Shown: piece after piece, positions 1 through 64,000 of the stretch
Position numbering within the stretch: the first letter of the stretch is position 1
Layout: every line of letters starts with the position of its first letter
Source: Patescibacteria group bacterium
Lineage (GTDB): Bacteria > Patescibacteriota > UBA1384 > 2-12-FULL-50-11
Length of the DNA stretch: 64,000 nucleotides
NCBI GenBank assembly: GCA_038058635.1
Contig: JBBUAP010000001.1
Coordinates: 384,771-448,770 of the forward strand
Reading direction: 5' to 3'
The notes under the pieces: generated by a model
Seen by the model: only the letters and a program-made list of their open reading frames with translations
Told to the model about the DNA's origin: nothing
Database searches by the model: none
Program-made: the position numbers and the translations under genes

Positions 1-615
1 GAAATCGGGATTGTTGTTGATGATCTCGTAGCTCAACCAGTCGTAAAACCTGGTGGTCGGATCTAGGGCCTCTGAAGAAGTGATGTCGAAACCTTGCTCA
101 TTAGCGGTAAGTTTAAGTATCTCCGACCAACCAAGGATTTCTTCAGCCAAATCGGTTTGGTAGATTTCGCAACCAAGAGATCTCATAGCTTGGAGTAGCT
201 CCTGGCTCGTACCGTTATCGGTTAAAACTTTCAAATTAGGTAGTCCGTATCTTTGAAGCATCGTTTGAATGGCAATGGCGGCGTTACCCGAAGAAATGAT
301 CGACATTTGTGGGAGTTCGCCGGTGGTTTGGCCGTCACGCTTCGATTCCAGGAAATACCGGTAGGTGACCACAATCTCCCAAGCTAAACGGTCTTTATGG
401 GTTCCGGTCGGATTTACACTCTCGTCTTTAAGCCAAACATCGGTGAATCCTGGAATGTCGATTTTGTAGGTTGGGGTGGCAGGAAATTTTGGATTCTCCG
501 GTGGAAATTCCGGTCGGCGAGGATTATTTTCTGACGCAACGACAATCGACCGGAGAGTGGCCTCTTCTCCCTCGCTTAAGAATGATTTGGCGGTTTGATG
601 CCGAGCGAAAAACAT
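1..615 (-). CDS. PLP-dependent fold-type II enzyme, threonine synthase-like (N-terminal part; gene runs off left edge)
   Basis: Manual minus-strand translation from ATG at 615 gives MFFARHQTAKSFLSEGEEATLRSIVV...IPGFTDVWLKDESVNPTGTHKDRLAWEIV... with the NPTG(S/T)xKDR PLP-lysine motif of threonine synthase/cysteine synthase-type enzymes. No stop before position 1. Probably absent from the ORF track because it runs off the window edge. Confidence 0.5.
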   Translation of the reverse strand, partial: MFFARHQTAKSFLSEGEEATLRSIVVASENNPRRPEFPPENPKFPATPTYKIDIPGFTDVWLKDESVNPTGTHKDRLAWEIVVTYRYFLESKRDGQTTGELPQMSIISSGNAAIAIQTMLQRYGLPNLKVLTDNGTSQELLQAMRSLGCEIYQTDLAEEILGWSEILKLTANEQGFDITSSEALDPTTRFYDWLSYEIINNNPDF

Positions 616-895
616 ACCCCTAAGTTTAGCTAGCTGGAGCCATAAAGGAAAGCGGGCACGACTACGCCCTCGACATGAGTCTATAGTTCACCTTCCGCCA
701 CCTGGCAGGTGGGATATGGTCGCTGGAGCTCTAAAAGCTCCTTCGCTAAAGCTTCGTCGCTATGGTTGGAGATTGTAAACCTGCCTCCACCCCAGGGGTG
801 TAATAAGGTTCAGGGTTACAAAATACGGCTTAAGTTAGCCGGATACTGTATGTGGGTTGGGGTCTGGTCAATAATCCGTTACAATTCTTGGAGAT

Positions 896-2626
896 ATGAA
901 AAACGAAGAATACGAAAAATCAGAGCTCTACAAAATCCGTCACACCACTTCGCATATATTGGCGATGGCGGCGCACGAGTTTGATCCAGAGGTGAAATTT
1001 GCGATTGGTCCGCCAATTGAGAGCGGGTTTTATTATGACTTTGAGTTCTCTAAACCTATTACCGACAGCGACCTGAAGACACTCGAAAAATCAATGTACA
1101 AGATCATCAATCAAAACTTCCCGGTGACGCACGAAGTTTTGAGTCGTGGCGCCGCCATCACCAAAATCAAAAAAACTGATCAACCGTATAAGCTCGAGCT
1201 AGCTGAAGATTTAGAAGACGACAAGCTTGGATTCTATAAGATTGATTGGTTTGAAGATCTCTGCAAAGGCCCGCATGTTAAATTGACCGGGGAAGTAAAG
1301 GCCTTCAAACTACTTAGCGTGGCCGGGGCTTACTGGCGCGGTGACGAGAAAAAAGCGATGCTAACCAGAGTTTATGGCACCGCTTTTGGCTCGAAGAAAG
1401 AGCTTGACGCTCATCTCGCCCAACTCGAAGAAGCCAAAAAACGCGACCACAAAAAGCTTGGGCCCCAACTCGATCTGTTTCTATTTTCCGATCTAGTCGG
1501 TGCTGGCTTGCCGCTCTGGACGCCCAAAGGCAATACCCTGCGGCTAATTCTAGACGACTATGTTTGGTCGCTTCGAGCCAAGAAGGGCTATCAAAAAGTG
1601 GAAATCCCCCATATTGCCAAGAGCGATCTCTACAAAAAATCTGGTCATTGGGACAAGTTCCAGGACGATTTAATGAAAATTGAAACACGCGAAGGTCACA
1701 CTTTTGTCTTGAAGCCGATGAACTGCCCTCACCACACCCAAATCTTCGCTCGAAAATCTTGGAGTTACCGCGAACTACCCCAGCGCTACGCCAATACAAC
1801 GATGGTTTATCGCGATGAGCAAACCGGCGAGTTAGCTGGTTTATCGCGCGTTCGTTCAATTACCCAAGATGATGCCCATGTTTTCTGCCGAGCCGATCAG
1901 GTCAAGGATGAGCTTCTGGCCGTTTGGGACATTGTCAGCGAGCTTTACGCTAAGGTTGGTTTCAGTGATCTGTCGGTCCGTTTGTCGTATAGCGACCCCG
2001 CCACTCCAGACAAGTACTTGGGCGAAGCTCGCGTTTGGCAGAAGGCCGAAGCTGAATTGGAGCAGCTGGCCAAGCAGAAGAAAGCCAAGTACGAAATTGC
2101 TCCGGGTGAAGCGGCCTTTTACGGTCCTAAGATTGATTTTATGGCTCGCGATTCGCTCGGGCGACAGTGGCAATTGGCCACCATTCAGCTCGACATGAAC
2201 CTACCCGAGCGATTTGATTTGCATTTCATTAACAGCGAAGGCAAAGAGGAGCAAGTGATTATGATCCACGCAGCCATTATGGGTTCGATCGAACGATTCT
2301 TGTCGGTCTTAATCGAACACTACGCTGGCGACTTCCCGCTTTGGTTAGCACCAGTCCAAGCCAAAATCCTGCCGATTAGCGAAAAGTTTGTCGATTACGG
2401 CCAAGCCGTCGCCGCCGAGCTGGAAAAATTAGGGGTTCGTTTCGAGCTCGACGACGCTTCGGAAACTCTGGGCAAACGCATACGTAATGCCGAAAACCAA
2501 AAAGTGCCCTTTATCTTAATCGTTGGCGAAAAAGAAGTTGCCGACAGAACCGTCACAATCCGTTCTCGCCACGAAGTTGAGCAAAAGACTGTCAAATTAA
2601 CCGAGCTTGTTAAGACTTTCGAATAG
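896..2626 (+). CDS. thrS: threonyl-tRNA synthetase (lacks N-terminal TGS domain)
   Basis: 576 aa. Begins at the N2/editing-domain motifs (RHTTSHILAMA, IGPPIESGFYYDF) and carries class II aaRS catalytic and anticodon-binding regions. There is an in-frame stop 24 nt upstream, so no TGS domain is encoded. Confidence 0.9.
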   Translation: MKNEEYEKSELYKIRHTTSHILAMAAHEFDPEVKFAIGPPIESGFYYDFEFSKPITDSDLKTLEKSMYKIINQNFPVTHEVLSRGAAITKIKKTDQPYKLELAEDLEDDKLGFYKIDWFEDLCKGPHVKLTGEVKAFKLLSVAGAYWRGDEKKAMLTRVYGTAFGSKKELDAHLAQLEEAKKRDHKKLGPQLDLFLFSDLVGAGLPLWTPKGNTLRLILDDYVWSLRAKKGYQKVEIPHIAKSDLYKKSGHWDKFQDDLMKIETREGHTFVLKPMNCPHHTQIFARKSWSYRELPQRYANTTMVYRDEQTGELAGLSRVRSITQDDAHVFCRADQVKDELLAVWDIVSELYAKVGFSDLSVRLSYSDPATPDKYLGEARVWQKAEAELEQLAKQKKAKYEIAPGEAAFYGPKIDFMARDSLGRQWQLATIQLDMNLPERFDLHFINSEGKEEQVIMIHAAIMGSIERFLSVLIEHYAGDFPLWLAPVQAKILPISEKFVDYGQAVAAELEKLGVRFELDDASETLGKRIRNAENQKVPFILIVGEKEVADRTVTIRSRHEVEQKTVKLTELVKTFE

Positions 2627-3383
2627 CAGCGGTTAGCAAGTTTTCGAATAAAAAACTGACTGTTAGGGGGCCGATCGCCCCTTTGGTGGGGGTAATCTTT
2701 TTGACTAGGGGTTCGATAGTTTTAACATCAACATCCAGGCCAGAGCCATCAACCACAACCATTTCCTGATGGACCATTTCTGGAGCAACTAAACCACGAA
2801 CGCCGGTGGCGGAGATTAGTAGATCGTGCTGACGGATATTTTCGGCCTGGGACTTGGCCTGCTTGGCGATAACAGTCAAAGGCCAATTGTTGGCCGCGAA
2901 AACCTTTGCCAGCGGTCCGCCGACCAACTTGCCCATACCCAAAACTACGGTTTTCAAGTCTTTTATCGCAATCTGGTGATATGACAATAAAGCCATAATG
3001 CTACTGGGGGTTGGCGAGTCGTACGGCGAGTTGCCGCTTAAATTGTCGATGTCTTTGATGGGGTTCACTTTCTGGATTAATGCCTCGGTATCTAATGATT
3101 TTGGTAGGGGCAGTTGAAGAACAATGCCGTCAATGTCTTGGCGTCGGTTGAGGCCATCGAGCATCGATTCTAATTGTTGTTGGCTGGCGGTGGGGAAATG
3201 GTGCAAGAAAAAATGACAATCCAACTTTTTGGCCATCGCTTGTTTGGCCCGGATATAGGTGGCGGTCTGCTTGTCTTCCCCCACCCAAACTAAAGCTAAG
3301 CCAGGGGAAGTTGATAGTTTTTGACGACGAGCGACTAGCTCGACAAGCCGCTGACTAAGAAGCGCCTTGGCTATCAGTTGCAT
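2610..3383 (-). CDS. folD: bifunctional methylenetetrahydrofolate dehydrogenase/cyclohydrolase
   Basis: 257 aa with DGIVLQLPLP and the GMGKLVGGPLA NAD(P)-binding region typical of FolD. Confidence 0.85.
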   Translation of the reverse strand: MQLIAKALLSQRLVELVARRQKLSTSPGLALVWVGEDKQTATYIRAKQAMAKKLDCHFFLHHFPTASQQQLESMLDGLNRRQDIDGIVLQLPLPKSLDTEALIQKVNPIKDIDNLSGNSPYDSPTPSSIMALLSYHQIAIKDLKTVVLGMGKLVGGPLAKVFAANNWPLTVIAKQAKSQAENIRQHDLLISATGVRGLVAPEMVHQEMVVVDGSGLDVDVKTIEPLVKKITPTKGAIGPLTVSFLFENLLTAAIRKS

Positions 3384-3389
3384 TACGGG

Positions 3390-4046
3390 TTAGGGGGCGA
3401 CGGGCGTCGGCGTCGCTTTGGCCGCGTCGATGAGTTTCTGCCAAGTTTCGGCAGTTTGGACACCGGTGAACTTAACCTTATTGAGATAGAAGGTCGGCGT
3501 ACTATCGACTTTCAAGGCCAAGCCGTAATCACGGTCTGTTTCGACCGTCTTCTTTGTTTCTGAACTGGCGTAATCTTTTTCAAATTGGTCGATGTTCAAA
3601 TCAAGTTCTTTGGCGTAGTTGATATAGGTATTGAGCGGGTCGTCGAGGTCCTCCCAAGATTTTTGGTTAGCGTAAAGCAAATCGAGCATCGGCCAGAATT
3701 TACTCTGCTTCCCGGCCGCTTCAGCCGCCAGCGACCCATTCATCCCGTTTTGGTGATTGGGTAAGGGAAAGTGACGGAAAATAATTTGAACCGAATCGCC
3801 GTTATTGGCTTGAGCTTTCTCGAAATCAACGGCGGCCATCGCGCAAGCCGGGCACTGGAAATCACCAAATTCGACTATTTTAACGACTGCGCTATCCGGA
3901 CCGAGTTTATGGCCGACGGTTTCGTCGAGCTGATCGGCAGTGACAGTTGTTTTGGTTGAACTGTCACTGGAAAAAATGACGATGCCGCCAATTACTAAGA
4001 CGGCCGCCGCCACCACACCCAAGAAAAATTTTGAATCACCTGACAT
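3390..4046 (-). CDS. DsbA-family thiol:disulfide oxidoreductase, membrane-anchored
   Basis: N-terminal TM helix, thioredoxin-fold CPAC active site (FGDFQCPACAM). Confidence 0.7.
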   Translation of the reverse strand: MSGDSKFFLGVVAAAVLVIGGIVIFSSDSSTKTTVTADQLDETVGHKLGPDSAVVKIVEFGDFQCPACAMAAVDFEKAQANNGDSVQIIFRHFPLPNHQNGMNGSLAAEAAGKQSKFWPMLDLLYANQKSWEDLDDPLNTYINYAKELDLNIDQFEKDYASSETKKTVETDRDYGLALKVDSTPTFYLNKVKFTGVQTAETWQKLIDAAKATPTPVAP

Positions 4047-4445
4047 TTACTTCTTCTTTTTAAAGAAAATTAAGCCATTAATCAAGACCACTAGCCCTAA
4101 AGATACCAGACACCAAGTGCAGTAAGCGTGGATTTGGTATTTTTCGAGGTAGAGTAGATACAAGCTGAAGGCTAAACCACCAATTGCCCAAATTCGTAAC
4201 GGTAGTTCAGCCCAGATTCGTTTGAAGTAGACTAGCCAGGTAAGGATAAGGGCCGCCAAATACCAAAAGATGCCCATTCCAGCGACCGGTAAGCCAAATA
4301 TTTTGGCGTACTGGCTCGAGAGAACGATTTCGCAGCCACCACCGATTGAGCAGATAACCGACGACGGGTCAAATGTTTTCCAGAACAGATAGCCCGAAAC
4401 CAGGATTCCGGCGACAATGAAAATAACTAGCAGCCTTTGTTTCAC
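4047..4445 (-). CDS. vitamin K epoxide reductase (VKOR) family protein, DsbB analogue
   Basis: 132 aa polytopic membrane protein with loop cysteines CSIGGGC, the VKOR signature SxxFGxPxAxxGxxxY (SQYAKIFGLPVAGMGIFWY) and a CTWC redox motif in the last TM helix. Its stop abuts the dsbA-like start. Confidence 0.7.
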   Translation of the reverse strand: MKQRLLVIFIVAGILVSGYLFWKTFDPSSVICSIGGGCEIVLSSQYAKIFGLPVAGMGIFWYLAALILTWLVYFKRIWAELPLRIWAIGGLAFSLYLLYLEKYQIHAYCTWCLVSLGLVVLINGLIFFKKKK

Positions 4446-4500
4446 CCAATTAGTTTACCAGAGCTTGCCAACGGAAACAAAATCCGGCAGATTAGTCCTG

Positions 4501-5172
4501 ATGAGACTCAACAAGTATCTCGCTGTGGCTGGTGTGGCTTCACGCCGGAGTGCCGATGAGATGATTAAACTCGGCCAGGTTAAGATTAACGGTAAAGTTG
4601 TCAAAGAGATGGGGGTCAAGGTGGATGTTGAAAAGGATGTCATCACGGTTGATGGCAAAAAAGTTCAACTCGAGCCGAACATTGTCACCTATTTACTCAA
4701 CAAACCCCGTGGCGTCATCAGTACCGCCGACGACCCCGAGCATCGAAAAACTGTCCTAGATCTGGTGCCAAAATCACCACGGGTTTTTCCCTGTGGTCGA
4801 CTCGACGAAAATACCATGGGGTTAGTAATTCTGACTAACGACGGTAATCTCTGCTACCAGCTGACGCACCCCAAGTTTGAACATCAGAAAGAATACATTG
4901 TCCACGGTCGCTCAAAAACCCCTGAAGCGGCGCTGGAAATTATTCGTCGCGGTGTTCGATTGGCAGACGGGCCAATCAAGGTTGATGCGCTCGAAGTTAT
5001 TCGAATTAGTCACCAAAAAGTTGAATTCAAAGTCACAATCCACGAAGGCCGCAATCATCTTGTTCGCCGACTTTGTGCGGCAGTTGCCATCGAGATTGAC
5101 GGCCTGACCCGTGTTCGTGTCGGTGATTACGAACTCGGCGATATTGAGCCAGGAAAGTACAAGCAGGTGTAG
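4501..5172 (+). CDS. rluB: rRNA pseudouridine synthase (RluB/RsuA family, S4 domain)
   Basis: MRLNKYLAVAGVASRR S4 motif and the catalytic GRLDENTMGLVILTNDG. The ATG at 4501 is in frame with the listed ORF. Confidence 0.8.
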   Translation: MRLNKYLAVAGVASRRSADEMIKLGQVKINGKVVKEMGVKVDVEKDVITVDGKKVQLEPNIVTYLLNKPRGVISTADDPEHRKTVLDLVPKSPRVFPCGRLDENTMGLVILTNDGNLCYQLTHPKFEHQKEYIVHGRSKTPEAALEIIRRGVRLADGPIKVDALEVIRISHQKVEFKVTIHEGRNHLVRRLCAAVAIEIDGLTRVRVGDYELGDIEPGKYKQV

Positions 5173-5178
5173 TTCTGC

Positions 5179-5913
5179 CTATTCCTCAACGAGATTAATA
5201 GTTCTCTGAATGTCTCGAAGCCCTTCCCATCGCAAAATTGTGGATTTCAATTTTGGATCGATAGTACTAATAAAACCCCTAACCAAACCTTGAATGCGAT
5301 ACTGCAAGTCAGTGCTCTTCGGTACGCTAATTTGGACGGTTCCATAGTAAAGCGTATTCTTCTTATAATTCTTGCTTTCCGGTTTGATGTATGACTTGCC
5401 GAAATTCTTCGCGGGGATTCCAGTTAAGTCGGACCAGAATGCTATCAAATCTTTTTCATCTTGCTGACTATATATGTTCAACCAGGCCTTTATGCTGGAA
5501 GTCTCAATTCCGAAGACACGCCTTAGCCAATAAACCATAAATAGTATCAATGCCGGATCTGAGTTTGTTACTCGAGTTGCTCCTTTTTTAGTTCCCTCGG
5601 CCCAGTAGATGGCCGCTCCAAGCAACTTTACGGTTTCGTCGTTCAGAGATGTAGATACCTCATTCTGGGCGGAATCCATTATCTGCGAGATCTCCTCCTG
5701 TCGTCTGAGGTGGTGGCTACGCGATCCCAAATTTAGTATCGCTACCTGTTTGGTATAAAGTCTCTGTTTATGCTCTGGGGATAACAACACATTCTTCAGC
5801 CAAGAGCTGAGAGTACTTTTTGAAACATTAATTTCTTGCTGTATTTCTCGGTAACTCAACCCCTTCATCCTTAGCTTGATGGCCTCATCTTTCAACTGCG
5901 ACTTCGCTATCAT
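5179..5913 (-). CDS. N-terminal HTH domain protein with LAGLIDADG-like homing-endonuclease-type motif
   Basis: N-terminal LSYREIQQEINVSKSTLSSWLKN helix-turn-helix, then LLGAAIYWAEGTK resembling a single LAGLIDADG motif. Visibly lower GC than its neighbours and sits 100 bp from tRNA-Lys. Confidence 0.35.
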   Translation of the reverse strand: MIAKSQLKDEAIKLRMKGLSYREIQQEINVSKSTLSSWLKNVLLSPEHKQRLYTKQVAILNLGSRSHHLRRQEEISQIMDSAQNEVSTSLNDETVKLLGAAIYWAEGTKKGATRVTNSDPALILFMVYWLRRVFGIETSSIKAWLNIYSQQDEKDLIAFWSDLTGIPAKNFGKSYIKPESKNYKKNTLYYGTVQISVPKSTDLQYRIQGLVRGFISTIDPKLKSTILRWEGLRDIQRTINLVEE

Positions 5914-6016
5914 ACTCCCATAATACCATTATGTAGGTGGTGTACTAGGTTAATTTTACTGCTCAGTACCTAATAAGCCATGAATCTTCTTGGTATAATA
6001 AAGGAGCTTAATTACC

Positions 6017-6088
6017 GGGTCGGTAGTTCAGTGGTAGAACAACGGGCTCTTAACTCGTGTGTCGTGGGTTCGATCCCCACCCGACCCA
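6017..6088 (+). tRNA. tRNA-Lys (anticodon CTT)
   Basis: Hand-folded cloverleaf: acceptor GGGTCGG/CCGACCC, D-arm GTTC-AGTGGTA-GAAC, anticodon loop CT-CTT-AA, T-arm GTGGG-TTCGATC-CCCAC. No encoded CCA. Confidence 0.8.
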
Positions 6089-6124
6089 CTATGAATGATC
6101 TCAATATTTTGAAAGGCTAGGGAC

Positions 6125-6763
6125 ATGGATCTGTTTGGCGGAGGCCTTGAAGATACTCTAGTGAAAATCGGCCTATTAGGAGCGTATTTCATCCTTTTTG
6201 CTGAGTCTGGATTATTGATTGGGTTTTTCTTACCCGGCGATAGCTTACTTTTCACGGCTGGGTTACTGGCTTCAAGAGGTTATTTTAGCATTTGGGCGCT
6301 GGTTATTGGCGGTGCCATCGCGGCGATTATTGGCAATCAAGTTGGCTACCATTTCGGTCGACGCTTTGGCCCGAAAATTTTTAACAAAGAAGAATCGTTC
6401 CTTTTCCATAAAGACCACATTATTCGGGCAGAAAAGTTTTACGAGAAGTATGGCGGCGTGGCCCTTATAATTTCCCGTTTTACGCCGATTATCCGTACCT
6501 TCGTCCCGATTCTTGCCGGAGTAGGCAAAATGAATTACCGAAGATTCTTGGTCTATAACATCATCGGCGGAATTCTCTGGGTTTTCAGCGTTAGTTTTGC
6601 GGGTTTCTTTTTAGGTAAGATTGTACCTGATATTGACCGCTATATTCTGCCGATTATCGTCGTTATAGTAATTTTGTCAGCAATAACACCGACCTGGGGC
6701 TATCTTCAACACCGTAAGAATCGTAACTCTAACGCCCGGGCAAAATCCGACCAAGCTCGTTGA
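6125..6763 (+). CDS. DedA/TVP38-family membrane protein
   Basis: Polytopic membrane protein with the DedA core motif (LFAESGLLIGFFLPGDSLLFTAG). Confidence 0.75.
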   Translation: MDLFGGGLEDTLVKIGLLGAYFILFAESGLLIGFFLPGDSLLFTAGLLASRGYFSIWALVIGGAIAAIIGNQVGYHFGRRFGPKIFNKEESFLFHKDHIIRAEKFYEKYGGVALIISRFTPIIRTFVPILAGVGKMNYRRFLVYNIIGGILWVFSVSFAGFFLGKIVPDIDRYILPIIVVIVILSAITPTWGYLQHRKNRNSNARAKSDQAR

Positions 6764-6977
6764 GCCAGTCGCCAATAACCGGCAAACCGCCGAATTGTCT
6801 GATCAAAAGTCCGAGAATTCCAACCACAATCGCTACGCCGACAGTTGCTCCCAATCCCGACATTAGACCCATCAAAAATCCCCGCGCCGCCAATTTGCCC
6901 GGGTTGTGGTAGGCTTTATCGATGGCAGCGATCAAGCCGTTAATACTCTTGATTTTGTCTTCTTCGGTGGCGCTCAT
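6729..6977 (-). CDS. hypothetical small membrane protein
   Basis: 82-aa ORF with a Gly-rich TM helix. No recognisable family. Confidence 0.3.
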   Translation of the reverse strand: MSATEEDKIKSINGLIAAIDKAYHNPGKLAARGFLMGLMSGLGATVGVAIVVGILGLLIRQFGGLPVIGDWLNELGRILPGR

Positions 6978-7015
6978 ATATTAACGGTAGCGATAAAAGT
7001 GATTCTCAACAAGTA

Positions 7016-7094
7016 TGGCGCACTCGACCGGATTTGAACCGGCGATCTCCTCCGTGACAGGGAGGCGCTTTAAACCAGGCTAAGCTACGAGTGC
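7016..7094 (-). tRNA. tRNA-Asp (anticodon GTC), CCA encoded
   Basis: The reverse complement folds as acceptor GCACTCG/CGAGTGC, anticodon stem-loop CCTCC-CT-GTC-AC-GGAGG, T-arm GGTTCAAATCC, followed by G-CCA. Confidence 0.8.
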
Positions 7095-7216
7095 AATAAG
7101 CTAGCAGCGTTCAGCAATCAGCTGTCAGCTGTCAGCTTTGTTATTTTCTCAAGAATTGATGAATAAATCCAGGACTTTGTCCTAGAATCATTTAGCCGCA
7201 ATTCGCAAGCCGCTTG

Positions 7217-8239
7217 CTAAATCTTGATGTATCTCTTGACCTTGTGCTTGGCTAGGGTTTCTTTGTACCAATCCTCATAAGACTGGTCGGCGCCGTCACT
7301 CTGTTCGAGTAACTGGACAATTTGAAAACCAAACTGGGTTTGAACGGGGTCGGAGACTTGATTTACCGTCAGCTTGGCTACTATCTCTTCCAGCCCCGGC
7401 GCAATTTGAGAGGCCAATTCGCCCTTGCGCCAATAGCCGATATCGCCCCCGCTCGCAGCAGTCTTGCCGTCCTGACTAAACTCTTTAGCTACTTCGGCGA
7501 AGTCCTTACCGGCCGTAAGTTGCTTCTTGGCGTCGTTGGCGGAGCCCAGGTCAATGGTCAGAATATGACGAATATGCCAGCGAACAAGTACAGCATTCTT
7601 GACCTTTTCCTTGAGAATTTGTTCCGCCAGGATCCATTTGTACTGGGTGATCGACATATCATAGAGCTGACGGACTTTTTGTTTAATCTCGGCTTGATCG
7701 CCTTGTTTATCTAAGGCAATCTTCAGCTCCTCGCTAGTAACGCGCAGGTTGCGTTTTTGTGCCTCCAAATAGACAACCCGATCTTCAACCAGACCTTCTA
7801 ATACCCGCTGGCGCAGTTCGCTGTCGGTCGGCGGTTTGCTGGTAGCGTCACTGGGAGCTTGGGCGCTAAAGGTATTCAAGAAATGTAACCGGGCCAAAAA
7901 CTGATGCGACCAAACCAAAGTGGCGTCAACTTTAGCGGCGGGAAACGGGTAAAGCTGGCTCAAGTTGTTAGCGAGGCGTGTCTCCGCCTTTTTAGGGTAA
8001 ATTTGAACGAAGGCCATAATACCAAAGCCAAGATAAATCACGAGAATAGTGGCTGCTGCATCAATAAGTACGGTCGATGGATTCTTAATATGGCGACGAA
8101 CTAAAGCGCCCAAGATAGGAACGCGCGTATGCAGCCAAAGCCAAATCTTCTGATAAGCGCGGACAATCAAGTCAACCACTTTTAAGGTGAACTCGACGAT
8201 CGTTCCTAAAATGTTTTTAAGCCGGGCCAAGTTGTCCAT
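7217..8239 (-). CDS. parvulin-type peptidyl-prolyl cis-trans isomerase (SurA/PrsA-like), membrane-anchored
   Basis: N-terminal TM helix, SurA-N-like region, and a PpiC domain with GGDIGYWRKGEL...FGFQIV. Start chosen at MDNLARL (8239) rather than the longer listed ORF start. Confidence 0.7.
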   Translation of the reverse strand: MDNLARLKNILGTIVEFTLKVVDLIVRAYQKIWLWLHTRVPILGALVRRHIKNPSTVLIDAAATILVIYLGFGIMAFVQIYPKKAETRLANNLSQLYPFPAAKVDATLVWSHQFLARLHFLNTFSAQAPSDATSKPPTDSELRQRVLEGLVEDRVVYLEAQKRNLRVTSEELKIALDKQGDQAEIKQKVRQLYDMSITQYKWILAEQILKEKVKNAVLVRWHIRHILTIDLGSANDAKKQLTAGKDFAEVAKEFSQDGKTAASGGDIGYWRKGELASQIAPGLEEIVAKLTVNQVSDPVQTQFGFQIVQLLEQSDGADQSYEDWYKETLAKHKVKRYIKI

Positions 8240-8793
8240 ATGATGTTCGCTATCACCACCATAACAGCTAGACCAACGAAGATAAAATGCCACACCATTG
8301 GTTGCCGGTTTTCGCCAGCTGGCGGATCGATCACTCGCCAGGATTGCCAAACGAGGTAGAAGACGACAATTCCCAGCATCGATTTCTGGAAATAGCTAAT
8401 CGGCCAAAATTGGGTCAGCGTCGCAATCTGCGAAGTAAAAAGTCCGACCATTGACCAAATCAGGATCTCGTCCCGACCGACTGGACCTTTGGCGCCAGCT
8501 GAAACTAGACCAACTAAAGTCGAACCAACAAAGATTATCAATGAGGCCACAAGCGGGATAATGTAGCCGTTACCCAACCAGAAATGGGTCAATACCAACA
8601 GTAAGGCAACGGTGCTAAAAATCGGCAATTCCAGCTGTCGCACCGACAGTAAGACGCCGTTCAACGCAATCAGGGCGACGAGCAAGTTGCCTGTTAACAA
8701 GCTCGGCAGAGAATTCCAAAGAACGCTGACGATGGCGATTTGAAACAACCAGAGTAACAGTAGAGTTTTAGGCATTCTTTTAAAGAAAGCCAT
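8206..8793 (-). CDS. hypothetical polytopic membrane protein
   Basis: 195 aa with about 6 predicted hydrophobic helices. Co-oriented with the LCP and parvulin genes. Confidence 0.45.
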   Translation of the reverse strand: MAFFKRMPKTLLLLWLFQIAIVSVLWNSLPSLLTGNLLVALIALNGVLLSVRQLELPIFSTVALLLVLTHFWLGNGYIIPLVASLIIFVGSTLVGLVSAGAKGPVGRDEILIWSMVGLFTSQIATLTQFWPISYFQKSMLGIVVFYLVWQSWRVIDPPAGENRQPMVWHFIFVGLAVMVVIANIIWTTWPGLKTF

Positions 8794-8795
8794 GC

Positions 8796-10175
8796 CTACT
8801 TCAAGACAAAGGCGCTACCGATGGTAAAAACAATGTCTTCGGTTGAGGTGGCTGGCTTGTTGACAGTTGGCTTCAAACCAAAACGACGCTTGAGTAATGC
8901 TAGGGTGTAGGGCTTGTCGGTCGAGTAGGTGATGGTCGAAGTTTTCTGAATCGCGGTCACCAGTTCAACGCGACTAACGGTATAGCCAAGTGTAGCCAGT
9001 TTTTTCTTTAAAGCGTTACCAGCGTCTTTTTTGCCGGAAGCATCAACGATTTTAATTTTGGCAGCCTCTTTAATTAGATACGGCTCGGGCAGAGCTGTCA
9101 TGGCAAAATCCCTTACTTCAGTCCAGTCATTTTGGCCGAGCTTGGGAATCAAGATATATTGACCGATGTTATTGGTGCTGGAGACCAACGGTCCGGTCGG
9201 ACCATTATCGAGAATGGCCGTTGTCGTATCGGCGCTGTTAATATCTGTCATCAACTTGGTCAAGCTAGCGATTTCGTTGCTCTGAAGATCGGTCTTGAAG
9301 TTGCGACCGATGGTGGCCAACAGGTCGGTGACCTTTTTGGGGTTAGCTAAAAAATTGAGCTGAAAAGCTTTGTCGCGAATAGCGCCGATGACTTGCTGTT
9401 GTCGGCGGGATCGATCAAAATCGCTGGTCGTCTGGCGACTTCGGGCGTATTTCAAAGCAGTAGAGCCATCAAGTTTCTGAAGCCCAGGCTTAATGCTAAA
9501 GGGATCGAAACCAGAGCCGTTACTACTAGGGTATTTTGGGTCGTAAATAGCTTTGTCGACATAGATTTGGATGCCACCGAGATTGTCGACAATTTTTTTG
9601 ACGCCGTTAAAATCAACCTTAGCAAAATAGCTGATTTGGATGCCGAGCGTTTCGGAAATGGTTTTTTTCATCAGCGCCCCACCGGCATCAACCTTGGGGT
9701 CACAGGTATTTTTGGCCTTTGCACAAGCGCTAATACCGGAATTGTAGACTTCATTGATTTTAGTCGAACGGTTTTCGGCCGAGTTGAAAACGTAAAGATC
9801 GCGCGGTACGGACAACATCGCCATTTTTTTGTTGATCGGGTCGATAGAGATAATTGAAATGGAGTCGGTTAGACCAGCCGCAGCGTCGATGCCCAGCGTC
9901 AGGATGTTGATCCGACTGTCACCTTCACCGAGGAGCTGGTCAGGCGAAATGTCGCCGTTAAAGCGGAAGAACGACGATCGGTCGTCGGCGTTTTTGGCGG
10001 AGATATTCTTGAAAGCAATCATGCCAGAAACGGCAACCCAGCCGACTGAACCAATGATTAAGATGACTAAGCCGAACAAGAAAAACCGCAAACTTTTTCG
10101 TTGCTTGTTGCCGCTGGGGTCGATATTACGAATTGGTGGGGTAGGGCGAAATTGGGGATTTGGTCGGAGGAGCAT
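8796..10175 (-). CDS. LytR-CpsA-Psr (LCP) family cell-wall glycopolymer transferase
   Basis: N-terminal TM helix and the LCP core (INILTLGIDAAAG..DSISIISID..MLSVPRDLYV). Confidence 0.8.
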   Translation of the reverse strand: MLLRPNPQFRPTPPIRNIDPSGNKQRKSLRFFLFGLVILIIGSVGWVAVSGMIAFKNISAKNADDRSSFFRFNGDISPDQLLGEGDSRINILTLGIDAAAGLTDSISIISIDPINKKMAMLSVPRDLYVFNSAENRSTKINEVYNSGISACAKAKNTCDPKVDAGGALMKKTISETLGIQISYFAKVDFNGVKKIVDNLGGIQIYVDKAIYDPKYPSSNGSGFDPFSIKPGLQKLDGSTALKYARSRQTTSDFDRSRRQQQVIGAIRDKAFQLNFLANPKKVTDLLATIGRNFKTDLQSNEIASLTKLMTDINSADTTTAILDNGPTGPLVSSTNNIGQYILIPKLGQNDWTEVRDFAMTALPEPYLIKEAAKIKIVDASGKKDAGNALKKKLATLGYTVSRVELVTAIQKTSTITYSTDKPYTLALLKRRFGLKPTVNKPATSTEDIVFTIGSAFVLK

Positions 10176-10217
10176 TACTTTTCACTTTAGCACATCGAGG
10201 ATTCTTGACCTAGGGTC

Positions 10218-10598
10218 TTAGTATCGGGCGGTTGCTTGGACGACGGGTTTTGGGGGAGAGTTTTTAAGAAATTCTAGGGCATTCTCGAGCGAATCGCCCT
10301 CGAGTTCGATAATCGGTTTGTCGAGTAGCCACCCCAGTGTATTGGCGGCGGCGACGCCCATTCTGGTGCCGGTGTACGAGCCGGGTCCAGTCAGGACGGC
10401 GACGGCATCGATATCTTCGATTTTAGTTTTGGCAGATTTTAAGAGCTTGTCAGTCAATTGTTGCAGATCTTGGGCCCGGACGGGGGCGACTAACTTTTTG
10501 ACCTTCCCTTCATCAACCAACGCGACGCTAGTTTGGTCGCGGTTAGTGGTATCAAATACCAATATTCTTCGAGAAGAGAAAGATTCTTGTTTGGTCAT
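10218..10598 (-). CDS. tsaB: tRNA threonylcarbamoyladenosine biosynthesis protein TsaB (short form)
   Basis: ILVFDTTNRDQTSVALV..GPGSYTGTRMGVAAANTLGW is typical of YeaZ/TsaB. Start assigned to MTKQES at 10598. Confidence 0.7.
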   Translation of the reverse strand: MTKQESFSSRRILVFDTTNRDQTSVALVDEGKVKKLVAPVRAQDLQQLTDKLLKSAKTKIEDIDAVAVLTGPGSYTGTRMGVAAANTLGWLLDKPIIELEGDSLENALEFLKNSPPKPVVQATARY

Positions 10599-10977
10599 CG
10601 ATGATTTCCAGTTTGATAGTCTTAATATTTTTTGGCAAATGTTCCAAACCAATTTCCGGCCATTCAATGATCGTTAGCGCCGATTGGTCGTCGAGATAGT
10701 CCTGCCAGCCGAAGGTTGTTAGCTCGGACGGTTTGAGACGGTAAAAATCGAGATGGACAACTTCTTTAAAGTCGCTGTAATTGACCGGGTAATGCTTTTC
10801 CAAGACGAAAGTTGGGCTGGTGACTCGCCCCTCAAAACCCATTTCTCGTAAAATATGTTGCGTCAAAGTCGTTTTACCGCTGGCCAACGGCCCTGACAAC
10901 GCCAAAACATCCCCGGGCTGGAGCGAGCCGAGAACTTCTTGGGCGATTGATGGGAGATCAGAGAGTGTAACCAACAT
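10552..10977 (-). CDS. tsaE: tRNA threonylcarbamoyladenosine biosynthesis ATPase TsaE
   Basis: Walker A GPLASGKTTL, SPTF motif and HLDFYRL, typical of YjeE/TsaE. The start at MLVTLS (10977) abuts the 3' end of tRNA-Gln. Confidence 0.75.
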   Translation of the reverse strand: MLVTLSDLPSIAQEVLGSLQPGDVLALSGPLASGKTTLTQHILREMGFEGRVTSPTFVLEKHYPVNYSDFKEVVHLDFYRLKPSELTTFGWQDYLDDQSALTIIEWPEIGLEHLPKNIKTIKLEIIDDQTRIFLFSKNIGI

Positions 10978-10979
10978 TG

Positions 10980-11050
10980 TTCCCGGGCTAGGATTCGAAC
11001 CCAGATACACGGCACCAAAAGCCGTAGTCCTACCATTAGACGACCCGGGA
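10980..11050 (-). tRNA. tRNA-Gln (anticodon TTG)
   Basis: The reverse complement folds as TCCCGGG-TC-GTCT-AATGGTA-GGAC-T-ACGGC-TT-TTG-GT-GCCGT-GTAT-CTGGG-TTCGAAT-CCTAG-CCCGGGA-A. Confidence 0.8.
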
Positions 11051-11118
11051 ATGTATGAGTATTTTACCAGCTTATCTTTCCGTTGTCAGGACAAAAATGA
11101 GGAGCTAGGCCTTTCGGC

Positions 11119-11481
11119 TTAGCTCCCAATGGGGAATTGGCTGAATCTGGCAAGGCGCTGCCCAGATTTGTTAGTGACGGTTTCAGTAAAGTCCTCTGGG
11201 GTTTGAGCCCAGTAGGTGGCCTCACATGAAGGGTGGTAGACAACGCACCAGCCCGTCCACTCCTTTGTAAACGCGTACGCCATACCAACGACCACGTAGA
11301 ACTTCTCGTTGTTGTAGTGTTGGTAGGTTCCTGGCTTCACTACGATATCGCTGAGTGGGAGAGGGCAGTCTTGAACATCGCCATCGCGCTCTACGATAAA
11401 GTAATTCTCCTCCGAAAGAAGTAGGAGAAATCTCGATCCGGTTGGCTTATAGCGCACCGATGAAAACCATTTAAGTTGCAT
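11119..11481 (-). CDS. DUF1653-like domain protein
   Basis: YQHYNNEKFYVVVGMAYAFTKEWTGWCVVYHP resembles the YRHYKG...VVY pattern of DUF1653. Confidence 0.45.
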   Translation of the reverse strand: MQLKWFSSVRYKPTGSRFLLLLSEENYFIVERDGDVQDCPLPLSDIVVKPGTYQHYNNEKFYVVVGMAYAFTKEWTGWCVVYHPSCEATYWAQTPEDFTETVTNKSGQRLARFSQFPIGS

Positions 11482-11643
11482 TGAATTCCTCCGTTGTTAG
11501 ATTCTAGCATTTATCACCCTACCCGTTAAGACATTAGGGATGTTTTACCAAAAGAATCCCCTGCGGGATTTATTGATAGTTCGACCCTTCGAAGGACTCA
11601 GGGTCGCTCTGAGTGGGGTCGAAGAGCGCCTACGCTCACTACG

Positions 11644-12385
11644 AAAAGAGCCCTCCTTTCGGAGGGCCTTTTCGGAAGTCTGTAAGCCGGGTTCTGTTTT
11701 AAACGATCATCTGTCTAAGCGTTGAGACCAATATTCAATTGCGAGACCGCAATGGAGCTCGTTGTTCCTTTTGGGAACTTCAAACTTAGATTAAATATCG
11801 GCCCACTCAACTTGCACCACGCTGGGTTTAGCTACTCGCCTTATTACTAAGGACGATTGTGCGCTCTTACCGCACTCTTTTCACCTTTGCCTGTTCCGAT
11901 TCAGTTAGGAAGGGGTGTCACACCTGAGCGCGACACCCATGGTCTATGGACTGCGGGATACTCCGCAGTCGAAGTGGCCGTACTCAGTACGGGCCACTAT
12001 AGAGAGACGATGATTGGTCTTCGACCAGAAGCAGATTCGCCCAATACACGGAGTTTGGACATTTCGATTTTCGCTTCCGACTCTTCTCCTAGTGTCCAAC
12101 CCCTTTCAACGTCCCTGGTAATGATGGTGACGATTTCGGATGCCTGGATTTCGTCGGTCGCTTCAAATCCAAACCGTGCGACGACTCCTCCACGCAGCCT
12201 CATGAAAAGCTCATAATTCATACCCATCTTCTTTCCTCCTAACTGAACCGGACATTGGCTGTTTTGTTTCTGTGCCACTTTCCCTTAGATTGCTCTAGCC
12301 TGCCGTTAGCAGGAGCGCGTCTCTATGGTGCCCGGACTTTCCTCACATGTTAATGCGCGATCGTTTCGACTTCGGGGAAAATATA
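11644..12385 (-). ncRNA. rnpB: RNase P RNA (bacterial type A-like) with a large insertion in P9
   Basis: On the minus strand: the P4 5' strand GAGGAAAGUCCGGGCACCAUAG (plus 12313-12334), a P5-P8 region paralleling E. coli M1 RNA (GGGAAAGUGGCACAGAAACAAAACAGCC), the P10-P12 signature AGGUGAAAAGAGUGCGGUAAGAGCGCACA (plus 11848-11876), the P4 3' strand ACAGAACCCGGCUUACA (plus 11677-11693), then hairpin GGCCCUCCGAAAGGAGGGCUC + UUUUCG terminator. Length is about 740 nt against 350-450 nt typical, because of the insertion described in findings. Confidence 0.65.
11997..12227 (-). CDS. hypothetical 76-aa protein encoded inside the rnpB P9 insertion
   Basis: AGGAGG (plus 12235-12240) lies 7 nt upstream of the ATG at 12227. 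The ORF reads MGMNYELFMRLRGGVVARFGFEATDEIQASEIVTIITRDVERGWTLGEESEAKIEMSKLRVLGESASGRRPIIVSL, is co-oriented with rnpB, and is followed by three strong hairpins. No family recognised. Confidence 0.3.
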   Translation of the reverse strand: MGMNYELFMRLRGGVVARFGFEATDEIQASEIVTIITRDVERGWTLGEESEAKIEMSKLRVLGESASGRRPIIVSL

Positions 12386-12404
12386 ACAAAAATAAGGTAA
12401 AAAG

Positions 12405-13052
12405 TCAATGCAAAAAGCTCTGGCGGTGGAGGGGGCAGGGGCCGATAGCGTCGAGGGCTTTTTTGTGCGCGAGAGTGCCGTATCCGGCGTTTTGCCGCCA
12501 GCAGTATTCGGGGTGAGCTTGGTGATAAACGCTCATTAATCGATCCCGGTAAACCTTGGCAACAATTGAGGCGGCGGCAACGGGATAAAACAGCGAATCG
12601 CCCCGAATGGCACTAATGAACCGAGGGACACCCGCCGGGTGGACTCGGTCGGTGAGAAGGAGGTCGACGCTAATGTCAGCTAAGGCGCGCTCATACGCCA
12701 GTCTTTGGGCGGCGGCCAAACCGAGCTGGTCGATTTCGTCGTTACTGGCTATACCGAAAGAGATTTGGAGGGCGGAGTAATGAATTTGATGGGCTAGTAA
12801 CTCTCGTTTTTGCGCGGAGAGTAACTTTGAGTCGTTGATGCCGTTAATCGGCTGATAAATCTCCACTGCCGCAACCACCAATGGCCCGGCTAAAGCGCCG
12901 CGGCCAACTTCGTCGATGCCAACAATTGTTTTGTAACCGAGTAACCGAAGGTCTTTAACGAACCTGGGCCTTGGCCTTCGCGACCGGTTTTTTGCCAATA
13001 ATGCTCGGCGAATCGTTTTCTTTGAGGAATCGGCCAGTAATCGATTTGGCAT
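12405..13052 (-). CDS. rnhB: ribonuclease HII
   Basis: IVGIDEVGRGALAGPLVVAAV and the DSK...IVAK motifs of RNase HII. The listed start overlaps the uvrA-paralog 3' end by 98 nt, so the true start may be a downstream non-AUG codon. Confidence 0.8.
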   Translation of the reverse strand: MPNRLLADSSKKTIRRALLAKNRSRRPRPRFVKDLRLLGYKTIVGIDEVGRGALAGPLVVAAVEIYQPINGINDSKLLSAQKRELLAHQIHYSALQISFGIASNDEIDQLGLAAAQRLAYERALADISVDLLLTDRVHPAGVPRFISAIRGDSLFYPVAAASIVAKVYRDRLMSVYHQAHPEYCWRQNAGYGTLAHKKALDAIGPCPLHRQSFLH

Positions 13053-15867
13053 TCTTCATAATATCCTCCGGTGTGCCTTCGGCCACAAGCTCACCGCCTT
13101 GATCGCCGCCATCGGGACCCAAGTCAATCACCCAATCGGCACAACGAATAACTTCTAGATTATGTTCGATAATAATAACGGTGTTACCCTTATCGACGAG
13201 CTGATAAAGAACTTTTAGCAAGCGCTGAATGTCCTCAAAATGGAGACCTGTCGTTGGCTCGTCGAGAATATATAAAGTTTTGCCCGTTTCGCGCTTGGCC
13301 AGTTCGGTCGCCAGCTTAATTCGCTGGGCCTCCCCGCCCGAAAGCGTCGTGGCTGGTTGACCGAGCCGCATATAACCCAAACCAACGGCCTGAAGCACTT
13401 CTAGTTTGTCGGTTACCTCGATACTACCTTTGAAAAATTCCAGGGCTTCGTCAACTGTCATTTGTAGAATATCGCTAATGTCTTTGTCGAGATATTTTAT
13501 CTCGAGCGTTTCGGGGTTGAAGCGCTTGCCGCGGCATTCGACACAAGGCACATAGACGTCGGGCAAAAAGTTCATCTCGATTTTCATCTGACCGTCACCG
13601 CGACAGTTTTCGCACCGACCGCCCCGTAAGTTAAAGCTAAATCTTGACGCTTCGTAGCCACGTTCTGATGCCTCGCGGGTAGCCGCAAACAGCTCTCTAA
13701 TTGGCCCAAGCGTACCAGTATAGGTGGCCGGATTACTGCGAGGGGTTCGGCCGATGGCTGACTGATCGACATTAATAATATTGTCGATTTTATCAAGACC
13801 GGTGATTTGGCCGTGCGGCGCCGCTTCGGCTTGGGTGCCGTGGAAGTGACTTTCAAGAGCCACGGCTAAGGTGTCTTCGATCAGGGTCGATTTACCCGAT
13901 CCAGACACGCCGGTAATACAAACGAGGCGATTGAGAGGGATCTTGACGGTGACGTTCTTCAAATTGTTGCCAGTGGCGCCTTGAATTTCTAGGCAGTCGG
14001 CTTCGTGCTCGTGACGATGGCTCGGTAGTTCAATCTTCTTTGCTCCCGACAAGTAAGCGCCGGTCAAAGACTTTTTGTCGGCTTTAATCTGTTCTGGCGT
14101 GCCGATGGCCATGATCTCACCGCCGAGTTCGCCGGCCCCCGGACCCATATCGATAATATGATCGGCGATTAGCATCGTGTCTTTGTCGTGCTCGACGACG
14201 ATGACGGTATTGCCGCGCTCTTTCAGTTCTTTAATTGTTTGGAGTAATTTCTGATGATCACGAGCGTGCAAACCGATTGATGGCTCGTCGAGAATGTAAA
14301 TGACGCCAGTCAAACCCGAACCCAATTGAGTGGCCAAGCGAACCCGCTGGGCTTCACCGCCGGCCAGCGTCGAAGTCGTTCGGTTCAAGGTGACATAACC
14401 CAAGCCAACTTCGAGCAGGTAACCCAGCCGTTCGGCCACTTCCTTAATGATAGGCGCGGCAATTTTTTTGTGGCCGTTGTCGCCAAAGACGGTTTTCAGT
14501 TCCTCAAAATATTTAGCGGCTTGTTCGATATTTAAACTCGTCACATCGATAATGTTCTTATCTTTAATTTTAATAGATAGCACCTCGACGCGGAGTCGTT
14601 GGCCGTGGCACGATGTACAAACTTTCTCGAGCATATATTTCTCAATTTCGTTGCGTAGGTAATCAGAGTCGGTCTCGCGATATCTTCGTTCTAAGTTTGG
14701 TAGAACGCCCTCAAAAAGTTCTGGGTCACCGTTACCCGCTCCTGGTTCGCCGTTCAAAATTGTGTTGAGGGTGGCTTCCGGTAGTTCGCCAACTGGTGTG
14801 TCTAAACTAAATTGATACTTGCTCGACATGGTGTTGAGCGTTTTTTGATACCAATTCGAATGCGAAGTTGTCCTACTCCACGGGCGAATCGCCCCCTCAG
14901 CGAGGGTTAATCGAGGGTTGGGGATCACTAGATCTTTATCGGCGACCATCTGTAAGCCCAAGCCCTGACAGATCTGGCAAGCGCCTTCAGGATTATTAAA
15001 AGAAAAGAGTCGCGGTTCGATGTCGGGGAACTGCCAGCCGCACTGACTACAGGCGTAACGCTGGGAGTAGAATCGTTCGCGACTGTTGTCGGGAGTGGTG
15101 GCTACCAGCAATCCGCCGCCGAGCTTAAGCGCTCGATCGACTAATTTTAAGAGGTCGACATAGGCGATCGATTCAGACTGTTCGTTCGAGACCGGAAAAT
15201 CAATGTTGCCGACCAATAGCTCGATGGTGTGGCGTTTGTTTTTGTCGACAGCCAAGGCCAGACTCTCGTCGATGTCCATCTCGATATTATCGAATCTGAC
15301 TCTTAAAACCCCGGCTTTTTTGGCCTGCTTCAAGTGATATTTATGCTCACCCTTACGGCCCTGAACAGCGATCGCAAATATCTTAGCCTTAAGAGTTTCA
15401 GCCTCGGTAAATTCCCGCAGAATTAAGCGAGCAATCGACTCGGTGGTTTGGGGTTTGATAGCAATGCCGCACTTGGGGCAAAAAGGTGTCCCAGCGCGGG
15501 AAAAGAGGAGGCGCAGGAAGTCGTAAATTTCGGTAGCGGTGGCAACGGTTGAGCGAGGATTGCGCGAGGCCGTTTTTTGGTCGATGGCGATGGCCGGCGA
15601 CAAACCCTCGATGTAATCGAAATCTGGTCGTTCGATGTCGCTCAAGAATTGACTGACATAAGAAGATAGCGACTCAACATAACGACGTTGGCCTTCGGCA
15701 AAAATCGTGTCAAACGCTAGCGATGACTTTCCCGATCCGGACAAGCCGGTAATAATGGTAATTTTATTTTTCGGTATCGTCACATTGAGGTTTTTGAGGT
15801 TATGCGTTCGCGCCCCAACGATTTGGATATTTTCTAAACTGTCCCTGGTTTGAATTGGTTTTAACAT
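12955..15867 (-). CDS. uvrA: excinuclease ABC subunit A paralog (full-length, second uvrA copy)
   Basis: Two ABC ATPase modules ([27 protein letters not shown] signatures) and zinc modules ([40 protein letters not shown]). Start taken at MLKPIQT (15867). Confidence 0.85.
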
Positions 15868-16032
15868 TAGACTGCGTGCTGTCGGCAATTGTACAGCACA
15901 AATGGGCAATAATGCAAGAGTCGAGCCCGCCGTAAGGCGGTGGGATAACGAATAACGCTCGCCTCCGTGCTACGCACGGCTAGACCCTTGCATTTAATTG
16001 TCGTTTCGCTACAACGAGAGAAGCGAAGAAAA

Positions 16033-16098
16033 GTTGTTAGATTTTGTTGCTCGCACGGGAGCGGAGTACCTTAAGTGCTCGCGACAAAATCTAACAAC
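16033..16098. repeat. 24-bp imperfect inverted repeat (GTTGTTAGATTTTGTTGCTCGCAC ... GTGCTCGCGACAAAATCTAACAAC) in divergent uvrA-paralog/bactofilin intergenic region
   Basis: Read directly: the arms sit at 16033-16056 and 16075-16098, separated by an 18-nt loop. Confidence 0.6.
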
Positions 16099-16144
16099 CA
16101 AAAAGAAAGAATGATTATTAAGGAGGTGTAAGTTGAAAGGAGTA

Positions 16145-16561
16145 ATGGAAACAAACGGACCAGGTACAACAGTTGGGGTAAATGTTGCATTGTCAGGCAC
16201 ATTGAAAGATCAGAACGACATTTCGGTTTTTGGCATGGTTGAGGGAGAGGTGGTTTCGGAAAAATCAGTCACGATCGGTCAAACAGCGCAAGTGAAGGGA
16301 CCAGTCAAAGGCGAGTTAGTCACAATCGCCGGTGTGGTTCGTGGCGCTATTACCGCCAGCGAGAAATTGGAATTACTTGAAACCGGCAAGGTTTTTGGCA
16401 GTATTTCAACCAAGAATCTGGTCATTCACTCCGGCGGCATTTTCGTCGGTAAGTCCGACATGCCCACCGACGAGGAGAGCACGGAACAGCCAGAGCCAGA
16501 ATCTGAAATAGAACCAGGCGAGCCAGTAGACGAAGAAACACTGATTCCCGACGAAGAGTAG
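16145..16561 (+). CDS. bactofilin-family cytoskeletal protein with acidic C-terminal tail
   Basis: Repetitive beta-helical bactofilin core (VSEKSVTIGQTAQVKGPVKGELVTIAGVVRGAITASEKLELLETGKVFG). AAGGAGG SD upstream. Alternative TTG start at 16133. Confidence 0.7.
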   Translation: METNGPGTTVGVNVALSGTLKDQNDISVFGMVEGEVVSEKSVTIGQTAQVKGPVKGELVTIAGVVRGAITASEKLELLETGKVFGSISTKNLVIHSGGIFVGKSDMPTDEESTEQPEPESEIEPGEPVDEETLIPDEE

Positions 16562-16582
16562 GGCTCGATGTATTATTACATC

Positions 16583-17293
16583 ATGGAGCCGCCCTCTAGT
16601 CGGGCGGTTCGCCAGACCTACCAAAGATTGCGTGATCTGCTAACAAGTCTCGGCATCGCTGGCGAGATGATGGCGGCGAGTCCGGCACGAACTCCGGAGG
16701 AACTGGCGATGATGGGTCTGGAGAGGGGCTACAGCACGATTGTTGCCGTTGGAGGAGACGCCTTTGTGAACTTCATCGCCCAGACAATTATCGGCCAGGC
16801 GGTTTTGGGAATTATTCCCATCGGCGAGGCCCAGCAATCCGCCGAGCTAATCGGCACTAATAATATGAAAACGGCGGCCGAATTTTTGAAGTTTCGACGC
16901 TTGAGCACTTTCAACACCGTTACGGCCGATCCAGATTCCTTAATTTTTCTTGATGCGGTCATTGAGCCTCCCAAGCTGGCCAAAATCAGTTTTGTTATCG
17001 ACGGCAAACTACGGGGCTACGCTTATTTTAATAAACTGACGGTGACGAGGAATTTAGAGATCAAGATTGAAAGCGAACATTTAGTTGAACCAAAAAAGAT
17101 TCTAGGTTTGTTTTCAACGGGTGGAACCGTCGTAAGGTCACTTAGCCAGTTTCACGGTCGGGTAGTCCGCTTAACTTCCGAACCAGATTTAGCGATTTTA
17201 ATTGACGGTCGACCAGTCGTCCGAACACCGCTTCAGCTTCGCCTCAACCCAAACTCCTTGAAAGTTATCACCAAGCGTGGTAGTATTCTCTAG
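16583..17293 (+). CDS. diacylglycerol-kinase-catalytic-domain lipid kinase (YegS/BmrU-like)
   Basis: DAGK_cat signature STIVAVGGDAFVNFIAQ with a C-terminal beta-sandwich region. Start assigned to MEPPSS. Confidence 0.6.
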   Translation: MEPPSSRAVRQTYQRLRDLLTSLGIAGEMMAASPARTPEELAMMGLERGYSTIVAVGGDAFVNFIAQTIIGQAVLGIIPIGEAQQSAELIGTNNMKTAAEFLKFRRLSTFNTVTADPDSLIFLDAVIEPPKLAKISFVIDGKLRGYAYFNKLTVTRNLEIKIESEHLVEPKKILGLFSTGGTVVRSLSQFHGRVVRLTSEPDLAILIDGRPVVRTPLQLRLNPNSLKVITKRGSIL

Positions 17294-17391
17294 AGCATGG
17301 GATATGTTTTCAGTCCAGTTGAGGATGTACTTTAACCGATCTAACAGTTCGGTCTGTTGGGAACGGAGCTAAAATCGAGCGCAAATTACTC

Positions 17392-17868
17392 ATTAACGAG
17401 CAGATCGTCGCCAGTCAAGTCTACTTGATTATGCCTGACGGTCGGTCGGCCGGAAATGTTTCGATTGATCAGGCCAAGTATTTGGCCAGTCAGTACGAAC
17501 TCGATTTAGTGTTGATTAATGTCAACGCCACTCCACCAATTGCCAAGATTCTTGACTACAACAAATTTCGCTACCAGCAGGAAAAACAAACCCGCGGCGG
17601 CAAGAAAGTTGGTCAGCTCAAAGAGGTGCGCCTAAGCTATCGAATTGACCCACACGACCTGGAAACTAAGGCCAATCGAGCCCGAAAGTTTCTTGAAGAA
17701 GGACATCTGGTGCGGGTCTTTATCAAACTTCGCGGCCGAGAGAATCTGTTTTTGGCCCAAGCCAAAACCGGTTTAGAGAAGTTCTTAGATCTTTGCGGTG
17801 GCCAATGGGAACAGTCCATCACTCAAGTCGATAAACGGATCCAAGCAGTCATTAAGCCCAAAAAATAA
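17392..17868 (+). CDS. infC: translation initiation factor IF-3 (probable non-AUG, ATT start)
   Basis: In frame upstream of the listed TTG start, the sequence encodes ...LINEQIVASQVYLIMPDG, the conserved IF-3 N-terminus. No ATG is available in frame. ATT at 17392 and ATC at 17374 are candidate start codons. Confidence 0.75.
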   Translation: MNEQIVASQVYLIMPDGRSAGNVSIDQAKYLASQYELDLVLINVNATPPIAKILDYNKFRYQQEKQTRGGKKVGQLKEVRLSYRIDPHDLETKANRARKFLEEGHLVRVFIKLRGRENLFLAQAKTGLEKFLDLCGGQWEQSITQVDKRIQAVIKPKK

Positions 17869-17869
17869 A

Positions 17870-18067
17870 ATGCCTAAACTAAAGACTCATAAATCTAGTC
17901 AGAAACGAATTGTCCGACTGTCAGGTACTGGCAAATTAATGATGCGCAAAATGTCAGTCGCTCACCGGGCTCGGTTCAAATCGAAGCGCGCCAAACAAAA
18001 TTCAACTCAAAACTTTGTCGCCACCGGCGCCATTGCCAAAAAATTAATTAAAATGGCTTTTAGATAG
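17870..18067 (+). CDS. rpmI: 50S ribosomal protein L35
   Basis: MPKLKTHKSSQKRIVRLSGTGKLMMRK is typical of L35. Start is at the ATG at 17870. Confidence 0.85.
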   Translation: MPKLKTHKSSQKRIVRLSGTGKLMMRKMSVAHRARFKSKRAKQNSTQNFVATGAIAKKLIKMAFR

Positions 18068-18145
18068 ATGACTAACAATAAATTTTCCACACTTCCGACT
18101 TCAGCCTTGAGCCTTGAGACTTCAATTTCCGGAGGAATTTGCTAG

Positions 18146-18520
18146 ATGGCTCGCGTTAAAAGAGCGGTTCAAGTTAAGAAGCGACACAAAAAGATTCTTT
18201 TGGCGACGAAAGGCTACAAGCTTGGTCGTTCTTCGCTATTTCGTCAGGCCAAACAGGCCTACATTAAAGCTGGTCAATATGCTTACCGCGATCGCCGCAA
18301 CAAAAAGCGCGATATGCGGGGCTTATGGATTATCCAGATCAACGCCGCCGTTCGAGCGCACGGTATGCCTTACAAAGACTTTATTTACGGCCTGACTAAA
18401 GCCGAGATCGGTTTAAATCGCAAAGTCCTAGCTGAGCTTTCTGTTCAAGCTCCCGCAGAATTTGAGCAAGTAGTCGAGAAAGTCAAAAAAGCCCTCGCCG
18501 AACTCTCTACAAAGGTCTAA
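18146..18520 (+). CDS. rplT: 50S ribosomal protein L20
   Basis: [29 protein letters not shown] is typical of L20. The infC-rpmI-rplT operon order is conserved. Confidence 0.9.
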
Positions 18521-19287
18521 TTCCGCCTAACTCTTTTTAGAAGATTACCGAAGAACTGCTGGAGGGTGGTTTTTTCTAATCTTGGGCCGTGGAGGCGCCA
18601 AAAGAGTAGATAGGTAATGGCGATTAGGGCTAAATAAATCATTGCTTCGGCCCGAACAATTCCTTCACCAAAATCGGCTTTGAGGGTTTTGATTAGTAAT
18701 TCTCCCAGGAAATACGCTTCAGCAGCTAGGAAGAATATTACTCCCGGGCTAAAACGATCTTTCAGATAGATATAAAGGAGAACTCCAAAGACTATCAGCG
18801 CCCAAATGGAGCTGATCAGATCGATCGGCAGCATGCCATTAACCGCGATCCAGGATTCCGAACCTCGCCCGATCGTACAGCTAGATAACTGACAGCCAAC
18901 TTTACCGATCGCCCAGCCAACCAAGAAAGACAAACCCAAGCAATCTAAAACTTCCCAGGTCGGTTGACGGGCTTTTTTGCTGTAGCGCAAGAAGGCGACG
19001 AAGCCAATTAAAATTCCGCCCAAAGCCAGTAAACCGCCTTGCCAGAAGTAAAAGACCTGCCAGAAATTTTTAAACTGTTCTTGGTAAGTGAAATAATAGG
19101 TTAGTCGGGCGCCAACTAGAGCGATTAGAAGGGTGTAGAGGACGGTGTCAAAAAGGTGAGTCGTCCGCAGTTTGCGATATTTTAACAATCGAAAAAGTAC
19201 CAACCCAGCAATTAGCGCCCCAAGGGCGATAAATGTTCCAAACGAATATAGCTTAAACTGCCCCACCTCAAACAAAACCGGTTGCAT
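18517..19287 (-). CDS. lgt: prolipoprotein diacylglyceryl transferase-like membrane protein
   Basis: 256-aa polytopic membrane protein whose N-terminus ([28 protein letters not shown]) and overall topology resemble Lgt. The assignment is tentative. Confidence 0.45.
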
Positions 19288-19334
19288 TACTATTAAGGGT
19301 AGTAAATTAGGCTGATTTGGTCAAACTAACAATT

Positions 19335-19913
19335 TTATTTTAAGTCGTATTTAGATAACAGTTTTTTGCATGTACCGTGTATTCCTAAGTGGAAAAATCC
19401 GACAGCTACCGGTTTAAAGACAATCGGAAACCCTAAAGGTATTTCTGTGATACCAATTCCTAATGTTATATGTGGATGATAATTTGAATACGCACTATTT
19501 TCTTCAAAATTATTAACCCAATCAACAAGAGAGCTTGATTCAGACATTTCAAAAAAGTTTTCTGATGTTACTGTGCCAGCATTGTGTTTAGTAATTAAAT
19601 CAAAGACAGTATTGTGTAAATTTTGAAGATATTCACTTACCTCAAGGCTAAAATGACTATATTTACTAGAGCCTAAAGAAGTTAAGGTAATTTCGGGCAT
19701 CTCAAAGCTTTCTAATAATGATCCCAATTCTTTTTTAAAGTCATTAACATTTTCCAAAAGTAAACTTCCCATACCTAAAGTGATATGTGGATTATAGCCA
19801 TCTTCAAAAGACACAAAATCTTTTTTATCAGACCCCTTATTACATTCCTTGCAAATATTATTTATCTTTTCTGGGAGTAATAACACAACATCTATAGCTA
19901 TTTTTTCTTGCAT
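19335..19913 (-). CDS. 2H phosphoesterase superfamily protein (LigT/ThpR-like 2',3'-cyclic phosphodiesterase / 2'-5' RNA ligase)
   Basis: Two H-x-T-x motifs (HITLGMG and HITLGIG) at the spacing of the 2H fold. The gene is conspicuously AT-rich compared with flanking DNA. Confidence 0.6.
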   Translation of the reverse strand: MQEKIAIDVVLLLPEKINNICKECNKGSDKKDFVSFEDGYNPHITLGMGSLLLENVNDFKKELGSLLESFEMPEITLTSLGSSKYSHFSLEVSEYLQNLHNTVFDLITKHNAGTVTSENFFEMSESSSLVDWVNNFEENSAYSNYHPHITLGIGITEIPLGFPIVFKPVAVGFFHLGIHGTCKKLLSKYDLK

Positions 19914-19945
19914 ATTTTTTTTATTCTATTTCAGTTCCCCATCTG

Positions 19946-20017
19946 TGGGCAATGCTGGATTCGAACCAGCGACTTCTTCGATGTGAACGAAGCACTCTAC
20001 CACTGAGTTAATTGCCC
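19946..20017 (-). tRNA. tRNA-Val (anticodon CAC)
   Basis: The reverse complement folds as GGGCAAT-TA-ACTC-AGTGGTA-GAGT-G-CTTCG-TT-CAC-AT-CGAAG-AAGTC-GCTGG-TTCGAAT-CCAGC-ATTGCCC-A. Confidence 0.8.
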
Positions 20018-20067
20018 GAACTGCCCATATTTTAACCTAAATGTCATTTTAACTCTACGCAGGCGGC

Positions 20068-20637
20068 ATGACTTCCGATACAATGATACGCATGAGTCGA
20101 TTTGGCCCTTTTTGGGAAATTTTAAAAGTTGTGGTGATCGTTTTTGTCTCAGCGATGGGCATTAGGCTGTTTATCGCCCAACCTTTTATTGTCGAAGGAT
20201 CCAGTATGGAACCCGATTTCCATAACGGCGAGTATCTGTTGGTTGAAAAACTTGGCTATCATCTCCATCAACCGGCTCGAGGCGATGTGATTGTGTTCAA
20301 ATATCCCAACAATCCGTCGGTAAATTACATTAAGCGAATTATCGGTCTACCAGGCGAAACAGTACGCGTGTTTGAGAATCAGGTGTTCGTCAACGGCAAT
20401 ATCTTAACCGAGCAGTATTTGTCTCCCGAAGAAAGAACCGTCGTCAGTCAAAACCCAGAAACGCCTTATGAGGTCGCTTTGAACAGTGACCAGTTCTTTG
20501 TGATGGGTGATAATCGCCAACATTCAAGTGATTCGCGTGAGTGGGGGCCGTTAGGACGGGACTTCATTATCGGTAAATCGGCTTTTGTCCTTTACCCACG
20601 ACAGAATTTCTCTGCCATCGCCTCCCCGAGCTACTAA
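20068..20637 (+). CDS. lepB: signal peptidase I
   Basis: N-terminal TM helix, catalytic SM (EGSSMEP), and the YIKRIIGLPGETV and GDNRQHSSDSR boxes. Confidence 0.85.
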   Translation: MTSDTMIRMSRFGPFWEILKVVVIVFVSAMGIRLFIAQPFIVEGSSMEPDFHNGEYLLVEKLGYHLHQPARGDVIVFKYPNNPSVNYIKRIIGLPGETVRVFENQVFVNGNILTEQYLSPEERTVVSQNPETPYEVALNSDQFFVMGDNRQHSSDSREWGPLGRDFIIGKSAFVLYPRQNFSAIASPSY

Positions 20638-20765
20638 GAAAGAATTAAGAATCAAGAATTAAGATTTGTCGCTACGCGACAAGCCCTTCGTAATTCCTAA
20701 CTACGAGATGCAATCGAGGAGCGAGCGCCAGCGACATTCCAAATTCGATATTCTAAATTCTGCGG

Positions 20766-21845
20766 CTACTGCCGCTTGATAATCTGCTTGTCTTCGCTTT
20801 CTTGGGCTTTTTTCTCGATCCATTCCAAAACCGCACCGAGGCCTTCGCCGGTTAAGGCCGAAGTAATCAGTTGGTCGAATTTGGCAATGTGATGATGAAA
20901 GGTGATCGGGCGATCACCGAGTAAGTCAGATTTATTGAAGATAACCAGCACCGGCTTTTGGAGCTTATTGGCGAAATAAATTAGATGTAAATCGGCTCGA
21001 GTTGTCCCTTCTTGGGCATCGACGATAACAACGACGATATTGGCAAAATTTATTGCCGCCAAAGTTCTCTTGACGCTGAATTTCTCAACTCCGACATCGA
21101 TCTTACCGCGCCGACGAACCCCAGCGGTATCAGCCAGCAACAGTTCTTTGTCGCCAATGGTTAATTTGGCAGTGACGATATCGCGAGTGGTGCCGGCAAT
21201 CGGGCTGACCACCGCTCGGTCGGTTTTAGTTAAAGCGTTTAGCAGGGTGGATTTGCCAACATTCGGCCGTCCAACTAGGGCAATGACCGGTTCATAGCCA
21301 GAAACCTTGGCCAAGTTTCCCGATTTTGGCAGGGCTTTACAGATTGTTTCCAGTAAGTCGCCGACGCCCTTGCCGGTGACCGCGGATATCTTATAAAAAG
21401 GTAAGCCCAAATATTCCAAGCTGGAAATCTGCTTGTCGATCGATGGGGCATCGACTTTGTTGCCGATTAACCAGATCGTTTTAGTCGAGCGCAATTTGTC
21501 CAGAAACTGCTGATCTTGGGGCTGTAGACCTTCTCTTGCGTCGTAAACAAACAAAATTAGGTCAGCCTCTTCAACAGCTGAAAACATCTGGGCCCGGATG
21601 CCACGATACAGTTCCGACTTGTCGTCAACCAGTCCACCTGTATCGACAGCCGTAAAACAATGTCCCTGCCACTCAACATCACCGTAAACTCGGTCGCGGG
21701 TGGTCGATTCCTCCCGCGCGGTAATGGCTTGAGGGGTGCCAGTGATACGGTTAAAAAGGGTCGATTTGCCGGCGTTGGTTGGGCCGATTATCGCCACGAG
21801 CGGCAATTCCTGGTTTTCTGTCAATTTAGATTTGGTTTTTTCCAT
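20766..21845 (-). CDS. der: ribosome-associated GTPase Der/EngA (tandem GTPase domains, no KH-like C-terminal domain evident)
   Basis: Two G-domains (GPTNAGKSTLFN and GRPNVGKSTLLN, DTGG/DTAG, NKVD/NKSD). Confidence 0.9.
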   Translation of the reverse strand: MEKTKSKLTENQELPLVAIIGPTNAGKSTLFNRITGTPQAITAREESTTRDRVYGDVEWQGHCFTAVDTGGLVDDKSELYRGIRAQMFSAVEEADLILFVYDAREGLQPQDQQFLDKLRSTKTIWLIGNKVDAPSIDKQISSLEYLGLPFYKISAVTGKGVGDLLETICKALPKSGNLAKVSGYEPVIALVGRPNVGKSTLLNALTKTDRAVVSPIAGTTRDIVTAKLTIGDKELLLADTAGVRRRGKIDVGVEKFSVKRTLAAINFANIVVVIVDAQEGTTRADLHLIYFANKLQKPVLVIFNKSDLLGDRPITFHHHIAKFDQLITSALTGEGLGAVLEWIEKKAQESEDKQIIKRQ

Positions 21846-21880
21846 ATTCGTAATTCGTTATTCGTGATTCGTAATTCGTC
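21846..21880. repeat. five tandem 7-bp repeats ATTCGTN immediately 5' of the der start codon
   Basis: attcgta attcgtt attcgtg attcgta attcgtc read directly at 21846-21880. The der ATG (minus strand) is at 21845. Confidence 0.9.
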
Positions 21881-21903
21881 ACTAGTAATTGTATTCTCTG
21901 CTT

Positions 21904-23661
21904 ATGCTCTACGCTCAAGTTATCGTCAAACAACGAACTCAAGTCCAGGAGCTGACCTACGCTCTAAGCGCCCAAATTGTACCCTATGTGAAGGTGGGAA
22001 GTCTAGTGCTGGTACCTCTGCGCCGAAAGGAAGTTAAGGGGGTGGTGGTAGGATTCAGCCGCTCGGTCGCCAAAGAAATAAAGGGTAGCATTCGAGAAAT
22101 CATCAAATTAGACAAAAACATTCAAGTTTACTCGGCCGCCCAAATTGAAGTTATCCACAAGCTTTCTACCCACTATGCGGCGCCGCTGGCCGAAGTTGCC
22201 TTTCACGCCTTAGACTTACCACAGTTCATGCCTGAAACCTCTCTAAAAAGTGCGACCAAACCGCTTGTCTTAACCGGATCGTGGGCCCAGCGTTGCGACG
22301 CTTATCGCCGAATTCTAGCCAAATCAAGTGGCCGCGTAATGTTCATATTTGCCCAAAACTCCTATGCCACCAGCTTCTTTCAGTCTGTAAAAACACAGAT
22401 TTCGCCTCATCTCATATATGAGATAAAAGCGTTCGGTGGCAAAAAACGGACCGCCGAGTTAATGGATATTCTAAGAAAGAATCGTCAAGTGGCGTTAGTG
22501 GGAACGCTCGGTGATATATTTTTTCCGCTCCAGGCCGGTGACACCATTATCGTCGACCAGCCCGATCATGTTGGTGCCAAGAGCCAATCGCGACCGTTCA
22601 TGAGCTCCAGGCGCGTCGCTTTAATTCGCGGCGAAGTCGAGGGTTTGAGGGTCGTTTTGGGCGACACTTTTATCTCACTCGACGATTTACTGGCCGTAAA
22701 GAATAAGAAGTTTCGCTTAACAACCGCCAAGTCGACCGGCCGGGAGATGACAATTGTAGATCGACGCGGCCAAAAGGATGCCATCGCCCCGTCCGTTGTC
22801 GAGGAAATTGAACAAGCAGTCAATTCAGGGCAAAAAATACTCGTTTTGGTGATGGCGAGGGGTTGGGCATCGGCGCTGGTTTGTCGGGAGTGTGGCCATA
22901 TATTTACCTGTCAAAACTGCAATCGCACCTCCGGGGTGCGGGTGGAGAAACTGCGTTGCGGCTACTGCGCCAGCGAAATTGATTTGCCAAAGACTTGCCC
23001 GAGTTGTCGATCGGCAGACCTGAAGCCAATTGGTGGAGGAGTGTCGGCGATCACTAAGTTACTCTCCGACCAATTCACCACCAGCAAAGTTCGGGAGTTA
23101 AGTAGCGATGCTCCGGCTCTTGACCCAAAATCCGTTATCACGGTCGCGACGGAAAAGATTTTTAGCTTTCCGGGAGCGAAGTTCGATCAAACATTCATTA
23201 TTAATGCCGATCGCCTGTTGTCGGGGACGCATCTGGACGGTGCCTGGCGGCTACTCGGTTATTTAATTGAATTACAAGATTGTTCCAAACATATTGTAGT
23301 TCAAACTTACTTCCCCGACTCGGTCGTTTGGAGCTCGGCCGCTAGCGGTAATGTTCGGTCCTTTTTCGGCCCAGAGCTAACAAACCGACGCCAACTCCAC
23401 TTGCCGCCATACGGCGCCATCATTGCCGTTCGGGGTACTGCCAACACAGCCGAAAAGCTATTCGCCCAAGCCGAAAAAATCACTGACGAGATTCTCAAAA
23501 TCCTACCCACCGCCGACGTTTCTTACCCAGAGATTGACGACCATAGCGGTAATGCTTACCAGGGTCATTTCACTATCTATTTACCGAAACCACCGCAATC
23601 ATCTCTCAAAACCAAACTAGCCTCGCTTCTCCCGCCGTCTTGGCACCTAGACATTGACTGA
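21904..23661 (+). CDS. priA: primosomal protein N' (PriA)-like with degenerate helicase motifs
   Basis: N-terminal 3'-DNA-binding domain (VGSLVLVPLRRKEVKGVVVG) and cysteine-rich zinc module (CRECGHIFTCQNCNRTSGVRVEKLRCGYCASEIDLPKTCPSCRS) as in PriA. The Walker A position reads LTGSWAQRCDAY instead of GSGKT, and the DEEH box reads DQPDH. Alternative TTG start at 21889. Confidence 0.65.
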   Translation: MLYAQVIVKQRTQVQELTYALSAQIVPYVKVGSLVLVPLRRKEVKGVVVGFSRSVAKEIKGSIREIIKLDKNIQVYSAAQIEVIHKLSTHYAAPLAEVAFHALDLPQFMPETSLKSATKPLVLTGSWAQRCDAYRRILAKSSGRVMFIFAQNSYATSFFQSVKTQISPHLIYEIKAFGGKKRTAELMDILRKNRQVALVGTLGDIFFPLQAGDTIIVDQPDHVGAKSQSRPFMSSRRVALIRGEVEGLRVVLGDTFISLDDLLAVKNKKFRLTTAKSTGREMTIVDRRGQKDAIAPSVVEEIEQAVNSGQKILVLVMARGWASALVCRECGHIFTCQNCNRTSGVRVEKLRCGYCASEIDLPKTCPSCRSADLKPIGGGVSAITKLLSDQFTTSKVRELSSDAPALDPKSVITVATEKIFSFPGAKFDQTFIINADRLLSGTHLDGAWRLLGYLIELQDCSKHIVVQTYFPDSVVWSSAASGNVRSFFGPELTNRRQLHLPPYGAIIAVRGTANTAEKLFAQAEKITDEILKILPTADVSYPEIDDHSGNAYQGHFTIYLPKPPQSSLKTKLASLLPPSWHLDID

Positions 23662-23721
23662 TCGGGCATTTCCTGGTTAAATCACCTCAAGGCTTCGGCC
23701 AAAATAAGAGGTGCACTTCAA

Positions 23722-24462
23722 ATGTCGAGAGAGATTCACGACGTTCCTTCGAGCTTAGTTGCAATGATCAAAAACAACGAGAGCTATATCAGGGAGCGAC
23801 AGCTCCTCATCGGTCAACGCTTCGAGCAGTTGGTCGAGCTTCTCAGCCAAGGGGATACAACAGGTAGCAGGCAGTTGGATCTAGCGATCCTTGCCAAACG
23901 CAGCCTCGATGAGGCTATCGGTCTGCCTTACTACGAATTCGAGCAAGAACTCCAAGCCCATCCCGGCGAGCTGGTGGTGATGAAGCAGACTTGGCAGGAA
24001 CCGACTGTAAGGTACTGTATGGATCCCGGCCATAGTGTGCCAACTCGTCCAGTTTCAGAATATCTTTTCGGAGTTATTCGAGAAGCGGAAAACGTTGATG
24101 TTTTGGGAGCTGCCGGATTGTATTCTTATCTGGAAACTGCCGTCATTCTTCGACGGGATGATTATCAGCTAGGAGAAGTTCTAGCGGCTCCTTTTAGCAT
24201 GTTGTCTTTCGTAAGTCCTCTCGGGGGCTGGAAACCTTCATCTGATCCCAAGAACTATTGTGTTGGCAACACTGAGGTTGCTGAGGAGATGACGAAGTTC
24301 AGATACTCAATCTGTTCGTTTGCCAGTAATGGTGAGGAGCTGTTCTCCATGGTCTGTCGAGCGCTGGGAGTTGAATACGTCGGCGACGATGGTCAGGGTC
24401 GCCTGGGTATCCCTGACCCGAATCCAAACGCCCCAAACCCTCTCCCGATCCAAACGGATTAA
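23722..24462 (+). CDS. hypothetical protein
   Basis: 246-aa ORF with good coding appearance and no recognised motifs. Confidence 0.4.
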   Translation: MSREIHDVPSSLVAMIKNNESYIRERQLLIGQRFEQLVELLSQGDTTGSRQLDLAILAKRSLDEAIGLPYYEFEQELQAHPGELVVMKQTWQEPTVRYCMDPGHSVPTRPVSEYLFGVIREAENVDVLGAAGLYSYLETAVILRRDDYQLGEVLAAPFSMLSFVSPLGGWKPSSDPKNYCVGNTEVAEEMTKFRYSICSFASNGEELFSMVCRALGVEYVGDDGQGRLGIPDPNPNAPNPLPIQTD

Positions 24463-24508
24463 CGTCCGTCTCGCCCTTCGGTTCCGACCGAGGGGCATTC
24501 TTCTACCC

Positions 24509-24537
24509 TCGACAATCCTAACCTGTTAAGATAGAAT
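24509..24537 (+). promoter_or_regulatory. sigma70-like promoter (TCGACA-N17-TAGAAT) for def-fmt, predicting a leaderless or 2-nt-leader mRNA
   Basis: -35 at 24509-24514 and -10 at 24532-24537. The start codon is at 24546 and has no SD. Confidence 0.35.
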
Positions 24538-24545
24538 GACACAGC

Positions 24546-25919
24546 ATGAAAAAAGTTCGAGTCATCTACGACCCCATCTTGCGTCACAAAGTTAAGCCGG
24601 TGACGGTTTTTAACGACGAACTGAAAAAACTTTCTGAAGAAATGTTTTTAGTCATGCATAAAAATATCGGCATGGGCTTAGCGGCCAACCAGCTTGGAGT
24701 CGACCAGGACTTACTGGTGATTGAATATCGGCCTGTTAAAGACCGTGATGAAGATGGAGATCAAGACGGCGGAAAACCGATCGGCCCTCTCGTCCTCTGC
24801 AACACCAAAGTGATTAAAACCAGTCAAATCACCGAGACGATGAACGAGGGTTGTTTATCGCTGCCGGGCTTAGAACTGCCTGTCAATCGCCCGAGCGGCG
24901 TCATTGTCGAAGCTATGGACCTGACTGGTAAACCAGTAACCATTAAAGCCAAGGGGCTACTAGCCCGAATTTTACAGCACGAAGTCGACCATTTAGATGG
25001 CATACTATTCACCGATCGGGCGAGTGGCCTGAAGAATTTAAAAAATTACGCCGGCATGAAGATTGTTTTCTTTGGCTCGGACAATTTTTCTGTCCCAATT
25101 TTCCAAATACTCATTGAAAGCGGTTTGAATGTGATTGCCGCCGTGACCGAAACCGACAAACCGGCTGGCCGAGGCAACCAACTCACCATTACGCCCATCA
25201 AATCCGTTGCCACGGATGCCGGAATTGCGGTCGTCCAGCCCCAAACGAAAACGGAAATCATCGAGATTCTTCGTCAGCTCAAGCCAGATTTGATCGTGCT
25301 GGCTTCGTACGGCAAGATTTTGCCAGAAGAAGCTCTCATCATCCCCACTTACGGGGCGCTTAATGTCCACCCGTCACTTTTACCAAAATATCGTGGTGCT
25401 ACGCCGGTCCAATCGGCGATTTTAGCGGGTGAAAAGACAACTGGCGTGACGATTATGAAGATGAACGCCGGCGTTGATACGGGGGAGATTGTCGCTCAAT
25501 CAAAAACAGAACTTTCGAATGTGGAGACTTTTATCTCGCTTCGTGACCGACTCTCCCAACTAGGCGCTAAATTGCTAGTCGGCCAGCTGCCGCTTTACCT
25601 TTCTGGTACAGCCAACCTCCAGTTGCAAGGCAGTGACTCAACTCAAACCACAAAATTAGTTAAAGAAATGGGCGAGATCGATTGGACGCAGTCAGCCGAG
25701 TCAATCGACCGACAGATCCGCGCTCTCAATCCCTGGCCAGGGACTTTTACCTTTGTCGGCGACAAGCGACTCAAAATTCTGGAAGCCAGTTTGAACGGCG
25801 ATCGGCTCATACTCAAAACTGTCCAACTCGAAGGCAAAAATCCCACTGCCTGGCCTGAATTTGTCCGGGGCTACGAGCAACAGTTGAAAAATTGCTCCTG
25901 GTACGGTAAAATATCCTAA
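24546..25919 (+). CDS. def-fmt: fused peptide deformylase / methionyl-tRNA formyltransferase
   Basis: Residues 1-165 carry the Def motifs (GLAANQLGV, EGCLSLPG, HEVDHLDG). Residues 170-457 carry Fmt (MKIVFFGSDNFSVPIF.., SLLPKYRGATPVQSAIL, C-terminal domain). There is a single uninterrupted reading frame. Confidence 0.8.
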   Translation: MKKVRVIYDPILRHKVKPVTVFNDELKKLSEEMFLVMHKNIGMGLAANQLGVDQDLLVIEYRPVKDRDEDGDQDGGKPIGPLVLCNTKVIKTSQITETMNEGCLSLPGLELPVNRPSGVIVEAMDLTGKPVTIKAKGLLARILQHEVDHLDGILFTDRASGLKNLKNYAGMKIVFFGSDNFSVPIFQILIESGLNVIAAVTETDKPAGRGNQLTITPIKSVATDAGIAVVQPQTKTEIIEILRQLKPDLIVLASYGKILPEEALIIPTYGALNVHPSLLPKYRGATPVQSAILAGEKTTGVTIMKMNAGVDTGEIVAQSKTELSNVETFISLRDRLSQLGAKLLVGQLPLYLSGTANLQLQGSDSTQTTKLVKEMGEIDWTQSAESIDRQIRALNPWPGTFTFVGDKRLKILEASLNGDRLILKTVQLEGKNPTAWPEFVRGYEQQLKNCSWYGKIS

Positions 25920-26464
25920 TGTTAGTCGTCAGATTAAAGCGAATCGGCAAAAAGAACCAACCAACTTACCGTATTGTCGTGGCCGAACATTCCAACGCCG
26001 TCAACGGCCCATTTGTTGAAGACATTGGTTTTTACAACCCTCACACCAAGACTATTTCCGTCGATCAAGAAGCGGTCATCGGCTGGATGAACAAGGGCGC
26101 TAAGCCGTCCAATCGGGTCGCTCGATTACTCGAAAAAGAAAAAGTTCAGCACAAATCTGTTGTCGTTATTCAGTACCACAAAGCGTCGAAGAAAAAGGTT
26201 GAAGAGACGAAGCCAGCTCCTAAAGCGGAGACAGCGACCGACTTGCCCGCCGTAGCTTTAGCGGAGGAGGGAGAGACTGCTGAAGCGCCAACAGAGGGTG
26301 AGACCACCGAAACTACCGAGGAAGCTCCAGCTGAAACATCCGAGGAAGTAGCTACGACCGAAGAAGAAGCTCCTGCTGAGGAAGCGACCGAGGATGTAGT
26401 TGAAACACCCGAAGCTACCGAAGAGCCTGCTGAAAACAGTGAGCCCGTCGAATCTGCTGCCTAA
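25919..26464 (+). CDS. rpsP: 30S ribosomal protein S16 with about 95-aa acidic low-complexity C-terminal extension
   Basis: MLVVRLKRIGKKNQPTYRIVVAEHSNAVNGPFVEDIGFYNPH is typical of S16. The tail is E/T/A-rich. Confidence 0.85.
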   Translation: MLVVRLKRIGKKNQPTYRIVVAEHSNAVNGPFVEDIGFYNPHTKTISVDQEAVIGWMNKGAKPSNRVARLLEKEKVQHKSVVVIQYHKASKKKVEETKPAPKAETATDLPAVALAEEGETAEAPTEGETTETTEEAPAETSEEVATTEEEAPAEEATEDVVETPEATEEPAENSEPVESAA

Positions 26465-26553
26465 GACTTCTTTACAACAATCTTTGTTTTTGTTACAAAT
26501 TGCTTGTTACGAATACAGAACGCCGTCAAATCTAATTTTCTACAAAGGAGAAA

Positions 26554-27018
26554 ATGCCAGCTAAAACAGAATTAACCGACCAAGAGTTTGTTGAGAATAT
26601 TGTTAAAGCCATTGTCGATCACCCAGAAGAAGTCGTTACCGGCCGGACGCTCGATGAGCGCGGCGTCTTGATTCAACTGACTGTCAACCGCGAAGATATG
26701 GGCAAAGTCATCGGACGAGAAGGTCGCACCGCCAAAGCGATTCGTTCCCTTTTGCGTGTTTTTGGGGCCCGTAACGAATCCCGAATTAACTTGAAAATTG
26801 TTGATCCCGAGGGTGGTACTGGTGATATTCCGGAAGAATCTGCCACCAAACCAGCGCCCGCTAAAAAAACCGAAAGTTCGGTCCCAGCGGAAAAACCAAC
26901 AGAAACAACCGAAAAAGTAGACGACTTGTCCGCCGAAACTTCAGTGAAGGCGGAAGCGCCCGTCGCCGAAATGTCTGCTGAAAAACCGATCGAAGAAAAA
27001 GCCACCGGCGTTTTCTAG
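26554..27018 (+). CDS. KH-domain RNA-binding protein (YlqC/UPF0109-like) with low-complexity tail
   Basis: KH core VIGREGRTAKAIRSLLRV. Position between rpsP and trmD is conserved. Confidence 0.7.
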   Translation: MPAKTELTDQEFVENIVKAIVDHPEEVVTGRTLDERGVLIQLTVNREDMGKVIGREGRTAKAIRSLLRVFGARNESRINLKIVDPEGGTGDIPEESATKPAPAKKTESSVPAEKPTETTEKVDDLSAETSVKAEAPVAEMSAEKPIEEKATGVF

Positions 27019-27086
27019 TAACTAACGAATTCCAATAAACGGGCGCCAAATTAGCGGCCGTTTTTTGGTTAGGCTAGAATAGTGTT

Positions 27087-27731
27087 ATGACCATCGATGT
27101 CCTAACACTCTTCCCCGATTTAATTGACCAAGCTCTGGGCCATTCTATTCCCGCCCGAGCCCAGAAAGCTGGTCATATTGATATTCGAGCCCATCAACTG
27201 CGGACTTGGGCAATCGATCGTCATGGCACCGTCGACGACACGCCGTATGGCGGTGGTCCGGGGATGATTTTGCGGGTTGATGTCACTCATGCCGCGCTCG
27301 GAGCGCTTGATCACAGTCATAAAGCTCACCGGATTATGCTCTCTCCCGATGGTGATTTGTTTGATCAGCAGATGGCCGAAGATTTTGCGGCGAAAAAGCG
27401 ATTAATTCTACTCTGCGGTCGTTACGAAGGATTTGACGCCCGAATCGAAAAGTATGTCGATCAAAAAGTCTCGATCGGTTCATTCGTTCTTTCCGGTGGG
27501 GAGTTAGCCGCTCTAACGATCATCGACACGGTTACCCGTCTTATTCCGGGTGTTCTAGGCAACGCCGAGTCGCTCAAGGAAGAGACCTTCGAAGCCGATT
27601 TAACGGAATACCCGCAGTTTACCCGCCCGGAAATGTACAAAGGCATGACAGTTCCAGATGTGCTCCTGTCTGGCCATCACGCCGAAATCCAAAAATGGCG
27701 CGACTCCCAACGGCGTAAACTTGCTTCTTGA
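27087..27731 (+). CDS. trmD: tRNA (guanine37-N1)-methyltransferase
   Basis: SPOUT-fold TrmD motifs (IDVLTLFP, LLCGRYEGFDARI, LSGGELAALTIIDTV). Confidence 0.9.
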   Translation: MTIDVLTLFPDLIDQALGHSIPARAQKAGHIDIRAHQLRTWAIDRHGTVDDTPYGGGPGMILRVDVTHAALGALDHSHKAHRIMLSPDGDLFDQQMAEDFAAKKRLILLCGRYEGFDARIEKYVDQKVSIGSFVLSGGELAALTIIDTVTRLIPGVLGNAESLKEETFEADLTEYPQFTRPEMYKGMTVPDVLLSGHHAEIQKWRDSQRRKLAS

Positions 27732-28039
27732 ATCAATATTCTATATTCTTGGTACAGATGAGATCCTTACAGGACGAAATCCGGAAAGCCCAACAAGAAT
27801 TGACCTGTCCAGTTTGCGGTCGGATGTTCGAGTTGCGCGATATTCATATTCGGGCCTATGAGCTAAATAAAGCCGTCGAGCTTTCAGTTACCTGCAGTCG
27901 GGGGCATTTTCCGATCATTCTACTCGTGCCGTTGACGCTCAAGGATTTGGTTAAGGCCGGACCGATATCACCCTCCGAACTTAAACTTATCCACGCCGAG
28001 GTAGATTCCTTGCAGACCACTCTGGAAAAAGTCTTTTAA
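27728..28039 (+). CDS. hypothetical small protein with CxxC...C...H zinc-ribbon-like motif
   Basis: CPVCGRMF...CSRGH. Possible later start at 27758 (MRSLQD). Confidence 0.35.
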   Translation: MNQYSIFLVQMRSLQDEIRKAQQELTCPVCGRMFELRDIHIRAYELNKAVELSVTCSRGHFPIILLVPLTLKDLVKAGPISPSELKLIHAEVDSLQTTLEKVF

Positions 28040-28059
28040 ATCAGTTATAATTTTTCCTA

Positions 28060-28788
28060 ATGGAATCAGTGGCCTTAGCCGCCCGCTCGCGAGAGCTGAC
28101 CGGCAAAAAAGTTAAGACACTTCGGCTCAAGGGAGATATTCCTGGTGTCGTTTATGGTCACGGTTTAGACTCGACCCCAATCGTGGCGGAAAAAGTTGCC
28201 CTGAAGAAAGCTTACGCCAAGGCCGGTAGCGGTACTTTGGTCGATTTGACGATCGGTGAGCAAAAACCGATCAAGGTGCTTTTTCACGAACCCCAGTTAC
28301 ACTACTTAAACGGTGAGCCAATCCACTTCGACCTTTACGCCGTCAAGATGGACGAAGAGATCGAAACAACCATTCCAATTATCTTTGTTGGTATCTCGCC
28401 AGCCGTCGACGAGCTCGAAGGTAACTTCATCGCCAACCGCGACGAACTGACCATCCGCTGTTTGCCGGGCAACCTAATTCCGAATGTCGAAGTCGACATC
28501 TCTATTTTAAAAACCTTTGACGACTCTATTAAGGTTAGCGATATTCAAGTCCCGGAAACCGTCCAAATCCAAGACGAAATGGAAGAGACGGTCGCCTTGG
28601 TATCGGCACCGCGAAGCGAAGAAGAGCTGGAAGCTGAACTAGCCGAAGACAAAGCCGCCGAAGTTGCCGCTGTCAGCGCTCTCGGCGAAGAAGCTCCTGC
28701 CGCCGAAGGCGAAGCAACTGGAGGCGAGACCCCTGTCGAAGGTGACAAACCCGCTGCCCCAGCCGAACCTGCCGAAAAACCCGAATAA
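28060..28788 (+). CDS. rplY: 50S ribosomal protein L25 / general stress protein Ctc with Ala/Glu-rich tail
   Basis: L25 beta-barrel N-domain (TLRLKGDIPGVVYGHG) and the Ctc-type C-domain. Confidence 0.8.
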   Translation: MESVALAARSRELTGKKVKTLRLKGDIPGVVYGHGLDSTPIVAEKVALKKAYAKAGSGTLVDLTIGEQKPIKVLFHEPQLHYLNGEPIHFDLYAVKMDEEIETTIPIIFVGISPAVDELEGNFIANRDELTIRCLPGNLIPNVEVDISILKTFDDSIKVSDIQVPETVQIQDEMEETVALVSAPRSEEELEAELAEDKAAEVAAVSALGEEAPAAEGEATGGETPVEGDKPAAPAEPAEKPE

Positions 28789-28807
28789 ACTCTAAACTAA
28801 CAAACCG

Positions 28808-28834
28808 AAAAAAGGAGCATCCGCTCCTTTTTTG
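28808..28834 (+). terminator. rho-independent terminator (bidirectional A-tract/hairpin/T-tract)
   Basis: aaaaaa-GGAGC-atcc-GCTCC-tttttt read directly downstream of rplY. Confidence 0.6.
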
Positions 28835-28841
28835 GTCGCTC

Positions 28842-28872
28842 TTGACGAACAGAGAGAGAGAGAGAGTTAAAT
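28842..28872 (+). promoter_or_regulatory. sigma70-like promoter TTGACG-N19-TTAAAT whose spacer is an (AG)8 dinucleotide tract
   Basis: -35 at 28842-28847, (AG)8 at 28851-28866, -10 at 28867-28872, AAGGAGG SD at 28883-28889, ATG at 28895. Confidence 0.35.
28851..28866. repeat. (AG)8 simple sequence repeat
   Basis: agagagagagagagag read directly. Confidence 0.95.
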
Positions 28873-28894
28873 GGCAGTATTAAGGAGGTTGAAA

Positions 28895-29500
28895 ATGGAA
28901 AACGAAAAAGGCCCATCACCACAGGAAGATTTAGGTGAATCAAAGCAGGAAGTATCAGGCAGCAAACTTGAGCTTGAAGAAGGTGCAGATCAGCATGCGG
29001 AAGAGCTGCGCCGTCATCTGGATACAGAAAATTGGAGCAATTTAGATCTTATGGATTCCAAAAGCGAATTAAAGTCTTGCAACGAGGCTGTGAAGCAACT
29101 AGATGAGAACATTAGAATCATAGGATCGACACGCATCGATAGTGATCTGTTTGCATGGAAGAATGTAGGTGAACGTCAGTGGTCGCCGGATTCGGATCGT
29201 TATCGCAGGGATTATGATAGAAAACAGTATGTTAGCGAAAGTCTAGCCGAACTCGAGAAACTACGGGAAAAGCTAATAAAAGAATTGGAACACCGTCGGG
29301 ATGACTTTCAAACTCGTGCTCACTATGCGGAGGAGAGTATTGAAAAAGAGAAACTTGAAATAAAGGACCATGTAAAAGGTAAACACGAGGAAGAATTTAG
29401 CGAATTGCAGAACGCCGAGTGGAAGCCCGTCCCAGTCGAAGACGGTGCCGAACCCGCTCCCGCCGAAGACCCACCAAATACTAACGAGAAAACAAACTGA
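28895..29500 (+). CDS. hypothetical highly charged coiled-coil-like protein
   Basis: About 200 aa, E/K/R/D-rich. Strong SD. No signal peptide or known domain. Confidence 0.5.
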   Translation: MENEKGPSPQEDLGESKQEVSGSKLELEEGADQHAEELRRHLDTENWSNLDLMDSKSELKSCNEAVKQLDENIRIIGSTRIDSDLFAWKNVGERQWSPDSDRYRRDYDRKQYVSESLAELEKLREKLIKELEHRRDDFQTRAHYAEESIEKEKLEIKDHVKGKHEEEFSELQNAEWKPVPVEDGAEPAPAEDPPNTNEKTN

Positions 29501-29681
29501 CAGATCTTACTGTCAGGAAGCAACCACCGGCGAAACCTCGCCGGCGGTAGCTTCATATATCAAAATAACAATCAAAGAATCGCCACAGAGTTCTTATGTG
29601 GTATACCACATTATAACTCTGAATAATTGGAGCCACCTCGGGGAATTGAACTAGGCGCCCATACTTTACGGAGAATAAGTG

Positions 29682-29753
29682 AGCCGGAGGCGGGGATTGA
29701 ACCCGCGACTTGCTGTTTACGAAACAGCTACTCTACCACTGAGTTACTCCGGC
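29682..29753 (-). tRNA. tRNA-Thr (anticodon CGT)
   Basis: The reverse complement folds as GCCGGAG-TA-ACTC-AGTGGTA-GAGT-A-GCTGT-TT-CGT-AA-ACAGC-AAGTC-GCGGG-TTCAATC-CCCGC-CTCCGGC-T. Confidence 0.8.
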
Positions 29754-29882
29754 ATTCATCGCTTTACCACTGCCTGCCCAGCTTCAAGCGCACCGCGTGA
29801 CAGAATGTAATTCTGTAAGCTGGTAAGCTTCGGGGCTGGGAGCTACGCTAGCAACCTCTACCATTTTACCTCGATAGACCAT

Positions 29883-29922
29883 AAAAAAGAATCGCCCCCC
29901 TACCTATGGTAGTTTGGGGCGA
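29883..29922 (-). terminator. rho-independent terminator of the zinc-ribbon gene
   Basis: On the minus strand: CGCCCC(A)-[CTACC-ATA-GGTAG]-GGGGGGCG followed by ATTCTTTTTTAT. Confidence 0.5.
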
Positions 29923-30236
29923 GAGTGACGAAATTCGAGCTGAACCACCTCGGGCGGGTTGTCGCTGTCTAAGACGTCGGCGATCACATCGATTGCGTCG
30001 ACAGCGCGTCCTCTGATTTTCAACTTCCCGTTGGCCGTTGTTTTCTCCCAGGTGATTTCACACTTGGGGCAATCATAGAGTATGACACTACCGTGTTCCT
30101 TCGCAATCTGTGATCTACTGGAGTCTGGCGGAAGGGGGTTTTGATCGGCGAACTTACCGATCCTTTCCTCCTCCATCTTGGTTCCACAATTCGGGCAAAA
30201 GCATTCCATAGCGGCCTCCTCGAAAGAGCTAAACAC
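29904..30236 (-). CDS. hypothetical zinc-ribbon protein
   Basis: CPNCG...CPKC pair. Has its own terminator. Overlaps an alternative-frame ORF (30020..30256), which I judged spurious. Confidence 0.45.
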   Translation of the reverse strand: MFSSFEEAAMECFCPNCGTKMEEERIGKFADQNPLPPDSSRSQIAKEHGSVILYDCPKCEITWEKTTANGKLKIRGRAVDAIDVIADVLDSDNPPEVVQLEFRHSRPKLP

Positions 30237-30274
30237 AGCTTAGCGTTTATTGACAAAATGTCAACACGGGTGAG

Positions 30275-31042
30275 CTACTTCAGGGCTTTGCGGAAGGAGA
30301 GCATGGTGAAGGTAACGAAGACTACAAACATCCCACCGGCGGCCAGGAAGGCATAACCGATGTCTGGGCTACCCCAGCCATCTAAGACCAGCGCCCTAAT
30401 ACCTTCAATGATATGAGTGACGGGGTTGTAGTCGGTGATGGTGGCGAATGTTGACGGCAGTAACTCGCGCGGAGTTTGGGAAGTGGTTAGATATAAGAGC
30501 GGGAAGACAAGAATGAATAGCGATTGAACCAGCCGGGCATTTTGGGTTCGCAGAGCGCTAATCATACCGATACAACTCCAGGCCATCGCAAAAATGATCA
30601 GAATCGCAAATATTGCTAAGACCCCCAGGAAGCCGGACTGAATCCTCACCCCCCAAAGCAAAAGTAGGGTTAACATGATGATTCCTTGGCCCAATGATTG
30701 GACGGCGATTTCTGCTAATTTAGCTAAGACTATCGCCAAACGGTTAATTGGCATTATGATCAATTTTTTGAAATAACCACTCTGAATATCTTGAACCAAC
30801 TCAATGCCGGCATTACCAGCCGAAAAGAAAATCGCGGTAAATATTGCCACCGGCGCGATGAAATCTTTGTACGATACATCTGGGAAACCCGGGACTTGAG
30901 CGAGAGCAGAAAGCGATAGCGAGTTAACAGCAAAGAAGAAAATTGGCATAAAGAACGGTGGCAGTAACGCCAAAAGAGGCCGCCATATTAATTTGATGTT
31001 GCGGATTGAAAGGTAATACCAGTCACTGAAAAATGTATTCAT
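30275..31042 (-). CDS. ABC-2 type transporter permease
   Basis: Six-TM ABC-2 family topology. 4-nt overlap with the ATPase gene. Confidence 0.75.
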   Translation of the reverse strand: MNTFFSDWYYLSIRNIKLIWRPLLALLPPFFMPIFFFAVNSLSLSALAQVPGFPDVSYKDFIAPVAIFTAIFFSAGNAGIELVQDIQSGYFKKLIIMPINRLAIVLAKLAEIAVQSLGQGIIMLTLLLLWGVRIQSGFLGVLAIFAILIIFAMAWSCIGMISALRTQNARLVQSLFILVFPLLYLTTSQTPRELLPSTFATITDYNPVTHIIEGIRALVLDGWGSPDIGYAFLAAGGMFVVFVTFTMLSFRKALK

Positions 31043-31839
31043 GATCGTGCTCTCGTAAATGGGTCGGGAGCATTGGCGTTGACTTCTTCGTCGCCCAAAT
31101 TGCTACCAGTGGTTTTCAAGAAAACTTCTTCCATATTCTTGGCGTTATGTTTCTTCATCAACTCGGCCGGTGACCCCTCGGTGACGATCTTGCCCTTGTC
31201 CATAATCTCTATTCGGTCACAGAGTTCTTGGGCTTCGTCCATGAAGTGAGTGGTAAGGAAAATCGTCATCCCCTCTTTATTTAATTGACGCAAATGGGCC
31301 CAAATTAGCTGACGAGCGTGCGGGTCGAGACCTTGAGTTGGTTCGTCTAAGAAAAGAATTTTTGGTTTATGGATTAGCGAGAGAGCTAGGTCAAAGCGGC
31401 GACGCATACCGCCGGAGTAAGTGGAAGTAAATTTGTCGGCGACTTTTTCTAGCTCAACCAATTTCAGGAGTTTGGCAATCTGGGCGTCAATCTCTGATGG
31501 GGGCATATGATAAAGTCGGCCATGGAGCTGCATCATTTCGCGGGCGGTGGCCACTTCGTCTAAACCAACCTCCTGCATCGCGAAACCAACTCGCTTGTAG
31601 ATTTCGTCCAAGTTTTCTTCGAGTTTCAGGCCATCGATAACAACCGAACCAGAAGTTTTCTTGACTAAATTGACTAGCATATTGATGGTAGTCGTTTTAC
31701 CAGCGCCGTTCGGGCCTAAGAAACCGTAGAATTCGCCATCTTTGACGTTAAACGAAATTCCCCGGACGGCTTCGGTGCTACCAGGGTAGGTTTTGGTTAA
31801 GTTTTTGACCTCGATGATGTCAGAACTTTTTGCGCCCAT
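31039..31839 (-). CDS. ABC transporter ATP-binding protein
   Basis: Walker A GPNGAGKTT, signature YSGGMRRR, Walker B ILFLDEPT. Confidence 0.9.
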   Translation of the reverse strand: MGAKSSDIIEVKNLTKTYPGSTEAVRGISFNVKDGEFYGFLGPNGAGKTTTINMLVNLVKKTSGSVVIDGLKLEENLDEIYKRVGFAMQEVGLDEVATAREMMQLHGRLYHMPPSEIDAQIAKLLKLVELEKVADKFTSTYSGGMRRRFDLALSLIHKPKILFLDEPTQGLDPHARQLIWAHLRQLNKEGMTIFLTTHFMDEAQELCDRIEIMDKGKIVTEGSPAELMKKHNAKNMEEVFLKTTGSNLGDEEVNANAPDPFTRARS

Positions 31840-32089
31840 GTTTTAACAGTCTAGCGATGACCGCATGTAATGTAAAGGCCGCCGGCCACCTGTTTTTTGC
31901 TTGTTTTTCTAAAGAAATTAGTCCAAACATATCCTTTGGTCGTAGGTTATGCCAATGACCACCAACATAGTAGGGGTGTAGGTTGTGGTCATGATGATGT
32001 TTTGGATAGTCGGCATAGGGTCGGTTGGGTACCAGAGACACATCGGTGCGCATCCTACTTAAAGAGGCACCGGTTAAATTTAGTTCCAC
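31820..32089 (-). CDS. hypothetical His-rich small protein (GTG start), upstream of the ABC exporter genes
   Basis: 89-aa ORF with YPKHHHDHNLHPYYVGGHWH. Co-oriented with the ABC genes and overlaps them by 20 nt. Weak SD. Coding status uncertain. Confidence 0.25.
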   Translation of the reverse strand: MELNLTGASLSRMRTDVSLVPNRPYADYPKHHHDHNLHPYYVGGHWHNLRPKDMFGLISLEKQAKNRWPAAFTLHAVIARLLKHGRKKF

Positions 32090-32137
32090 CTCAACTCTAG
32101 CAAAGCACCCCGGAGATGTTCCGGGGTCTTTGCTAGT

Positions 32138-32593
32138 TTAAAGGTTACCTTTGATTTTCTTAATAATCGCCGCAGCAACATCACCGCTAACTCCCAGGCT
32201 TGTGCTTCGAGCATAGTGATGGCCGAATTCATTATCTGTAAAAACTTGACTTCCAACTTCTACTACTTTGTCGTAACGCGGTCGGACATGCCAATGAATG
32301 TGTGGATTGTAGGGCTTGGTCTGGAAAGCGTTGTTTGTCAGGCAACTCCAGTTGAAGACGATAGCTCCAAAGACAGAACGAACGGCCGTTTCATATTTTG
32401 AAATTACTTCCTGCAAATCCAACCATTCGGTGCTAGTTAATTCGGCCAAATCTCCAGTATGGCGCTTGACGGTTACGAATGATCGCCCGAGATAGTATTG
32501 ATCGCTACGGTCGAGTGAAACTCGCCAAAATTTGGTTTCGAAAATTACATCCTGATCAATTGTTAGAACCTCACAAACTTCACATTTTTTCAT
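32138..32593 (-). CDS. HIT-family (histidine triad) nucleotide hydrolase
   Basis: HIT motif NPHIHWHVRP and the N-terminal CxxC of Hint-like proteins. Confidence 0.8.
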   Translation of the reverse strand: MKKCEVCEVLTIDQDVIFETKFWRVSLDRSDQYYLGRSFVTVKRHTGDLAELTSTEWLDLQEVISKYETAVRSVFGAIVFNWSCLTNNAFQTKPYNPHIHWHVRPRYDKVVEVGSQVFTDNEFGHHYARSTSLGVSGDVAAAIIKKIKGNL

Positions 32594-32739
32594 TGAGTAT
32601 ATTTACGACTGCGCTCGAGCCTACTTTACCAAAAACTCCCAAACTAAGGAAGCCGCCCCGCCTTCGCCTCAATTCATCGAGAATCTTGCATTATGATTAA
32701 TACACCTGTCATCTAGTTGACTTTTATAAGCATTTTGCT

Positions 32740-34476
32740 ATGATAGCAGGGTATTTGAGTAATGGGTTAGGCAAAAATAATATGGCAACAATTAAACTAG
32801 CTGAAATAGCGAGAAAACTTGGAAAGTCTGCAACAGACATCTCCAGAGATACTGGTATCAATCGCAACACTATCAATGCCCTTATGAAAGGGTCTGTTGA
32901 AGATGTTAAGTTTTCGACACTAGAAAAGATTTGTAAAATTTACAATATTCAAATTTCAGACATATTAGACGATGTCGATGTTTTGAATAAACATCAGGCA
33001 AAATCAAAACAAAAAAATGTTCGCAAGTTATATAAGCAGGAAGGAGAGATAGTTCCCTTTACCTGCTGGCCTTGGGCACTCGTTGCGGGTTCATTTACCT
33101 TAAAGCGAGATGAGGAAATAATAGATTTTGGCCAGCTAGATTTGTATTTTAAAGGGGATTACGGCATTGGCTACTGGGACCTTAATTCTCTTAAAAACGT
33201 AGCAAGCACTTTTTACGCATTTTACTCTGATAAGGATAAGTACTCTAAATTGTACGGTAAATATTTATATTACTCCGCCGAGATTGAGGACATATACCTT
33301 GAATCACACGAAATCGTTTCTAGGGAGCTGGATGATGTACAGATTAGATCAATTTTTGAAAAATTAAAGTCCGCTTATAAGGGGTTCTGGGACTACAGTT
33401 TGTTTATTGACGCTTTTGATACGGGTGTTGATCAAGAAAGAATTAATCAAATTGCAAAAGAGAAAAACTTGGATAAAAAATCGGTGGAGGTTCTTACCAT
33501 GCCGGTGGAAATGACTTTTGCTGACGAAAGAAAATACGCGTTTTTGTCTCTTATCGAAGATGCTTCAATAAGTACTAAAGATGCTGAAAAGTTTTTGGGA
33601 AAAAATAAAGATGCCATAGAACAATATCGGAAAAAGTTCGATTACTACAAGTCAAATTACACTCACATCAAGCATATAACTTTAGAAGAGATGAAAGACG
33701 AAGCTAACAAATATCTTGAGGATAAATCAGTTTTCAAAGAAGAATTCAAAAAGCTTGAGCAATACGAAAAAGACAAACATAGAGAGATCGACAAAGTACT
33801 CAAAAAACTACAGCTAAAAGAAAATCCGTTGTGGTTCTTTAGTAATTTGACTTACTGGAGAGAGCATCGAAAGAAAGTAAACTTAATGGGCATTCATGCC
33901 TTAGATTTCATTCTGTCTGCAATAGAAGACAAGACGGGCATACAAAAAAAATATTTACGTTATTTAAGTTTCGACGAGGTTGATAATGTTATCAAGGGAT
34001 TAATCCCAAGCTCCACATTGGAAAATCGATATAATGAAGGTGTTTTGATTACTATTCTCGGTAATTCATATAAAATATACGAGGGGGCAGAGGCGAACTC
34101 CATTAAAAAAGATTTAGAGAATATATTGTCGGGAGAAACGAATAAGACAAAGGTTATCACCGGCCAAACTGCTTCTCAAGGATATGCTAAGGGCATAGCG
34201 CGCATCATTCTTACCCAAGAAGATTTTTCTCGTTTTAAAGATGGCGAAGTCTTGGTTACGAGCATGACAAGACCAGAATTCGTGCCACTGATGAAAAAAT
34301 CGGCAGCCATTGTCACTAATGAGGGGGGAATTACTTGTCATGCCGCTATTGTTTCAAGAGAATTGGGAAAGCCGTGTATTATTGGAACAAAAGATGCAAC
34401 TCAGATGATAAAAGATGGCGATATGGTAGAGGTTCGAGCTAATCACGGTACAGTAAGAATATTAGAAACCAAATAA
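32740..34476 (+). CDS. HTH-XRE domain protein fused to a C-terminal PEP-utilizing-enzyme mobile (phosphohistidine swivel) domain
   Basis: N-terminal XRE-type HTH (IKLAEIARKLGKSATDISRDTGINRNTINALMKG), a roughly 350-aa K/E-rich middle region of unknown fold, and a C-terminal swivel domain (GIARIILTQEDFSRFKDGEVLVTSMTRPEFVPLMKKSAAIVTNEGGITCHAAIVSRELGKPCIIG). Strongly AT-rich relative to the window. Alternative start at 32782. Confidence 0.6.
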   Translation: MIAGYLSNGLGKNNMATIKLAEIARKLGKSATDISRDTGINRNTINALMKGSVEDVKFSTLEKICKIYNIQISDILDDVDVLNKHQAKSKQKNVRKLYKQEGEIVPFTCWPWALVAGSFTLKRDEEIIDFGQLDLYFKGDYGIGYWDLNSLKNVASTFYAFYSDKDKYSKLYGKYLYYSAEIEDIYLESHEIVSRELDDVQIRSIFEKLKSAYKGFWDYSLFIDAFDTGVDQERINQIAKEKNLDKKSVEVLTMPVEMTFADERKYAFLSLIEDASISTKDAEKFLGKNKDAIEQYRKKFDYYKSNYTHIKHITLEEMKDEANKYLEDKSVFKEEFKKLEQYEKDKHREIDKVLKKLQLKENPLWFFSNLTYWREHRKKVNLMGIHALDFILSAIEDKTGIQKKYLRYLSFDEVDNVIKGLIPSSTLENRYNEGVLITILGNSYKIYEGAEANSIKKDLENILSGETNKTKVITGQTASQGYAKGIARIILTQEDFSRFKDGEVLVTSMTRPEFVPLMKKSAAIVTNEGGITCHAAIVSRELGKPCIIGTKDATQMIKDGDMVEVRANHGTVRILETK

Positions 34477-34551
34477 ATATGGAAAATCCAGAAATATTTT
34501 CGTAACCAGGCACTCTAAAAGCCTAATGGCGACGACCTGGAATGCAAGTAG

Positions 34552-34900
34552 TATCTCGGTGTCTCTGAACAGGGCATAGAATTAGCCAGGGAACGCACAG
34601 AAGGAATTGCTTTCTCTGTTCACCCGGTAACACAAGATAAAAACCAACTCATCATTGAGGCAGGATTTGGACTCGAAGAAGCCATAGTTTCGGGACAAAT
34701 TACGCTGGACAGCTGTTCGTAGAAAAACAACTGCGATGGATCATTGACATCAATATCAACGAGCAAGAAAGAGTTTTATATAGAAAAGAAAATGGTGGTA
34801 AAGAATGGATAAATTTTGGAGAAAAAGGCCAACAACAGGTATTAGATGAAACACAGATCTTAGAACTTTCGGAAATTGTCCTCGTATCGAAAAGTCTAGT
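34552..34900 (+). pseudogene. frameshifted, truncated remnant of a PPDK_N (PEP/pyruvate-binding ATP-grasp) domain gene
   Basis: Frame A (34552-34719) encodes GIAFSVHPVTQDKNQLIIEAGFGLEEAIVSGQITLDS, matching the PPDK_N consensus SGVMFT.DP.TG...I.A.WGLGE.VV.G.V.PD. After a 1-nt frame change, frame B continues FVEKQLRWIIDININEQERVLYRKENGGKEWINFGEKGQQQVLDETQILELSEIVL. There is no start, an internal stop, and no C-terminal end. Confidence 0.4.
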
Positions 34901-34904
34901 TCTT

Positions 34905-34968
34905 GAGCGGGTGAAGGGAATCGAACCCTCGTCTCAACCTTGCCCGTCCTCCGCAGTAGCAGACACAG
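34905..34968 (-). other. tRNA-like 3' fragment (T-arm + acceptor 3' strand without matching 5' half)
   Basis: The reverse complement ends GAGGG-TTCGATT-CCCTT-CACCCGC-T, a canonical T-arm and acceptor strand. Only 64 nt separate it from tRNA-Gly, and no complementary 5' acceptor (GCGGGTG) exists. Confidence 0.3.
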
Positions 34969-35039
34969 AGCGGGATACGAGAATCGAACTCGCGTATCTT
35001 GCTTGGGAAGCAAGCGCTCTACCATTGAGCTAATCCCGC
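34969..35039 (-). tRNA. tRNA-Gly (anticodon CCC)
   Basis: The reverse complement folds as GCGGGAT-TA-GCTC-AATGGTA-GAGC-G-CTTGC-TT-CCC-AA-GCAAG-ATAC-GCGAG-TTCGATT-CTCGT-ATCCCGC-T, with discriminator U73 as expected for Gly. Confidence 0.8.
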
Positions 35040-35291
35040 GCTGCAACTGCTACGGAGGGCGGGGGAAGGTTATTCGATTGTGGCTACGATGAAAGCCATA
35101 ATCGAACAATCACCCTCGATCAAATCCCGTCGGCTTGCCGAGGGGTGCCGAGGGGTGATTGATATTCTGCCATTGAACCACACCCGCAATTTGTAACCCT
35201 GTTACCTTACATGATTGTACCAGGCGGGTAAACTCACGGTGTAGTAGCGCGCTTTCTCTTACCTTCATTTTGCGTTACGCTGAAAGTAATC

Positions 35292-36305
35292 ATGGAGGGG
35301 AAGAAAGTTGTTTGTTTTGAAGTCGAGCCGTGGGAGCAAGAATTTTTGAAAGACAAGCTTCAGCATAAGGTTGAGCTAGAATTCTTTAATCACCGCCTAA
35401 CCTACGATAATATGCATGAGGCGGCTCAAGCCAACTATATCGTTTCTTTTATATACTCTGATTTCTCACACCAAGTTTTAACCCATTTACGCAACCTCAA
35501 GGGTATCGCGACGATGTCGGTTGGGGTCGACCATATTGACCTTGAAGAAGCGGAAAATCGCAAAATCATCGTCAGCAATGTTCCGGCCTACGGCCCCAAT
35601 ACTGTGGCTGAACACACGATGGCACTGCTTTTAGCGATGTCGCGCAAGATCGTTGAATCGGTCGAGCGAACGCGTGATGGAGTTTACGAATATACCGGCC
35701 TTTCTGGCTGGGATCTTTCTGGCAAAACCCTGGCCGTCGTCGGTACCGGAAAAATCGGCGCCCATGTGGCCCAAATTGCTCACGGTCTAGATATGAAGCT
35801 GATCGGTTTTGACCCACACCCAAATGTTGAACTGACCGAAAAATTAGGTTTGGAGTATATGCCATTGAATGAAGTGCTGGGAAAAGCAGATGTCATTACC
35901 GTTCATGTGCCCTTAACCCCAGAGAATAAGCATATGTTATCTACCGAGCAATTTAAGTTAATGAAAAAAGGTGTGGTTATTCTCAATACCGCTCGCGGCG
36001 GCTTAATCGACGCCAGCGCCTTGCTGACCGCCCTGGACGACGGTACAGTTGCCCAAGCCGGAATCGATGTCTTGGAAGATGAGGGCCTTCTCAAGGAGGA
36101 GAAACAGTTCTTCTCGCCGTATTTCAAGCTCAACGACTACCAAATGGCGATGGCTGATCACGCCTTAATGCGTCATCCAAAAGTTCTCTTAACACCGCAC
36201 AACGCCTTTAACAGCAAGGAGTCGATGCGAAATATTTTGAATACGACCGTCGATAACGTTGAAGGAATGGTCTCGGGCGATCCGGTCAATGTAGTCGAGG
36301 AGTAA
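35292..36305 (+). CDS. D-isomer-specific 2-hydroxyacid dehydrogenase (D-lactate dehydrogenase-like)
   Basis: NAD-binding GTGKIGAHVAQIAHGLDMKLIGFD and the catalytic R/E/H triad region (ILNTARGGLID...LTPHNA). Confidence 0.8.
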   Translation: MEGKKVVCFEVEPWEQEFLKDKLQHKVELEFFNHRLTYDNMHEAAQANYIVSFIYSDFSHQVLTHLRNLKGIATMSVGVDHIDLEEAENRKIIVSNVPAYGPNTVAEHTMALLLAMSRKIVESVERTRDGVYEYTGLSGWDLSGKTLAVVGTGKIGAHVAQIAHGLDMKLIGFDPHPNVELTEKLGLEYMPLNEVLGKADVITVHVPLTPENKHMLSTEQFKLMKKGVVILNTARGGLIDASALLTALDDGTVAQAGIDVLEDEGLLKEEKQFFSPYFKLNDYQMAMADHALMRHPKVLLTPHNAFNSKESMRNILNTTVDNVEGMVSGDPVNVVEE

Positions 36306-36315
36306 GAAGGCTAGG

Positions 36316-36741
36316 ATGCTATTTCTTGCCGCCGACCACGCTGGTTTCGACCTCAAAGAAAAAATTCGTCACAAGCTAGCCGAAAGAAAGATTACCTTTG
36401 AGGATTTTGGGACATTTTCTCGAGACCCCGTCGATTACCCCGGACTAGCCAAACAGCTGACAAAAGCAGTGCTGAAACACGACGGTAAGGGGATAATGAT
36501 TTGTGGGTCCGGCCAAGGGATGGCAATGGTCGCTAATCGTGTTCGAGGTGCTCGGGCCGCTGTTGTTTGGAGCTCAAGAATGGCAATCGAGACTCGTGAG
36601 GATAACGACGCCAATATTCTTTCGTTGCCAGCGCGTTTTATAGACGAAACAACTGCCTGGGAAATTGTCTCGACCTTTTTGTCGACAAGTTTTAGCCATG
36701 GCGATCGTCATAAAAGACGAATCAAGCAGATCGATTCATGA
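36316..36741 (+). CDS. rpiB: ribose-5-phosphate isomerase B
   Basis: RpiB/LacAB fold motifs (LFLAADHAGFDLKEKI, GIMICGSGQGMAMVANRVRGARAA). Confidence 0.85.
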   Translation: MLFLAADHAGFDLKEKIRHKLAERKITFEDFGTFSRDPVDYPGLAKQLTKAVLKHDGKGIMICGSGQGMAMVANRVRGARAAVVWSSRMAIETREDNDANILSLPARFIDETTAWEIVSTFLSTSFSHGDRHKRRIKQIDS

Positions 36742-37385
36742 AATCTAAAAATTTCATCATCCCAGCCTGTTTGGTGACAAATAAGGAAGAGTTCACCAAG
36801 CGACTCAAATTTGCCCGCAAAGTCGGCAACTCCTTTCACATTGACGTTATTGACCATAATTTCGTTTCTGGCGAAGCCATGCCTGTCGATAAATGGCCGG
36901 TCATAGACATTGAATACGCCGAAGCCCACTTGATGGTCAAAAACCCGCTGGCGTTATTAGCCCCGCTAAAAAGTCGAGGGATAATTCGGGCGATTGTTCA
37001 TGTCGAGTCGGAATTTGATTTAGAAGAGTTGGCCACCGAAGCGCGGGTGAACGATATATTGCTCGGGTTTGCGGTCAATCCCGAAACCGATCTCACTTCG
37101 CTCCGAAAGTTTTTTGCCGTTAGCCAATACATCCAGGTTATGGGCGTGACACCCGGACATGTCGGCCAACCGCAACAACCGCATACCGCCTTGGCAGTTT
37201 CATATCTACATAAACAACCTTATCGCTTAACAATTACGGCTGATGGTGGGGTCAATGCAGACAACGTCCGCGCCTTACGCACTGCCGGTGCCGATAACGC
37301 CATCTGCTCCGCCGCGCTATATTCCGAGGGTGATTGGCAGGAAAATTACCAAGAACTTCTAGGGAAGGCCGAAAATGTCGACTAA
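36738..37385 (+). CDS. rpe: ribulose-phosphate 3-epimerase-like TIM-barrel protein
   Basis: HIDVIDHNFV, AHLMVKNP, GFAVNPETDL and VMGVTPGHVGQ parallel the Rpe metal-binding and phosphate-binding motifs. Confidence 0.6.
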   Translation: MKSKNFIIPACLVTNKEEFTKRLKFARKVGNSFHIDVIDHNFVSGEAMPVDKWPVIDIEYAEAHLMVKNPLALLAPLKSRGIIRAIVHVESEFDLEELATEARVNDILLGFAVNPETDLTSLRKFFAVSQYIQVMGVTPGHVGQPQQPHTALAVSYLHKQPYRLTITADGGVNADNVRALRTAGADNAICSAALYSEGDWQENYQELLGKAENVD

Positions 37386-38217
37386 ACAACTAGAGCTGAA
37401 AGCTAACGAGATCCGCCAAGCGATTATCAAGATGTTGCTTGAGGCTGGGTCAGGCCACTCTGCCGGGCCGCTTGGAATGGCTGATATTTTTACCGCCCTA
37501 TATTTTGAAGTATTAAATATCGATCCAAAAAAACCAGACTGGCCCGATCGCGATCGGTTAGTTCTCTCCTGCGGCCACATCTGCCCGGTGCTTTATACAA
37601 CCTTAGCTCATCGCGGCTATTTTCCGGTCGAAGAACTGATGACATTACGCAAATTCGGCACGCGACTTCATGGCCATCCCCACAATCTCGCCCTGCCCGG
37701 AATCGAGAACTCATCTGGTCCGCTGGGCCAAGGATTAAGCCAGGCTTGCGGTATGGCGCTGGCCGCCAAACTTGATAAGAAAAAGTGGCGAACATATGCT
37801 GTTTTATCTGATGGCGAGCATGATGAAGGTCAACTCTGGGAAGCAGTAATGTTTGCCGGCAAAAACGAACTCCATAATTTAACGGCTGTGATTGATCGTA
37901 ATAATATTCAGATCGACGGTTTTACCGAAGATGTCATGCCGCTCGAGCCACTAGCCGACAAATACCGCGCCTTCAACTGGCATGTCTTAGAAATCGACGG
38001 TCATAACTTTGAAGATATCATCGGGGCGTTTCGTCACGCCAAGGCCGTTTTTGAAAAACCAACAGTCATCATTGCCCACACCATTCCAGGCAAAGGCGTC
38101 GATTTTATGGAAAACGATTACCACTGGCACGGCAAAGTGCCAAAATCCGACGAAGCCAAACTGGCTTTAAAAGAATTGCGAACGTTGCGAGGCAAGATTG
38201 TGAGCGAGCACGAATGA
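37375..38217 (+). CDS. tktA-N: transketolase, N-terminal (TPP pyrophosphate-binding) subunit
   Basis: SGHSAGPLGMADIF, GHP..PG.E..TGPLGQGL, and the GDG-type TPP motif (LSDGEHDEGQLWEA). Confidence 0.85.
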   Translation: MSTKQLELKANEIRQAIIKMLLEAGSGHSAGPLGMADIFTALYFEVLNIDPKKPDWPDRDRLVLSCGHICPVLYTTLAHRGYFPVEELMTLRKFGTRLHGHPHNLALPGIENSSGPLGQGLSQACGMALAAKLDKKKWRTYAVLSDGEHDEGQLWEAVMFAGKNELHNLTAVIDRNNIQIDGFTEDVMPLEPLADKYRAFNWHVLEIDGHNFEDIIGAFRHAKAVFEKPTVIIAHTIPGKGVDFMENDYHWHGKVPKSDEAKLALKELRTLRGKIVSEHE

Positions 38218-39188
38218 AATACTTAGTTCCGCTACATCACGAGAAGTTTGAGGAAATACCGCCGCGGGACGGTTTTGGGCAGGGACTGCTGGAGCTGGGA
38301 AAAAACAATCCAGACATTGTTGCCCTTTGTGGCGATTTAGTTGAAAGCATCCGAGTTCAGTCGTTCGCCGAGGCCTATCCAGAACGATACTTCGAAATGG
38401 GCGTGGCCGAGCAGAATATGGCTGGTGTGGCAGCCGGGTTGGCATTGTCGGGCAAAATCCCGTTCATATCCTCTTACGCTGTCTTCAACCCCGGTCGCGA
38501 CTGGGACCAAATCCGCGTCTCGATTTGTTATTCGCAGGCCAACGTTAAGATTGTCGGAGCCCATGCTGGCATTTCGGTCGGACCGGATGGAGCAACGCAC
38601 CAGGCGCTCGAAGACATTGCTATTACCAGAGTTTTGCCGAACATGACCGTTGTCGTCCCCACCGATTCCGTCGAAGCTAAAAAAGCTACACTAGCGATCG
38701 CCAAACATGTTGGCCCAAGTTATATTCGTTTTGGTCGTGAAAAAACCCCAGTTATCACTAAAGACGAGACACCATTTGAGCTGGGTAGGGCCTTACCGAT
38801 CCTGGCGGGAAGTGATGTGACGATTATCGCTAACGGCCAAATGGTTTATCGAGCGATAATGGCCGCCAAAGAACTCGAAGGCAAGTTATCGGTGGGGGTT
38901 TTGAATATGCACACCGTTAAACCAATTGACGCCAAGGCAATAATTGACGCCGCTAAAGAGACTGGGGCGATAGTTACCGCCGAAGAACATCAGATCATCG
39001 GTGGGCTGGGCTCAGCGGTGGCCGAAGTATTAGGCGACCATCACCCCGTGCCTTTAGAGCGGGTTGGGATAATGGACACCTTCGGTGAATCCGGCCAACC
39101 TGAAGAATTGATGGAACATTATCATCTTGGTATTAGCGACATTGTGCATGCCGTCGAGCGAGTTATAAGGAGAAAAAATGCTAGTTAA
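38214..39188 (+). CDS. tktA-C: transketolase, C-terminal (pyrimidine-binding) subunit
   Basis: Pyr domain (EMGVAEQNMAGVAAGLALSGKIPF) plus the transketolase C-terminal domain. 4-nt overlap with the N-terminal subunit gene. Confidence 0.85.
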   Translation: MKYLVPLHHEKFEEIPPRDGFGQGLLELGKNNPDIVALCGDLVESIRVQSFAEAYPERYFEMGVAEQNMAGVAAGLALSGKIPFISSYAVFNPGRDWDQIRVSICYSQANVKIVGAHAGISVGPDGATHQALEDIAITRVLPNMTVVVPTDSVEAKKATLAIAKHVGPSYIRFGREKTPVITKDETPFELGRALPILAGSDVTIIANGQMVYRAIMAAKELEGKLSVGVLNMHTVKPIDAKAIIDAAKETGAIVTAEEHQIIGGLGSAVAEVLGDHHPVPLERVGIMDTFGESGQPEELMEHYHLGISDIVHAVERVIRRKNAS

Positions 39189-40020
39189 TATGAGCGGTAT
39201 GCTCGCTAAAGCCGACCGAGAAAGATACGCCATCGGCGGTTACAATATGACAACGCTTGAGTCGGCAATGGCGATTGTCGAAGCAGGTGAAAAAGAAAAG
39301 TCGCCCATAATCTTGCAAATCAGCGAAAAATCGATCGATTATATGGGATTAGATTTAGCTTTTGCGATTGCCAAGACCCTGGCTGACGGCGCCGACATTC
39401 CGGTCGCTATTCATTTTGATCATGGCCGTAATTTTGAATTAGTCCAGAAAGCCGCTGACATCGGCTTCAGCTCGGTCATGCTGGATGTCTCGAAAATGGA
39501 GAAGAACGAGAGGATTAAGTTTGTCAAAGACTTTACTACCCGAGCCCATCGACGAAAAATCACTGTCGAAGCTGAAGAAGATCAAATCGGTGGCCGGGAA
39601 GACTATGTTGACGGCAACCGCGGTCATTTCACTGATCCCAAACGAGCGGCCCAATTCGTTGAAGAAACCGATGTCGACTGCTTCGCCGTTTCGATCGGCT
39701 CCACCCACGGTAAACCGCTCCCGAACGAGGAATTAGATTTGGATTTATTAAAAGAAATAGACAAGGCAGTCGATGTGCCGTTGGTTTTGCACGGCGCTTC
39801 CAGTACCGACGAGAAAGTACTTCGCGAGGCGATTAGTTTAGGAATTTGTAAAATTAATATCGATACCGACCTGCGCCTGGCTTTTACTCGCGAACTACGC
39901 CGAACTTTAAAGGATCCGGATATCTACGACCCCCGCGAAGAGCTTGCCCCCTCGCGCGACGAAATCCGTGACGAAGTCATCAAACACATCCGCCTCTTTG
40001 GCAGTAACAATAAAGCTTGA
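39178..40020 (+). CDS. fba: class II fructose-bisphosphate aldolase
   Basis: GGYNMTTLE, HFDHG zinc ligands, LHGASS. Confidence 0.85.
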   Translation: MLVNMSGMLAKADRERYAIGGYNMTTLESAMAIVEAGEKEKSPIILQISEKSIDYMGLDLAFAIAKTLADGADIPVAIHFDHGRNFELVQKAADIGFSSVMLDVSKMEKNERIKFVKDFTTRAHRRKITVEAEEDQIGGREDYVDGNRGHFTDPKRAAQFVEETDVDCFAVSIGSTHGKPLPNEELDLDLLKEIDKAVDVPLVLHGASSTDEKVLREAISLGICKINIDTDLRLAFTRELRRTLKDPDIYDPREELAPSRDEIRDEVIKHIRLFGSNNKA

Positions 40021-40145
40021 TTTTTACAATCGCCAACCATATTACACCTCGGAGGTGTCTACAGGTTTAGGCATGTAAATTAAGGGTGTGGGAAAGCCCC
40101 CGTCGCTTTCTGCCGTTTGGCAGTGCGCTAGGGGGCTCGAGGGTA

Positions 40146-40490
40146 CTACTGGCTGTTCTGAAGGTACTCCGGCCAGCACTCGTCGATGAACCAGGCAAAA
40201 CCCTTTCGATGGGTTAATTTCTGGGCTCCGCCCACTTCGCCCAGTCCATCGAAGATGCGGAAAACCACGAAGCCCCTATAGACGACGAGTTCGCTCACGA
40301 GCGGACACATGTCAAGCTTGGGATCGAACTTCCCCAGAAGCCAAGCAGTGCCAATGGCTCGATTATTCGGCTTGTCGGGCGAATTACTGTCGCCAGTAAT
40401 CGTGAGCGTCAGCCGCCCCCTTTCGGGAGCGCCATAGACGTCTCGCATCGCATGCAGTGCCTCAAGAACCAATTCACCTTTATTTTTCAC
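40146..40490 (-). CDS. hypothetical protein
   Basis: 114-aa ORF with no recognised motifs. A structured bidirectional terminator region lies at 40085-40140. Confidence 0.4.
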   Translation of the reverse strand: MKNKGELVLEALHAMRDVYGAPERGRLTLTITGDSNSPDKPNNRAIGTAWLLGKFDPKLDMCPLVSELVVYRGFVVFRIFDGLGEVGGAQKLTHRKGFAWFIDECWPEYLQNSQ

Positions 40491-40657
40491 TTCGTCCTCC
40501 TGCGCGTTCAGATTGATTTATCGAACCCAAACGTTATGTCGAGAGTGTACCGCTTTACCCCTAGAAAATCAAGGGTTTTGGGGGTGGTTTTCTGTTTCAA
40601 CCCTCTTTGGCTTGAAGCCAGTTGCTAGGAGTTGTTTTTACCGATACGGTAAAAACA

Positions 40658-41659
40658 ATGAACATAGCAATTAATGGTTTTGGACGGATCGGACGAACAG
40701 CGGCGAAAATTTTATTAGAAAAGAAAGACGCGAAACTTGTGGCGGTCAACGACCTGACCGATGACGCCACACTGGCCCATCTATTTAAATACGACTCCAA
40801 CTACGGTACTTGGTCGGGTGAAATTTCCGCCGATCCTGATGGCGAGCACTTAATTTTCAACGGCGAAAAAGTTCCCAGTTTTGCCGAGAAAGATCCGACT
40901 AAACTACCTTGGAAAGATCTAGGCGTCGATGTAGTGCTGGAATGCACCGGGTTTTTTACCGAAAAAGAAACGGCGATGGGCCATATTACCGCCGGGGCCA
41001 AGCGGGTAATTATCTCCGCGCCACCAAAGGGTTCGATGGCCACTCATATAATTTCCGTCAACGAAGGCGATATAAAAAGCGACGACCCAGTTATCTCCAA
41101 CGCTTCTTGCACCACCAACTGCATTACGCCGGTGGTGGCCGTTATTAACCGCGAGTTTGGAGTTTTGAAGGCGATGATGACAACTATTCACTCCTACACC
41201 GCCGATCAGAACCTACAAGATGGGCCACACAAAGATTTGCGTCGGGCTCGGGCGGCGGCCGAGAACATCGTCCCAACTACAACCGGCGCCGCTCTCTCCA
41301 CCACTGAAGTTATTCCCGAACTGAAGGGTCTATTTGATGGTTTGGCGATTCGAGTTCCCACTCCCGTTGGTTCGCTTTCCGACATCACTTTCATAGTCAA
41401 AAAGAAAACCACCGTCGAGGAAGTAAACGAAGCCTTAACGCATGCCAGCGAGGAGCCGCGCTTCAAAGGGATAATGGAAGTGACCAACCAACCGCTCGTT
41501 TCCAGCGACATCGTCGGCAATCCGGCATCAGCAATTGTCGATCTAGAGCTGACCAAGGTCGTCGATGGCGACATGGTCAAAGTCGTCGCCTGGTACGATA
41601 ACGAATACGGCTACTCTTGTCGCTTGGTTGAACTCGCCATTCTAGCTGGGAAGCAATGA
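40658..41659 (+). CDS. gap: glyceraldehyde-3-phosphate dehydrogenase
   Basis: NGFGRIGR Rossmann motif and catalytic ASCTTNC. Start at MNIAINGF (40658). Confidence 0.9.
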   Translation: MNIAINGFGRIGRTAAKILLEKKDAKLVAVNDLTDDATLAHLFKYDSNYGTWSGEISADPDGEHLIFNGEKVPSFAEKDPTKLPWKDLGVDVVLECTGFFTEKETAMGHITAGAKRVIISAPPKGSMATHIISVNEGDIKSDDPVISNASCTTNCITPVVAVINREFGVLKAMMTTIHSYTADQNLQDGPHKDLRRARAAAENIVPTTTGAALSTTEVIPELKGLFDGLAIRVPTPVGSLSDITFIVKKKTTVEEVNEALTHASEEPRFKGIMEVTNQPLVSSDIVGNPASAIVDLELTKVVDGDMVKVVAWYDNEYGYSCRLVELAILAGKQ

Positions 41660-42351
41660 AGGAGACTACGTATAAGGGGGCGACGATTACGGCCATGAGT
41701 CATGATGGTTTTCGGGTCGATGTTGCCGTGCCAACGGTCAGCTTTGCGTTTGATCCGTACGATCTTCACGGGGAACCAGAACCAGTTGACTTCATTTTTG
41801 TGTCACACCCGCATTTTGACCACTGCGATATTTCGTCTATCCGTAAACTGCTTGGTCCAAAATCAAGGGTTGTTGCGCCGAACTGTTGTAAGGGCGAGCT
41901 TGGCGAATTTGGCGAGCAAGTCGATTACTATTCTGGGGACGATAAAGTTACGGCCGGCAAATTAACTTACTGGGCGATTCCGGCCTATAATGTCGATAAA
42001 TTCCGTACCCCTAACGAAGTCTTTCATCCAAAAGAGCTGGGTGGTGTTGGTTTCGTTGTCGAAATCCCTATACAAGGATCGAAGAATCTTCGCTTTTATC
42101 ACGCCGGCGATACCGATCTAGTACCTGAAATGGAAGCGGTTAAGAAAATCGATGTTGCGTTTCTGCCAATCTCCGGGACGTTTGTAATGACTTTGGATGA
42201 AGCTATTAAGGCAACACAGCTGATCGAACCCGACCTTGCCATTCCGATGCACTACGGGAAAATCCTAGGGTCAGTGGCGGAAGCCAACCGTTTCCAAAAC
42301 TTGCTTCATGACAAAACCCAAGTTGCCGTGCTGTCGACTGACAGTATATAG
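41656..42351 (+). CDS. MBL-fold metallo-hydrolase
   Basis: HxHxDH motif (VSHPHFDHCD) and a downstream His/Asp ligand pattern. Confidence 0.75.
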   Translation: MKETTYKGATITAMSHDGFRVDVAVPTVSFAFDPYDLHGEPEPVDFIFVSHPHFDHCDISSIRKLLGPKSRVVAPNCCKGELGEFGEQVDYYSGDDKVTAGKLTYWAIPAYNVDKFRTPNEVFHPKELGGVGFVVEIPIQGSKNLRFYHAGDTDLVPEMEAVKKIDVAFLPISGTFVMTLDEAIKATQLIEPDLAIPMHYGKILGSVAEANRFQNLLHDKTQVAVLSTDSI

Positions 42352-42363
42352 GGGGTAAATAAT

Positions 42364-42390
42364 GCCCCTCCTGGGTGGAGGGGCCTTTGG
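42364..42390. terminator. hairpin terminator between convergent MBL and PRTase genes
   Basis: GCCCCTCC-tgggt-GGAGGGGC followed by CTTTGG. Read directly. Confidence 0.5.
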
Positions 42391-42408
42391 ATCGAACAGG
42401 GTTGTCGC

Positions 42409-43080
42409 TCAGAACTTGTCTGGCAGGTGAATACCATATTCATTGCTGAGAGCCGTGCCGTGGTCGCAGAGGGGACAAGGACCTTCGGCCCAGCTTTGCA
42501 GGTTGGCGCGGTCCAACGTAAGAAGGAACGGAACGTGACCAAAGTCGCTTGGACTGGTCAGCGTCCGTCGAAACCAAGCTACAGCGCCAACCACCTCGCC
42601 ACCTTGTAGGCGAACTTCGTTAGCGACTTCCCTGATCGTTGTCCCGGTGGTGATCACCACACTGGTAACAACCACGCGTTTTCCCTCGAGAGCTTTCGAG
42701 AAACTCGGTCGAAACTTGAGTCCGTCGTGGTCGGTCTCTTCGGCGAAGTAGCACTTGGTAGGTTGTTTGGACTGCTTGCTCCATTGAAGGGCAAGCTGGG
42801 AGGCAATCACCAATCCACCGTTAGCGCGGCCAACGACCGCGTCGACGTTCTCGCACAGCAACCCAAGGCGAGTCGACAAGGGTTGGCAAAGACTCTCCAC
42901 TACTGTCGGGTCGGCGATCATAGAGTCCTTGCATACCCAGGTTTCGCTGTGATAACCTCTCCCGATGTTGAAGTGTCCTCCGCTAATGAGGAACTTACCC
43001 TCGCGAATTAGTTGGTTGATTTCTTGATTACCGACTGAAAGGTGCACCGTGGCGGCGGGCGCCGGATTAGAAATAGACAC
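42409..43080 (-). CDS. type I phosphoribosyltransferase (orotate PRTase-like)
   Basis: PRPP-binding motif KRVVVTSVVITTGTTI and a PyrE-like N-terminal region (FLISGGHFNIGRGYHS). Confidence 0.65.
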   Translation of the reverse strand: MSISNPAPAATVHLSVGNQEINQLIREGKFLISGGHFNIGRGYHSETWVCKDSMIADPTVVESLCQPLSTRLGLLCENVDAVVGRANGGLVIASQLALQWSKQSKQPTKCYFAEETDHDGLKFRPSFSKALEGKRVVVTSVVITTGTTIREVANEVRLQGGEVVGAVAWFRRTLTSPSDFGHVPFLLTLDRANLQSWAEGPCPLCDHGTALSNEYGIHLPDKF

Positions 43081-43181
43081 GATATTCCTCCTACTCTCCT
43101 GCAGATAAAGACAATTGTATGTTCTTTACAGCGAAAGTCAAACAACCGTGGCTATATCTAGAGCGGTTTCTCTGGTAGAAT

Positions 43182-44309
43182 TTGCTTGAAATGAGACGAA
43201 TTTATGCTGACCATGCTGCCGCTACTCCGACCGATCCACGCGTTGTCGAGGCGATGGCGCCGTATCAGACGGAAACCTTTGGTAATCCATCGAGCATTCA
43301 TAGTTTTGGGCGCACGGCCCACGACGCAATTACTGAATCGACCCAACGAATCTCTGATTTTTTAAACTCCAAGCCTGAGGATATCTTTTACACCAGCGGT
43401 GGGACAGAGAGTAATAATCTAGCCATCATTGGTGTGGCCAAAGCCAACAAGAACAAGGGTCAGCACATAATTACGACCGCCATCGAACATCCCAGTGTCT
43501 TAAACGCTTGTCGAGCGCTGGCCAAAGACGGCTGGAAGGTAACTTACTTGCCGGTGACAACAGCTGGTTTAGTGGAAGCAGGCACACTTAAAAAAGCCCT
43601 GACCAATGAAACCGTTCTGGTTTCAATACACTTAGCCAATTCGGAGATTGGAGTCATTCAAAATATTGCCGAGCTAGCCAAAATTGCCAAAGCTCATGGG
43701 GCGTATTTTCACACCGACGCCTGCCAAGCGGCGACATTTTTGGAATTAGATGTCGATAAGCTTGGAGTCGATCTGCTAAGCTTCAACGGCTCTAAAATGT
43801 ACGGGCCGAAAGGTGTCGGCGCGCTTTACGTTCGTGAGGGAGTGCAGATCTTCCCGATTTTATACGGCGGCGGTCAGCAGAACTCACTCCGCAGCGGTAC
43901 AGAAAACGTGCCGGGAATCGTGGGGTTAGCGACAGCGTGCGACATCGTCCATCAGCAGCGCACAGCAGACAGTAAGCGGATCGGCCAATTGCGTGACGAT
44001 CTTCAGAGCCAGCTAGAAAAGTTGGTTGGTGTCAAAATCAACTGTGCCACTTCAACGCGATTGCCCAATCATCTTTCGATTACATTAGAGCAAGCTAAGG
44101 CAACAAATTTAGTTGAGGCGTTTGACCGGCATGGCATCGCTGTTTCTTCTGGCTCGGCCTGTAGCTCTAGCTCGATCGTCGACTCCCAGGTCTTGCAGGC
44201 AATCGGGCTAACCAGCGAGCAGATTCACAAAACCATTCGGATCAGTTTGGGGAGACAAACAGACAGTAGCGATTTTGAGTGTATTACTAAAACGACGAAG
44301 TTAATATGA
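43182..44309 (+). CDS. cysteine desulfurase (class V aminotransferase, IscS/NifS family)
   Basis: PLP-lysine region SFNGSKMYGPKGVGALY and catalytic SSGSACSS loop. Confidence 0.85.
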   Translation: MLEMRRIYADHAAATPTDPRVVEAMAPYQTETFGNPSSIHSFGRTAHDAITESTQRISDFLNSKPEDIFYTSGGTESNNLAIIGVAKANKNKGQHIITTAIEHPSVLNACRALAKDGWKVTYLPVTTAGLVEAGTLKKALTNETVLVSIHLANSEIGVIQNIAELAKIAKAHGAYFHTDACQAATFLELDVDKLGVDLLSFNGSKMYGPKGVGALYVREGVQIFPILYGGGQQNSLRSGTENVPGIVGLATACDIVHQQRTADSKRIGQLRDDLQSQLEKLVGVKINCATSTRLPNHLSITLEQAKATNLVEAFDRHGIAVSSGSACSSSSIVDSQVLQAIGLTSEQIHKTIRISLGRQTDSSDFECITKTTKLI

Positions 44310-44350
44310 AATCCCCACGGCCGGATGGGCGCGGGGACAGGGGTTGGGCA

Positions 44351-44491
44351 TCACTCATTTCTGCCCCAGGGATCTTCGGGTCGTTCGCCCCAAACCAATC
44401 GAGTGAGCCAACTCACCACCCAAACGGCGACAGTTACGAGCAGCGTCAGTCCGACCCAGAATAGATGAGAGGCCTTTTCACTAACATTCAT
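44351..44491 (-). CDS. hypothetical 46-aa single-TM micro-protein
   Basis: GGGAGGA SD 4 nt upstream of the ATG at 44491. ORF reads MNVSEKASHLFWVGLTLLVTVAVWVVSWLTRLVWGERPEDPWGRNE. Below the ORF-track size cutoff. Translated by hand. Confidence 0.3.
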   Translation of the reverse strand: MNVSEKASHLFWVGLTLLVTVAVWVVSWLTRLVWGERPEDPWGRNE

Positions 44492-44560
44492 AGCTTCCTC
44501 CCTTGCGATGTAGCGAACAATATCTTAATAATATACTAAAGTCAACAATTGAGGAGGTAA

Positions 44561-45148
44561 ATGTACGAAGCAAAAAAGTTCGAGAGTATTAAGGAATTGA
44601 ACGGCATTAGTGAGCGGACAATGACGGAGCATTACAAGCTTTACGAGGGGTATGTGAAGAAATACAACGAAATAATCGACAAGTTAAAAACCGTCGACAC
44701 CGAACCAGCCAATCAAATATACAGCGACATTCGGGCGCTCAAAGTTGATCTGACATTTGCCATCGGCGGGATCAAAAGTCACGAATTATACTTCGGTCAT
44801 TTGGGGGGCGAAGGTGGCAAACCATCCGGTAAACTTTTAGAGCAAATAAATAAAGATTTTGGTTCGTTTGAAGTCTGGCAGAAGGACATGAAAGCCACAG
44901 CGACGGCCGCGCGCGGCTGGGCCTGGTTGGCTTACGATTGGGATTTCAAAAAACTGTTCAATTATATCGGTGACGCCCAAAATACTTTCCCGGTCTGGAA
45001 TGCCACTCCTTTATTAGCGCTGGATGTCTACGAACATGCCTACTACCTAGACTTTGCCACCAAGCGGGCTGACTATATTGATGCGTTTTTCAACAATCTC
45101 AATTGGCAATCTCTTGAAAAGCATTTTATTGACCACCAACTAGATTAA
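44561..45148 (+). CDS. sodA: Fe/Mn-family superoxide dismutase
   Basis: GGIKSHELYFGHL, ARGWAWLAYD and the metal ligands in LDVYEHAYYLDF. The second-sphere HH pair of canonical SODs is replaced (HYKLYE). Confidence 0.7.
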   Translation: MYEAKKFESIKELNGISERTMTEHYKLYEGYVKKYNEIIDKLKTVDTEPANQIYSDIRALKVDLTFAIGGIKSHELYFGHLGGEGGKPSGKLLEQINKDFGSFEVWQKDMKATATAARGWAWLAYDWDFKKLFNYIGDAQNTFPVWNATPLLALDVYEHAYYLDFATKRADYIDAFFNNLNWQSLEKHFIDHQLD

Positions 45149-45243
45149 TCACGACTTACGCAGTTTAGTTGATATAACTGGTTTGAACTTGCGTCGTGTT
45201 TCCACGACCTACATCTTAGAGCGCGTAAGTCGTGGAAATAGTA

Positions 45244-45271
45244 TATGGAAAAGCCGCCCCGAAGGGGCGGC
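45244..45271 (-). terminator. rho-independent terminator (GCCGCCCC-UUC-GGGGCGGC + UUUUCC) for the minus-strand hypothetical gene
   Basis: Read directly. Lies 8 nt past the stop of the 45279..45947 ORF. Confidence 0.55.
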
Positions 45272-45278
45272 CGGTAGC

Positions 45279-45947
45279 TCAGACTGGACTGGGAATGGGA
45301 CACTCGGCTCGGCCAACCTGCATATAGTTGGCTGCATGTACCTTAAGCGAGTCGGTGCAGCTTTGAGCAGCGTTAATAAGGTCGTTATTCAGAACGGGGA
45401 TAACCTCGTTAGCCCAAAGACAAGGCTTACCGTTGGCGAATTTGTCGCAGATTGCATCGGTGACAATCTTTCTGGCTCCATCTTCACCAAGGGACACCAA
45501 GACCAACAGGTCGAGCTTGCGGTCATTGATGATAGCGGATGTGGCTTGACGAGTTTGATACTTCAGCCAGATTTTGTCGCTATCAGTCATGCCGCTACTA
45601 TTGTAGACAAAAGCTTCCCGAACGAGGAGCCTGAATCCGTCGAGAAGTATCAGCTCGTTCGGTTGGTCATCAAAGCTCTCAATCACTTCGAATACTGCCT
45701 CCACCCCACTCAGGAAACAAATAATTCGAGCAATCAGTTCGCCTCTACCATTTAACCGGCTGCCGAAAAAATCGTCGTAGGTTTGGCGGACAGAATCGCT
45801 GACCTTCCTTCGCTGTTGAGACGCTGTCAATCGGACAATCTCGATCGAGCCGAAACTGTCGTTTGCAAGTTTCCCCTGAATTGTTTGAATCAGGGGTAAG
45901 CTGCTGGGAAACCTTACACTACCGTTGAAAAAGAGCGCCGCTGTCAT
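45279..45947 (-). CDS. hypothetical protein
   Basis: 222-aa ORF with its own intrinsic terminator. Preferred over the antisense 190-aa plus-strand ORF. Confidence 0.4.
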   Translation of the reverse strand: MTAALFFNGSVRFPSSLPLIQTIQGKLANDSFGSIEIVRLTASQQRRKVSDSVRQTYDDFFGSRLNGRGELIARIICFLSGVEAVFEVIESFDDQPNELILLDGFRLLVREAFVYNSSGMTDSDKIWLKYQTRQATSAIINDRKLDLLVLVSLGEDGARKIVTDAICDKFANGKPCLWANEVIPVLNNDLINAAQSCTDSLKVHAANYMQVGRAECPIPSPV

Positions 45948-46023
45948 TTTCCCTCCTGGATCTGCGGTATTTTGCGCTAGAGCGCGAGTAGCATCATAGC
46001 AGTTAATGAGCTAATATTCAACG

Positions 46024-46857
46024 ATGGATATCGGCGCACATGTTTCCACCGCTGGCGGGTTAAAGAATGCTATCGATAGCGGGATTAAGATCGGCGCCGA
46101 AGCGTTGCAGATTTTTCCGTCCGCGCCGTTGCAGTGGAAAATTCGGGGTTGGGACGAAGAACAGTGCGCGTGGTTTAAGGCCGAATGGCCAAAAACTTTT
46201 AAGCAAGTTATCTTTCATGGCATATATCTAACGAATTTGGCTGGAACCAGTCCAGAGAATGTTATTAAAACCAAAACTGCCCTAATTGAAACCTTAAATT
46301 TGGCGGCGAAAATTGGTGTTGTCGGCACAATCTTTCATCCTGGCTCGTACACCAACGGTGAGCTCGGCAACCAAGATCAGATCAAAACTGTAATCGCCGA
46401 GATACTGGCGGCGACACCTCCAGAATCGAAACTCATTTACGAAAACTCGGCCGGTTCGACGATCGGCGGTAGACTGGAGGACTTGGCGTGGCTCGTTAAC
46501 GCCTCTTCGGACAAATCGCGGGTTGGGGTTTGTTTGGATACTTGTCACGCCTTTGCCGCTGGTTACGACATTAAGACCAAAAATGGCTACGAAGCATATG
46601 TCAAAGAGGTTGACCGCTTAATTGGCCTCGACAAAGTTTTCTGCTGGCATTTCAATGACTCCAAGTTTGAGTTAGGCGCCAAGCGCGATCGGCACGAGAA
46701 CATCGGCCAAGGATTTCTCGGTGCTGAACCGTTTGGAAATATTCTGAACGACTCGCGCTGGGCGAGTTTGGCTTGCTACCTAGAAGTACCTGGTTTTGAC
46801 GATAAGGGCCCTGACCAGAAAAATATCGAAATACTCAAGAATCTGCGTCAGAGCTAG
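46024..46857 (+). CDS. nfo: endonuclease IV (AP endonuclease family 2)
   Basis: TIM-barrel AP endonuclease motifs (GAHVS, HGIYLTNLA, HPGSY, CLDTCHAFAAGYD). Confidence 0.85.
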   Translation: MDIGAHVSTAGGLKNAIDSGIKIGAEALQIFPSAPLQWKIRGWDEEQCAWFKAEWPKTFKQVIFHGIYLTNLAGTSPENVIKTKTALIETLNLAAKIGVVGTIFHPGSYTNGELGNQDQIKTVIAEILAATPPESKLIYENSAGSTIGGRLEDLAWLVNASSDKSRVGVCLDTCHAFAAGYDIKTKNGYEAYVKEVDRLIGLDKVFCWHFNDSKFELGAKRDRHENIGQGFLGAEPFGNILNDSRWASLACYLEVPGFDDKGPDQKNIEILKNLRQS

Positions 46858-47237
46858 TTTGCCTCGAGGTATTTTTTGATTGCGCCGAGATAATAAATAT
46901 CCCAGCCCTCTTTCAAATCCTTTTCTTCACTAGAAGGATGGCCGGTTTGGGTTAATTTAATTTCTGTGTGATCATCGGTGGACGTCACGTCAAAAGTGAC
47001 GATTGACGGTTTTGGCCAATCGCCGTATTGCCACTCCTGGACAAGTTTATTGGGCTTCTCGACGGCAGTGTTGACTCCGCTAATGTCGCCGTTCCAAAGC
47101 TCAAATTCAAAACCAACCTCGGCGCTCATTCTGGCTGGAGCATTGCTCCACTTGGCGATTATCTCTGGGTCAACCAATGCCTGCCAGACTTTCTCGATCG
47201 GCGAAGCGATTAAAAAAGTTTCTTTAATTTCAGCCAT
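46854..47237 (-). CDS. SRPBCC / AHSA1-like domain protein
   Basis: 127 aa. KVWQALVDPEIIAKW and a beta-grip pattern typical of Aha1/SRPBCC. Confidence 0.6.
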   Translation of the reverse strand: MAEIKETFLIASPIEKVWQALVDPEIIAKWSNAPARMSAEVGFEFELWNGDISGVNTAVEKPNKLVQEWQYGDWPKPSIVTFDVTSTDDHTEIKLTQTGHPSSEEKDLKEGWDIYYLGAIKKYLEAN

Positions 47238-47465
47238 TCAATATATTTTAACTCAATGCCTAGTTTTACCAAGTAATTAGTAAGGGTAAAATATACGACC
47301 CCACCTTGTTAGGGGCGGGGTCGGATGCCGCTCTCCTGGAGCGGCGTAATGTATTACTGGTGTGCGGCTTGTTGTTGTCGCACAAACCAGAAGTGACATT
47401 CAATCGACTTGAGTCAATAGTGGGCATGTTGCCCAGTTATCGCTCACTGCCCGGGGCGCCGGGGT

Positions 47466-47630
47466 TCAGACCGCGTTGGTCGAGTGTCCGGTGTCCGCGC
47501 CAATGTCGATGTCGTTCTTGAAGGTGCCGGCCGACGTGTGGCCGTTGGTCGTGTTGATGGCGCCGTTGGACGCAATTGGTTCGATCTGGCTAAACAAGTT
47601 GCGCACTCTGGGCGATCCTCGAATCATCAT
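47466..47630 (-). CDS. hypothetical 54-aa Gly/Thr/Asn-rich peptide
   Basis: GGGAGGA SD 6 nt upstream of ATGATG at 47630. ORF reads MMIRGSPRVRNLFSQIEPIASNGAINTTNGHTSAGTFKNDIDIGADTGHSTNAV. Intrinsic terminator hairpins downstream at 47285-47345. Hand-translated because it is below the ORF cutoff. Confidence 0.3.
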   Translation of the reverse strand: MMIRGSPRVRNLFSQIEPIASNGAINTTNGHTSAGTFKNDIDIGADTGHSTNAV

Positions 47631-47807
47631 GTGATTTCCTCCCTACCCCCCTAAGCAATCTGAAGCATCTTCAGCGATCACCCGGTTTTTGGGTAGTGCA
47701 CCAGCGAACAAAAGCAGTGAGCTTCCGCTTGCGGGTTGTGAAAATATTACCACCTTTGCGTCGGATTGTCAACAGTTTTTGGCAGAATTTTTGTGTATAC
47801 TAATACT

Positions 47808-47963
47808 ATGAATTCACTTCAACTTATGGGCGCACTAGCGATTGCTTTTGGGATTTTGGTGATAATCTTTCCGCAACTGGTCGGCATTTTGGTCGGCATT
47901 TTCTTTATTATCGTCGGCATCAACATCCTGGCTTTCGGCAACAAGTTCACCCGACTTCGCTAA
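47808..47963 (+). CDS. DUF3096-like two-TM micro-membrane protein
   Basis: MNSLQLMGALAIAFGILVIIFPQLVGILVGIFFIIVGINILAFGNKFTRLR. Diverges from the small-peptide gene. Confidence 0.4.
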   Translation: MNSLQLMGALAIAFGILVIIFPQLVGILVGIFFIIVGINILAFGNKFTRLR

Positions 47964-47983
47964 AGTAGTAATTACCCCTTCAA

Positions 47984-49648
47984 CTAGGAGTCAACAGTCT
48001 TTAGAGATTTTTTCCGCTGACGCTGGCGATGAAATCCGATGACAAAGCGATGCGTTTCGTCGCGGATACGAGCAAGTAGAAGAACTCCCTTATGTCCCCG
48101 CGTCGCCAGAACGGGTTTTTTCTTTCCCGGCAAAAATATCCGATCTGGCTTCTTGGCAAGAGCGATAAATCGCAGCATCTGGCCACTTGCTTCTGGCTCC
48201 TTGCTAGTCTGCCAGTTGCTAGTAGCTAGTTGCTCCGCCGCCTTAAGGGCGGCGGCAAGCTGTTCCGGTCCACCATCAACCACAAACAAATCCGGTAGCG
48301 GTCGGGAAGTGTCCGCGAAACGCCGGGCGGTCACTTCAGCGATCATCGCAAAGTCATCTTGCCCCTCAACCGTTTTGATTTTATAGCGCCGATACTCGTT
48401 TTTATCCGGTATACCATTAATAAAACAAACGGTGGCCCCAACCGGTTCGCTCGCACCGAGGTTAGATATATCAACCGCTTCGATCCGTTGCGGCAATTTA
48501 CCTAACCCTAATAATTCTTTGATGGCGATAACTCCAAGCATACTCGAATCTTGGTTTACTAAGCTGGATTCAAGTTTAGCTCCAGCGTTCTTTTTGGCTA
48601 ACGCCACAAAGTCTACCTTGTCGCCGCGCGTGGCAACTCGTAGCTCGATCGAATGACCGGACATCGTTTCCAACCACCCTTCAATCAGTTTCTGGTCATC
48701 GATAGCAGTCTCAAGAATAATTAAACTCGGGTGTACTGGGAAGTTAGCATAAAGTGTTAAGAAAAATTGGCGAATAACTTCGCTTTCCGCTTGATCAATC
48801 GGTGAGTCAAAGACAAACTGCTTCTGCCCGCTCATTACCCCCTGACGAACCATGAGTAATGTTACGACAGATCGATTATTAGTTTCAGCGGTGGCGATGA
48901 CATCGAAATCTTCCTGGGCTTGCCCAACGATGTGCTGTTTAGTCGTTACTTGTCTTATTGCCCTTAACTGATCGCGCAGTTTCGCCGCCAGCTCGTAGTT
49001 CTTTGCCTCCGAGGCCTGATTCATTCGCAAACTCAAGTCCTTGGAAAGCGAGTTGCGTTTGCCAAGCAAGAATTCAACAGATTTTGTTACCTTGACAGCA
49101 TATGCTTCAGCAGATATTTCACCGGCCAACGGGCATGAGTTATTTTCAAGCTGGCAGTTTAAGCAGGGCCGAGCATTACCAGAGGGCAAGGCTCGATTAC
49201 TGATATGAACGCCGTAAAGCCGGCGCAAGAACTCGCAAGTTAGTCGTGCCGACCAGGCCGATAGATAGGGACCAAAGTATTTTGCCCCGTCGCGAGCGCG
49301 TTTGCGGACAACCTGAAAGCAGGGGAACGGCTCGTTGACGGTTAGTTTAATAAATGGGTAGGCCTTGTCGTCAGTTAGTTTGATATTGTACTTCGGCAAA
49401 TATTCGCCGATTAAGCGGGATTCCAAAATTAGGGCCTCGAGTTCGTTGTTGACGACAATTATTTCAATGTCATCAATTAACCCGATCATCACGCTCACCC
49501 ACGGTCGATCTAAGTGTTTGTTTGTAAAATAGCTTCCAACCCGATTTCTCAAGTTTTTGGCCTTGCCAACATAGAGCACGGCGCCAGAGTCGTCCTTGAA
49601 AAGATACACACCAGGCTGGGTTGGCAGATTGTTGGTCAACTTTTTCAT
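47984..49648 (-). CDS. uvrC: excinuclease ABC subunit C
   Basis: N-terminal GIY-YIG (GVYLFKD..LYVGKAKNLRNRV), UvrBC interaction region, and C-terminal RNase H-like/HhH region. Confidence 0.9.
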   Translation of the reverse strand: MKKLTNNLPTQPGVYLFKDDSGAVLYVGKAKNLRNRVGSYFTNKHLDRPWVSVMIGLIDDIEIIVVNNELEALILESRLIGEYLPKYNIKLTDDKAYPFIKLTVNEPFPCFQVVRKRARDGAKYFGPYLSAWSARLTCEFLRRLYGVHISNRALPSGNARPCLNCQLENNSCPLAGEISAEAYAVKVTKSVEFLLGKRNSLSKDLSLRMNQASEAKNYELAAKLRDQLRAIRQVTTKQHIVGQAQEDFDVIATAETNNRSVVTLLMVRQGVMSGQKQFVFDSPIDQAESEVIRQFFLTLYANFPVHPSLIILETAIDDQKLIEGWLETMSGHSIELRVATRGDKVDFVALAKKNAGAKLESSLVNQDSSMLGVIAIKELLGLGKLPQRIEAVDISNLGASEPVGATVCFINGIPDKNEYRRYKIKTVEGQDDFAMIAEVTARRFADTSRPLPDLFVVDGGPEQLAAALKAAEQLATSNWQTSKEPEASGQMLRFIALAKKPDRIFLPGKKKPVLATRGHKGVLLLARIRDETHRFVIGFHRQRQRKKSLKTVDS

Positions 49649-49721
49649 CGCTCACAGTATATCCTACTCGAATCAGTATTCCGATTCACAAAATGAAAGC
49701 CGGCAAAATGAAAGGATGCAG

Positions 49722-52583
49722 TCAAGGGCGTCTGGAAACAGATGCCCCTTTCTTTTGCCCAAACAAGACTTTGTCTAAAACCTGACCCGTAAGAGAGGAT
49801 TGGTTCTGACTGACTTCTTCGGGTGTGCCTTTAGCGACGATTTCGCCACCCTTCTCACCGCCACCAGGACCCAGATCAATTAGCCAGTCGGCTGACTTAA
49901 TAACATCCAAATTATGCTCGATTACCACCACCGTATTGCCCCGGTCAACGAGCGTCTGGAGAACACCGAGCAGTTTTTCAACATCGGCAAAATGCAGGCC
50001 AGTTGTTGGCTCGTCTAAAATATACAAAGTAGCGCCGGTATCGCGCTTGGCTAACTCGGCCGCCAACTTAATGCGCTGGGCTTCGCCGCCCGACAGTGTT
50101 GTAGCGCTCTGGCCCAAGCGGACATAGCCCAAACCAACTTTCTGCATCGTTTTAAGTTTGTCGGCGATGGTGTGAATATTAGAAAAGAACTCCAGCGCCT
50201 CGTCGATGGTCATATTCAAAATTTGCGAAATCGTTTTGCCTTTCCACATTACTTCCAGCGTTTCGCGGTTGTAGCGCGTTCCTTTACAGACGTCACAAGT
50301 GATATAAACATCCGGCAGGAAATTCATCTCGATTTTAATTTGACCGTCGCCTTGGCAGTTCTCACAACGGCCACCGATAACATTGAAACTAAAGCGGCCC
50401 GGTTTGTAGCCGCGACTACGAGCGGCCGGTGTGGCGGCAAACAGCTGACGAATTGGGTCGAAGGCCTTGGTGTAAGTGGCGGGGTTACTTCTAGGGGTGC
50501 GGCCGATGGGGGACTGGTCGATCTCGATCATTTTATTGATATGCTCAACACCGCTCAATCCTTCGTGCGCCCCTGGCGTCAGCATGCCGTGACCCATGCG
50601 GCGATTGACGGCCTTGCTTAAGATCTCGGCGATTAAGGTTGACTTGCCACTGCCCGATACGCCGGTCACAACAACAAAACGCGAAGTCGGGAAATTGACG
50701 GTAATATTCTTCAGGTTGTTCTCTGTCGCGCCGTGGACGGTCAGCATTCGGTGGCCTTTGGCCACTTCGCGCCGTTCGGGGATAACGAGGGCTTTTTCGC
50801 CACGCAAGTACGGGGCCGTGACGGATTTGGGATTATTCAGAACTTCGTCGTAAGTGCCGCTGGCGACAATCTCGCCGCCGTGTTCGCCGGCGCCCGGGCC
50901 AATATCGACCAAGAAGTCGGCCGCCCGCATTGTTTCCTCGTCGTGCTCAACGACAATGACGGTGTTGCCTAGATCCCGGAGGCGATGAAGCGTTTCGATC
51001 AGTTTGGCGTTGTCTGTCGGGTGCAGGCCGATTGTCGGTTCATCCAAGACATAAAGGATACCAACTAGCGCTGAACCGATCTGGGAGGCCAGGCGAATGC
51101 GCTGGCTTTCGCCGCCGGCCAAGGTAGTCGCTGAACGATCGAGTGTCAGATAGTCCAAGCCAACTTTTGACAGAAACTCCAGGCGGCTAGAAATTTCTAT
51201 AATCACTTTGTCGACGATGGATTTGTCGCGAGCGGTCAATTTTAGCGAACTAAAGTAATCTCGGGCCTTATCGACGGTCAGCGAAGTGATATCCGAGATG
51301 TTCAGGCCGCCGACCTTAAAGATTAACGCCTCTTGCTTCAGGCGGGCGCCCTTACAGCTCTGACACGGGCTTGCTAGCATATACTTTTCTATCTCATCAC
51401 GGACCCGATCGGAGTCAGTCTCGAGATAGCGGCTATCTAAATGGGGAATTAAGCCCTTGAACCAAACGCTGAAATGCTGGGCTTGGCCATGGGAGAAGTA
51501 TTTGAGCGGAATTTTGAACGGCTTCTCCAGCCCTTGCAGTAATTTTGCTAATTGTTTTGGATCGAGATCTTTGATCGGCAGATCAATACTTAAGTCAAAA
51601 TGTTCGGCAACATTTTTGATTAATATGCCGTAGTAGTTGGTGCTGGAAAAATTCCACGGCATAACACCGCCTTCGGCGATGGTTTTGGACGAATCGGGAA
51701 TGATTAGGTCTTCAGTGATAACTTTGCGATAGCCCAAACCGTGACAGTCTTCACAGGCGCCGTACGGCGAATTGAAGGAAAACGATCGCGGGGAAATTTC
51801 GCCGAGCGAAAAGCCGTCGTACGGGCAGGCTAAGTCTTGCGAGAGTAGAATTTCGTCGTCCTTGCCTTCTTGGGCGACGATAACCAAGCCCTTACTTAAC
51901 TTCATCGCCGACTCGATTGCTTCATTGAGGCGCGAACGGGTGCTGGAACCAATTATTAATCGATCGATCAGAACCTCGATCTTGTGGGCTTTGTAACGAT
52001 CGAGTTCGATCTTATCGCTTAAACTGAAAATCTCGCCGTTGACGCGGACAGTGCCGAACCCTCCTTTATATAGGTCGTGCAATAACTGGTGATATTCGCC
52101 CTTGCGACCGCGGACCACCGGCGCCAAAACGCTGATGCGGGTGCCTTCCGGTAAACCGACGATCAGATCGACCATTTGGTCGACGCTTTGACGAGCAATT
52201 TGGCGATCGCATTTGGGGCAGTAGGGGATACCGACGCGGGCAAAGAGTAGTCGCAGGTAATCGTAAATTTCAGTGACGGTGCCGACGGTGGAGCGAGGGT
52301 TATGAGAGTTGGCTTTCTGGTCGATCGAGATGGCCGGTGACAAACCTTCGATATAATCGACATCGGGTTTTTCCATCTGACCCAAAAATTGTCGGGCATA
52401 AGATGAAAGCGATTCCATATATCTGCGCTGGCCTTCGGCATAAATTGTGTCAAACGCCAAACTTGATTTACCGGAGCCTGACAAACCCGTGAAAACGATC
52501 AATTTTTCCCGCGGCAATTCGAGATCAATGTTTTTGAGGTTGTGCTCACGAGCGCCTTTGATAAAGATTCTGTCTTGAGACAT
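49722..52583 (-). CDS. uvrA: excinuclease ABC subunit A
   Basis: Tandem ABC modules and zinc modules. Located in the uvrB-x-y-uvrA-uvrC cluster. Confidence 0.9.
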
Positions 52584-52675
52584 CTAATCATTGTACCAGA
52601 CAAAACCCGAAAAACTTCAGGCAAACAAAAAAGGGTCTTTCGACCCGATTCTGTTTTCGCCAGAGATTAGTGTAA

Positions 52676-52867
52676 TTACTCTTTTGTAGATTCGGTGTCC
52701 GACGGTGTTGAAGAGGAATTCATCCAGAGTTGCTCCAATATCCTTTTCATATCGGGGGTGTTTATATGGTATGCCTCAGCAGCTGCTTTAGTATTAGCGA
52801 CAAACGCCTCTTCTTGAGCTTCCTTATCTTCAATTCCGCCTGGTTCTTGTGCTTCAAATTCTCCCAT
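52676..52867 (-). CDS. hypothetical 63-aa acidic protein within uvr operon
   Basis: GAAGGAGGT SD directly upstream of the ATG. No known motif. Confidence 0.4.
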   Translation of the reverse strand: MGEFEAQEPGGIEDKEAQEEAFVANTKAAAEAYHINTPDMKRILEQLWMNSSSTPSDTESTKE

Positions 52868-52937
52868 TGACCTCCTTCGCTACCATTAACTAAAAACCTT
52901 AGGTATATGTCAAGGGGAGCTCTGGATTAGAGCTCCC

Positions 52938-53249
52938 CTAGTGCTTGGTTTCCAACGAGAGGGTCTGTTCGACAATGCTTCGAGCTGTTTCTGACGCCAG
53001 GGAGTGACGGCCCTGGCACCATGCTCTGACATCAAGCAGCGATGCTGTTGTTTCGTCAGACATCTCCTTGAGTGGGTTCCGTCCTGAGTAGGCGAGGGAT
53101 TCCGACAACAGGTAGGAAAGTATATCGCCTAAGATAATCCTTTCGTCTCCTGGCGGGATCTCTTGTTCGGTTCGCTCGAGGGCAATGAGCAACCTCCTTG
53201 TCAGCCAATTGACCTCTACCATTTTCATTCTGGCGAGGTTCAGGTTCAT
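52938..53249 (-). CDS. hypothetical 103-aa protein within uvr operon
   Basis: GGAGGT SD 5 nt upstream of the ATG. Starts 28 nt after the uvrB stop. No known motif. Confidence 0.45.
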   Translation of the reverse strand: MNLNLARMKMVEVNWLTRRLLIALERTEQEIPPGDERIILGDILSYLLSESLAYSGRNPLKEMSDETTASLLDVRAWCQGRHSLASETARSIVEQTLSLETKH

Positions 53250-53277
53250 TCGATACCTCCAACTATCAGAGCCTAGT

Positions 53278-55299
53278 TTATGTCAATTCTGGGTGAAAGT
53301 CAATGGCTTGGGCACTCAAATCCTTTCGGTCTTTCTGCATTTTCTTCAGCTTGATTACCTCGTCACGGAGAATCGCGGCCAATTCAAATTGAAGTTCTTG
53401 AGCGGCTAGTTTCATCTGGCGCTCTTTGTCTTTAATCAACGAATCGATATTGCTTTTGGCCAGCTGGGTTTCGATTTTATCCAAACCGACCGATGCCGTG
53501 AGCTCTTGCTCGACAATCGAGGTGATACTTTTAGAGATACTCCTTGGGGTGATGCCGTGCTCCTTATTATAGGCAGACTGAATTGTTCGGCGTCGGTTGG
53601 TTTCGTCGATCGCTTTTTTCAGTGAATCGGTGATTGTATCGGCATAGAGAATGACTTGACCTTGGACATGACGAGCGGCTCGACCGATGGTTTGAATGAG
53701 GGATCGCTCACTGCGGAGGAATCCTTCTTTGTCGGCGTCCAAAATGCCAACCAGCGACACTTCCGGCAGATCCAACCCTTCGCGAAGTAAGTTGACGCCG
53801 ATTAAGACATCAAAAGTTCCCTTGCGTAACTCCCGCAATATTTCGATCCGTTCTAATGTTTCGACACCGCTATGAAGGTAGCGGACACGAATGCCTTGTT
53901 CGAGCAGGTAGTCGGTCAGATCTTCGGCCATTTTTTTCGTCAGCGTCGTCACCAAAGTTCGTTCTTCGCGAGCGACCCGGCCCTTAATTCGTTCTTGTAA
54001 GTCTTTAACCTGGCCATCAACAGGTTGGATGATCAGCTCGGGGTCAATGAGGCCAGTCGGACGAATGATTTGCTGGGCAGTATTCTCTGATCGTTCTAGC
54101 TCGTACACCCCAGGGGTGGCCGAGGTGTAAATCGTTTGGCCAACCTTCTGTTCAAACTCGGCGAAACGCAACGGTCGGTTATCTTTGGCTGATGGCAAGC
54201 GAAAACCGTAGTCGACCAAGACTTCTTTGCGGGCTTTGTCGCCGTTATACATCCCGCCAATCTGCGAAACGGTTACATGGGACTCGTCGATGATCGTCAG
54301 GAAATCGGGATTGGAGCGAATGAAGTAATCAAACAATGTTGTCGGCGTACTGCCCGGCTCTCGGCCATCAAAATGTCGGGAGTAGTTTTCGATGCCATTG
54401 CAGTAGCCGACCTCGCGAATCATCTCCATGTCATAAAGCGTCCGGCGAGCCAGGCGATCGGCTTCAATGCCTTTGTTTTCTTTTTCTAGGACTTTGAGGC
54501 GGTCTTTCAGCTCCGCTTCAATCGATTCAACTGCCCGATCCATTCGCTCAACCGGCATCACAAAGTGTCGAGCCGGGTAGAAAACGGCTAAACGCTTGTG
54601 TTCGATAATTTCGCTGGTAACTGGATCGATCTCTTGAATTTCCTCGACTGTATCGCCAGCAAGTTTCAAACGGATGATGCGCATTGCGTTGGCTGGCATC
54701 ACTTCAATGATCTCGCCACGGGTCCGGAAGTCGCCTCGTTTCAGCTCAACATCGTTGCGCTGATATTGGAGGAAAACTAATTTGTCTAAGAGTTGTTCGC
54801 GGGGGATTGTCTGACCCTTGGTAATGACGAGACTGGCCTTTTGATACTCATCTGGTGAACCCAAGCCGTAAATGCAGGAGACGGATGCAACGATAATCGT
54901 ATCTTGGCGGGTCAGAATGGCCTGGGTGGCGGCGTGACGAAGGCGATCGATCTCGTCGTTAATTTGGGCTTCCTTTTCTATGTATGTATCGGAGTTGGGC
55001 ATATAGGCCTCGGGTTGGTAGTAGTCGTAATAAGAAACGAAATATTCAACGGCGTTTTTAGGGAAGAATTGGCGGTACTCACTCGTTAGCTGGGCGGCCA
55101 GTGTTTTGTTGTGGGCAATGACGAGAGTGGGCTTTTGAACTGCCGCGATAACATTGGCGGCGGTGAAAGTCTTACCCGAGCCGGTCACACCCAAAAGCAC
55201 CTGATGCTTCAGGCCTTTGTTAATTCCCTTCATCAGCGACTCAATCGCCTTCGGCTGATCCCCCGCTGGTTTCATGTCCGTTGCCAGTTCAAACTGCAT
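53278..55299 (-). CDS. uvrB: excinuclease ABC subunit B
   Basis: Helicase motifs ([13 protein letters not shown]), beta-hairpin region, and C-terminal UVR domain. Confidence 0.9.
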
Positions 55300-55356
55300 T
55301 TGTCTAATTCTAGCGTATTTTTCAGGTATTTAAACCTGTAAAACTTCTGTTCCCTC

Positions 55357-55385
55357 TTGACAGGTTTGTTCAGGGTAGTTAGTAA
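55357..55385 (+). promoter_or_regulatory. candidate sigma70 promoter TTGACA-N17-TAGTAA overlapped by inverted repeat AAACCTGT...ACAGGTTT
   Basis: -35 at 55357-55362. Inverted-repeat arms at 55331-55338 and 55361-55368. Lies between divergent uvrB and the 67-aa gene. Confidence 0.3.
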
Positions 55386-55459
55386 TGTAAATCAGGTACG
55401 GTACTGGTTTGCTGTACCACAAGTTAAAATAAAAAAACTTAGGGAAGGAGGTGAGAAGC

Positions 55460-55663
55460 ATGGCATTTAGCAAAGTATCAGAAAAGTCTGGTAAGACTTA
55501 TTACCTTCACGGTCGCGATGTCACCCTACGCGGTGGTCGCCAACAGAAGATTTTCTTCTTCGCTCAAGATGTTCGCCCGGGCGCTCTTGACGCCATTCCG
55601 GATGGTTACGAAGTAATGGAGAACGCTCGCACAGGTCTCCCAATGTTGCGCAAGGCTCGTTAG
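55460..55663 (+). CDS. hypothetical 67-aa protein
   Basis: GGAAGGAGGTGA SD 5 nt upstream. ORF reads MAFSKVSEKSGKTYYLHGRDVTLRGGRQQKIFFFAQDVRPG... Confidence 0.45.
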   Translation: MAFSKVSEKSGKTYYLHGRDVTLRGGRQQKIFFFAQDVRPGALDAIPDGYEVMENARTGLPMLRKAR

Positions 55664-55793
55664 TTTACTGGTTTTCCGCGGACTACCAGAAACAGTGAAC
55701 CCCGCACTTGGTCCCGAACTGAAACGCGACTATCACGTCGCCGTCAAAGCTTCGAGACCAAGTAGCGGGGTTTTCTGGTGTACAATATCGTAG

Positions 55794-57155
55794 ATGAGGA
55801 AATTTAGTGTGACGATCGCCACTTTCGCTTTAGTTCTCGATGGACTAGCCATCGTCGCGGCGATGATTCTTGCTTACGAAATGCGCTCTAACGGTGGGAC
55901 GATATTTTTATTACCGTTTGCTAGCTACCTGCGCTTGCTTTGGTGGGTTGTCCCGGCCTGGCTAATTCTACTGGCCAGCCAAGGACTCTACAATCATCGT
56001 TCTCTGCCAACCGGTTGGAGCGCCATCGGACGCCTACTAATCGGCCTACTGTCTGGTTGGGGCGCGCTAATGATTTACTTATACCTCTCTCGTTCACCTG
56101 AAGCCCAAAACTTTCCCCGCCTCCTGATTGTCTACGGCCTTGGACTGACTAGTCTATTTTGTGTCATCGATAAATTGGTTTTAAGCGCTCTGGTGGTCGG
56201 CTTGCGTCGGCAAGGCGTCGGAGTCATCCGCTCCGGGCTTTTGATCGCCAGCAACCACCAAAATCTCATCAATAGTTTTCGAATTGAAGAAAATCACGGC
56301 CGACATTTGGCTGAAATAATTAGCCACGACTACCTAAACGAACTATATAAATTAAAACCCGGAGCGATCGATGAGCTAGTTGTGCCCGATAATGTCCTGG
56401 ACGAGCCGACGATGCTCTCGGTCATCAATTGGGCCGATCAAACAAACACTCAATTCGTCTTAGTGCCGTCTTTGAGCACAGTTCGGTCGACTAATGTCGA
56501 AATGGGCACGCTCGCTGGCAGTCCGGTGCTATTCTTTCGACGCACACCGCTTGAGGGCTGGGGTCGGGTTTACAAACGAATTCTGGATTTGATTCTTGTC
56601 CTGCCGGCTCTGATTATTCTTTCTCCGATATATTTTCTATTGATGATGATGGTAAGAATATCATCGCCCGGACCGATATTTTATCGAGAAGCCCGGGTTG
56701 GCCAAGATGGGCGCGAGTTCTTTATCGGCAAGTTTCGTAGTATGTATGCCGACTGGCGACAGCGCTTCCCGGGTGTCAAAGATTGGTCGGCTGACGAAAA
56801 AACCGATGTTAGAATTACGCCACTCGGCCGATTTTTGAGGCAGACCAATCTCGATGAACTGCCGCAATTGTGGGATGTTCTGAAAGGCAAAATGAGTATT
56901 GTCGGACCGCGACCAGAACAGCCCAAGTATGTCGAGCAGTTCTCCCAGGAATTTCCGGATTATCTGAAGCGCCACCATGTTAAGTCTGGTCTAACTGGCT
57001 GGGCCCAGATTAACGGTGCCAGGGGCAATACGCCGATCGCCGACAGGGTTAAATACGATCTGTATTATATTGAAAATTGGTCAATTTGGTTTGATTTACG
57101 GATTATTTTAGCAACCTTTATTTACCTGGTACGACTGCTGGCTAAGTCGGAATAA
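55794..57155 (+). CDS. polyprenyl-phosphate hexose-1-phosphate transferase (WbaP/CpsE-type bacterial sugar transferase)
   Basis: Five N-terminal TM helices and the C-terminal sugar-transferase domain (SSPGPIFYREARVGQDGREF..GKFRSM..DELPQLWDVLKGKMSIVGPRPE). Confidence 0.8.
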   Translation: MRKFSVTIATFALVLDGLAIVAAMILAYEMRSNGGTIFLLPFASYLRLLWWVVPAWLILLASQGLYNHRSLPTGWSAIGRLLIGLLSGWGALMIYLYLSRSPEAQNFPRLLIVYGLGLTSLFCVIDKLVLSALVVGLRRQGVGVIRSGLLIASNHQNLINSFRIEENHGRHLAEIISHDYLNELYKLKPGAIDELVVPDNVLDEPTMLSVINWADQTNTQFVLVPSLSTVRSTNVEMGTLAGSPVLFFRRTPLEGWGRVYKRILDLILVLPALIILSPIYFLLMMMVRISSPGPIFYREARVGQDGREFFIGKFRSMYADWRQRFPGVKDWSADEKTDVRITPLGRFLRQTNLDELPQLWDVLKGKMSIVGPRPEQPKYVEQFSQEFPDYLKRHHVKSGLTGWAQINGARGNTPIADRVKYDLYYIENWSIWFDLRIILATFIYLVRLLAKSE

Positions 57156-58246
57156 TGAAAATTGCATTAGTTCATGATTTTTTTACTCAGTGGGGTGGGG
57201 GAGAGCGGGTTTTAAAAACTTTTAGCGAAATTTGGCCAGATGCGCCGATTTATGTGATTGCCAAAGATCAGAAGCTGGTCGATGAATTCTTACCTGGCCG
57301 CACTGTCAACGTCAGTTTCTTGCAGAATTTTCCCGGCATGCCGAAAGCCTTTAAATATTACTTGGCGCTCATGCCCCGGGCGATTGAGTCGTTCGATTTA
57401 TCTTCGTACGATGTTGTTCTGTCCGATTCGTCGGCGTACGCCAAAGGGGCGATCACCAAAGGCAAAACTAAGCATATTTGTTATCTACACACGCCGACTC
57501 GCTATTTAACAAGCGATAAAGAGGAGTACCTGGCCACTGCACCGATTCCTCTCCCGCTGATTGGTCGGCCAATTGTCAAAATGATTTTAGGAGGACTGAC
57601 AAAATGGGATCTAGCGGCCAGCACGCGACCGGACTATTTAATTGCAAACTCTAATTACATCGCCGCTCGGACCGAAAAATATTATCAGCGGACACCAGAC
57701 GAAGTGATTTTTCCGCCAGTTGACACAAGCCGGTTCAGAACTTCCGACAAAATTGGCGACTACTGGTTGACGCTGGGCCGAAATGAGCCGTACAAGCGAA
57801 CTGACTTAGCAATTCATGCGGCCAACCAACTCGGCTTAAAACTAAAAGTGGTTGGTGGCGGGACCAAAATGACTGAACTGATGGCAATCGCGGGGCCAAC
57901 AATTGAGTTCGTCGGCCGGGTAAGCGACGACAAATTAGCCGATCTTTACTGCCACGCCATCGGCTTAATTTTTCCACCAAAAGAAGATGCTGGGATGACG
58001 CCGCTGGAAGCGATGGCTTCCGGCCGACCAGTAATTGCGTACGGCGAAGGCGGGGCGCTGGAGTCGGTTGTCGCAGGAGTAACCGGCGAATTTTTCGCCG
58101 AGCAAACCGTCGATTCACTCGTGGCCGTGCTCAAAAACTTTGACGCCTCAAAGTACGATCCCCAAGAGATCCGCACCCACGCCATGCAATTCGACACAGA
58201 AATATTTAAAACCAGAATTCTCAAAATTGTTGAAAAAGTATTATGA
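57155..58246 (+). CDS. GT4-family glycosyltransferase
   Basis: GT-B fold with the E-x7-E region (PPKEDAGMTPLEAMASGRPVIA). Confidence 0.8.
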   Translation: MKIALVHDFFTQWGGGERVLKTFSEIWPDAPIYVIAKDQKLVDEFLPGRTVNVSFLQNFPGMPKAFKYYLALMPRAIESFDLSSYDVVLSDSSAYAKGAITKGKTKHICYLHTPTRYLTSDKEEYLATAPIPLPLIGRPIVKMILGGLTKWDLAASTRPDYLIANSNYIAARTEKYYQRTPDEVIFPPVDTSRFRTSDKIGDYWLTLGRNEPYKRTDLAIHAANQLGLKLKVVGGGTKMTELMAIAGPTIEFVGRVSDDKLADLYCHAIGLIFPPKEDAGMTPLEAMASGRPVIAYGEGGALESVVAGVTGEFFAEQTVDSLVAVLKNFDASKYDPQEIRTHAMQFDTEIFKTRILKIVEKVL

Positions 58247-58474
58247 GGTATTTTTGACATCCGGCTTTCGGTTGGCTACTGTTTAGTTCTCGCGCCACAC
58301 ACCGCATCCGCAGTGTTGTGGATAATAACAAAGCGAATAGGATAACCCGTTGCACTGGCTAAAAACACCGGTCTAGAACGATGTGGAAGACACGGGTAGT
58401 TCGTAAGAGGTAGACTTCTCGTTACGACAGTCGGAGCAGGTGCAAATGTGCCGACTAGCTTTCAGACTCCTCAT

Positions 58475-58510
58475 GGCGAAGCCAAGTCTGGCTTCGCCAC
58501 TTCTTTTCAT
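58475..58510 (+). terminator. rho-independent terminator after glycosyltransferase gene
   Basis: GGCGAAGCCA-agtct-GGCTTCGCC followed by a T-rich stretch. Read directly. Confidence 0.5.
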
Positions 58511-58597
58511 CTTCGGTCCTCAACTTTATTATTAAGGAAGTGATGATATCTTTTTCTTGGCTTGGTTTTCTCCATATATTCGGGTAAAATAGACTAA

Positions 58598-60538
<1,941 letters not shown>

Positions 60539-60539
60539 G

Positions 60540-63200
60540 ATGGCAGAAGAAGAGAAAGATATTACCGAAGAACAGCCAGAGGAAGAGCAAGCTAGCTCGA
60601 AGTCAGAGACGAAAGTAATCCCCGAGCAGACCAACTTTGGCGTGATTAAACCTCGTCAGATTCACGACGAGATGAGCGAGTCGTATCTAGACTACGCCAT
60701 GAGTGTCATCGTTGCCCGGGCCTTGCCGGATGTTCGTGACGGCTTAAAACCTGTTCAGCGCCGTATCCTTTATGTCATGCGCGAGATGGGCTTGTCAGCC
60801 AATTCCAAACACCAAAAATGTGCCAAAATCGTCGGTCAAGTGATGGGTCTTTACCATCCGCACGGCGACTCCTCGATTTACGAAGCCCTCGCTCGCATGG
60901 CGCAGTGGTGGAGTTTGCGCATGCCATTGGTCAACGGTCAAGGAAACTTTGGTTCGATGGATGGCGACCCAGCGGCCGCCATGCGTTACACCGAGGCCAA
61001 ACTTGTCACCGCCACTGAAGCACTTTTGGCCGACATCGATAAAGATACGGTCGATTTCCAAGATAATTACGACGGCACGCACCGGGAGCCAGTCGTGCTA
61101 CCGGCTCGCTTACCAAACTTACTAATTAACGGCTCGCAAGGTATCGCCGTTGGCTTAGCGACCAATATTCCACCGCACAATGTCGGCGAAATCATCGACG
61201 GCTTGCTGTTGCTACAAGAAAAACCGGAAGCTGACATGGACGAGTTAATCGATATTATTAAAGGCCCAGATTTTCCGACCGGCGGTATCGCCTATGGCCA
61301 AAACGATATAAAAGAAGCCCTTTCGACTGGACGCGGCCGAGTAGTTGTTCGTGGCCGAGCCGAGATACAAGAAGAAAAGAATCGTAGCCGAATTATTATT
61401 AACGAACTACCTTACCAAACCAATAAAGCCACCTTTGTTACCCACATCGCCGATTTAGTTAAATCAAAACGAATTGAAGGCATCAGCGATCTTCGCGACG
61501 AGTCCGATCAAAAAGACGGTGTTCGTGTCGTCGTCGAGCTCAAAGTTGGGGCGCCGGCCGCAAAAATCTTAAATCAGCTCTATGAATTAACCGAACTGCA
61601 ATCTGTCATCCACTATAATTTAGTCGCTTTGGTCGACGGCATTCAGCCACGACTGCTCAATGTCATTGAAGTGTTGAGCGAATTTTTGGCCCACCGTATC
61701 GTGGTTGTGACTCGCCGAACAGAATACGATTTACGGATTGCTCAAGCTCGAGCCCATATTTTAGAAGGGTTGAAAATCGCCCTCGACCATCTTGATGCCA
61801 TCATTAAGCTAATTCGCGCCGCCAAGGATCGCGATGAAGCTAAGACCGAACTAAAGAAACAATTCGAGCTAAGCGAGCTTCAGGCCAACGCGATTTTGGA
61901 TATGCGCCTATCGCAATTGGCCAACCTTGAGCGTCAACGAATTTATGATGAATACGACGCGATCATGAAACTAATCGCTGATTTAGAGGATATATTAGCT
62001 AAACCAGCCCGAGTCCAAAAGATTATCAAAGATGAGCTTCTAGAAATGAAGTCCAAGTTTAATATCGAGCGCAAAACTGAAATTCGTCCCGAAGCGCTGG
62101 GCCAACTGACGGCGATCGATTTGATTCCTGAAGAGTCGGTCCTGATTAGCCTAACAAGGGGTAATTATGTTAAGCGCCTCCCTGCCGATACTTACAAGAG
62201 CCAACAGCGAGGTGGTAAAGGCGTAATCGGGATGCAGACTCGTGAAGACGACGCGGTGGTGGATATTACTTTTGCCTCAACGCACGACGACATTATGTTC
62301 TTCACCGATGCTGGCCGAGTTTTCACCATTAAGGCCTACGAGATTCCGGCTTCCAGCCGTCAGAGCAAGGGTATCGCTTTACCGAACTTAATCAGGATTA
62401 ACGCCGAAGAGAAAGTGACAGTTCTGATCACCATGCCAGATAAAGATCGGGCCGGCTTCTTCTTCTTCGCGACAAAACTCGGCGTCGTTAAGCGGGTGGC
62501 CACCGAAGCGTTCAAAAACGTGCGTAAAACCGGCGTGGTGGCTATCGGTCTCAAACCGAAAGATGTCTTGCTTTGGGTTAAGCGAACCACCGGTAGCGAC
62601 GAAATCGCCCAAATGACCAAGAACGGCCAAGTCATTCTGTACAACGAATCAGAAGCCCGAGCGATGGGCCGTAGCGCTGCCGGAGTCCGGGGGATGCGCC
62701 TGAAGGGTGACGACGAAATAATTGAAACGACCGTCCTAACAGGTGAGAGCGAAGCAATTTGTGTCATCTCTAAAAACGGTATCGGCAAAAAAGTTGATGT
62801 TAAAGAATTCCGCAATCAACATCGCGGTGGTTCCGGTATTCGGATCGCTAAGCTAAATGCTAAAACCGGCTTGTTGGCCGGTGGCACCGTTATCACCAAA
62901 GAGTCTAAAGATTTAATTATTGTCTCCGACTCTGGTCAAGTGATCCGAATTCCGATTGCTTCGGTCAAGAAACTTTCTCGTCAGGCCTCGGGCGTAATCT
63001 TAATGCGTTCGAGCGGTAGCGACAAAGTTGTTTCGTTGACTGTTGTTAATGAGGGCGATGAGGCTGAAGCGACCGAGGACAAAGCCGAAACACCAGATGT
63101 AAAGAAGTCGTCACCAACAGATTCGACTCTTCAACCGAACTCAGAGTCGCCCAGAGGGAATCGAGGGGCGACCAGTTCAGCGAAAAAGGGGAAGAAGTAA
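60540..63200 (+). CDS. gyrA: DNA gyrase subunit A
   Basis: Catalytic Tyr region ([10 protein letters not shown]), QRDR-like [11 protein letters not shown], and a C-terminal beta-pinwheel with a low-complexity tail. Confidence 0.95.
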
Positions 63201-64000
63201 TGTCTGATAAGAAGGTTCTGCAACTGCCCGAGTCAGTTTCGGTGCGGGCGCTGGCCGATAAACTTAAGGTCAATGCCATCGATGTCATCGGAAAGCTTAT
63301 AAAAAATGGTGTCATGGCGACAATTAATCAGTCGATCGATTACGATACCGCCGCCCTGTTAGTCGAAGATTATGGCTGGACGGCCGAGCCGGAAAGCTTG
63401 AGTACCAACATTATTACCAAGAGCACCGACACCAAATCCTCGATTGCCCGCCCGCCAATCGTCACGATCATGGGTCATGTTGATCACGGCAAAACTTCGT
63501 TATTAGATTTCATTCGCCAGTCAAATATCACGGCCGGTGAATCTGGCGGCATCACCCAACACATCAGCTCGTATCAAATTGAGTTTAAGCAGAGCGACAA
63601 ACAGAAGCGCAAAATCACTTTTGTTGACACCCCAGGCCACGAGGCCTTTTCGGCTCTTCGAGCTCACGGCGCCAGCATTACCGATCTAGTTATTTTGGTG
63701 GTCGCGGCCGATGACGGTGTCAAACCGCAGACCGTTGAAGCTCTTCATCATGCCCGCACTGCCAATGTGCCGGTCATTGTCGCCATCAACAAATTTGATC
63801 TGCCCGGAGCCAACATCGAGCGAGTCAAACAACAGCTGGTTGAACACGATCTGGCTCCGGAGGAGTGGGGCGGCAAAACGGTCGTTGTGCCGATCTCGGC
63901 CAAAACCGGAAAGGGTGTCGACCAACTGCTAGAAATGGTTATTCTGACAACCGATCTACTTGAGCTCAAAGCCGATCCGGCCGCGGCGAGCGAGGGGATC
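63200..64000 (+). CDS. infB: translation initiation factor IF-2 (N-terminal part; runs off right edge)
   Basis: Manual translation from the ATG overlapping the gyrA stop (TAATG) gives [22 protein letters not shown]...[12 protein letters not shown]...DTPGHEAF...NKFDLP, the IF-2 G-domain. Confidence 0.85.

Follow-up and report, generated by a model that had tools for sequence, protein, structure and literature searches.

The window, the whole 64-kb stretch of DNA analysed, carries at positions 32740–34476 of its forward strand an open reading frame that the original prediction took to encode a 578-residue protein. Its start codon is almost certainly the ATG at 32782, which yields 564 residues: the homologues all open with M-x-x-[IV]-K-L at this point, and the public annotation (P0001) also has 564 residues. 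The ATG at 32740 sits within a promoter-like site (32717–32744, + strand) composed of TTGACT, a 16-nucleotide spacer and TATGAT with a TG extension (10 of 12 matches). A degenerate operator palindrome, TGATTAATACACCTGTCA (32694–32711, + strand; four mismatches), immediately precedes the −35 box and lies 88 bp ahead of the ATG at 32782. The remnants of two further genes follow on the same strand, and a tRNA-Gly(CCC) gene on the reverse strand (34968–35039; ARAGORN, Rfam 72.5 bits) forms the right boundary of the decayed cassette. No tRNA-like fragments were called near it by ARAGORN in intron and tmRNA modes or by Rfam.

As first noted, the gene is AT-rich: its GC content is 0.363 (GC3 0.36), and that of the remainder of the window 0.487. 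The recent acquisition read from this composition is not established, because the low GC content is shared with the closest relative (locus L080, 83% identity) at a dS of about 1.25, and most family genes are GC-poorer than their flanks. Measured against L080, the gene has a dN/dS of 0.07, with every domain between 0.04 and 0.10 (HTH, 0.077), and is under purifying selection. Its 564 codons are free of lesions and retain all conserved motifs and invariant residues.

The protein is made up of an N-terminal XRE/Cro-C1-type HTH domain (residues 1–66; 32782–32979), a linker (residues 67–79; 32980–33018), a 376-residue middle domain (residues 80–455; 33019–34146) and a C-terminal PEP-utilizer phosphohistidine swivel domain (residues 456–564 and the stop codon; 34147–34476), all on the + strand. 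In the 578-residue numbering, Pfam places HTH_26 at residues 19–79 (E 4e-14, exceeding the family threshold) and PEP-utilizers at residues 499–570 (PF00391, E 9e-25), in agreement with the domains originally assigned to the two ends, and it matches nothing between them; neither PPDK_N nor PEP-utilizers_C, the ordinary domains that the middle region might have concealed, was found in the protein by Pfam or NCBIfam. The recognition-helix motif of the HTH domain, TGINRNT, is invariant or nearly so across the family. In the swivel motif, GGITCHAAIVSR, the phospho-His of GGITCH is His520 in the 564-residue numbering (codon 34339–34341); it is nearly invariant, being kept in about 88% of homologues. 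The linker is probably flexible, with AF2 pLDDT values below 50 for residues 65–78, and this 14-residue low-confidence segment offers no obvious rigid path for allostery.

The middle region had been considered uncharacterised; its predicted fold matches the rifampin-binding domain of rifampin phosphotransferase (RPH) and nothing else. With the AF2 model of the protein (pLDDT 91.7), the six best Foldseek matches in the PDB were all RPH-Lm (E 5e-12 to 2e-10), the only fold there to cover both the middle and the swivel domains. Matches beyond RPH-Lm began at E 4e-6, about six orders of magnitude weaker, with TMq ≤0.18, consistent with likeness in the swivel only. By sequence, the swivel is closest to those of PEP synthases (phmmer, 9dae, E 1e-26; 8a8e, E 1e-24), followed by RPH (E 1e-16). 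Profile and NCBIfam alignments continue beyond the swivel to take in part of the RIF-binding domain (residues 386/390–561 against RPH residues 699–866). The sequence likeness to RPH (15–17% identity) cannot be traced further N-terminal than the last ~70 residues of the binding domain. A profile of the middle domain gave no meaningful match among PDB sequences, and the homology to the RPH binding domain therefore rests on structure together with the partial alignments. NCBIfam scores were 72 bits for RIF_Ptrans_rph (cutoff 999) and 51.6 for the RPH model (cutoff 1700), and the PRK08296 models reached the swivel only (66–91 bits, cutoffs 578–730). PADLOC and PHROGs returned domain-level matches only, so the protein does not belong to a known defence or phage family. 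Three subfamily motifs mark the middle domain, Y84-K-Q86-E, F208-IDxFDxGxD217 and W359-R360-E361-x-R363-K364; within the subfamily, Y-K-Q-E and R-E-x-R-K are nearly invariant.

Remnant genes and their intact counterparts

In L080, the HTH–middle–swivel gene is followed by a gene for a 285-residue protein (p285) and then by an intact gene for a 320-residue PPDK_N protein (Pfam PPDK_N, E 1.6e-96); a search for intact sets of this kind in other genomes thus found one with the ATP-grasp gene two genes downstream. In the window, the first ~45 of the 285 codons of p285 survive at 34479–34606 (+ strand; blastn and tblastn to L080 1819–1952), with two 1-bp deletions. Residues ~191–284 of the 320-residue PPDK_N protein survive at 34603–34893 (+ strand; tblastn to the L080 protein, 92% and 75% identity) with one frameshift, the N-terminal 190 and the last ~35 codons being absent. 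Both remnants contain 1-bp indels and stop codons. The junction alignment indicates a single deletion of ~1.27 kb, lying between L080 1953 and 3220, that took most of p285 and about two thirds of the gene for the ATP-grasp protein. The decay of the ATP-grasp half, originally proposed, is borne out by this truncated and frameshifted remnant; the single PPDK_N-like pseudogene described downstream is, however, the remains of two genes, of which p285 had been missed.

The HTH–middle–swivel gene of the window is thus intact but orphaned, and its operator is degenerate. Neither an intact ATP-grasp gene nor a paralogue of the HTH–middle–swivel gene lies within the 64-kb window, so the mechanism proposed below may not operate in this genome, and no intact PPDK_N protein from the same contig (495,617 bp) turned up among the best 120 PPDK_N clusters. 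The PPDK_N remnant has a dN/dS of 0.13, consistent with a recent deletion.

Among relatives, a PPDK_N gene lies within 6 kb at seven further loci (L007, L086, L087, L096, L105, L106 and L107), and genes of the His_Phos_1 or p285 families adjoin at eight (L007, L011, L023, L089, L080, L105, L106 and L107). The downstream genes are on the same strand, separated by gaps of 3–46 bp. At four loci the gene has no partner within 8 kb. The stand-alone PPDK_N proteins (~315 residues) are 71–86% identical across the best 120 clusters.

Neither Pfam nor NCBIfam matched p285, the L080 copy falling below the Pfam His_Phos_1 threshold and the L107 copy giving a weak His_Phos_1 match; BLASTP between p285 and a neighbouring His_Phos_1 protein was not significant. 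Its AF2 model (pLDDT 93.3) had histidine phosphatase superfamily members as all of its top 50 Foldseek matches, and R11, H12, R67 and H220 are invariant in its family. The protein is accordingly modelled as a histidine-phosphatase fold in which the catalytic R-H...R...H set is present. It shares this fold and residue set with dPGM, PspA, CobC and SixA, and differs from them in being about 80 residues longer. An operon that encodes both kinase and phosphatase could signify something other than substrate phosphorylation.

Family distribution and the operator palindrome

The architecture was originally singled out as unusual. It is real, but it belongs to a conserved family and is not a one-off: more than 100 protein clusters (about 120) of the ultra-small CPR (Patescibacteria) bacteria share the HTH–middle–swivel order. 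A metagenome scan with the single protein retrieved no relatives, and one with an N-terminal alignment retrieved 23 loci. The phospho-His or the GG loop has been lost from ten of about 83 family members, which nevertheless retain the HTH and middle domains. Where locus data exist for these members, all six lie directly upstream of at least one HTH-less paralogue, and four of the six upstream of one with an intact swivel; at L023 and L088 they head arrays of six or seven. In CPR and DPANN genomes, up to 13 tandem, extremely divergent substrate-binding/swivel subunits stand beside a very strongly conserved ATP-grasp subunit. No description of a fusion between an XRE HTH and a swivel domain, or of split-dikinase arrays in CPR or DPANN genomes, was found in the literature searched.

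An 18-bp palindrome, TGACTAGT-NN-ACTAGTCA, occurs at about −90 and −28 of HTH-type genes at about 20 independent loci and almost nowhere else. In 1.49 Mb of sequence, 25 sites had three mismatches or fewer, 20 or 21 of which have an HTH-type gene starting no more than 250 bp downstream, with positions clustered at −86 to −93 and −27 to −29 of these genes; the family consensus of the operator, whose upstream copy occupies −86 to −93, is TGACTAGTNNACTAGTCA. The degenerate site in the window matches the position of its L080 counterpart (−89), and the order of upstream operator, −35 and −10 elements recurs at homologous loci; no clear second operator site was found at the window promoter. An operator-like site at 24922 was rejected as a regulon member: it falls in def-fmt coding sequence, and a match of this kind is no more than chance would be expected to produce.

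The fixed placement of the palindrome upstream of the family's own genes argues for autoregulation, and the protein probably controls its own operon. The operator conserved across the family thereby strongly supports the suggestion that it might be a regulator.

Comparison with split dikinases

RPH-Lm (PDB 5FBS, 5FBT, 5FBU and 5HV1; PMC4844700) shares with the present protein its domain order, in which the substrate-binding domain, all-helical, comes before a His swivel at the C-terminus. In RPH, Arg666-Glu667...Lys670 is needed for the second phosphotransfer (PMC4844700). The R-E-x-x-K spacing of R360-E361-x-x-K364 equals that of the RPH residues; the sequence alignment is offset by five residues, so that their equivalence requires an indel of ~5 residues relative to it. 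Unlike RPH, the protein has no N-terminal ATP-grasp domain, the XRE HTH occupying that position; its swivel loop, GGITCH, is of the PEP-synthase rather than the Met-containing RPH type, and there is no link here to rifamycins.

The division of domains between two proteins has its closest parallel in the two-component small-molecule dikinases of aromatic catabolism, HpeHI, phenylphosphate synthase PpsAB and CreHI (PMC12167813). As in these enzymes, the substrate-binding and swivel domains share a polypeptide that lacks the ATP-grasp domain, a separate ATP-grasp protein of ~320–340 residues is encoded nearby (in relatives; as a remnant in the window), and the swivel carries the His that is essential in the known enzymes; HpeH, too, has RPH as its sole full-length structural neighbour. 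Members of the PpsA/HpeH-like clade are about 45% identical to one another (PMC12167813), whereas the middle domain here has no significant sequence similarity to PpsA-like proteins, one of which (P0119) aligns over just 18% of the query. The HTH fusion with its operator and a partner set that includes a histidine-phosphatase-fold enzyme also set the family apart from HpeHI and PpsAB, as does its occurrence in CPR bacteria, often in arrays of divergent paralogues, rather than in aromatic-catabolism clusters.

Because the middle fold matches only the RPH rifampin-binding domain, the protein is best read as one half, that of the HpeH/PpsA type, of an RPH-like dikinase split in two. The fold match, the Pfam domains and the intact PPDK_N gene of L080 together agree with the original proposal, in which one half of a split RPH-like phosphotransferase is joined to a DNA-binding domain, and the HTH-fused protein is predicted to be a new variant of the two-component small-molecule dikinases. 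In full, the reading that we favour, with confidence little better than even, is that the gene product is the substrate-binding and phosphohistidine-carrying half of a split RPH-like ATP-dependent dikinase to which an XRE HTH has been added, and that it is autoregulating and a putative sensor. The domain order, the fold match, the conservation of the family, the enrichment and placement of the operator, the neighbouring genes, the deletion and the purifying selection are observed; we infer that the protein binds DNA and regulates its own genes, that the ATP-grasp partner passes phosphate to it, that a small-molecule substrate exists, and that ligand or phosphorylation state is coupled to DNA binding.

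In such a system, the separate ATP-grasp protein (PPDK_N, ~315 residues) would use ATP to phosphorylate His520 of the swivel, the charged swivel would dock on the RPH-type middle domain, and the site formed by R-E-x-R-K and Y-K-Q-E would hand the phosphate to a bound small molecule. From the strong conservation of the pocket motifs among HTH-bearing members, a single shared ligand would be predicted. A dimer would bind through the HTH to the 18-bp palindromes flanking its own promoter (about −90 and −28), placing under autoregulation an operon that also contains the histidine-phosphatase-fold and ATP-grasp genes and, in many cases, additional HTH-less paralogues. DNA binding would be set by occupancy of the middle domain, by the phosphorylation state of the swivel or by both, making the protein a ‘trigger enzyme’ or enzyme-derived sensor. 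Known proteins of this general kind, including PutA, BirA, the PRD regulators MtlR and LicT, and EI-Ntr/PtsP, join an enzyme or phospho-carrier to a sensor or DNA-binding domain and in this way let transcription follow the metabolic state. The present protein differs in that its homology to them is confined to the swivel (EI family) and the phosphate donor would be an ATP-grasp dikinase subunit instead of PEP or HPr.

RPH-like two-component dikinases were recognised as a subfamily only recently, and for aromatic catabolism only (PMC12167813); the present case shows that CPR bacteria and DPANN archaea use this design widely. A branch predicted to have turned into a DNA-binding protein, with a recognisable operator, would provide a concrete regulator–operator pair in organisms in which almost no transcriptional regulation has been characterised. 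It may also be a case of an enzyme turned sensor, towards which the independent losses of the phospho-His likewise point.

Alternative readings

A pure phosphorylation switch with no small-molecule substrate is an appreciably less probable account. The ATP-grasp protein would then be a histidine kinase, His520 its receiver, the phosphatase-fold protein a phospho-His phosphatase like SixA, and the middle domain a docking or sensor scaffold relaying to the HTH. The trio of HTH–middle–swivel, histidine-phosphatase-fold and PPDK_N genes does recur, and on other accounts an operon encoding both activities would be at risk of futile cycling. SixA-type enzymes of the histidine phosphatase superfamily are known to dephosphorylate phospho-His proteins, as this account would require; many members of the superfamily, however, act on small phospho-esters, and such enzymes are the top structural matches of p285. 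The swivel motif is of the PEP-synthase type, with a Thr two residues ahead of the His (PMC12167813), which also fits a switch. Against it stand the near-invariance of R-E-x-R-K and Y-K-Q-E, which resemble the RPH phosphotransfer site, and the large arrays of HTH-less paralogues, which resemble enzymes with diversified substrate pockets. Since members that have lost the His keep the middle domain and HTH, the role as regulator does not strictly require phosphorylation. The chance that CPR bacteria use an unrecognised His-phosphorylation switch, in which the ATP-grasp protein charges the swivel His, the phosphatase-fold enzyme resets it and the HTH–middle–swivel protein acts as response regulator, is low. 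If they do, it would be a three-protein switch unrelated to classical two-component systems, in which the HTH–middle–swivel protein could be the master control of the large, hyperdiverse split-dikinase arrays in CPR and DPANN organisms.

The split-dikinase reading concerns the family; in this genome the gene could be a functionless relic heading to loss, its intact look reflecting how recent the deletion is, which we regard as rather improbable. The deleted and frameshifted partner genes, the four operator mismatches, the lack of a PPDK_N gene or paralogue in 64 kb and the low dN/dS of the PPDK_N remnant all fit such a history. They are set against a lesion-free reading frame with every invariant residue in place, and against at least four other genomes in which a copy stands alone behind a good operator.

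There is only a slim chance that the protein is a plain enzyme subunit with a passenger HTH, serving dimerisation or non-specific nucleoid association, and that another factor binds the palindrome. HTH-less close relatives (44–63% identity, including L009 and L010) do exist, which shows that the core function can do without the HTH, and a flexible linker separates it from the remainder. The palindrome, however, occurs at fixed positions and almost exclusively upstream of genes that encode the HTH; residues of the recognition helix vary little or not at all, the HTH is as constrained as its dN/dS of 0.077 indicates, and catalytically dead members keep it. A different fusion, of HTH_3 to PPDK_N (P0379), also exists.

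That the gene encodes an ordinary PEP synthase or PPDK, misread at the outset, is rejected with near certainty: several homologues are automatically annotated as ‘phosphoenolpyruvate synthase/pyruvate phosphate dikinase’, the best swivel matches are to these enzymes and the partner is a PPDK_N protein, but the NCBIfam PEP_synth model scores 128 bits (cutoff 740) on the swivel only, the swivel is C-terminal rather than central, the middle fold is that of the RPH RIF-binding domain, and the split enzyme has another domain order and no PEP/pyruvate-binding TIM barrel. Such routine annotation could suggest gluconeogenic capacity in metabolic reconstructions of CPR and DPANN organisms.

Domain layout and predicted fold of the HTH-X-swivel protein

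The open reading frame predicted at 32740–34476 (+) is present, and in its 578-residue reading Pfam confirms both ends of the proposed architecture, a Cro/C1-type HTH (HTH_26, residues 19–79, E = 4e-14) and a PEP-utilizer mobile domain (residues 499–570, E = 9e-25), with zero Pfam matches in the region between them. The predicted start is not favoured: all homologues open with M-x-x-[IV]-K-L at the position of ATG 32782, the public protein P0001 (annotated 'PEP-utilizing enzyme') has 564 residues, and ATG 32740 overlaps the -10 box of a promoter-like TTGACT-16-TATGAT element, so that ATG 32782 is, on this comparison of sequences, almost certainly the true start of a 564-residue product, whose numbering is used below. 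The swivel loop, NEGGITCHAAIVSR, contains His520 (codon 34339–34341, +). The gene is AT-rich, as had been noted, with a GC content of 0.363 (GC3 0.36) against 0.487 in the remainder of the window.

The AlphaFold2 model of the window protein, built from 57 homologues, is confident (pLDDT 91.7, pTM 0.83). The HTH (residues 1–61) is followed by a low-confidence linker (residues 65–78), a small α/β unit (residues 83–133) and an all-helical body (residues 134–420), with a β-hairpin between this body and the swivel domain (residues 458–562). A structural match to rifampin phosphotransferase (RPH), as seen for this model, is also described for HpeH, which supplies the substrate-binding and swivel domains of the two-component dikinase HpeHI; there the ATP-grasp domain sits on a second protein, HpeI, and PpsAB and CreHI are related systems (PMC12167813). 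The second phosphotransfer in RPH needs Arg666-Glu667, which share a hydrogen-bond network with Lys670 and Gln337 (PMC4844700). In the alignment, W359-R360-E361-x-R363-K364 and Y84-K-Q86-E are conserved in the HTH-X-swivel subfamily, and the wider family keeps [D/E]361-x-R363-K364. R360, E361 and K364 form a candidate equivalent of RPH Arg666, Glu667 and Lys670, with identical spacing, and a sequence alignment of the two sites would require a 5-residue indel.

Decay and possible mobility of the cassette

The closest relative, P0002 from metagenome locus L080, is 83% identical to the window protein. Its gene is followed, after a 3-bp gap, by that of p285, a 285-residue histidine-phosphatase-fold protein, and then by an intact 320-residue ATP-grasp (PPDK_N) gene (Pfam E = 1.6e-96). 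Two collinear blastn blocks relate the loci (window 32664–34610 to L080 3–1952, 80%; window 34603–34893 to L080 3221–3513, 76%), so that a single ~1.27-kb deletion at imperfect microhomology fused p285 codon ~45 to PPDK_N codon ~191. The window remnants are further disrupted by 1-bp deletions and stop codons and lack the final ~35 PPDK_N codons, and the 64-kb window holds no intact PPDK_N gene or middle+swivel paralogue. The ATP-grasp half has thus decayed to a frameshifted remnant, as the original prediction held, but this pseudogene is not the sole decayed gene downstream, a p285 remnant being present as well. The dN/dS of the PPDK_N remnant relative to L080 is 0.13, which suggests that the two loci had split well before the deletion took place.

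The cassette lies 10–17 GC points under its flanks in the window and L080 alike, the two loci have different flanking genes, and in the window it abuts a tRNA-Gly and tRNA-like fragments; mobility is plausible. Its low GC had been taken as a mark of recent acquisition; recency is not supported, and most family members also lie below the GC of their flanks.

The tRNA-Gly(CCC) occupies 34968–35039, with tRNA-like pieces at 34905–34963 (−) and ~35160–35186 (−) and a hairpin at 35069–35112. One piece resembles a tRNA 3′ half (T-arm GAGGGTTCGATTCCCTTC and acceptor CACCCGC) and abuts the PPDK_N remnant; the other, 5′-half-like (GCGGGTG and D-arm) and with the complementary acceptor strand, lies ~200 bp off, on the other side of the tRNA-Gly. 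These half-like pieces are called by neither ARAGORN (intron mode included) nor Rfam and could represent either a tRNA that was disrupted or the scar of an integration. Directly upstream of the cassette, 32595–32662 is a 68-bp inverted match (79%) to L080 3820–3887, just downstream of the intact cassette, and the contigs of L080 and of L105 each stop ~120–130 bp upstream of the HTH-X-swivel gene; this would fit a mobile cassette bounded by inverted repeats at which assemblies break. In L107, a serine recombinase gene (Resolvase and Zn_ribbon_recom; 1139–2499, −) adjoins a cluster of PPDK_N, swivel, X-swivel, His_Phos and HTH-X-swivel genes, which hints at mobility of the cluster.

Relatives, operators and arrays

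The HTH/middle/swivel architecture is common to ~120 clusters with 35–83% identity, nearly all from CPR metagenome bins; a few (44–63% identity) have no HTH, and in P0006 (938 residues) two tandem middle domains lie between HTH and swivel. P0379 (379 residues) has an HTH_3 fused to the ATP-grasp subunit, not to the swivel subunit. Among ~30 loci with gene context, the gene has HTH-less middle+swivel paralogues as same-strand neighbours in L006, L011, L013/14, L023, L082, L086–L090, L094, L096 and L105–L107, and a histidine-phosphatase gene adjoins it in L007, L011, L023, L089, L080 and L105–L107. The intact two-gene pair to be sought elsewhere, with a stand-alone ~315-residue PPDK_N ≤6 kb away, is found in eight loci (L007, L080, L086, L087, L096 and L105–L107). 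Gaps to downstream genes of 3–46 bp are consistent with operons. The gene is alone in L001, L002, L003/L081 and L008. TrmB-family regulator genes lie near it in L001 (14913–15677) and L002 (9833–10573 and 16536–17719), which in these unrelated loci may be coincidence.

Upstream regions of HTH-X-swivel genes share an 18-bp palindrome, TGACTAGT-NN-ACTAGTCA, with 10 bp between the centres of its half-sites, a spacing in keeping with a dimeric HTH protein. With ≤3 mismatches, 25 sites occur in 1.49 Mb of fetched loci, against 6–10 in total in shuffled sequence; 20 of them (21 with L098) precede an HTH-type gene by ≤250 bp, clustering at −86 to −93 (O1, just 5′ of a TTGACA box) and −27 to −29 (O2, between the -10 box and the ATG). 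Recognition-helix residues T24, G25, N27, R28, N29 and T30 are invariant or nearly so, and the HTH domain has a dN/dS of 0.077. The His or GG loop has been lost in 10 of ~83 members, in at least three differently mutated groups, with HTH and middle domain kept; all six with locus data are directly upstream of at least one HTH-less paralogue, those in L023 and L088 leading arrays of six or seven. Together, operator clustering, HTH conservation and the HTH of the His-loss members point to a regulator with an enzyme or ex-enzyme as sensor, as the suggestion of a DNA-binding regulator had anticipated. Some HTH-type genes (L085, L087, L106 and L107) have palindromes of another sequence in this place (TGCATAGTATACTATGCA, GACTGTTAAAACAGTC and AGCATATTTAAATATGCT), and in L085 and L087 the recognition helix reads NRNS for NRNT; operator and HTH may be co-evolving.

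In CPR bacteria and in DPANN archaea (Woesearchaeota, Micrarchaeota, Nanoarchaeota and Iainarchaeum), up to 13 HTH-less middle+swivel genes (~450–520 residues) stand head to tail within 22 kb, at L046, L047, L036, L067, L065, L029, L009, L050 and other loci. Clustering at 38% identity divides the 274 middle domains of these arrays into 188 clusters, with never more than one PPDK_N gene per fetched stretch; the stand-alone PPDK_N (7,933 matches at E ≤ 1e-20) is 71–86% identical across the best 120 clusters. It looks as if a single conserved ATP-grasp subunit served many substrate modules that have diversified. Open reading frames of 1,605–1,994 residues (L062 247–6230, L059 3015–7967, L063 1–4953 and L106 7744–12561) chain together several modules of the middle, swivel and PPDK_N kinds, and are either genuine giant multi-module dikinases or read-through of neighbouring genes. 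In the literature searched, no description of the HTH-swivel fusion or of CPR/DPANN arrays was found, and none of the curated models in Pfam, NCBIfam, PADLOC and PHROGs covers the HTH-X-swivel protein.

Proposed working and alternatives

The split phosphotransferase originally proposed is recognizable by fold and neighbourhood, the window protein being the probable counterpart of HpeH/PpsA in a split RPH-like dikinase. Its working would resemble theirs; by sequence it falls outside the PpsA/HpeH clade and, having no ATP-grasp domain and scoring far below curated cutoffs, outside the RPH family. From the architecture, fold, conservation, operator statistics, neighbourhood, deletion and selection observed here, we infer, with a slight preference over all other readings combined, an HTH-bearing dikinase half that autoregulates its operon. 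In intact cassettes, the conserved ATP-grasp protein would phosphorylate His520 from ATP, using the β-phosphate and releasing AMP and Pi by analogy with RPH, PpsAB and HpeHI (PMC4844700, PMC12167813). The swivel would then dock on the RPH-type middle domain and hand the phosphate to a bound small molecule. A dimer on O1/O2 would autoregulate the operon, its DNA binding tuned by ligand occupancy, phospho-state or both, and the histidine-phosphatase-fold enzyme would have as its substrate either the phosphorylated product or the phospho-protein.

A pure histidine-phosphorylation switch that has no small-molecule substrate, with the ATP-grasp protein as kinase, the swivel-HTH protein as responder and the phosphatase-fold protein as resetter, is a tentative second reading, perhaps a third as probable as the first. 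The putative resetter, p285, has zero Pfam and NCBIfam matches; its 42-cluster family consists entirely of unnamed CPR proteins and has R11, H12, R67 and H220 invariant, and its model (pLDDT 93.3) matches the histidine phosphatase superfamily exclusively. The candidate RPH-like site in the middle domain is better accommodated by the dikinase reading.

That the gene is a functionless relic, in the window genome specifically, is unlikely. It has lost its adjacent p285 and PPDK_N partners, its O1-position site, TGATTAATACACCTGTCA (32694–32711), has four mismatches to the consensus, and upstream of it there is no clear O2 site. The gene itself is intact with all invariant residues kept, and its dN/dS relative to L080 is 0.07 at dS ~1.25; other genomes have stand-alone copies whose operators are good, so the orphan copy is not necessarily dead. 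Less probable still is an enzyme with a passenger HTH, against which the operators and the His-loss members argue. The protein is not an ordinary PEP synthase, which is ruled out by Pfam domains and NCBIfam scores.

Two other window genes were noted by eye. The 457-residue reading frame at 24546–25919 (+), with an EGCLS...HExDH-like motif in the N-terminal part of its translation, appears to fuse a peptide deformylase to a methionyl-tRNA formyltransferase. At 19335–19913 (−), in the second low-GC spot of the window (19–20 kb bin, GC 0.356), the encoded 192-residue protein contains the H-x-T-L-G motif twice (NPHITLG and HPHITLG) and resembles, on this inspection, a 2H phosphoesterase/LigT-like protein.

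Follow-up and report, generated by a model that had tools for sequence, protein, structure and literature searches.

Two micro-genes lie back to back, in divergent orientation, in the nfo-uvrC interval of the window, by which we mean the whole 64,000-nucleotide stretch of DNA that was analysed (Table 1). The source organism is a Patescibacteria MAG whose relatives are labelled Candidatus Berkelbacteria. The plus strand carries a gene for a small membrane protein, and the minus strand carries a short open reading frame (ORF54) for a hydrophilic peptide. Their ATG codons are 177 nt apart, close to the separation of about 180 bp given in the original prediction, which had described two separate divergent micro-genes that gene calling easily overlooks; the membrane gene is indeed absent from one Logan contig call. 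Both micro-genes are probably real. The anatomy of both units, and the distribution of both genes in 12 sampled lineages, were computed in silico. The two genes would form independent transcription units with a common, compact back-to-back promoter region, in which their -35 regions are adjacent. Pfam-assignable genes within approximately 8-10 kb all belong to housekeeping or repair functions (FBA, GAPDH, SOD, nfo, uvrA/B/C and sugar transferases). Pfam-matched genes between 39 and 58 kb of the window comprise FBA, GAPDH, an MBL hydrolase, a PRTase, an aminotransferase, SOD, nfo, SRPBCC, uvrC, uvrA, uvrB and sugar transferases; two ORFs in this neighborhood, 40146..40490 and 45279..45947, both on the minus strand, have no Pfam match.

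Table 1. Positions of the genes and signals at the locus, numbered from the first nucleotide of the window.
Feature	Position	Strand	Basis or remark
Membrane-protein gene, 51 aa, two-helix hairpin (MNSLQLMGALAIAFGILVIIFPQLVGILVGIFFIIVGINILAFGNKFTRLR)	47808..47963	+	homologues, synteny, dN/dS, AlphaFold
-10-like hexamer TATACT	47796..47801	+	6 nt before membrane-gene ATG; no SD
Promoter-like site TTGACA, 17-nt spacer, TG, TAATAT	47744..47772	-	10/12 consensus positions, extended -10
5' leader of about 100 nt, 5' stem-loop with invariant 3' arm GCUUUUGUUC	47644..47737	-	start inferred from promoter
Shine-Dalgarno (SD) GGGAGGA	47637..47643	-	6 nt before peptide ATG
ORF54, 54 codons, hydrophilic orphan peptide, MMIRGSPRVRNLFSQIEPIASNGAINTTNGHTSAGTFKNDIDIGADTGHSTNAV	47466..47630	-	SD, promoter, periodicity
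Structured 3' UTR, four hairpins (47464..47450, 47446..47410, 47390..47358, 47345..47327)	47327..47464	-	folding
Intrinsic terminator, 10-bp stem (8 G-C pairs), 8-nt loop, then UAUAUUUUAC	47286..47323	-	terminator scan
SRPBCC promoter-like site TTGGTA-16-TAAAAT	47245..47272	-	-10 ends 7 nt before SRPBCC ATG
SRPBCC gene (AHSA1 family)	46854..47237	-	Pfam

The membrane-protein gene

The membrane protein has seven homologues with 71-96% identity, and their alignment starts at a conserved MN start. In 12 related lineages the gene is found at the same place, with nfo on one side and uvrC on the other, and its dN/dS ratios, also computed in silico, are 0.02-0.15 in five comparisons, which indicates purifying selection. 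Such conservation, with mostly synonymous variation, is what the original prediction had made the reality of both genes depend on, and for the membrane gene it is found in full. We firmly conclude that the gene is real and belongs to the conserved core of this Candidatus Berkelbacteria/Patescibacteria clade. This is a clade of groundwater Berkelbacteria, with samples from the Hainich groundwater wells (ERR3858116, ERR3858135 and ERZ1292626-38).

In an AlphaFold model based on the 8-sequence alignment (pLDDT 91.7), helices span residues 3-20 and 22-50 and are broken at a conserved F21-P22. The modeled protein has a two-transmembrane helical-hairpin architecture, which is a description of architecture and not a family assignment. 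The two helices had been predicted correctly, but the length is 51 rather than 50 residues. The protein had also been called DUF3096-like. A match to DUF3096 (PF11295) does exist, but at 16.2 bits (E = 0.0086) it stays under the gathering threshold of 23.3 bits, and just four of the eight members of the protein family match this profile even at E < 0.1. DUF5362 (PF17319) scores slightly better, at 17.8 bits (E = 0.0031) against a gathering threshold of 25 bits, and matches all eight members, always below threshold (best E = 3e-4), while DUF308 (HdeD-like repeat, PF03729) reaches 14.6 bits against a cut-off of 25. The protein resembles these three families in having about 50 residues, two hydrophobic helices and a very short turn (the conserved F-P), as well as in its weak profile matches. 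It differs from them in that the clade forms a tight family of its own, at the identities given above and at a fixed nfo-uvrC position, and in that the matches lie below curated cut-offs. We know of no DUF5362, DUF3096 or DUF308 member with a known function.

In 12 of 12 lineages the membrane-gene ATG is preceded, at a distance of 6-8 nt, by a hexamer of the form TAnnnT (background 6%), and no functionally placed SD sequence was found for this gene in the 12-lineage comparison. Because the -10 box in the window ends 6 nt before the ATG and no SD sequence is present, the mRNA is probably leaderless, with a start deduced from the sequence. Different gene callers give the protein a length of 51, 55, 59, 65 or 89 aa, and one missed the gene. 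If our reading is correct, annotation pipelines treat a conserved gene for a micro-membrane protein inconsistently.

The proposed minus-strand transcription unit

A near-consensus promoter lies about 105 nt upstream of the peptide ORF. We infer the transcription starts of both units from their promoters. The minus-strand transcript, monocistronic and about 440 nt long, would start at the extended -10 promoter and run through a leader (about 100 nt), a strong SD sequence, the 54-codon ORF and a 3' UTR (about 170 nt). The ORF and its GGGAGGA are present as originally predicted, and so is the composition of the peptide, in which N, G and T make up 18 of 54 residues and Cys is absent. Both the NCBI and the Logan gene callers annotate the ORF. 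SD sequences are lacking in 38 of the 46 long ORFs of the window; several long, likely genic ORFs carry GGAGGA, which indicates that SD-led genes exist in this genome. If both starts are read correctly, leaderless and SD-led initiation coexist within 180 bp. The ORF product would be a soluble, unstructured, hydrophilic peptide with neither a signal sequence nor a membrane segment; its AlphaFold model has low confidence (pLDDT 59) and is mostly coil. Tandem repeats were searched for in the ORF and none were found. Predicted tryptic peptides are NLFSQIEPIASNGAINTTNGHTSAGTFK and NDIDIGADTGHSTNAV.

A positional homologue of this unit was found in one sister lineage alone, L003, where a 40-aa ORF at 3731..3853 was also called independently (P0010). 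The equivalent promoter lies at 4007..3979, in a block that is approximately 87% identical between the lineages, and the leader is approximately 70% identical; a GGAGGA occupies the aligned SD position, before a TTG start at the aligned column, and the unit has its own terminator. The consensus fold of the leader, computed from just two sequences, is weak (-13.9 kcal/mol, a single compensatory pair), and on this ground a leader riboswitch was rejected. Repeats of the leader palindrome TAGTGCACCA are no more frequent than chance predicts.

Past the stop codon, which is directly followed by a GC-rich hairpin (with a GAAA loop in L003), the transcript is predicted to fold into a series of hairpins. 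The last hairpin of the UTR is GCCGCUC-CAGGA-GAGCGGC (47345..47327), and the terminator hairpin, CGACCCCGCC-CCUAACAA-GGUGGGGUCG, follows at 47323..47296. GC-rich and succeeded by a U-run, the latter is a rho-independent terminator. The tandem hairpin terminator of the original prediction is thus present, although the first loop reads CAGGA rather than UCCAG in the RNA, and there are five 3' hairpins, not two. Inverted repeat I1 covers one hairpin of the 3' UTR. We considered a dispersed repeat or MITE as the nature of the terminal hairpin and rejected it, as the hairpin occurs a single time in 64 kb. Hairpins 47390..47358 and 47345..47327 are also found in lineage L021, which lacks the ORF. 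L021 and L022 retain the terminator hairpin, with a single compensatory change of A-U to G-C and the insertion of one C-G pair; neither lineage has the ORF, and the U-run is poor in both.

This terminator would insulate the downstream SRPBCC gene, which has a promoter of its own. The order of elements on the strand (promoter, short ORF, several hairpins, terminator, gene) is also that of an attenuator, with the ORF as a leader peptide and the region as a long regulatory 5' leader of SRPBCC. However, the peptide unit is not simply an SRPBCC leader, because the promoter-like site of SRPBCC, with its -10 ending 7 nt before the ATG, lies downstream of the terminator. Additionally, SRPBCC occurs without the unit in L006, L017, L022 and L024, while the L003 unit has no gene after it and converges on the end of nfo. 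Since 54 codons are also long for a leader peptide, and SRPBCC, of the AHSA1 family, is not a biosynthetic operon, we consider attenuation extremely unlikely.

The promoter and terminator delimit a discrete transcript, and it is predicted to be a structured one: the 448-nt transcript folds, by MFE and centroid, with z = -3.98 relative to shuffled sequences, and the L003 transcript has z = -4.20. The unit could be a non-coding structured sRNA of about 440 nt, or a dual-function RNA, in which the ORF is incidental or serves ribosome loading. The promoter and 5' leader are better conserved than the ORF, three 3' hairpins persist in L021 in the absence of the ORF, and the peptide is an orphan of unconstrained sequence, all of which would suit an RNA gene. 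However, the SD sequence and start codon stand at the same aligned column in both lineages, and G/C at third codon positions (GC3) shows a periodicity restricted to the ORF in both (P ~1e-4), which counts against a pure RNA gene because such a gene predicts none. The leader consensus fold is weak, as described above, and the 64 kb contain no complementarity to neighboring genes. No Rfam family matches the unit even at E up to 10; across 46500..48500 there are only chance-level Rfam matches (E = 0.36-8), none at gathering thresholds. Known RNA families (tmRNA, RNase P, 6S, riboswitches) were rejected for the lack of an Rfam match, and ARAGORN finds nothing there. SgrS/SgrT, RNAIII/hld and SR1/SR1P are dual-function sRNAs that encode a small peptide. 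The unit resembles them as a discrete structured transcript of a few hundred nucleotides with its own promoter, terminator and short SD-led ORF, but differs in that a search of the 64 kb found no base-pairing target, that it belongs to no conserved RNA family and that the RNA outside the leader is not conserved. On balance, we find an RNA gene unlikely.

Relation between the two micro-genes

The original prediction compared the locus with toxin/immunity or precursor-peptide/transport-accessory arrangements. The genes are divergent neighbors with adjacent -35 regions, and a small hydrophobic protein beside a small hydrophilic peptide does resemble such systems in form, whether a toxin with its immunity protein, a bacteriocin or RiPP precursor with an accessory protein, or a type I toxin and an antitoxin RNA transcribed divergently from it. 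The partly conserved M-x-I-x-G-x-P start and variable tail of the peptide are reminiscent of a leader and core, and the membrane protein matches the PADLOC '2TM effector' models very weakly (E = 0.02-0.04). However, the peptide unit is absent from 10 of the 12 lineages that have the membrane gene, and the latter is syntenic and under strong purifying selection in those ten.

No maturation enzyme, C39 peptidase/ABC exporter or partner was found among the Pfam-assignable genes within approximately 8-10 kb, and a search of the window for a RiPP or class II bacteriocin locus yielded no maturation enzyme, C39 exporter or immunity gene. The peptide has no match in the RiPP leader families of Pfam and NCBIfam (double-glycine, NHLP, Nif11 or similar); it is free of Cys, and when it is read by eye there is no clean double-glycine leader and the hydrophobic spacing of such a leader does not fit. 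Neither the window peptide nor its L003 counterpart matches PADLOC or PHROGs.

An antisense relationship would require complementarity, and the peptide RNA is not complementary to the membrane-gene mRNA, which probably has no 5' UTR to target: blastn with 7-nt words of the 456-nt minus-strand unit against the window returned nothing in 47808..47990. The type I toxin-antitoxin loci tisB/istR-1 and dinQ/agrB, which have a divergent antitoxin RNA, are similar in placing a small hydrophobic membrane peptide beside a divergent RNA, and the neighborhood here is one of DNA repair (uvrA, uvrB, uvrC, nfo). In contrast to those loci, there is no complementarity and no LexA box, and the membrane gene exists without the RNA in ten lineages. 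Control by SOS/LexA was considered separately and rejected, with no GAAC-N4-GTTC box in the window. A partnership between the peptide and the membrane protein is thus not supported: the membrane gene does without the peptide in most lineages, and the DNA searched holds no modifying enzyme, exporter, reverse transcriptase or complementarity that would connect the two. We regard a functional pair of any of these kinds as very unlikely. If our reading is right, the locus offers, in an uncultivated Patescibacteria genome, a small, clean example of an inconsistently annotated micro-membrane protein gene, of a very young SD-led orphan and of leaderless next to SD-led initiation; it points to no new toxin, RiPP or defence system.

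Coding potential and evolution of the peptide ORF

The length of the ORF says little, as 54 open codons in DNA of 59% GC are unremarkable (P ~0.15 by estimate) and the antisense frame is open as well. A codon-usage log-odds test proved useless because sense and antisense score alike (0.164 and 0.16). The base composition by codon position is more informative. GC at codon positions 1, 2 and 3 is 0.44, 0.50 and 0.81, and the periodicity, computed in silico, is confined to the ORF both in the window (P = 1e-4) and in L003 (P = 2e-4). GC3 is 0.81 in the window ORF and 0.80 in the L003 ORF, against 0.52 in the genes of the window, and no 54-codon piece of a window gene exceeds 0.72. Taken together, the promoter, SD sequence, ATG, terminator and ORF-confined three-base periodicity are not chance. 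The periodicity is strong and confined to the ORF in both lineages, and therefore we judge the peptide ORF to be a translated, lineage-specific small gene, a judgement for and against which we see about equal weight. A GC3 of 0.8 is foreign to this genome.

Orphan status was likewise established in silico. The peptide found only itself in a word search of 5.8 billion proteins and in an exhaustive phmmer search of 1.84 billion representatives, and it has no relative among viral contigs, Pfam, NCBIfam, PADLOC or PHROGs; one extra match, P0009, is a NACHT repeat protein and was dismissed as a chance match. The L003 peptide, searched likewise, found only itself. A scan for the unit pattern GCTTTTGTTCNNTGGTGCACTA gave the L003 contig alone in metagenomes and nothing in the genome collection. 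The original prediction had suggested looking for paralogous copies of the peptide, and none turned up in the 64 kb or in the fetched loci. Just two distinct sequences of the unit are known. In the window-type copies L001 and L002 the unit matches the window without a single difference, and the L003-type contigs vary at 3 sites in 1403 nt, all of them outside the ORF.

The two peptides are barely alignable with each other (BLASTP E = 0.18, not significant), and only the first seven residues are partly common (M-x-I-x-G-x-P), the tail being variable. A 21-nt block is in frame in both ORFs at an offset of 12 nt, a multiple of three (P = 0.03). Over the 19 alignable codons we count 15.5 non-synonymous against 1.5 synonymous differences, a pattern opposite to that of a protein under purifying selection; the differences fall mostly at codon positions 1 and 2. 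The conservation anticipated for both genes is therefore only partly seen for ORF54: frame, SD sequence and start are kept in a single relative, but the changes are mostly non-synonymous and ten lineages are without the unit. Judging from this comparison, the sequence of ORF54 appears essentially unconstrained while G/C-ending codons are retained. This retention of a codon-end bias but not of the peptide sequence is a puzzle relevant to the origin of small genes, with two sequences as its basis.

The codons of the ORF are dominated by AAC, ACC, GGC, GAC, CAC and ATC. Diversity-generating retroelements (DGRs) are common in CPR genomes, and an AAC/NNC-rich ORF body that differs between lineages mostly at codon positions 1 and 2 and is followed directly by a GC-rich hairpin (GAAA-looped in L003) might be a DGR variable region or template repeat. 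However, a third of the lineage differences involve no adenine, and indels are present. No reverse-transcriptase motif exists anywhere in the 64 kb (neither YxDD nor [ILVM]GxxxSQ in the open frames), and an adenine-masked scan of the same DNA found no repeat partner beyond the self-match. To our knowledge the C-type-lectin and Ig-like folds of known DGR targets need more than 54 aa. We therefore think a DGR repeat highly improbable.

The ORF body could alternatively be a functionless, decaying remnant of foreign high-GC coding DNA, or the result of two captures at a hot spot. A GC3 of 0.8-1.0 is unlike any window gene, and neither the ORF body nor the 3' UTR can be aligned between the sister lineages, although third codon positions of conserved residues in the flanking genes are 64-77% identical. 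The locus is a hot spot of turnover by insertion and deletion: SRPBCC and DUF1761 are present in some lineages and absent from others, L009 has tRNA-Tyr and tRNA-Ser at this place, and L021 carries a deletion. Yet the near-consensus promoter, strong SD sequence, start, open frame and terminator are intact in both lineages; GC3 free of selection is expected to decay toward 0.5 and is still 0.8 in both; and no donor-like homologue was found in the 1.84 billion representatives. A relic of this kind seems unlikely to us.

We return to the reading of the ORF as a young, translated gene. With the membrane-gene promoter on one side and a hairpin that predates it on the other, the unit would hold a very young gene, an SD-led orphan at an insertion/deletion hot spot. 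For the account as a whole, with independent units, a conserved membrane gene and a young translated orphan ORF, we hold the case to be evenly balanced. Our best guess for the product is a highly expressed, composition-constrained disordered peptide, or else an ORF whose translation outweighs its product in importance. Ribosome profiling finds lineage-specific small proteins, both SD-led and leaderless, for example in mycobacterial sets (PMC4633059). The present genes are like those in their very short ORFs, good initiation signals, missed or inconsistent calls and the presence of SD-led and leaderless starts in one genome; in contrast to those sets, they are known from sequence alone, and the peptide ORF has a genome-foreign codon bias and an unconstrained amino-acid sequence.

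A more far-reaching, and in our view improbable, reading is that of a strongly expressed, fast-diversifying small gene, whose sequence is unconstrained or under positive selection but which keeps G/C-ending codons and N/G/T-rich disorder, or of a remote and unprecedentedly small DGR target. Under diversification the product might, for example, be a peptide of constrained composition that acts in protection or in surface interaction, or one that serves competition and differs between sister populations of an episymbiotic groundwater bacterium that occur together. Either variant, if true, would amount to a new mode of evolution for small genes in CPR bacteria. The L003-type product has its own set of predicted tryptic peptides, FGNK, SIFTTK and TVSNGGTNTACAAAGNK.

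Layout of the SRPBCC-uvrC interval

Two micro-genes make up the locus: a membrane-protein gene, solid, conserved and probably leaderless, and a probable young orphan. Both small ORFs of the original prediction are located between the SRPBCC gene and uvrC, and the divergent pair was found as described there, including the SD-led 54-codon ORF, the two-TM gene and the terminator. Within this interval we found no match to Rfam families and no tRNA or tmRNA. The locus is surrounded by genes for housekeeping and repair (FBA, GAPDH, MBL hydrolase, PRTase, class V aminotransferase, SOD, nfo, SRPBCC, uvrC, uvrA, uvrB, sugar transferases), and two ORFs among the neighboring genes have no Pfam match. An NCBI MAG lists the peptide as a hypothetical protein from a "Patescibacteria group bacterium"; the nearest genomes carry the label Candidatus Berkelbacteria, and Hainich groundwater metagenomes supplied most contigs.

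Coordinates of features in the window and, where a contig is named, in related lineages
Feature	Coordinates	Strand	Remarks
SRPBCC gene	46854..47237	-	Pfam AHSA1, E = 1e-23
SRPBCC promoter-like site	-10-like hexamer 47245..47250		3' of peptide-unit terminator; -10 ends 7 nt before ATG
Peptide-unit intrinsic terminator	47323..47296 + U-run	-	consensus scan
Peptide ORF	47630..47466	-	MMIRGSPRVRNLFSQIEPIASNGAINTTNGHTSAGTFKNDIDIGADTGHSTNAV
SD GGGAGGA	47643..47637	-	6 nt before peptide ATG
Peptide-unit promoter-like site	47772..47744 (-35 at 47772..47767)	-	TTGACA, 17 nt, TG, TAATAT; near-consensus (consensus scan)
Membrane-gene -10-like hexamer	47796..47801
Membrane gene	47808..47963	+	51 aa
uvrC	47984..49648	-
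L003 40-codon ORF			MNIHGPPVKGMKFGNKSIFTTKTVSNGGTNTACAAAGNKS
tRNA-Tyr(GTA) + tRNA-Ser(GGA)	L009 3797..3995		also in L023
Terminal hairpin without peptide ORF	L021 2893..2990; L022 about 2885..2950		compensatory changes
Extra ORFs beside uvrC	L003 4248..6182; L006 2277..4256; L017 4198..5232	-
SD-led micro-gene	44351..44491	-	MNVSEKASHLFWVGLTLLVTVAVWVVSWLTRLVWGERPEDPWGRNE
Class A RNase P RNA	11671..12373	-	703 nt span vs 367-position model
RNase P RNA insertion	about 11907..12240		begins with uuaGGAGGAaagaagAUG
76-aa ORF in insertion	11997..12227	-	no Pfam match
193-aa ORF	19335..19913	-	GC3 0.23

The micro-membrane gene

The membrane gene is a solid, conserved core micro-gene. Its frame is kept in 12 distinct lineages, always with uvrC on one side and nfo on the other, where DUF1761 and SRPBCC genes may also stand, and its dN/dS is 0.02-0.15 (Nei-Gojobori counts against five lineages). 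Homologues (n = 7) are 71-96% identical and their alignment starts at the methionine of MN.... The protein is one residue longer than the 50 aa first proposed, and the extension in the ORF finder's 65-aa TTG-start version is not conserved. Modelled from the family alignment, the protein folds in AlphaFold as a helical hairpin with high confidence (pLDDT 91.7; helices 3-20 and 22-50), in agreement with the two-helix architecture originally predicted. It is similar to DUF5362, DUF3096 and DUF308, three uncharacterised families of two-TM micro-proteins, but its matches to these and to YtpI all lie below the Pfam gathering thresholds, and therefore "DUF3096-like" describes an architecture and assigns no family.

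In 12 of 12 lineages (background 6%) a TAnnnT hexamer stands 6-8 nt ahead of the ATG, and none of the 12 has a usable SD, so the mRNA is probably leaderless. Such a start is consistent with the rest of the genome, where an SD is missing from most long ORFs (38 of the 46 in the window). Since -10-like hexamers also stand 6-7 nt ahead of the ATG in at least two genes, SRPBCC and the membrane gene, leaderless initiation may be common here, beside a minority of strong GGAGGA-led genes. Some relatives carry an extra ORF of 344-659 aa between the membrane gene and uvrC, which has no Pfam domain and is absent from the window.

Origin and coding status of the peptide unit

Apart from the peptide itself, a word-indexed search (5.8 billion proteins) and exhaustive phmmer (1.84 billion representatives) returned only a NACHT repeat protein, which we rejected as a chance match. 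Pfam, NCBIfam, PADLOC, PHROGs and viral contigs gave nothing for the peptide, and the paralogous copies that had been proposed as a check do not occur in the window.

We inspected the corresponding intergenic spot in every lineage found with the membrane gene. Among the 12, only the closest relative, L003 (UvrC identity 90%), has a counterpart of the peptide unit, with the same promoter, about 70% identity in the leader, a GGAGGA and a TTG start codon at columns aligned with the SD and start of the window's unit, and its own terminator; its 40-codon ORF was called independently by a gene caller on another contig (P0010). The ten other lineages have a spacer of 35-184 nt, except L009 with its two tRNA genes. 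These tRNA genes, which also fill the spot upstream of the membrane gene in L023, mark the site as a hot spot of small-gene turnover.

The last three hairpins of the 3' UTR are present in the next closest lineage, L021 (UvrC identity 88%), directly beside the membrane-gene promoter, and the terminal one is also kept in the more distant L022, where one A-U pair is replaced by G-C and one C-G pair is inserted. Because both lineages lack the peptide ORF, this terminal hairpin predates the peptide unit, which sits between it and the membrane-gene promoter. In L021 and L022 the GC-rich hairpin lies between two divergent genes and is followed by only a poor U-run, and no transcript that it would terminate is evident.

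The weightiest point for coding is strong 3-base periodicity (permutation P = 1e-4 in the window, 2e-4 in L003), limited to the ORF and missing from the leader and 3' UTR, with GC at codon positions 1/2/3 of 0.44/0.50/0.81 and 0.38/0.53/0.80, respectively. Coding is also favored by the SD and start codon kept in both unit-bearing lineages, by GGAGGA before likely-gene long ORFs of the same genome, and by a 21-nt block (TCS AAC GGC GSC AYC AAC ACG) common to both ORFs in frame at a 12-nt offset (P = 0.03). Against it, the 19 alignable codons hold 15.5 non-synonymous and 1.5 synonymous differences, and the two peptides give no significant BLASTP match to each other. A GC3 of 0.8 exceeds the window-gene range (mean 0.53, maximum 0.72 in any 54-codon piece), and ORF length by itself is unremarkable for GC-rich DNA. 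The antisense frame is also open, an expected by-product of high sense-strand GC3; codon log-odds scores do not tell the two strands apart, and population copies show no variation within the ORF.

We hold with moderate confidence, as the most likely reading, that the ORF is a small gene that is translated, very young and under weak constraint. Next, and rather unlikely, comes an sRNA or a dual-function RNA: the predicted 448-nt transcript has five hairpins 3' of the stop codon and folds more strongly than shuffles (z = -3.98), but the periodicity is confined to the ORF. In form the unit is similar to both lineage-specific small ORFs and dual-function sRNAs. Third, and improbable, is a relic of captured high-GC coding DNA, for which the high GC3 speaks and against which the retained SD and start do. 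Oddly, codon-end bias is retained while the peptide sequence is free.

Relation of the two genes and other small genes

The proposed functional pairing of peptide and membrane protein was not supported: ten lineages that lack the peptide keep the membrane gene under purifying selection, and the evidence says that the two are not a functional system. No gene with a Pfam assignment in the surrounding 8-10 kb is a modifying enzyme, exporter or immunity candidate, the window contains no reverse-transcriptase motif and no LexA-type box, and the peptide RNA has no complementarity to the membrane-gene mRNA. The unit matches no Rfam family and fails the testable defining features of a RiPP or bacteriocin locus, a type I toxin-antitoxin and a DGR. 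An attenuator for SRPBCC is disfavored, as no gene follows the unit in L003, and SRPBCC, which is found elsewhere without the unit, lies behind a promoter of its own. The sole link between the genes is physical; since the peptide -35 adjoins the region where the membrane-gene promoter must lie, the promoters could interfere with or stimulate each other in the two lineages having both genes.

Another SD-led micro-gene (GGGAGGA 4 nt before the ATG) lies between the aminotransferase and SOD genes, downstream of a TTGACT...TATATT promoter-like site; it encodes a 46-aa single-TM peptide unrelated to the 54-codon ORF and was called on one Logan contig. The class A RNase P RNA carries an insertion of ~330 nt within the P12-region hairpin, beginning with the SD and start codon of a 76-aa ORF, and a second of ~34 nt near model position 248. 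The 193-aa ORF is a compositional outlier in the direction opposite to the peptide ORF.
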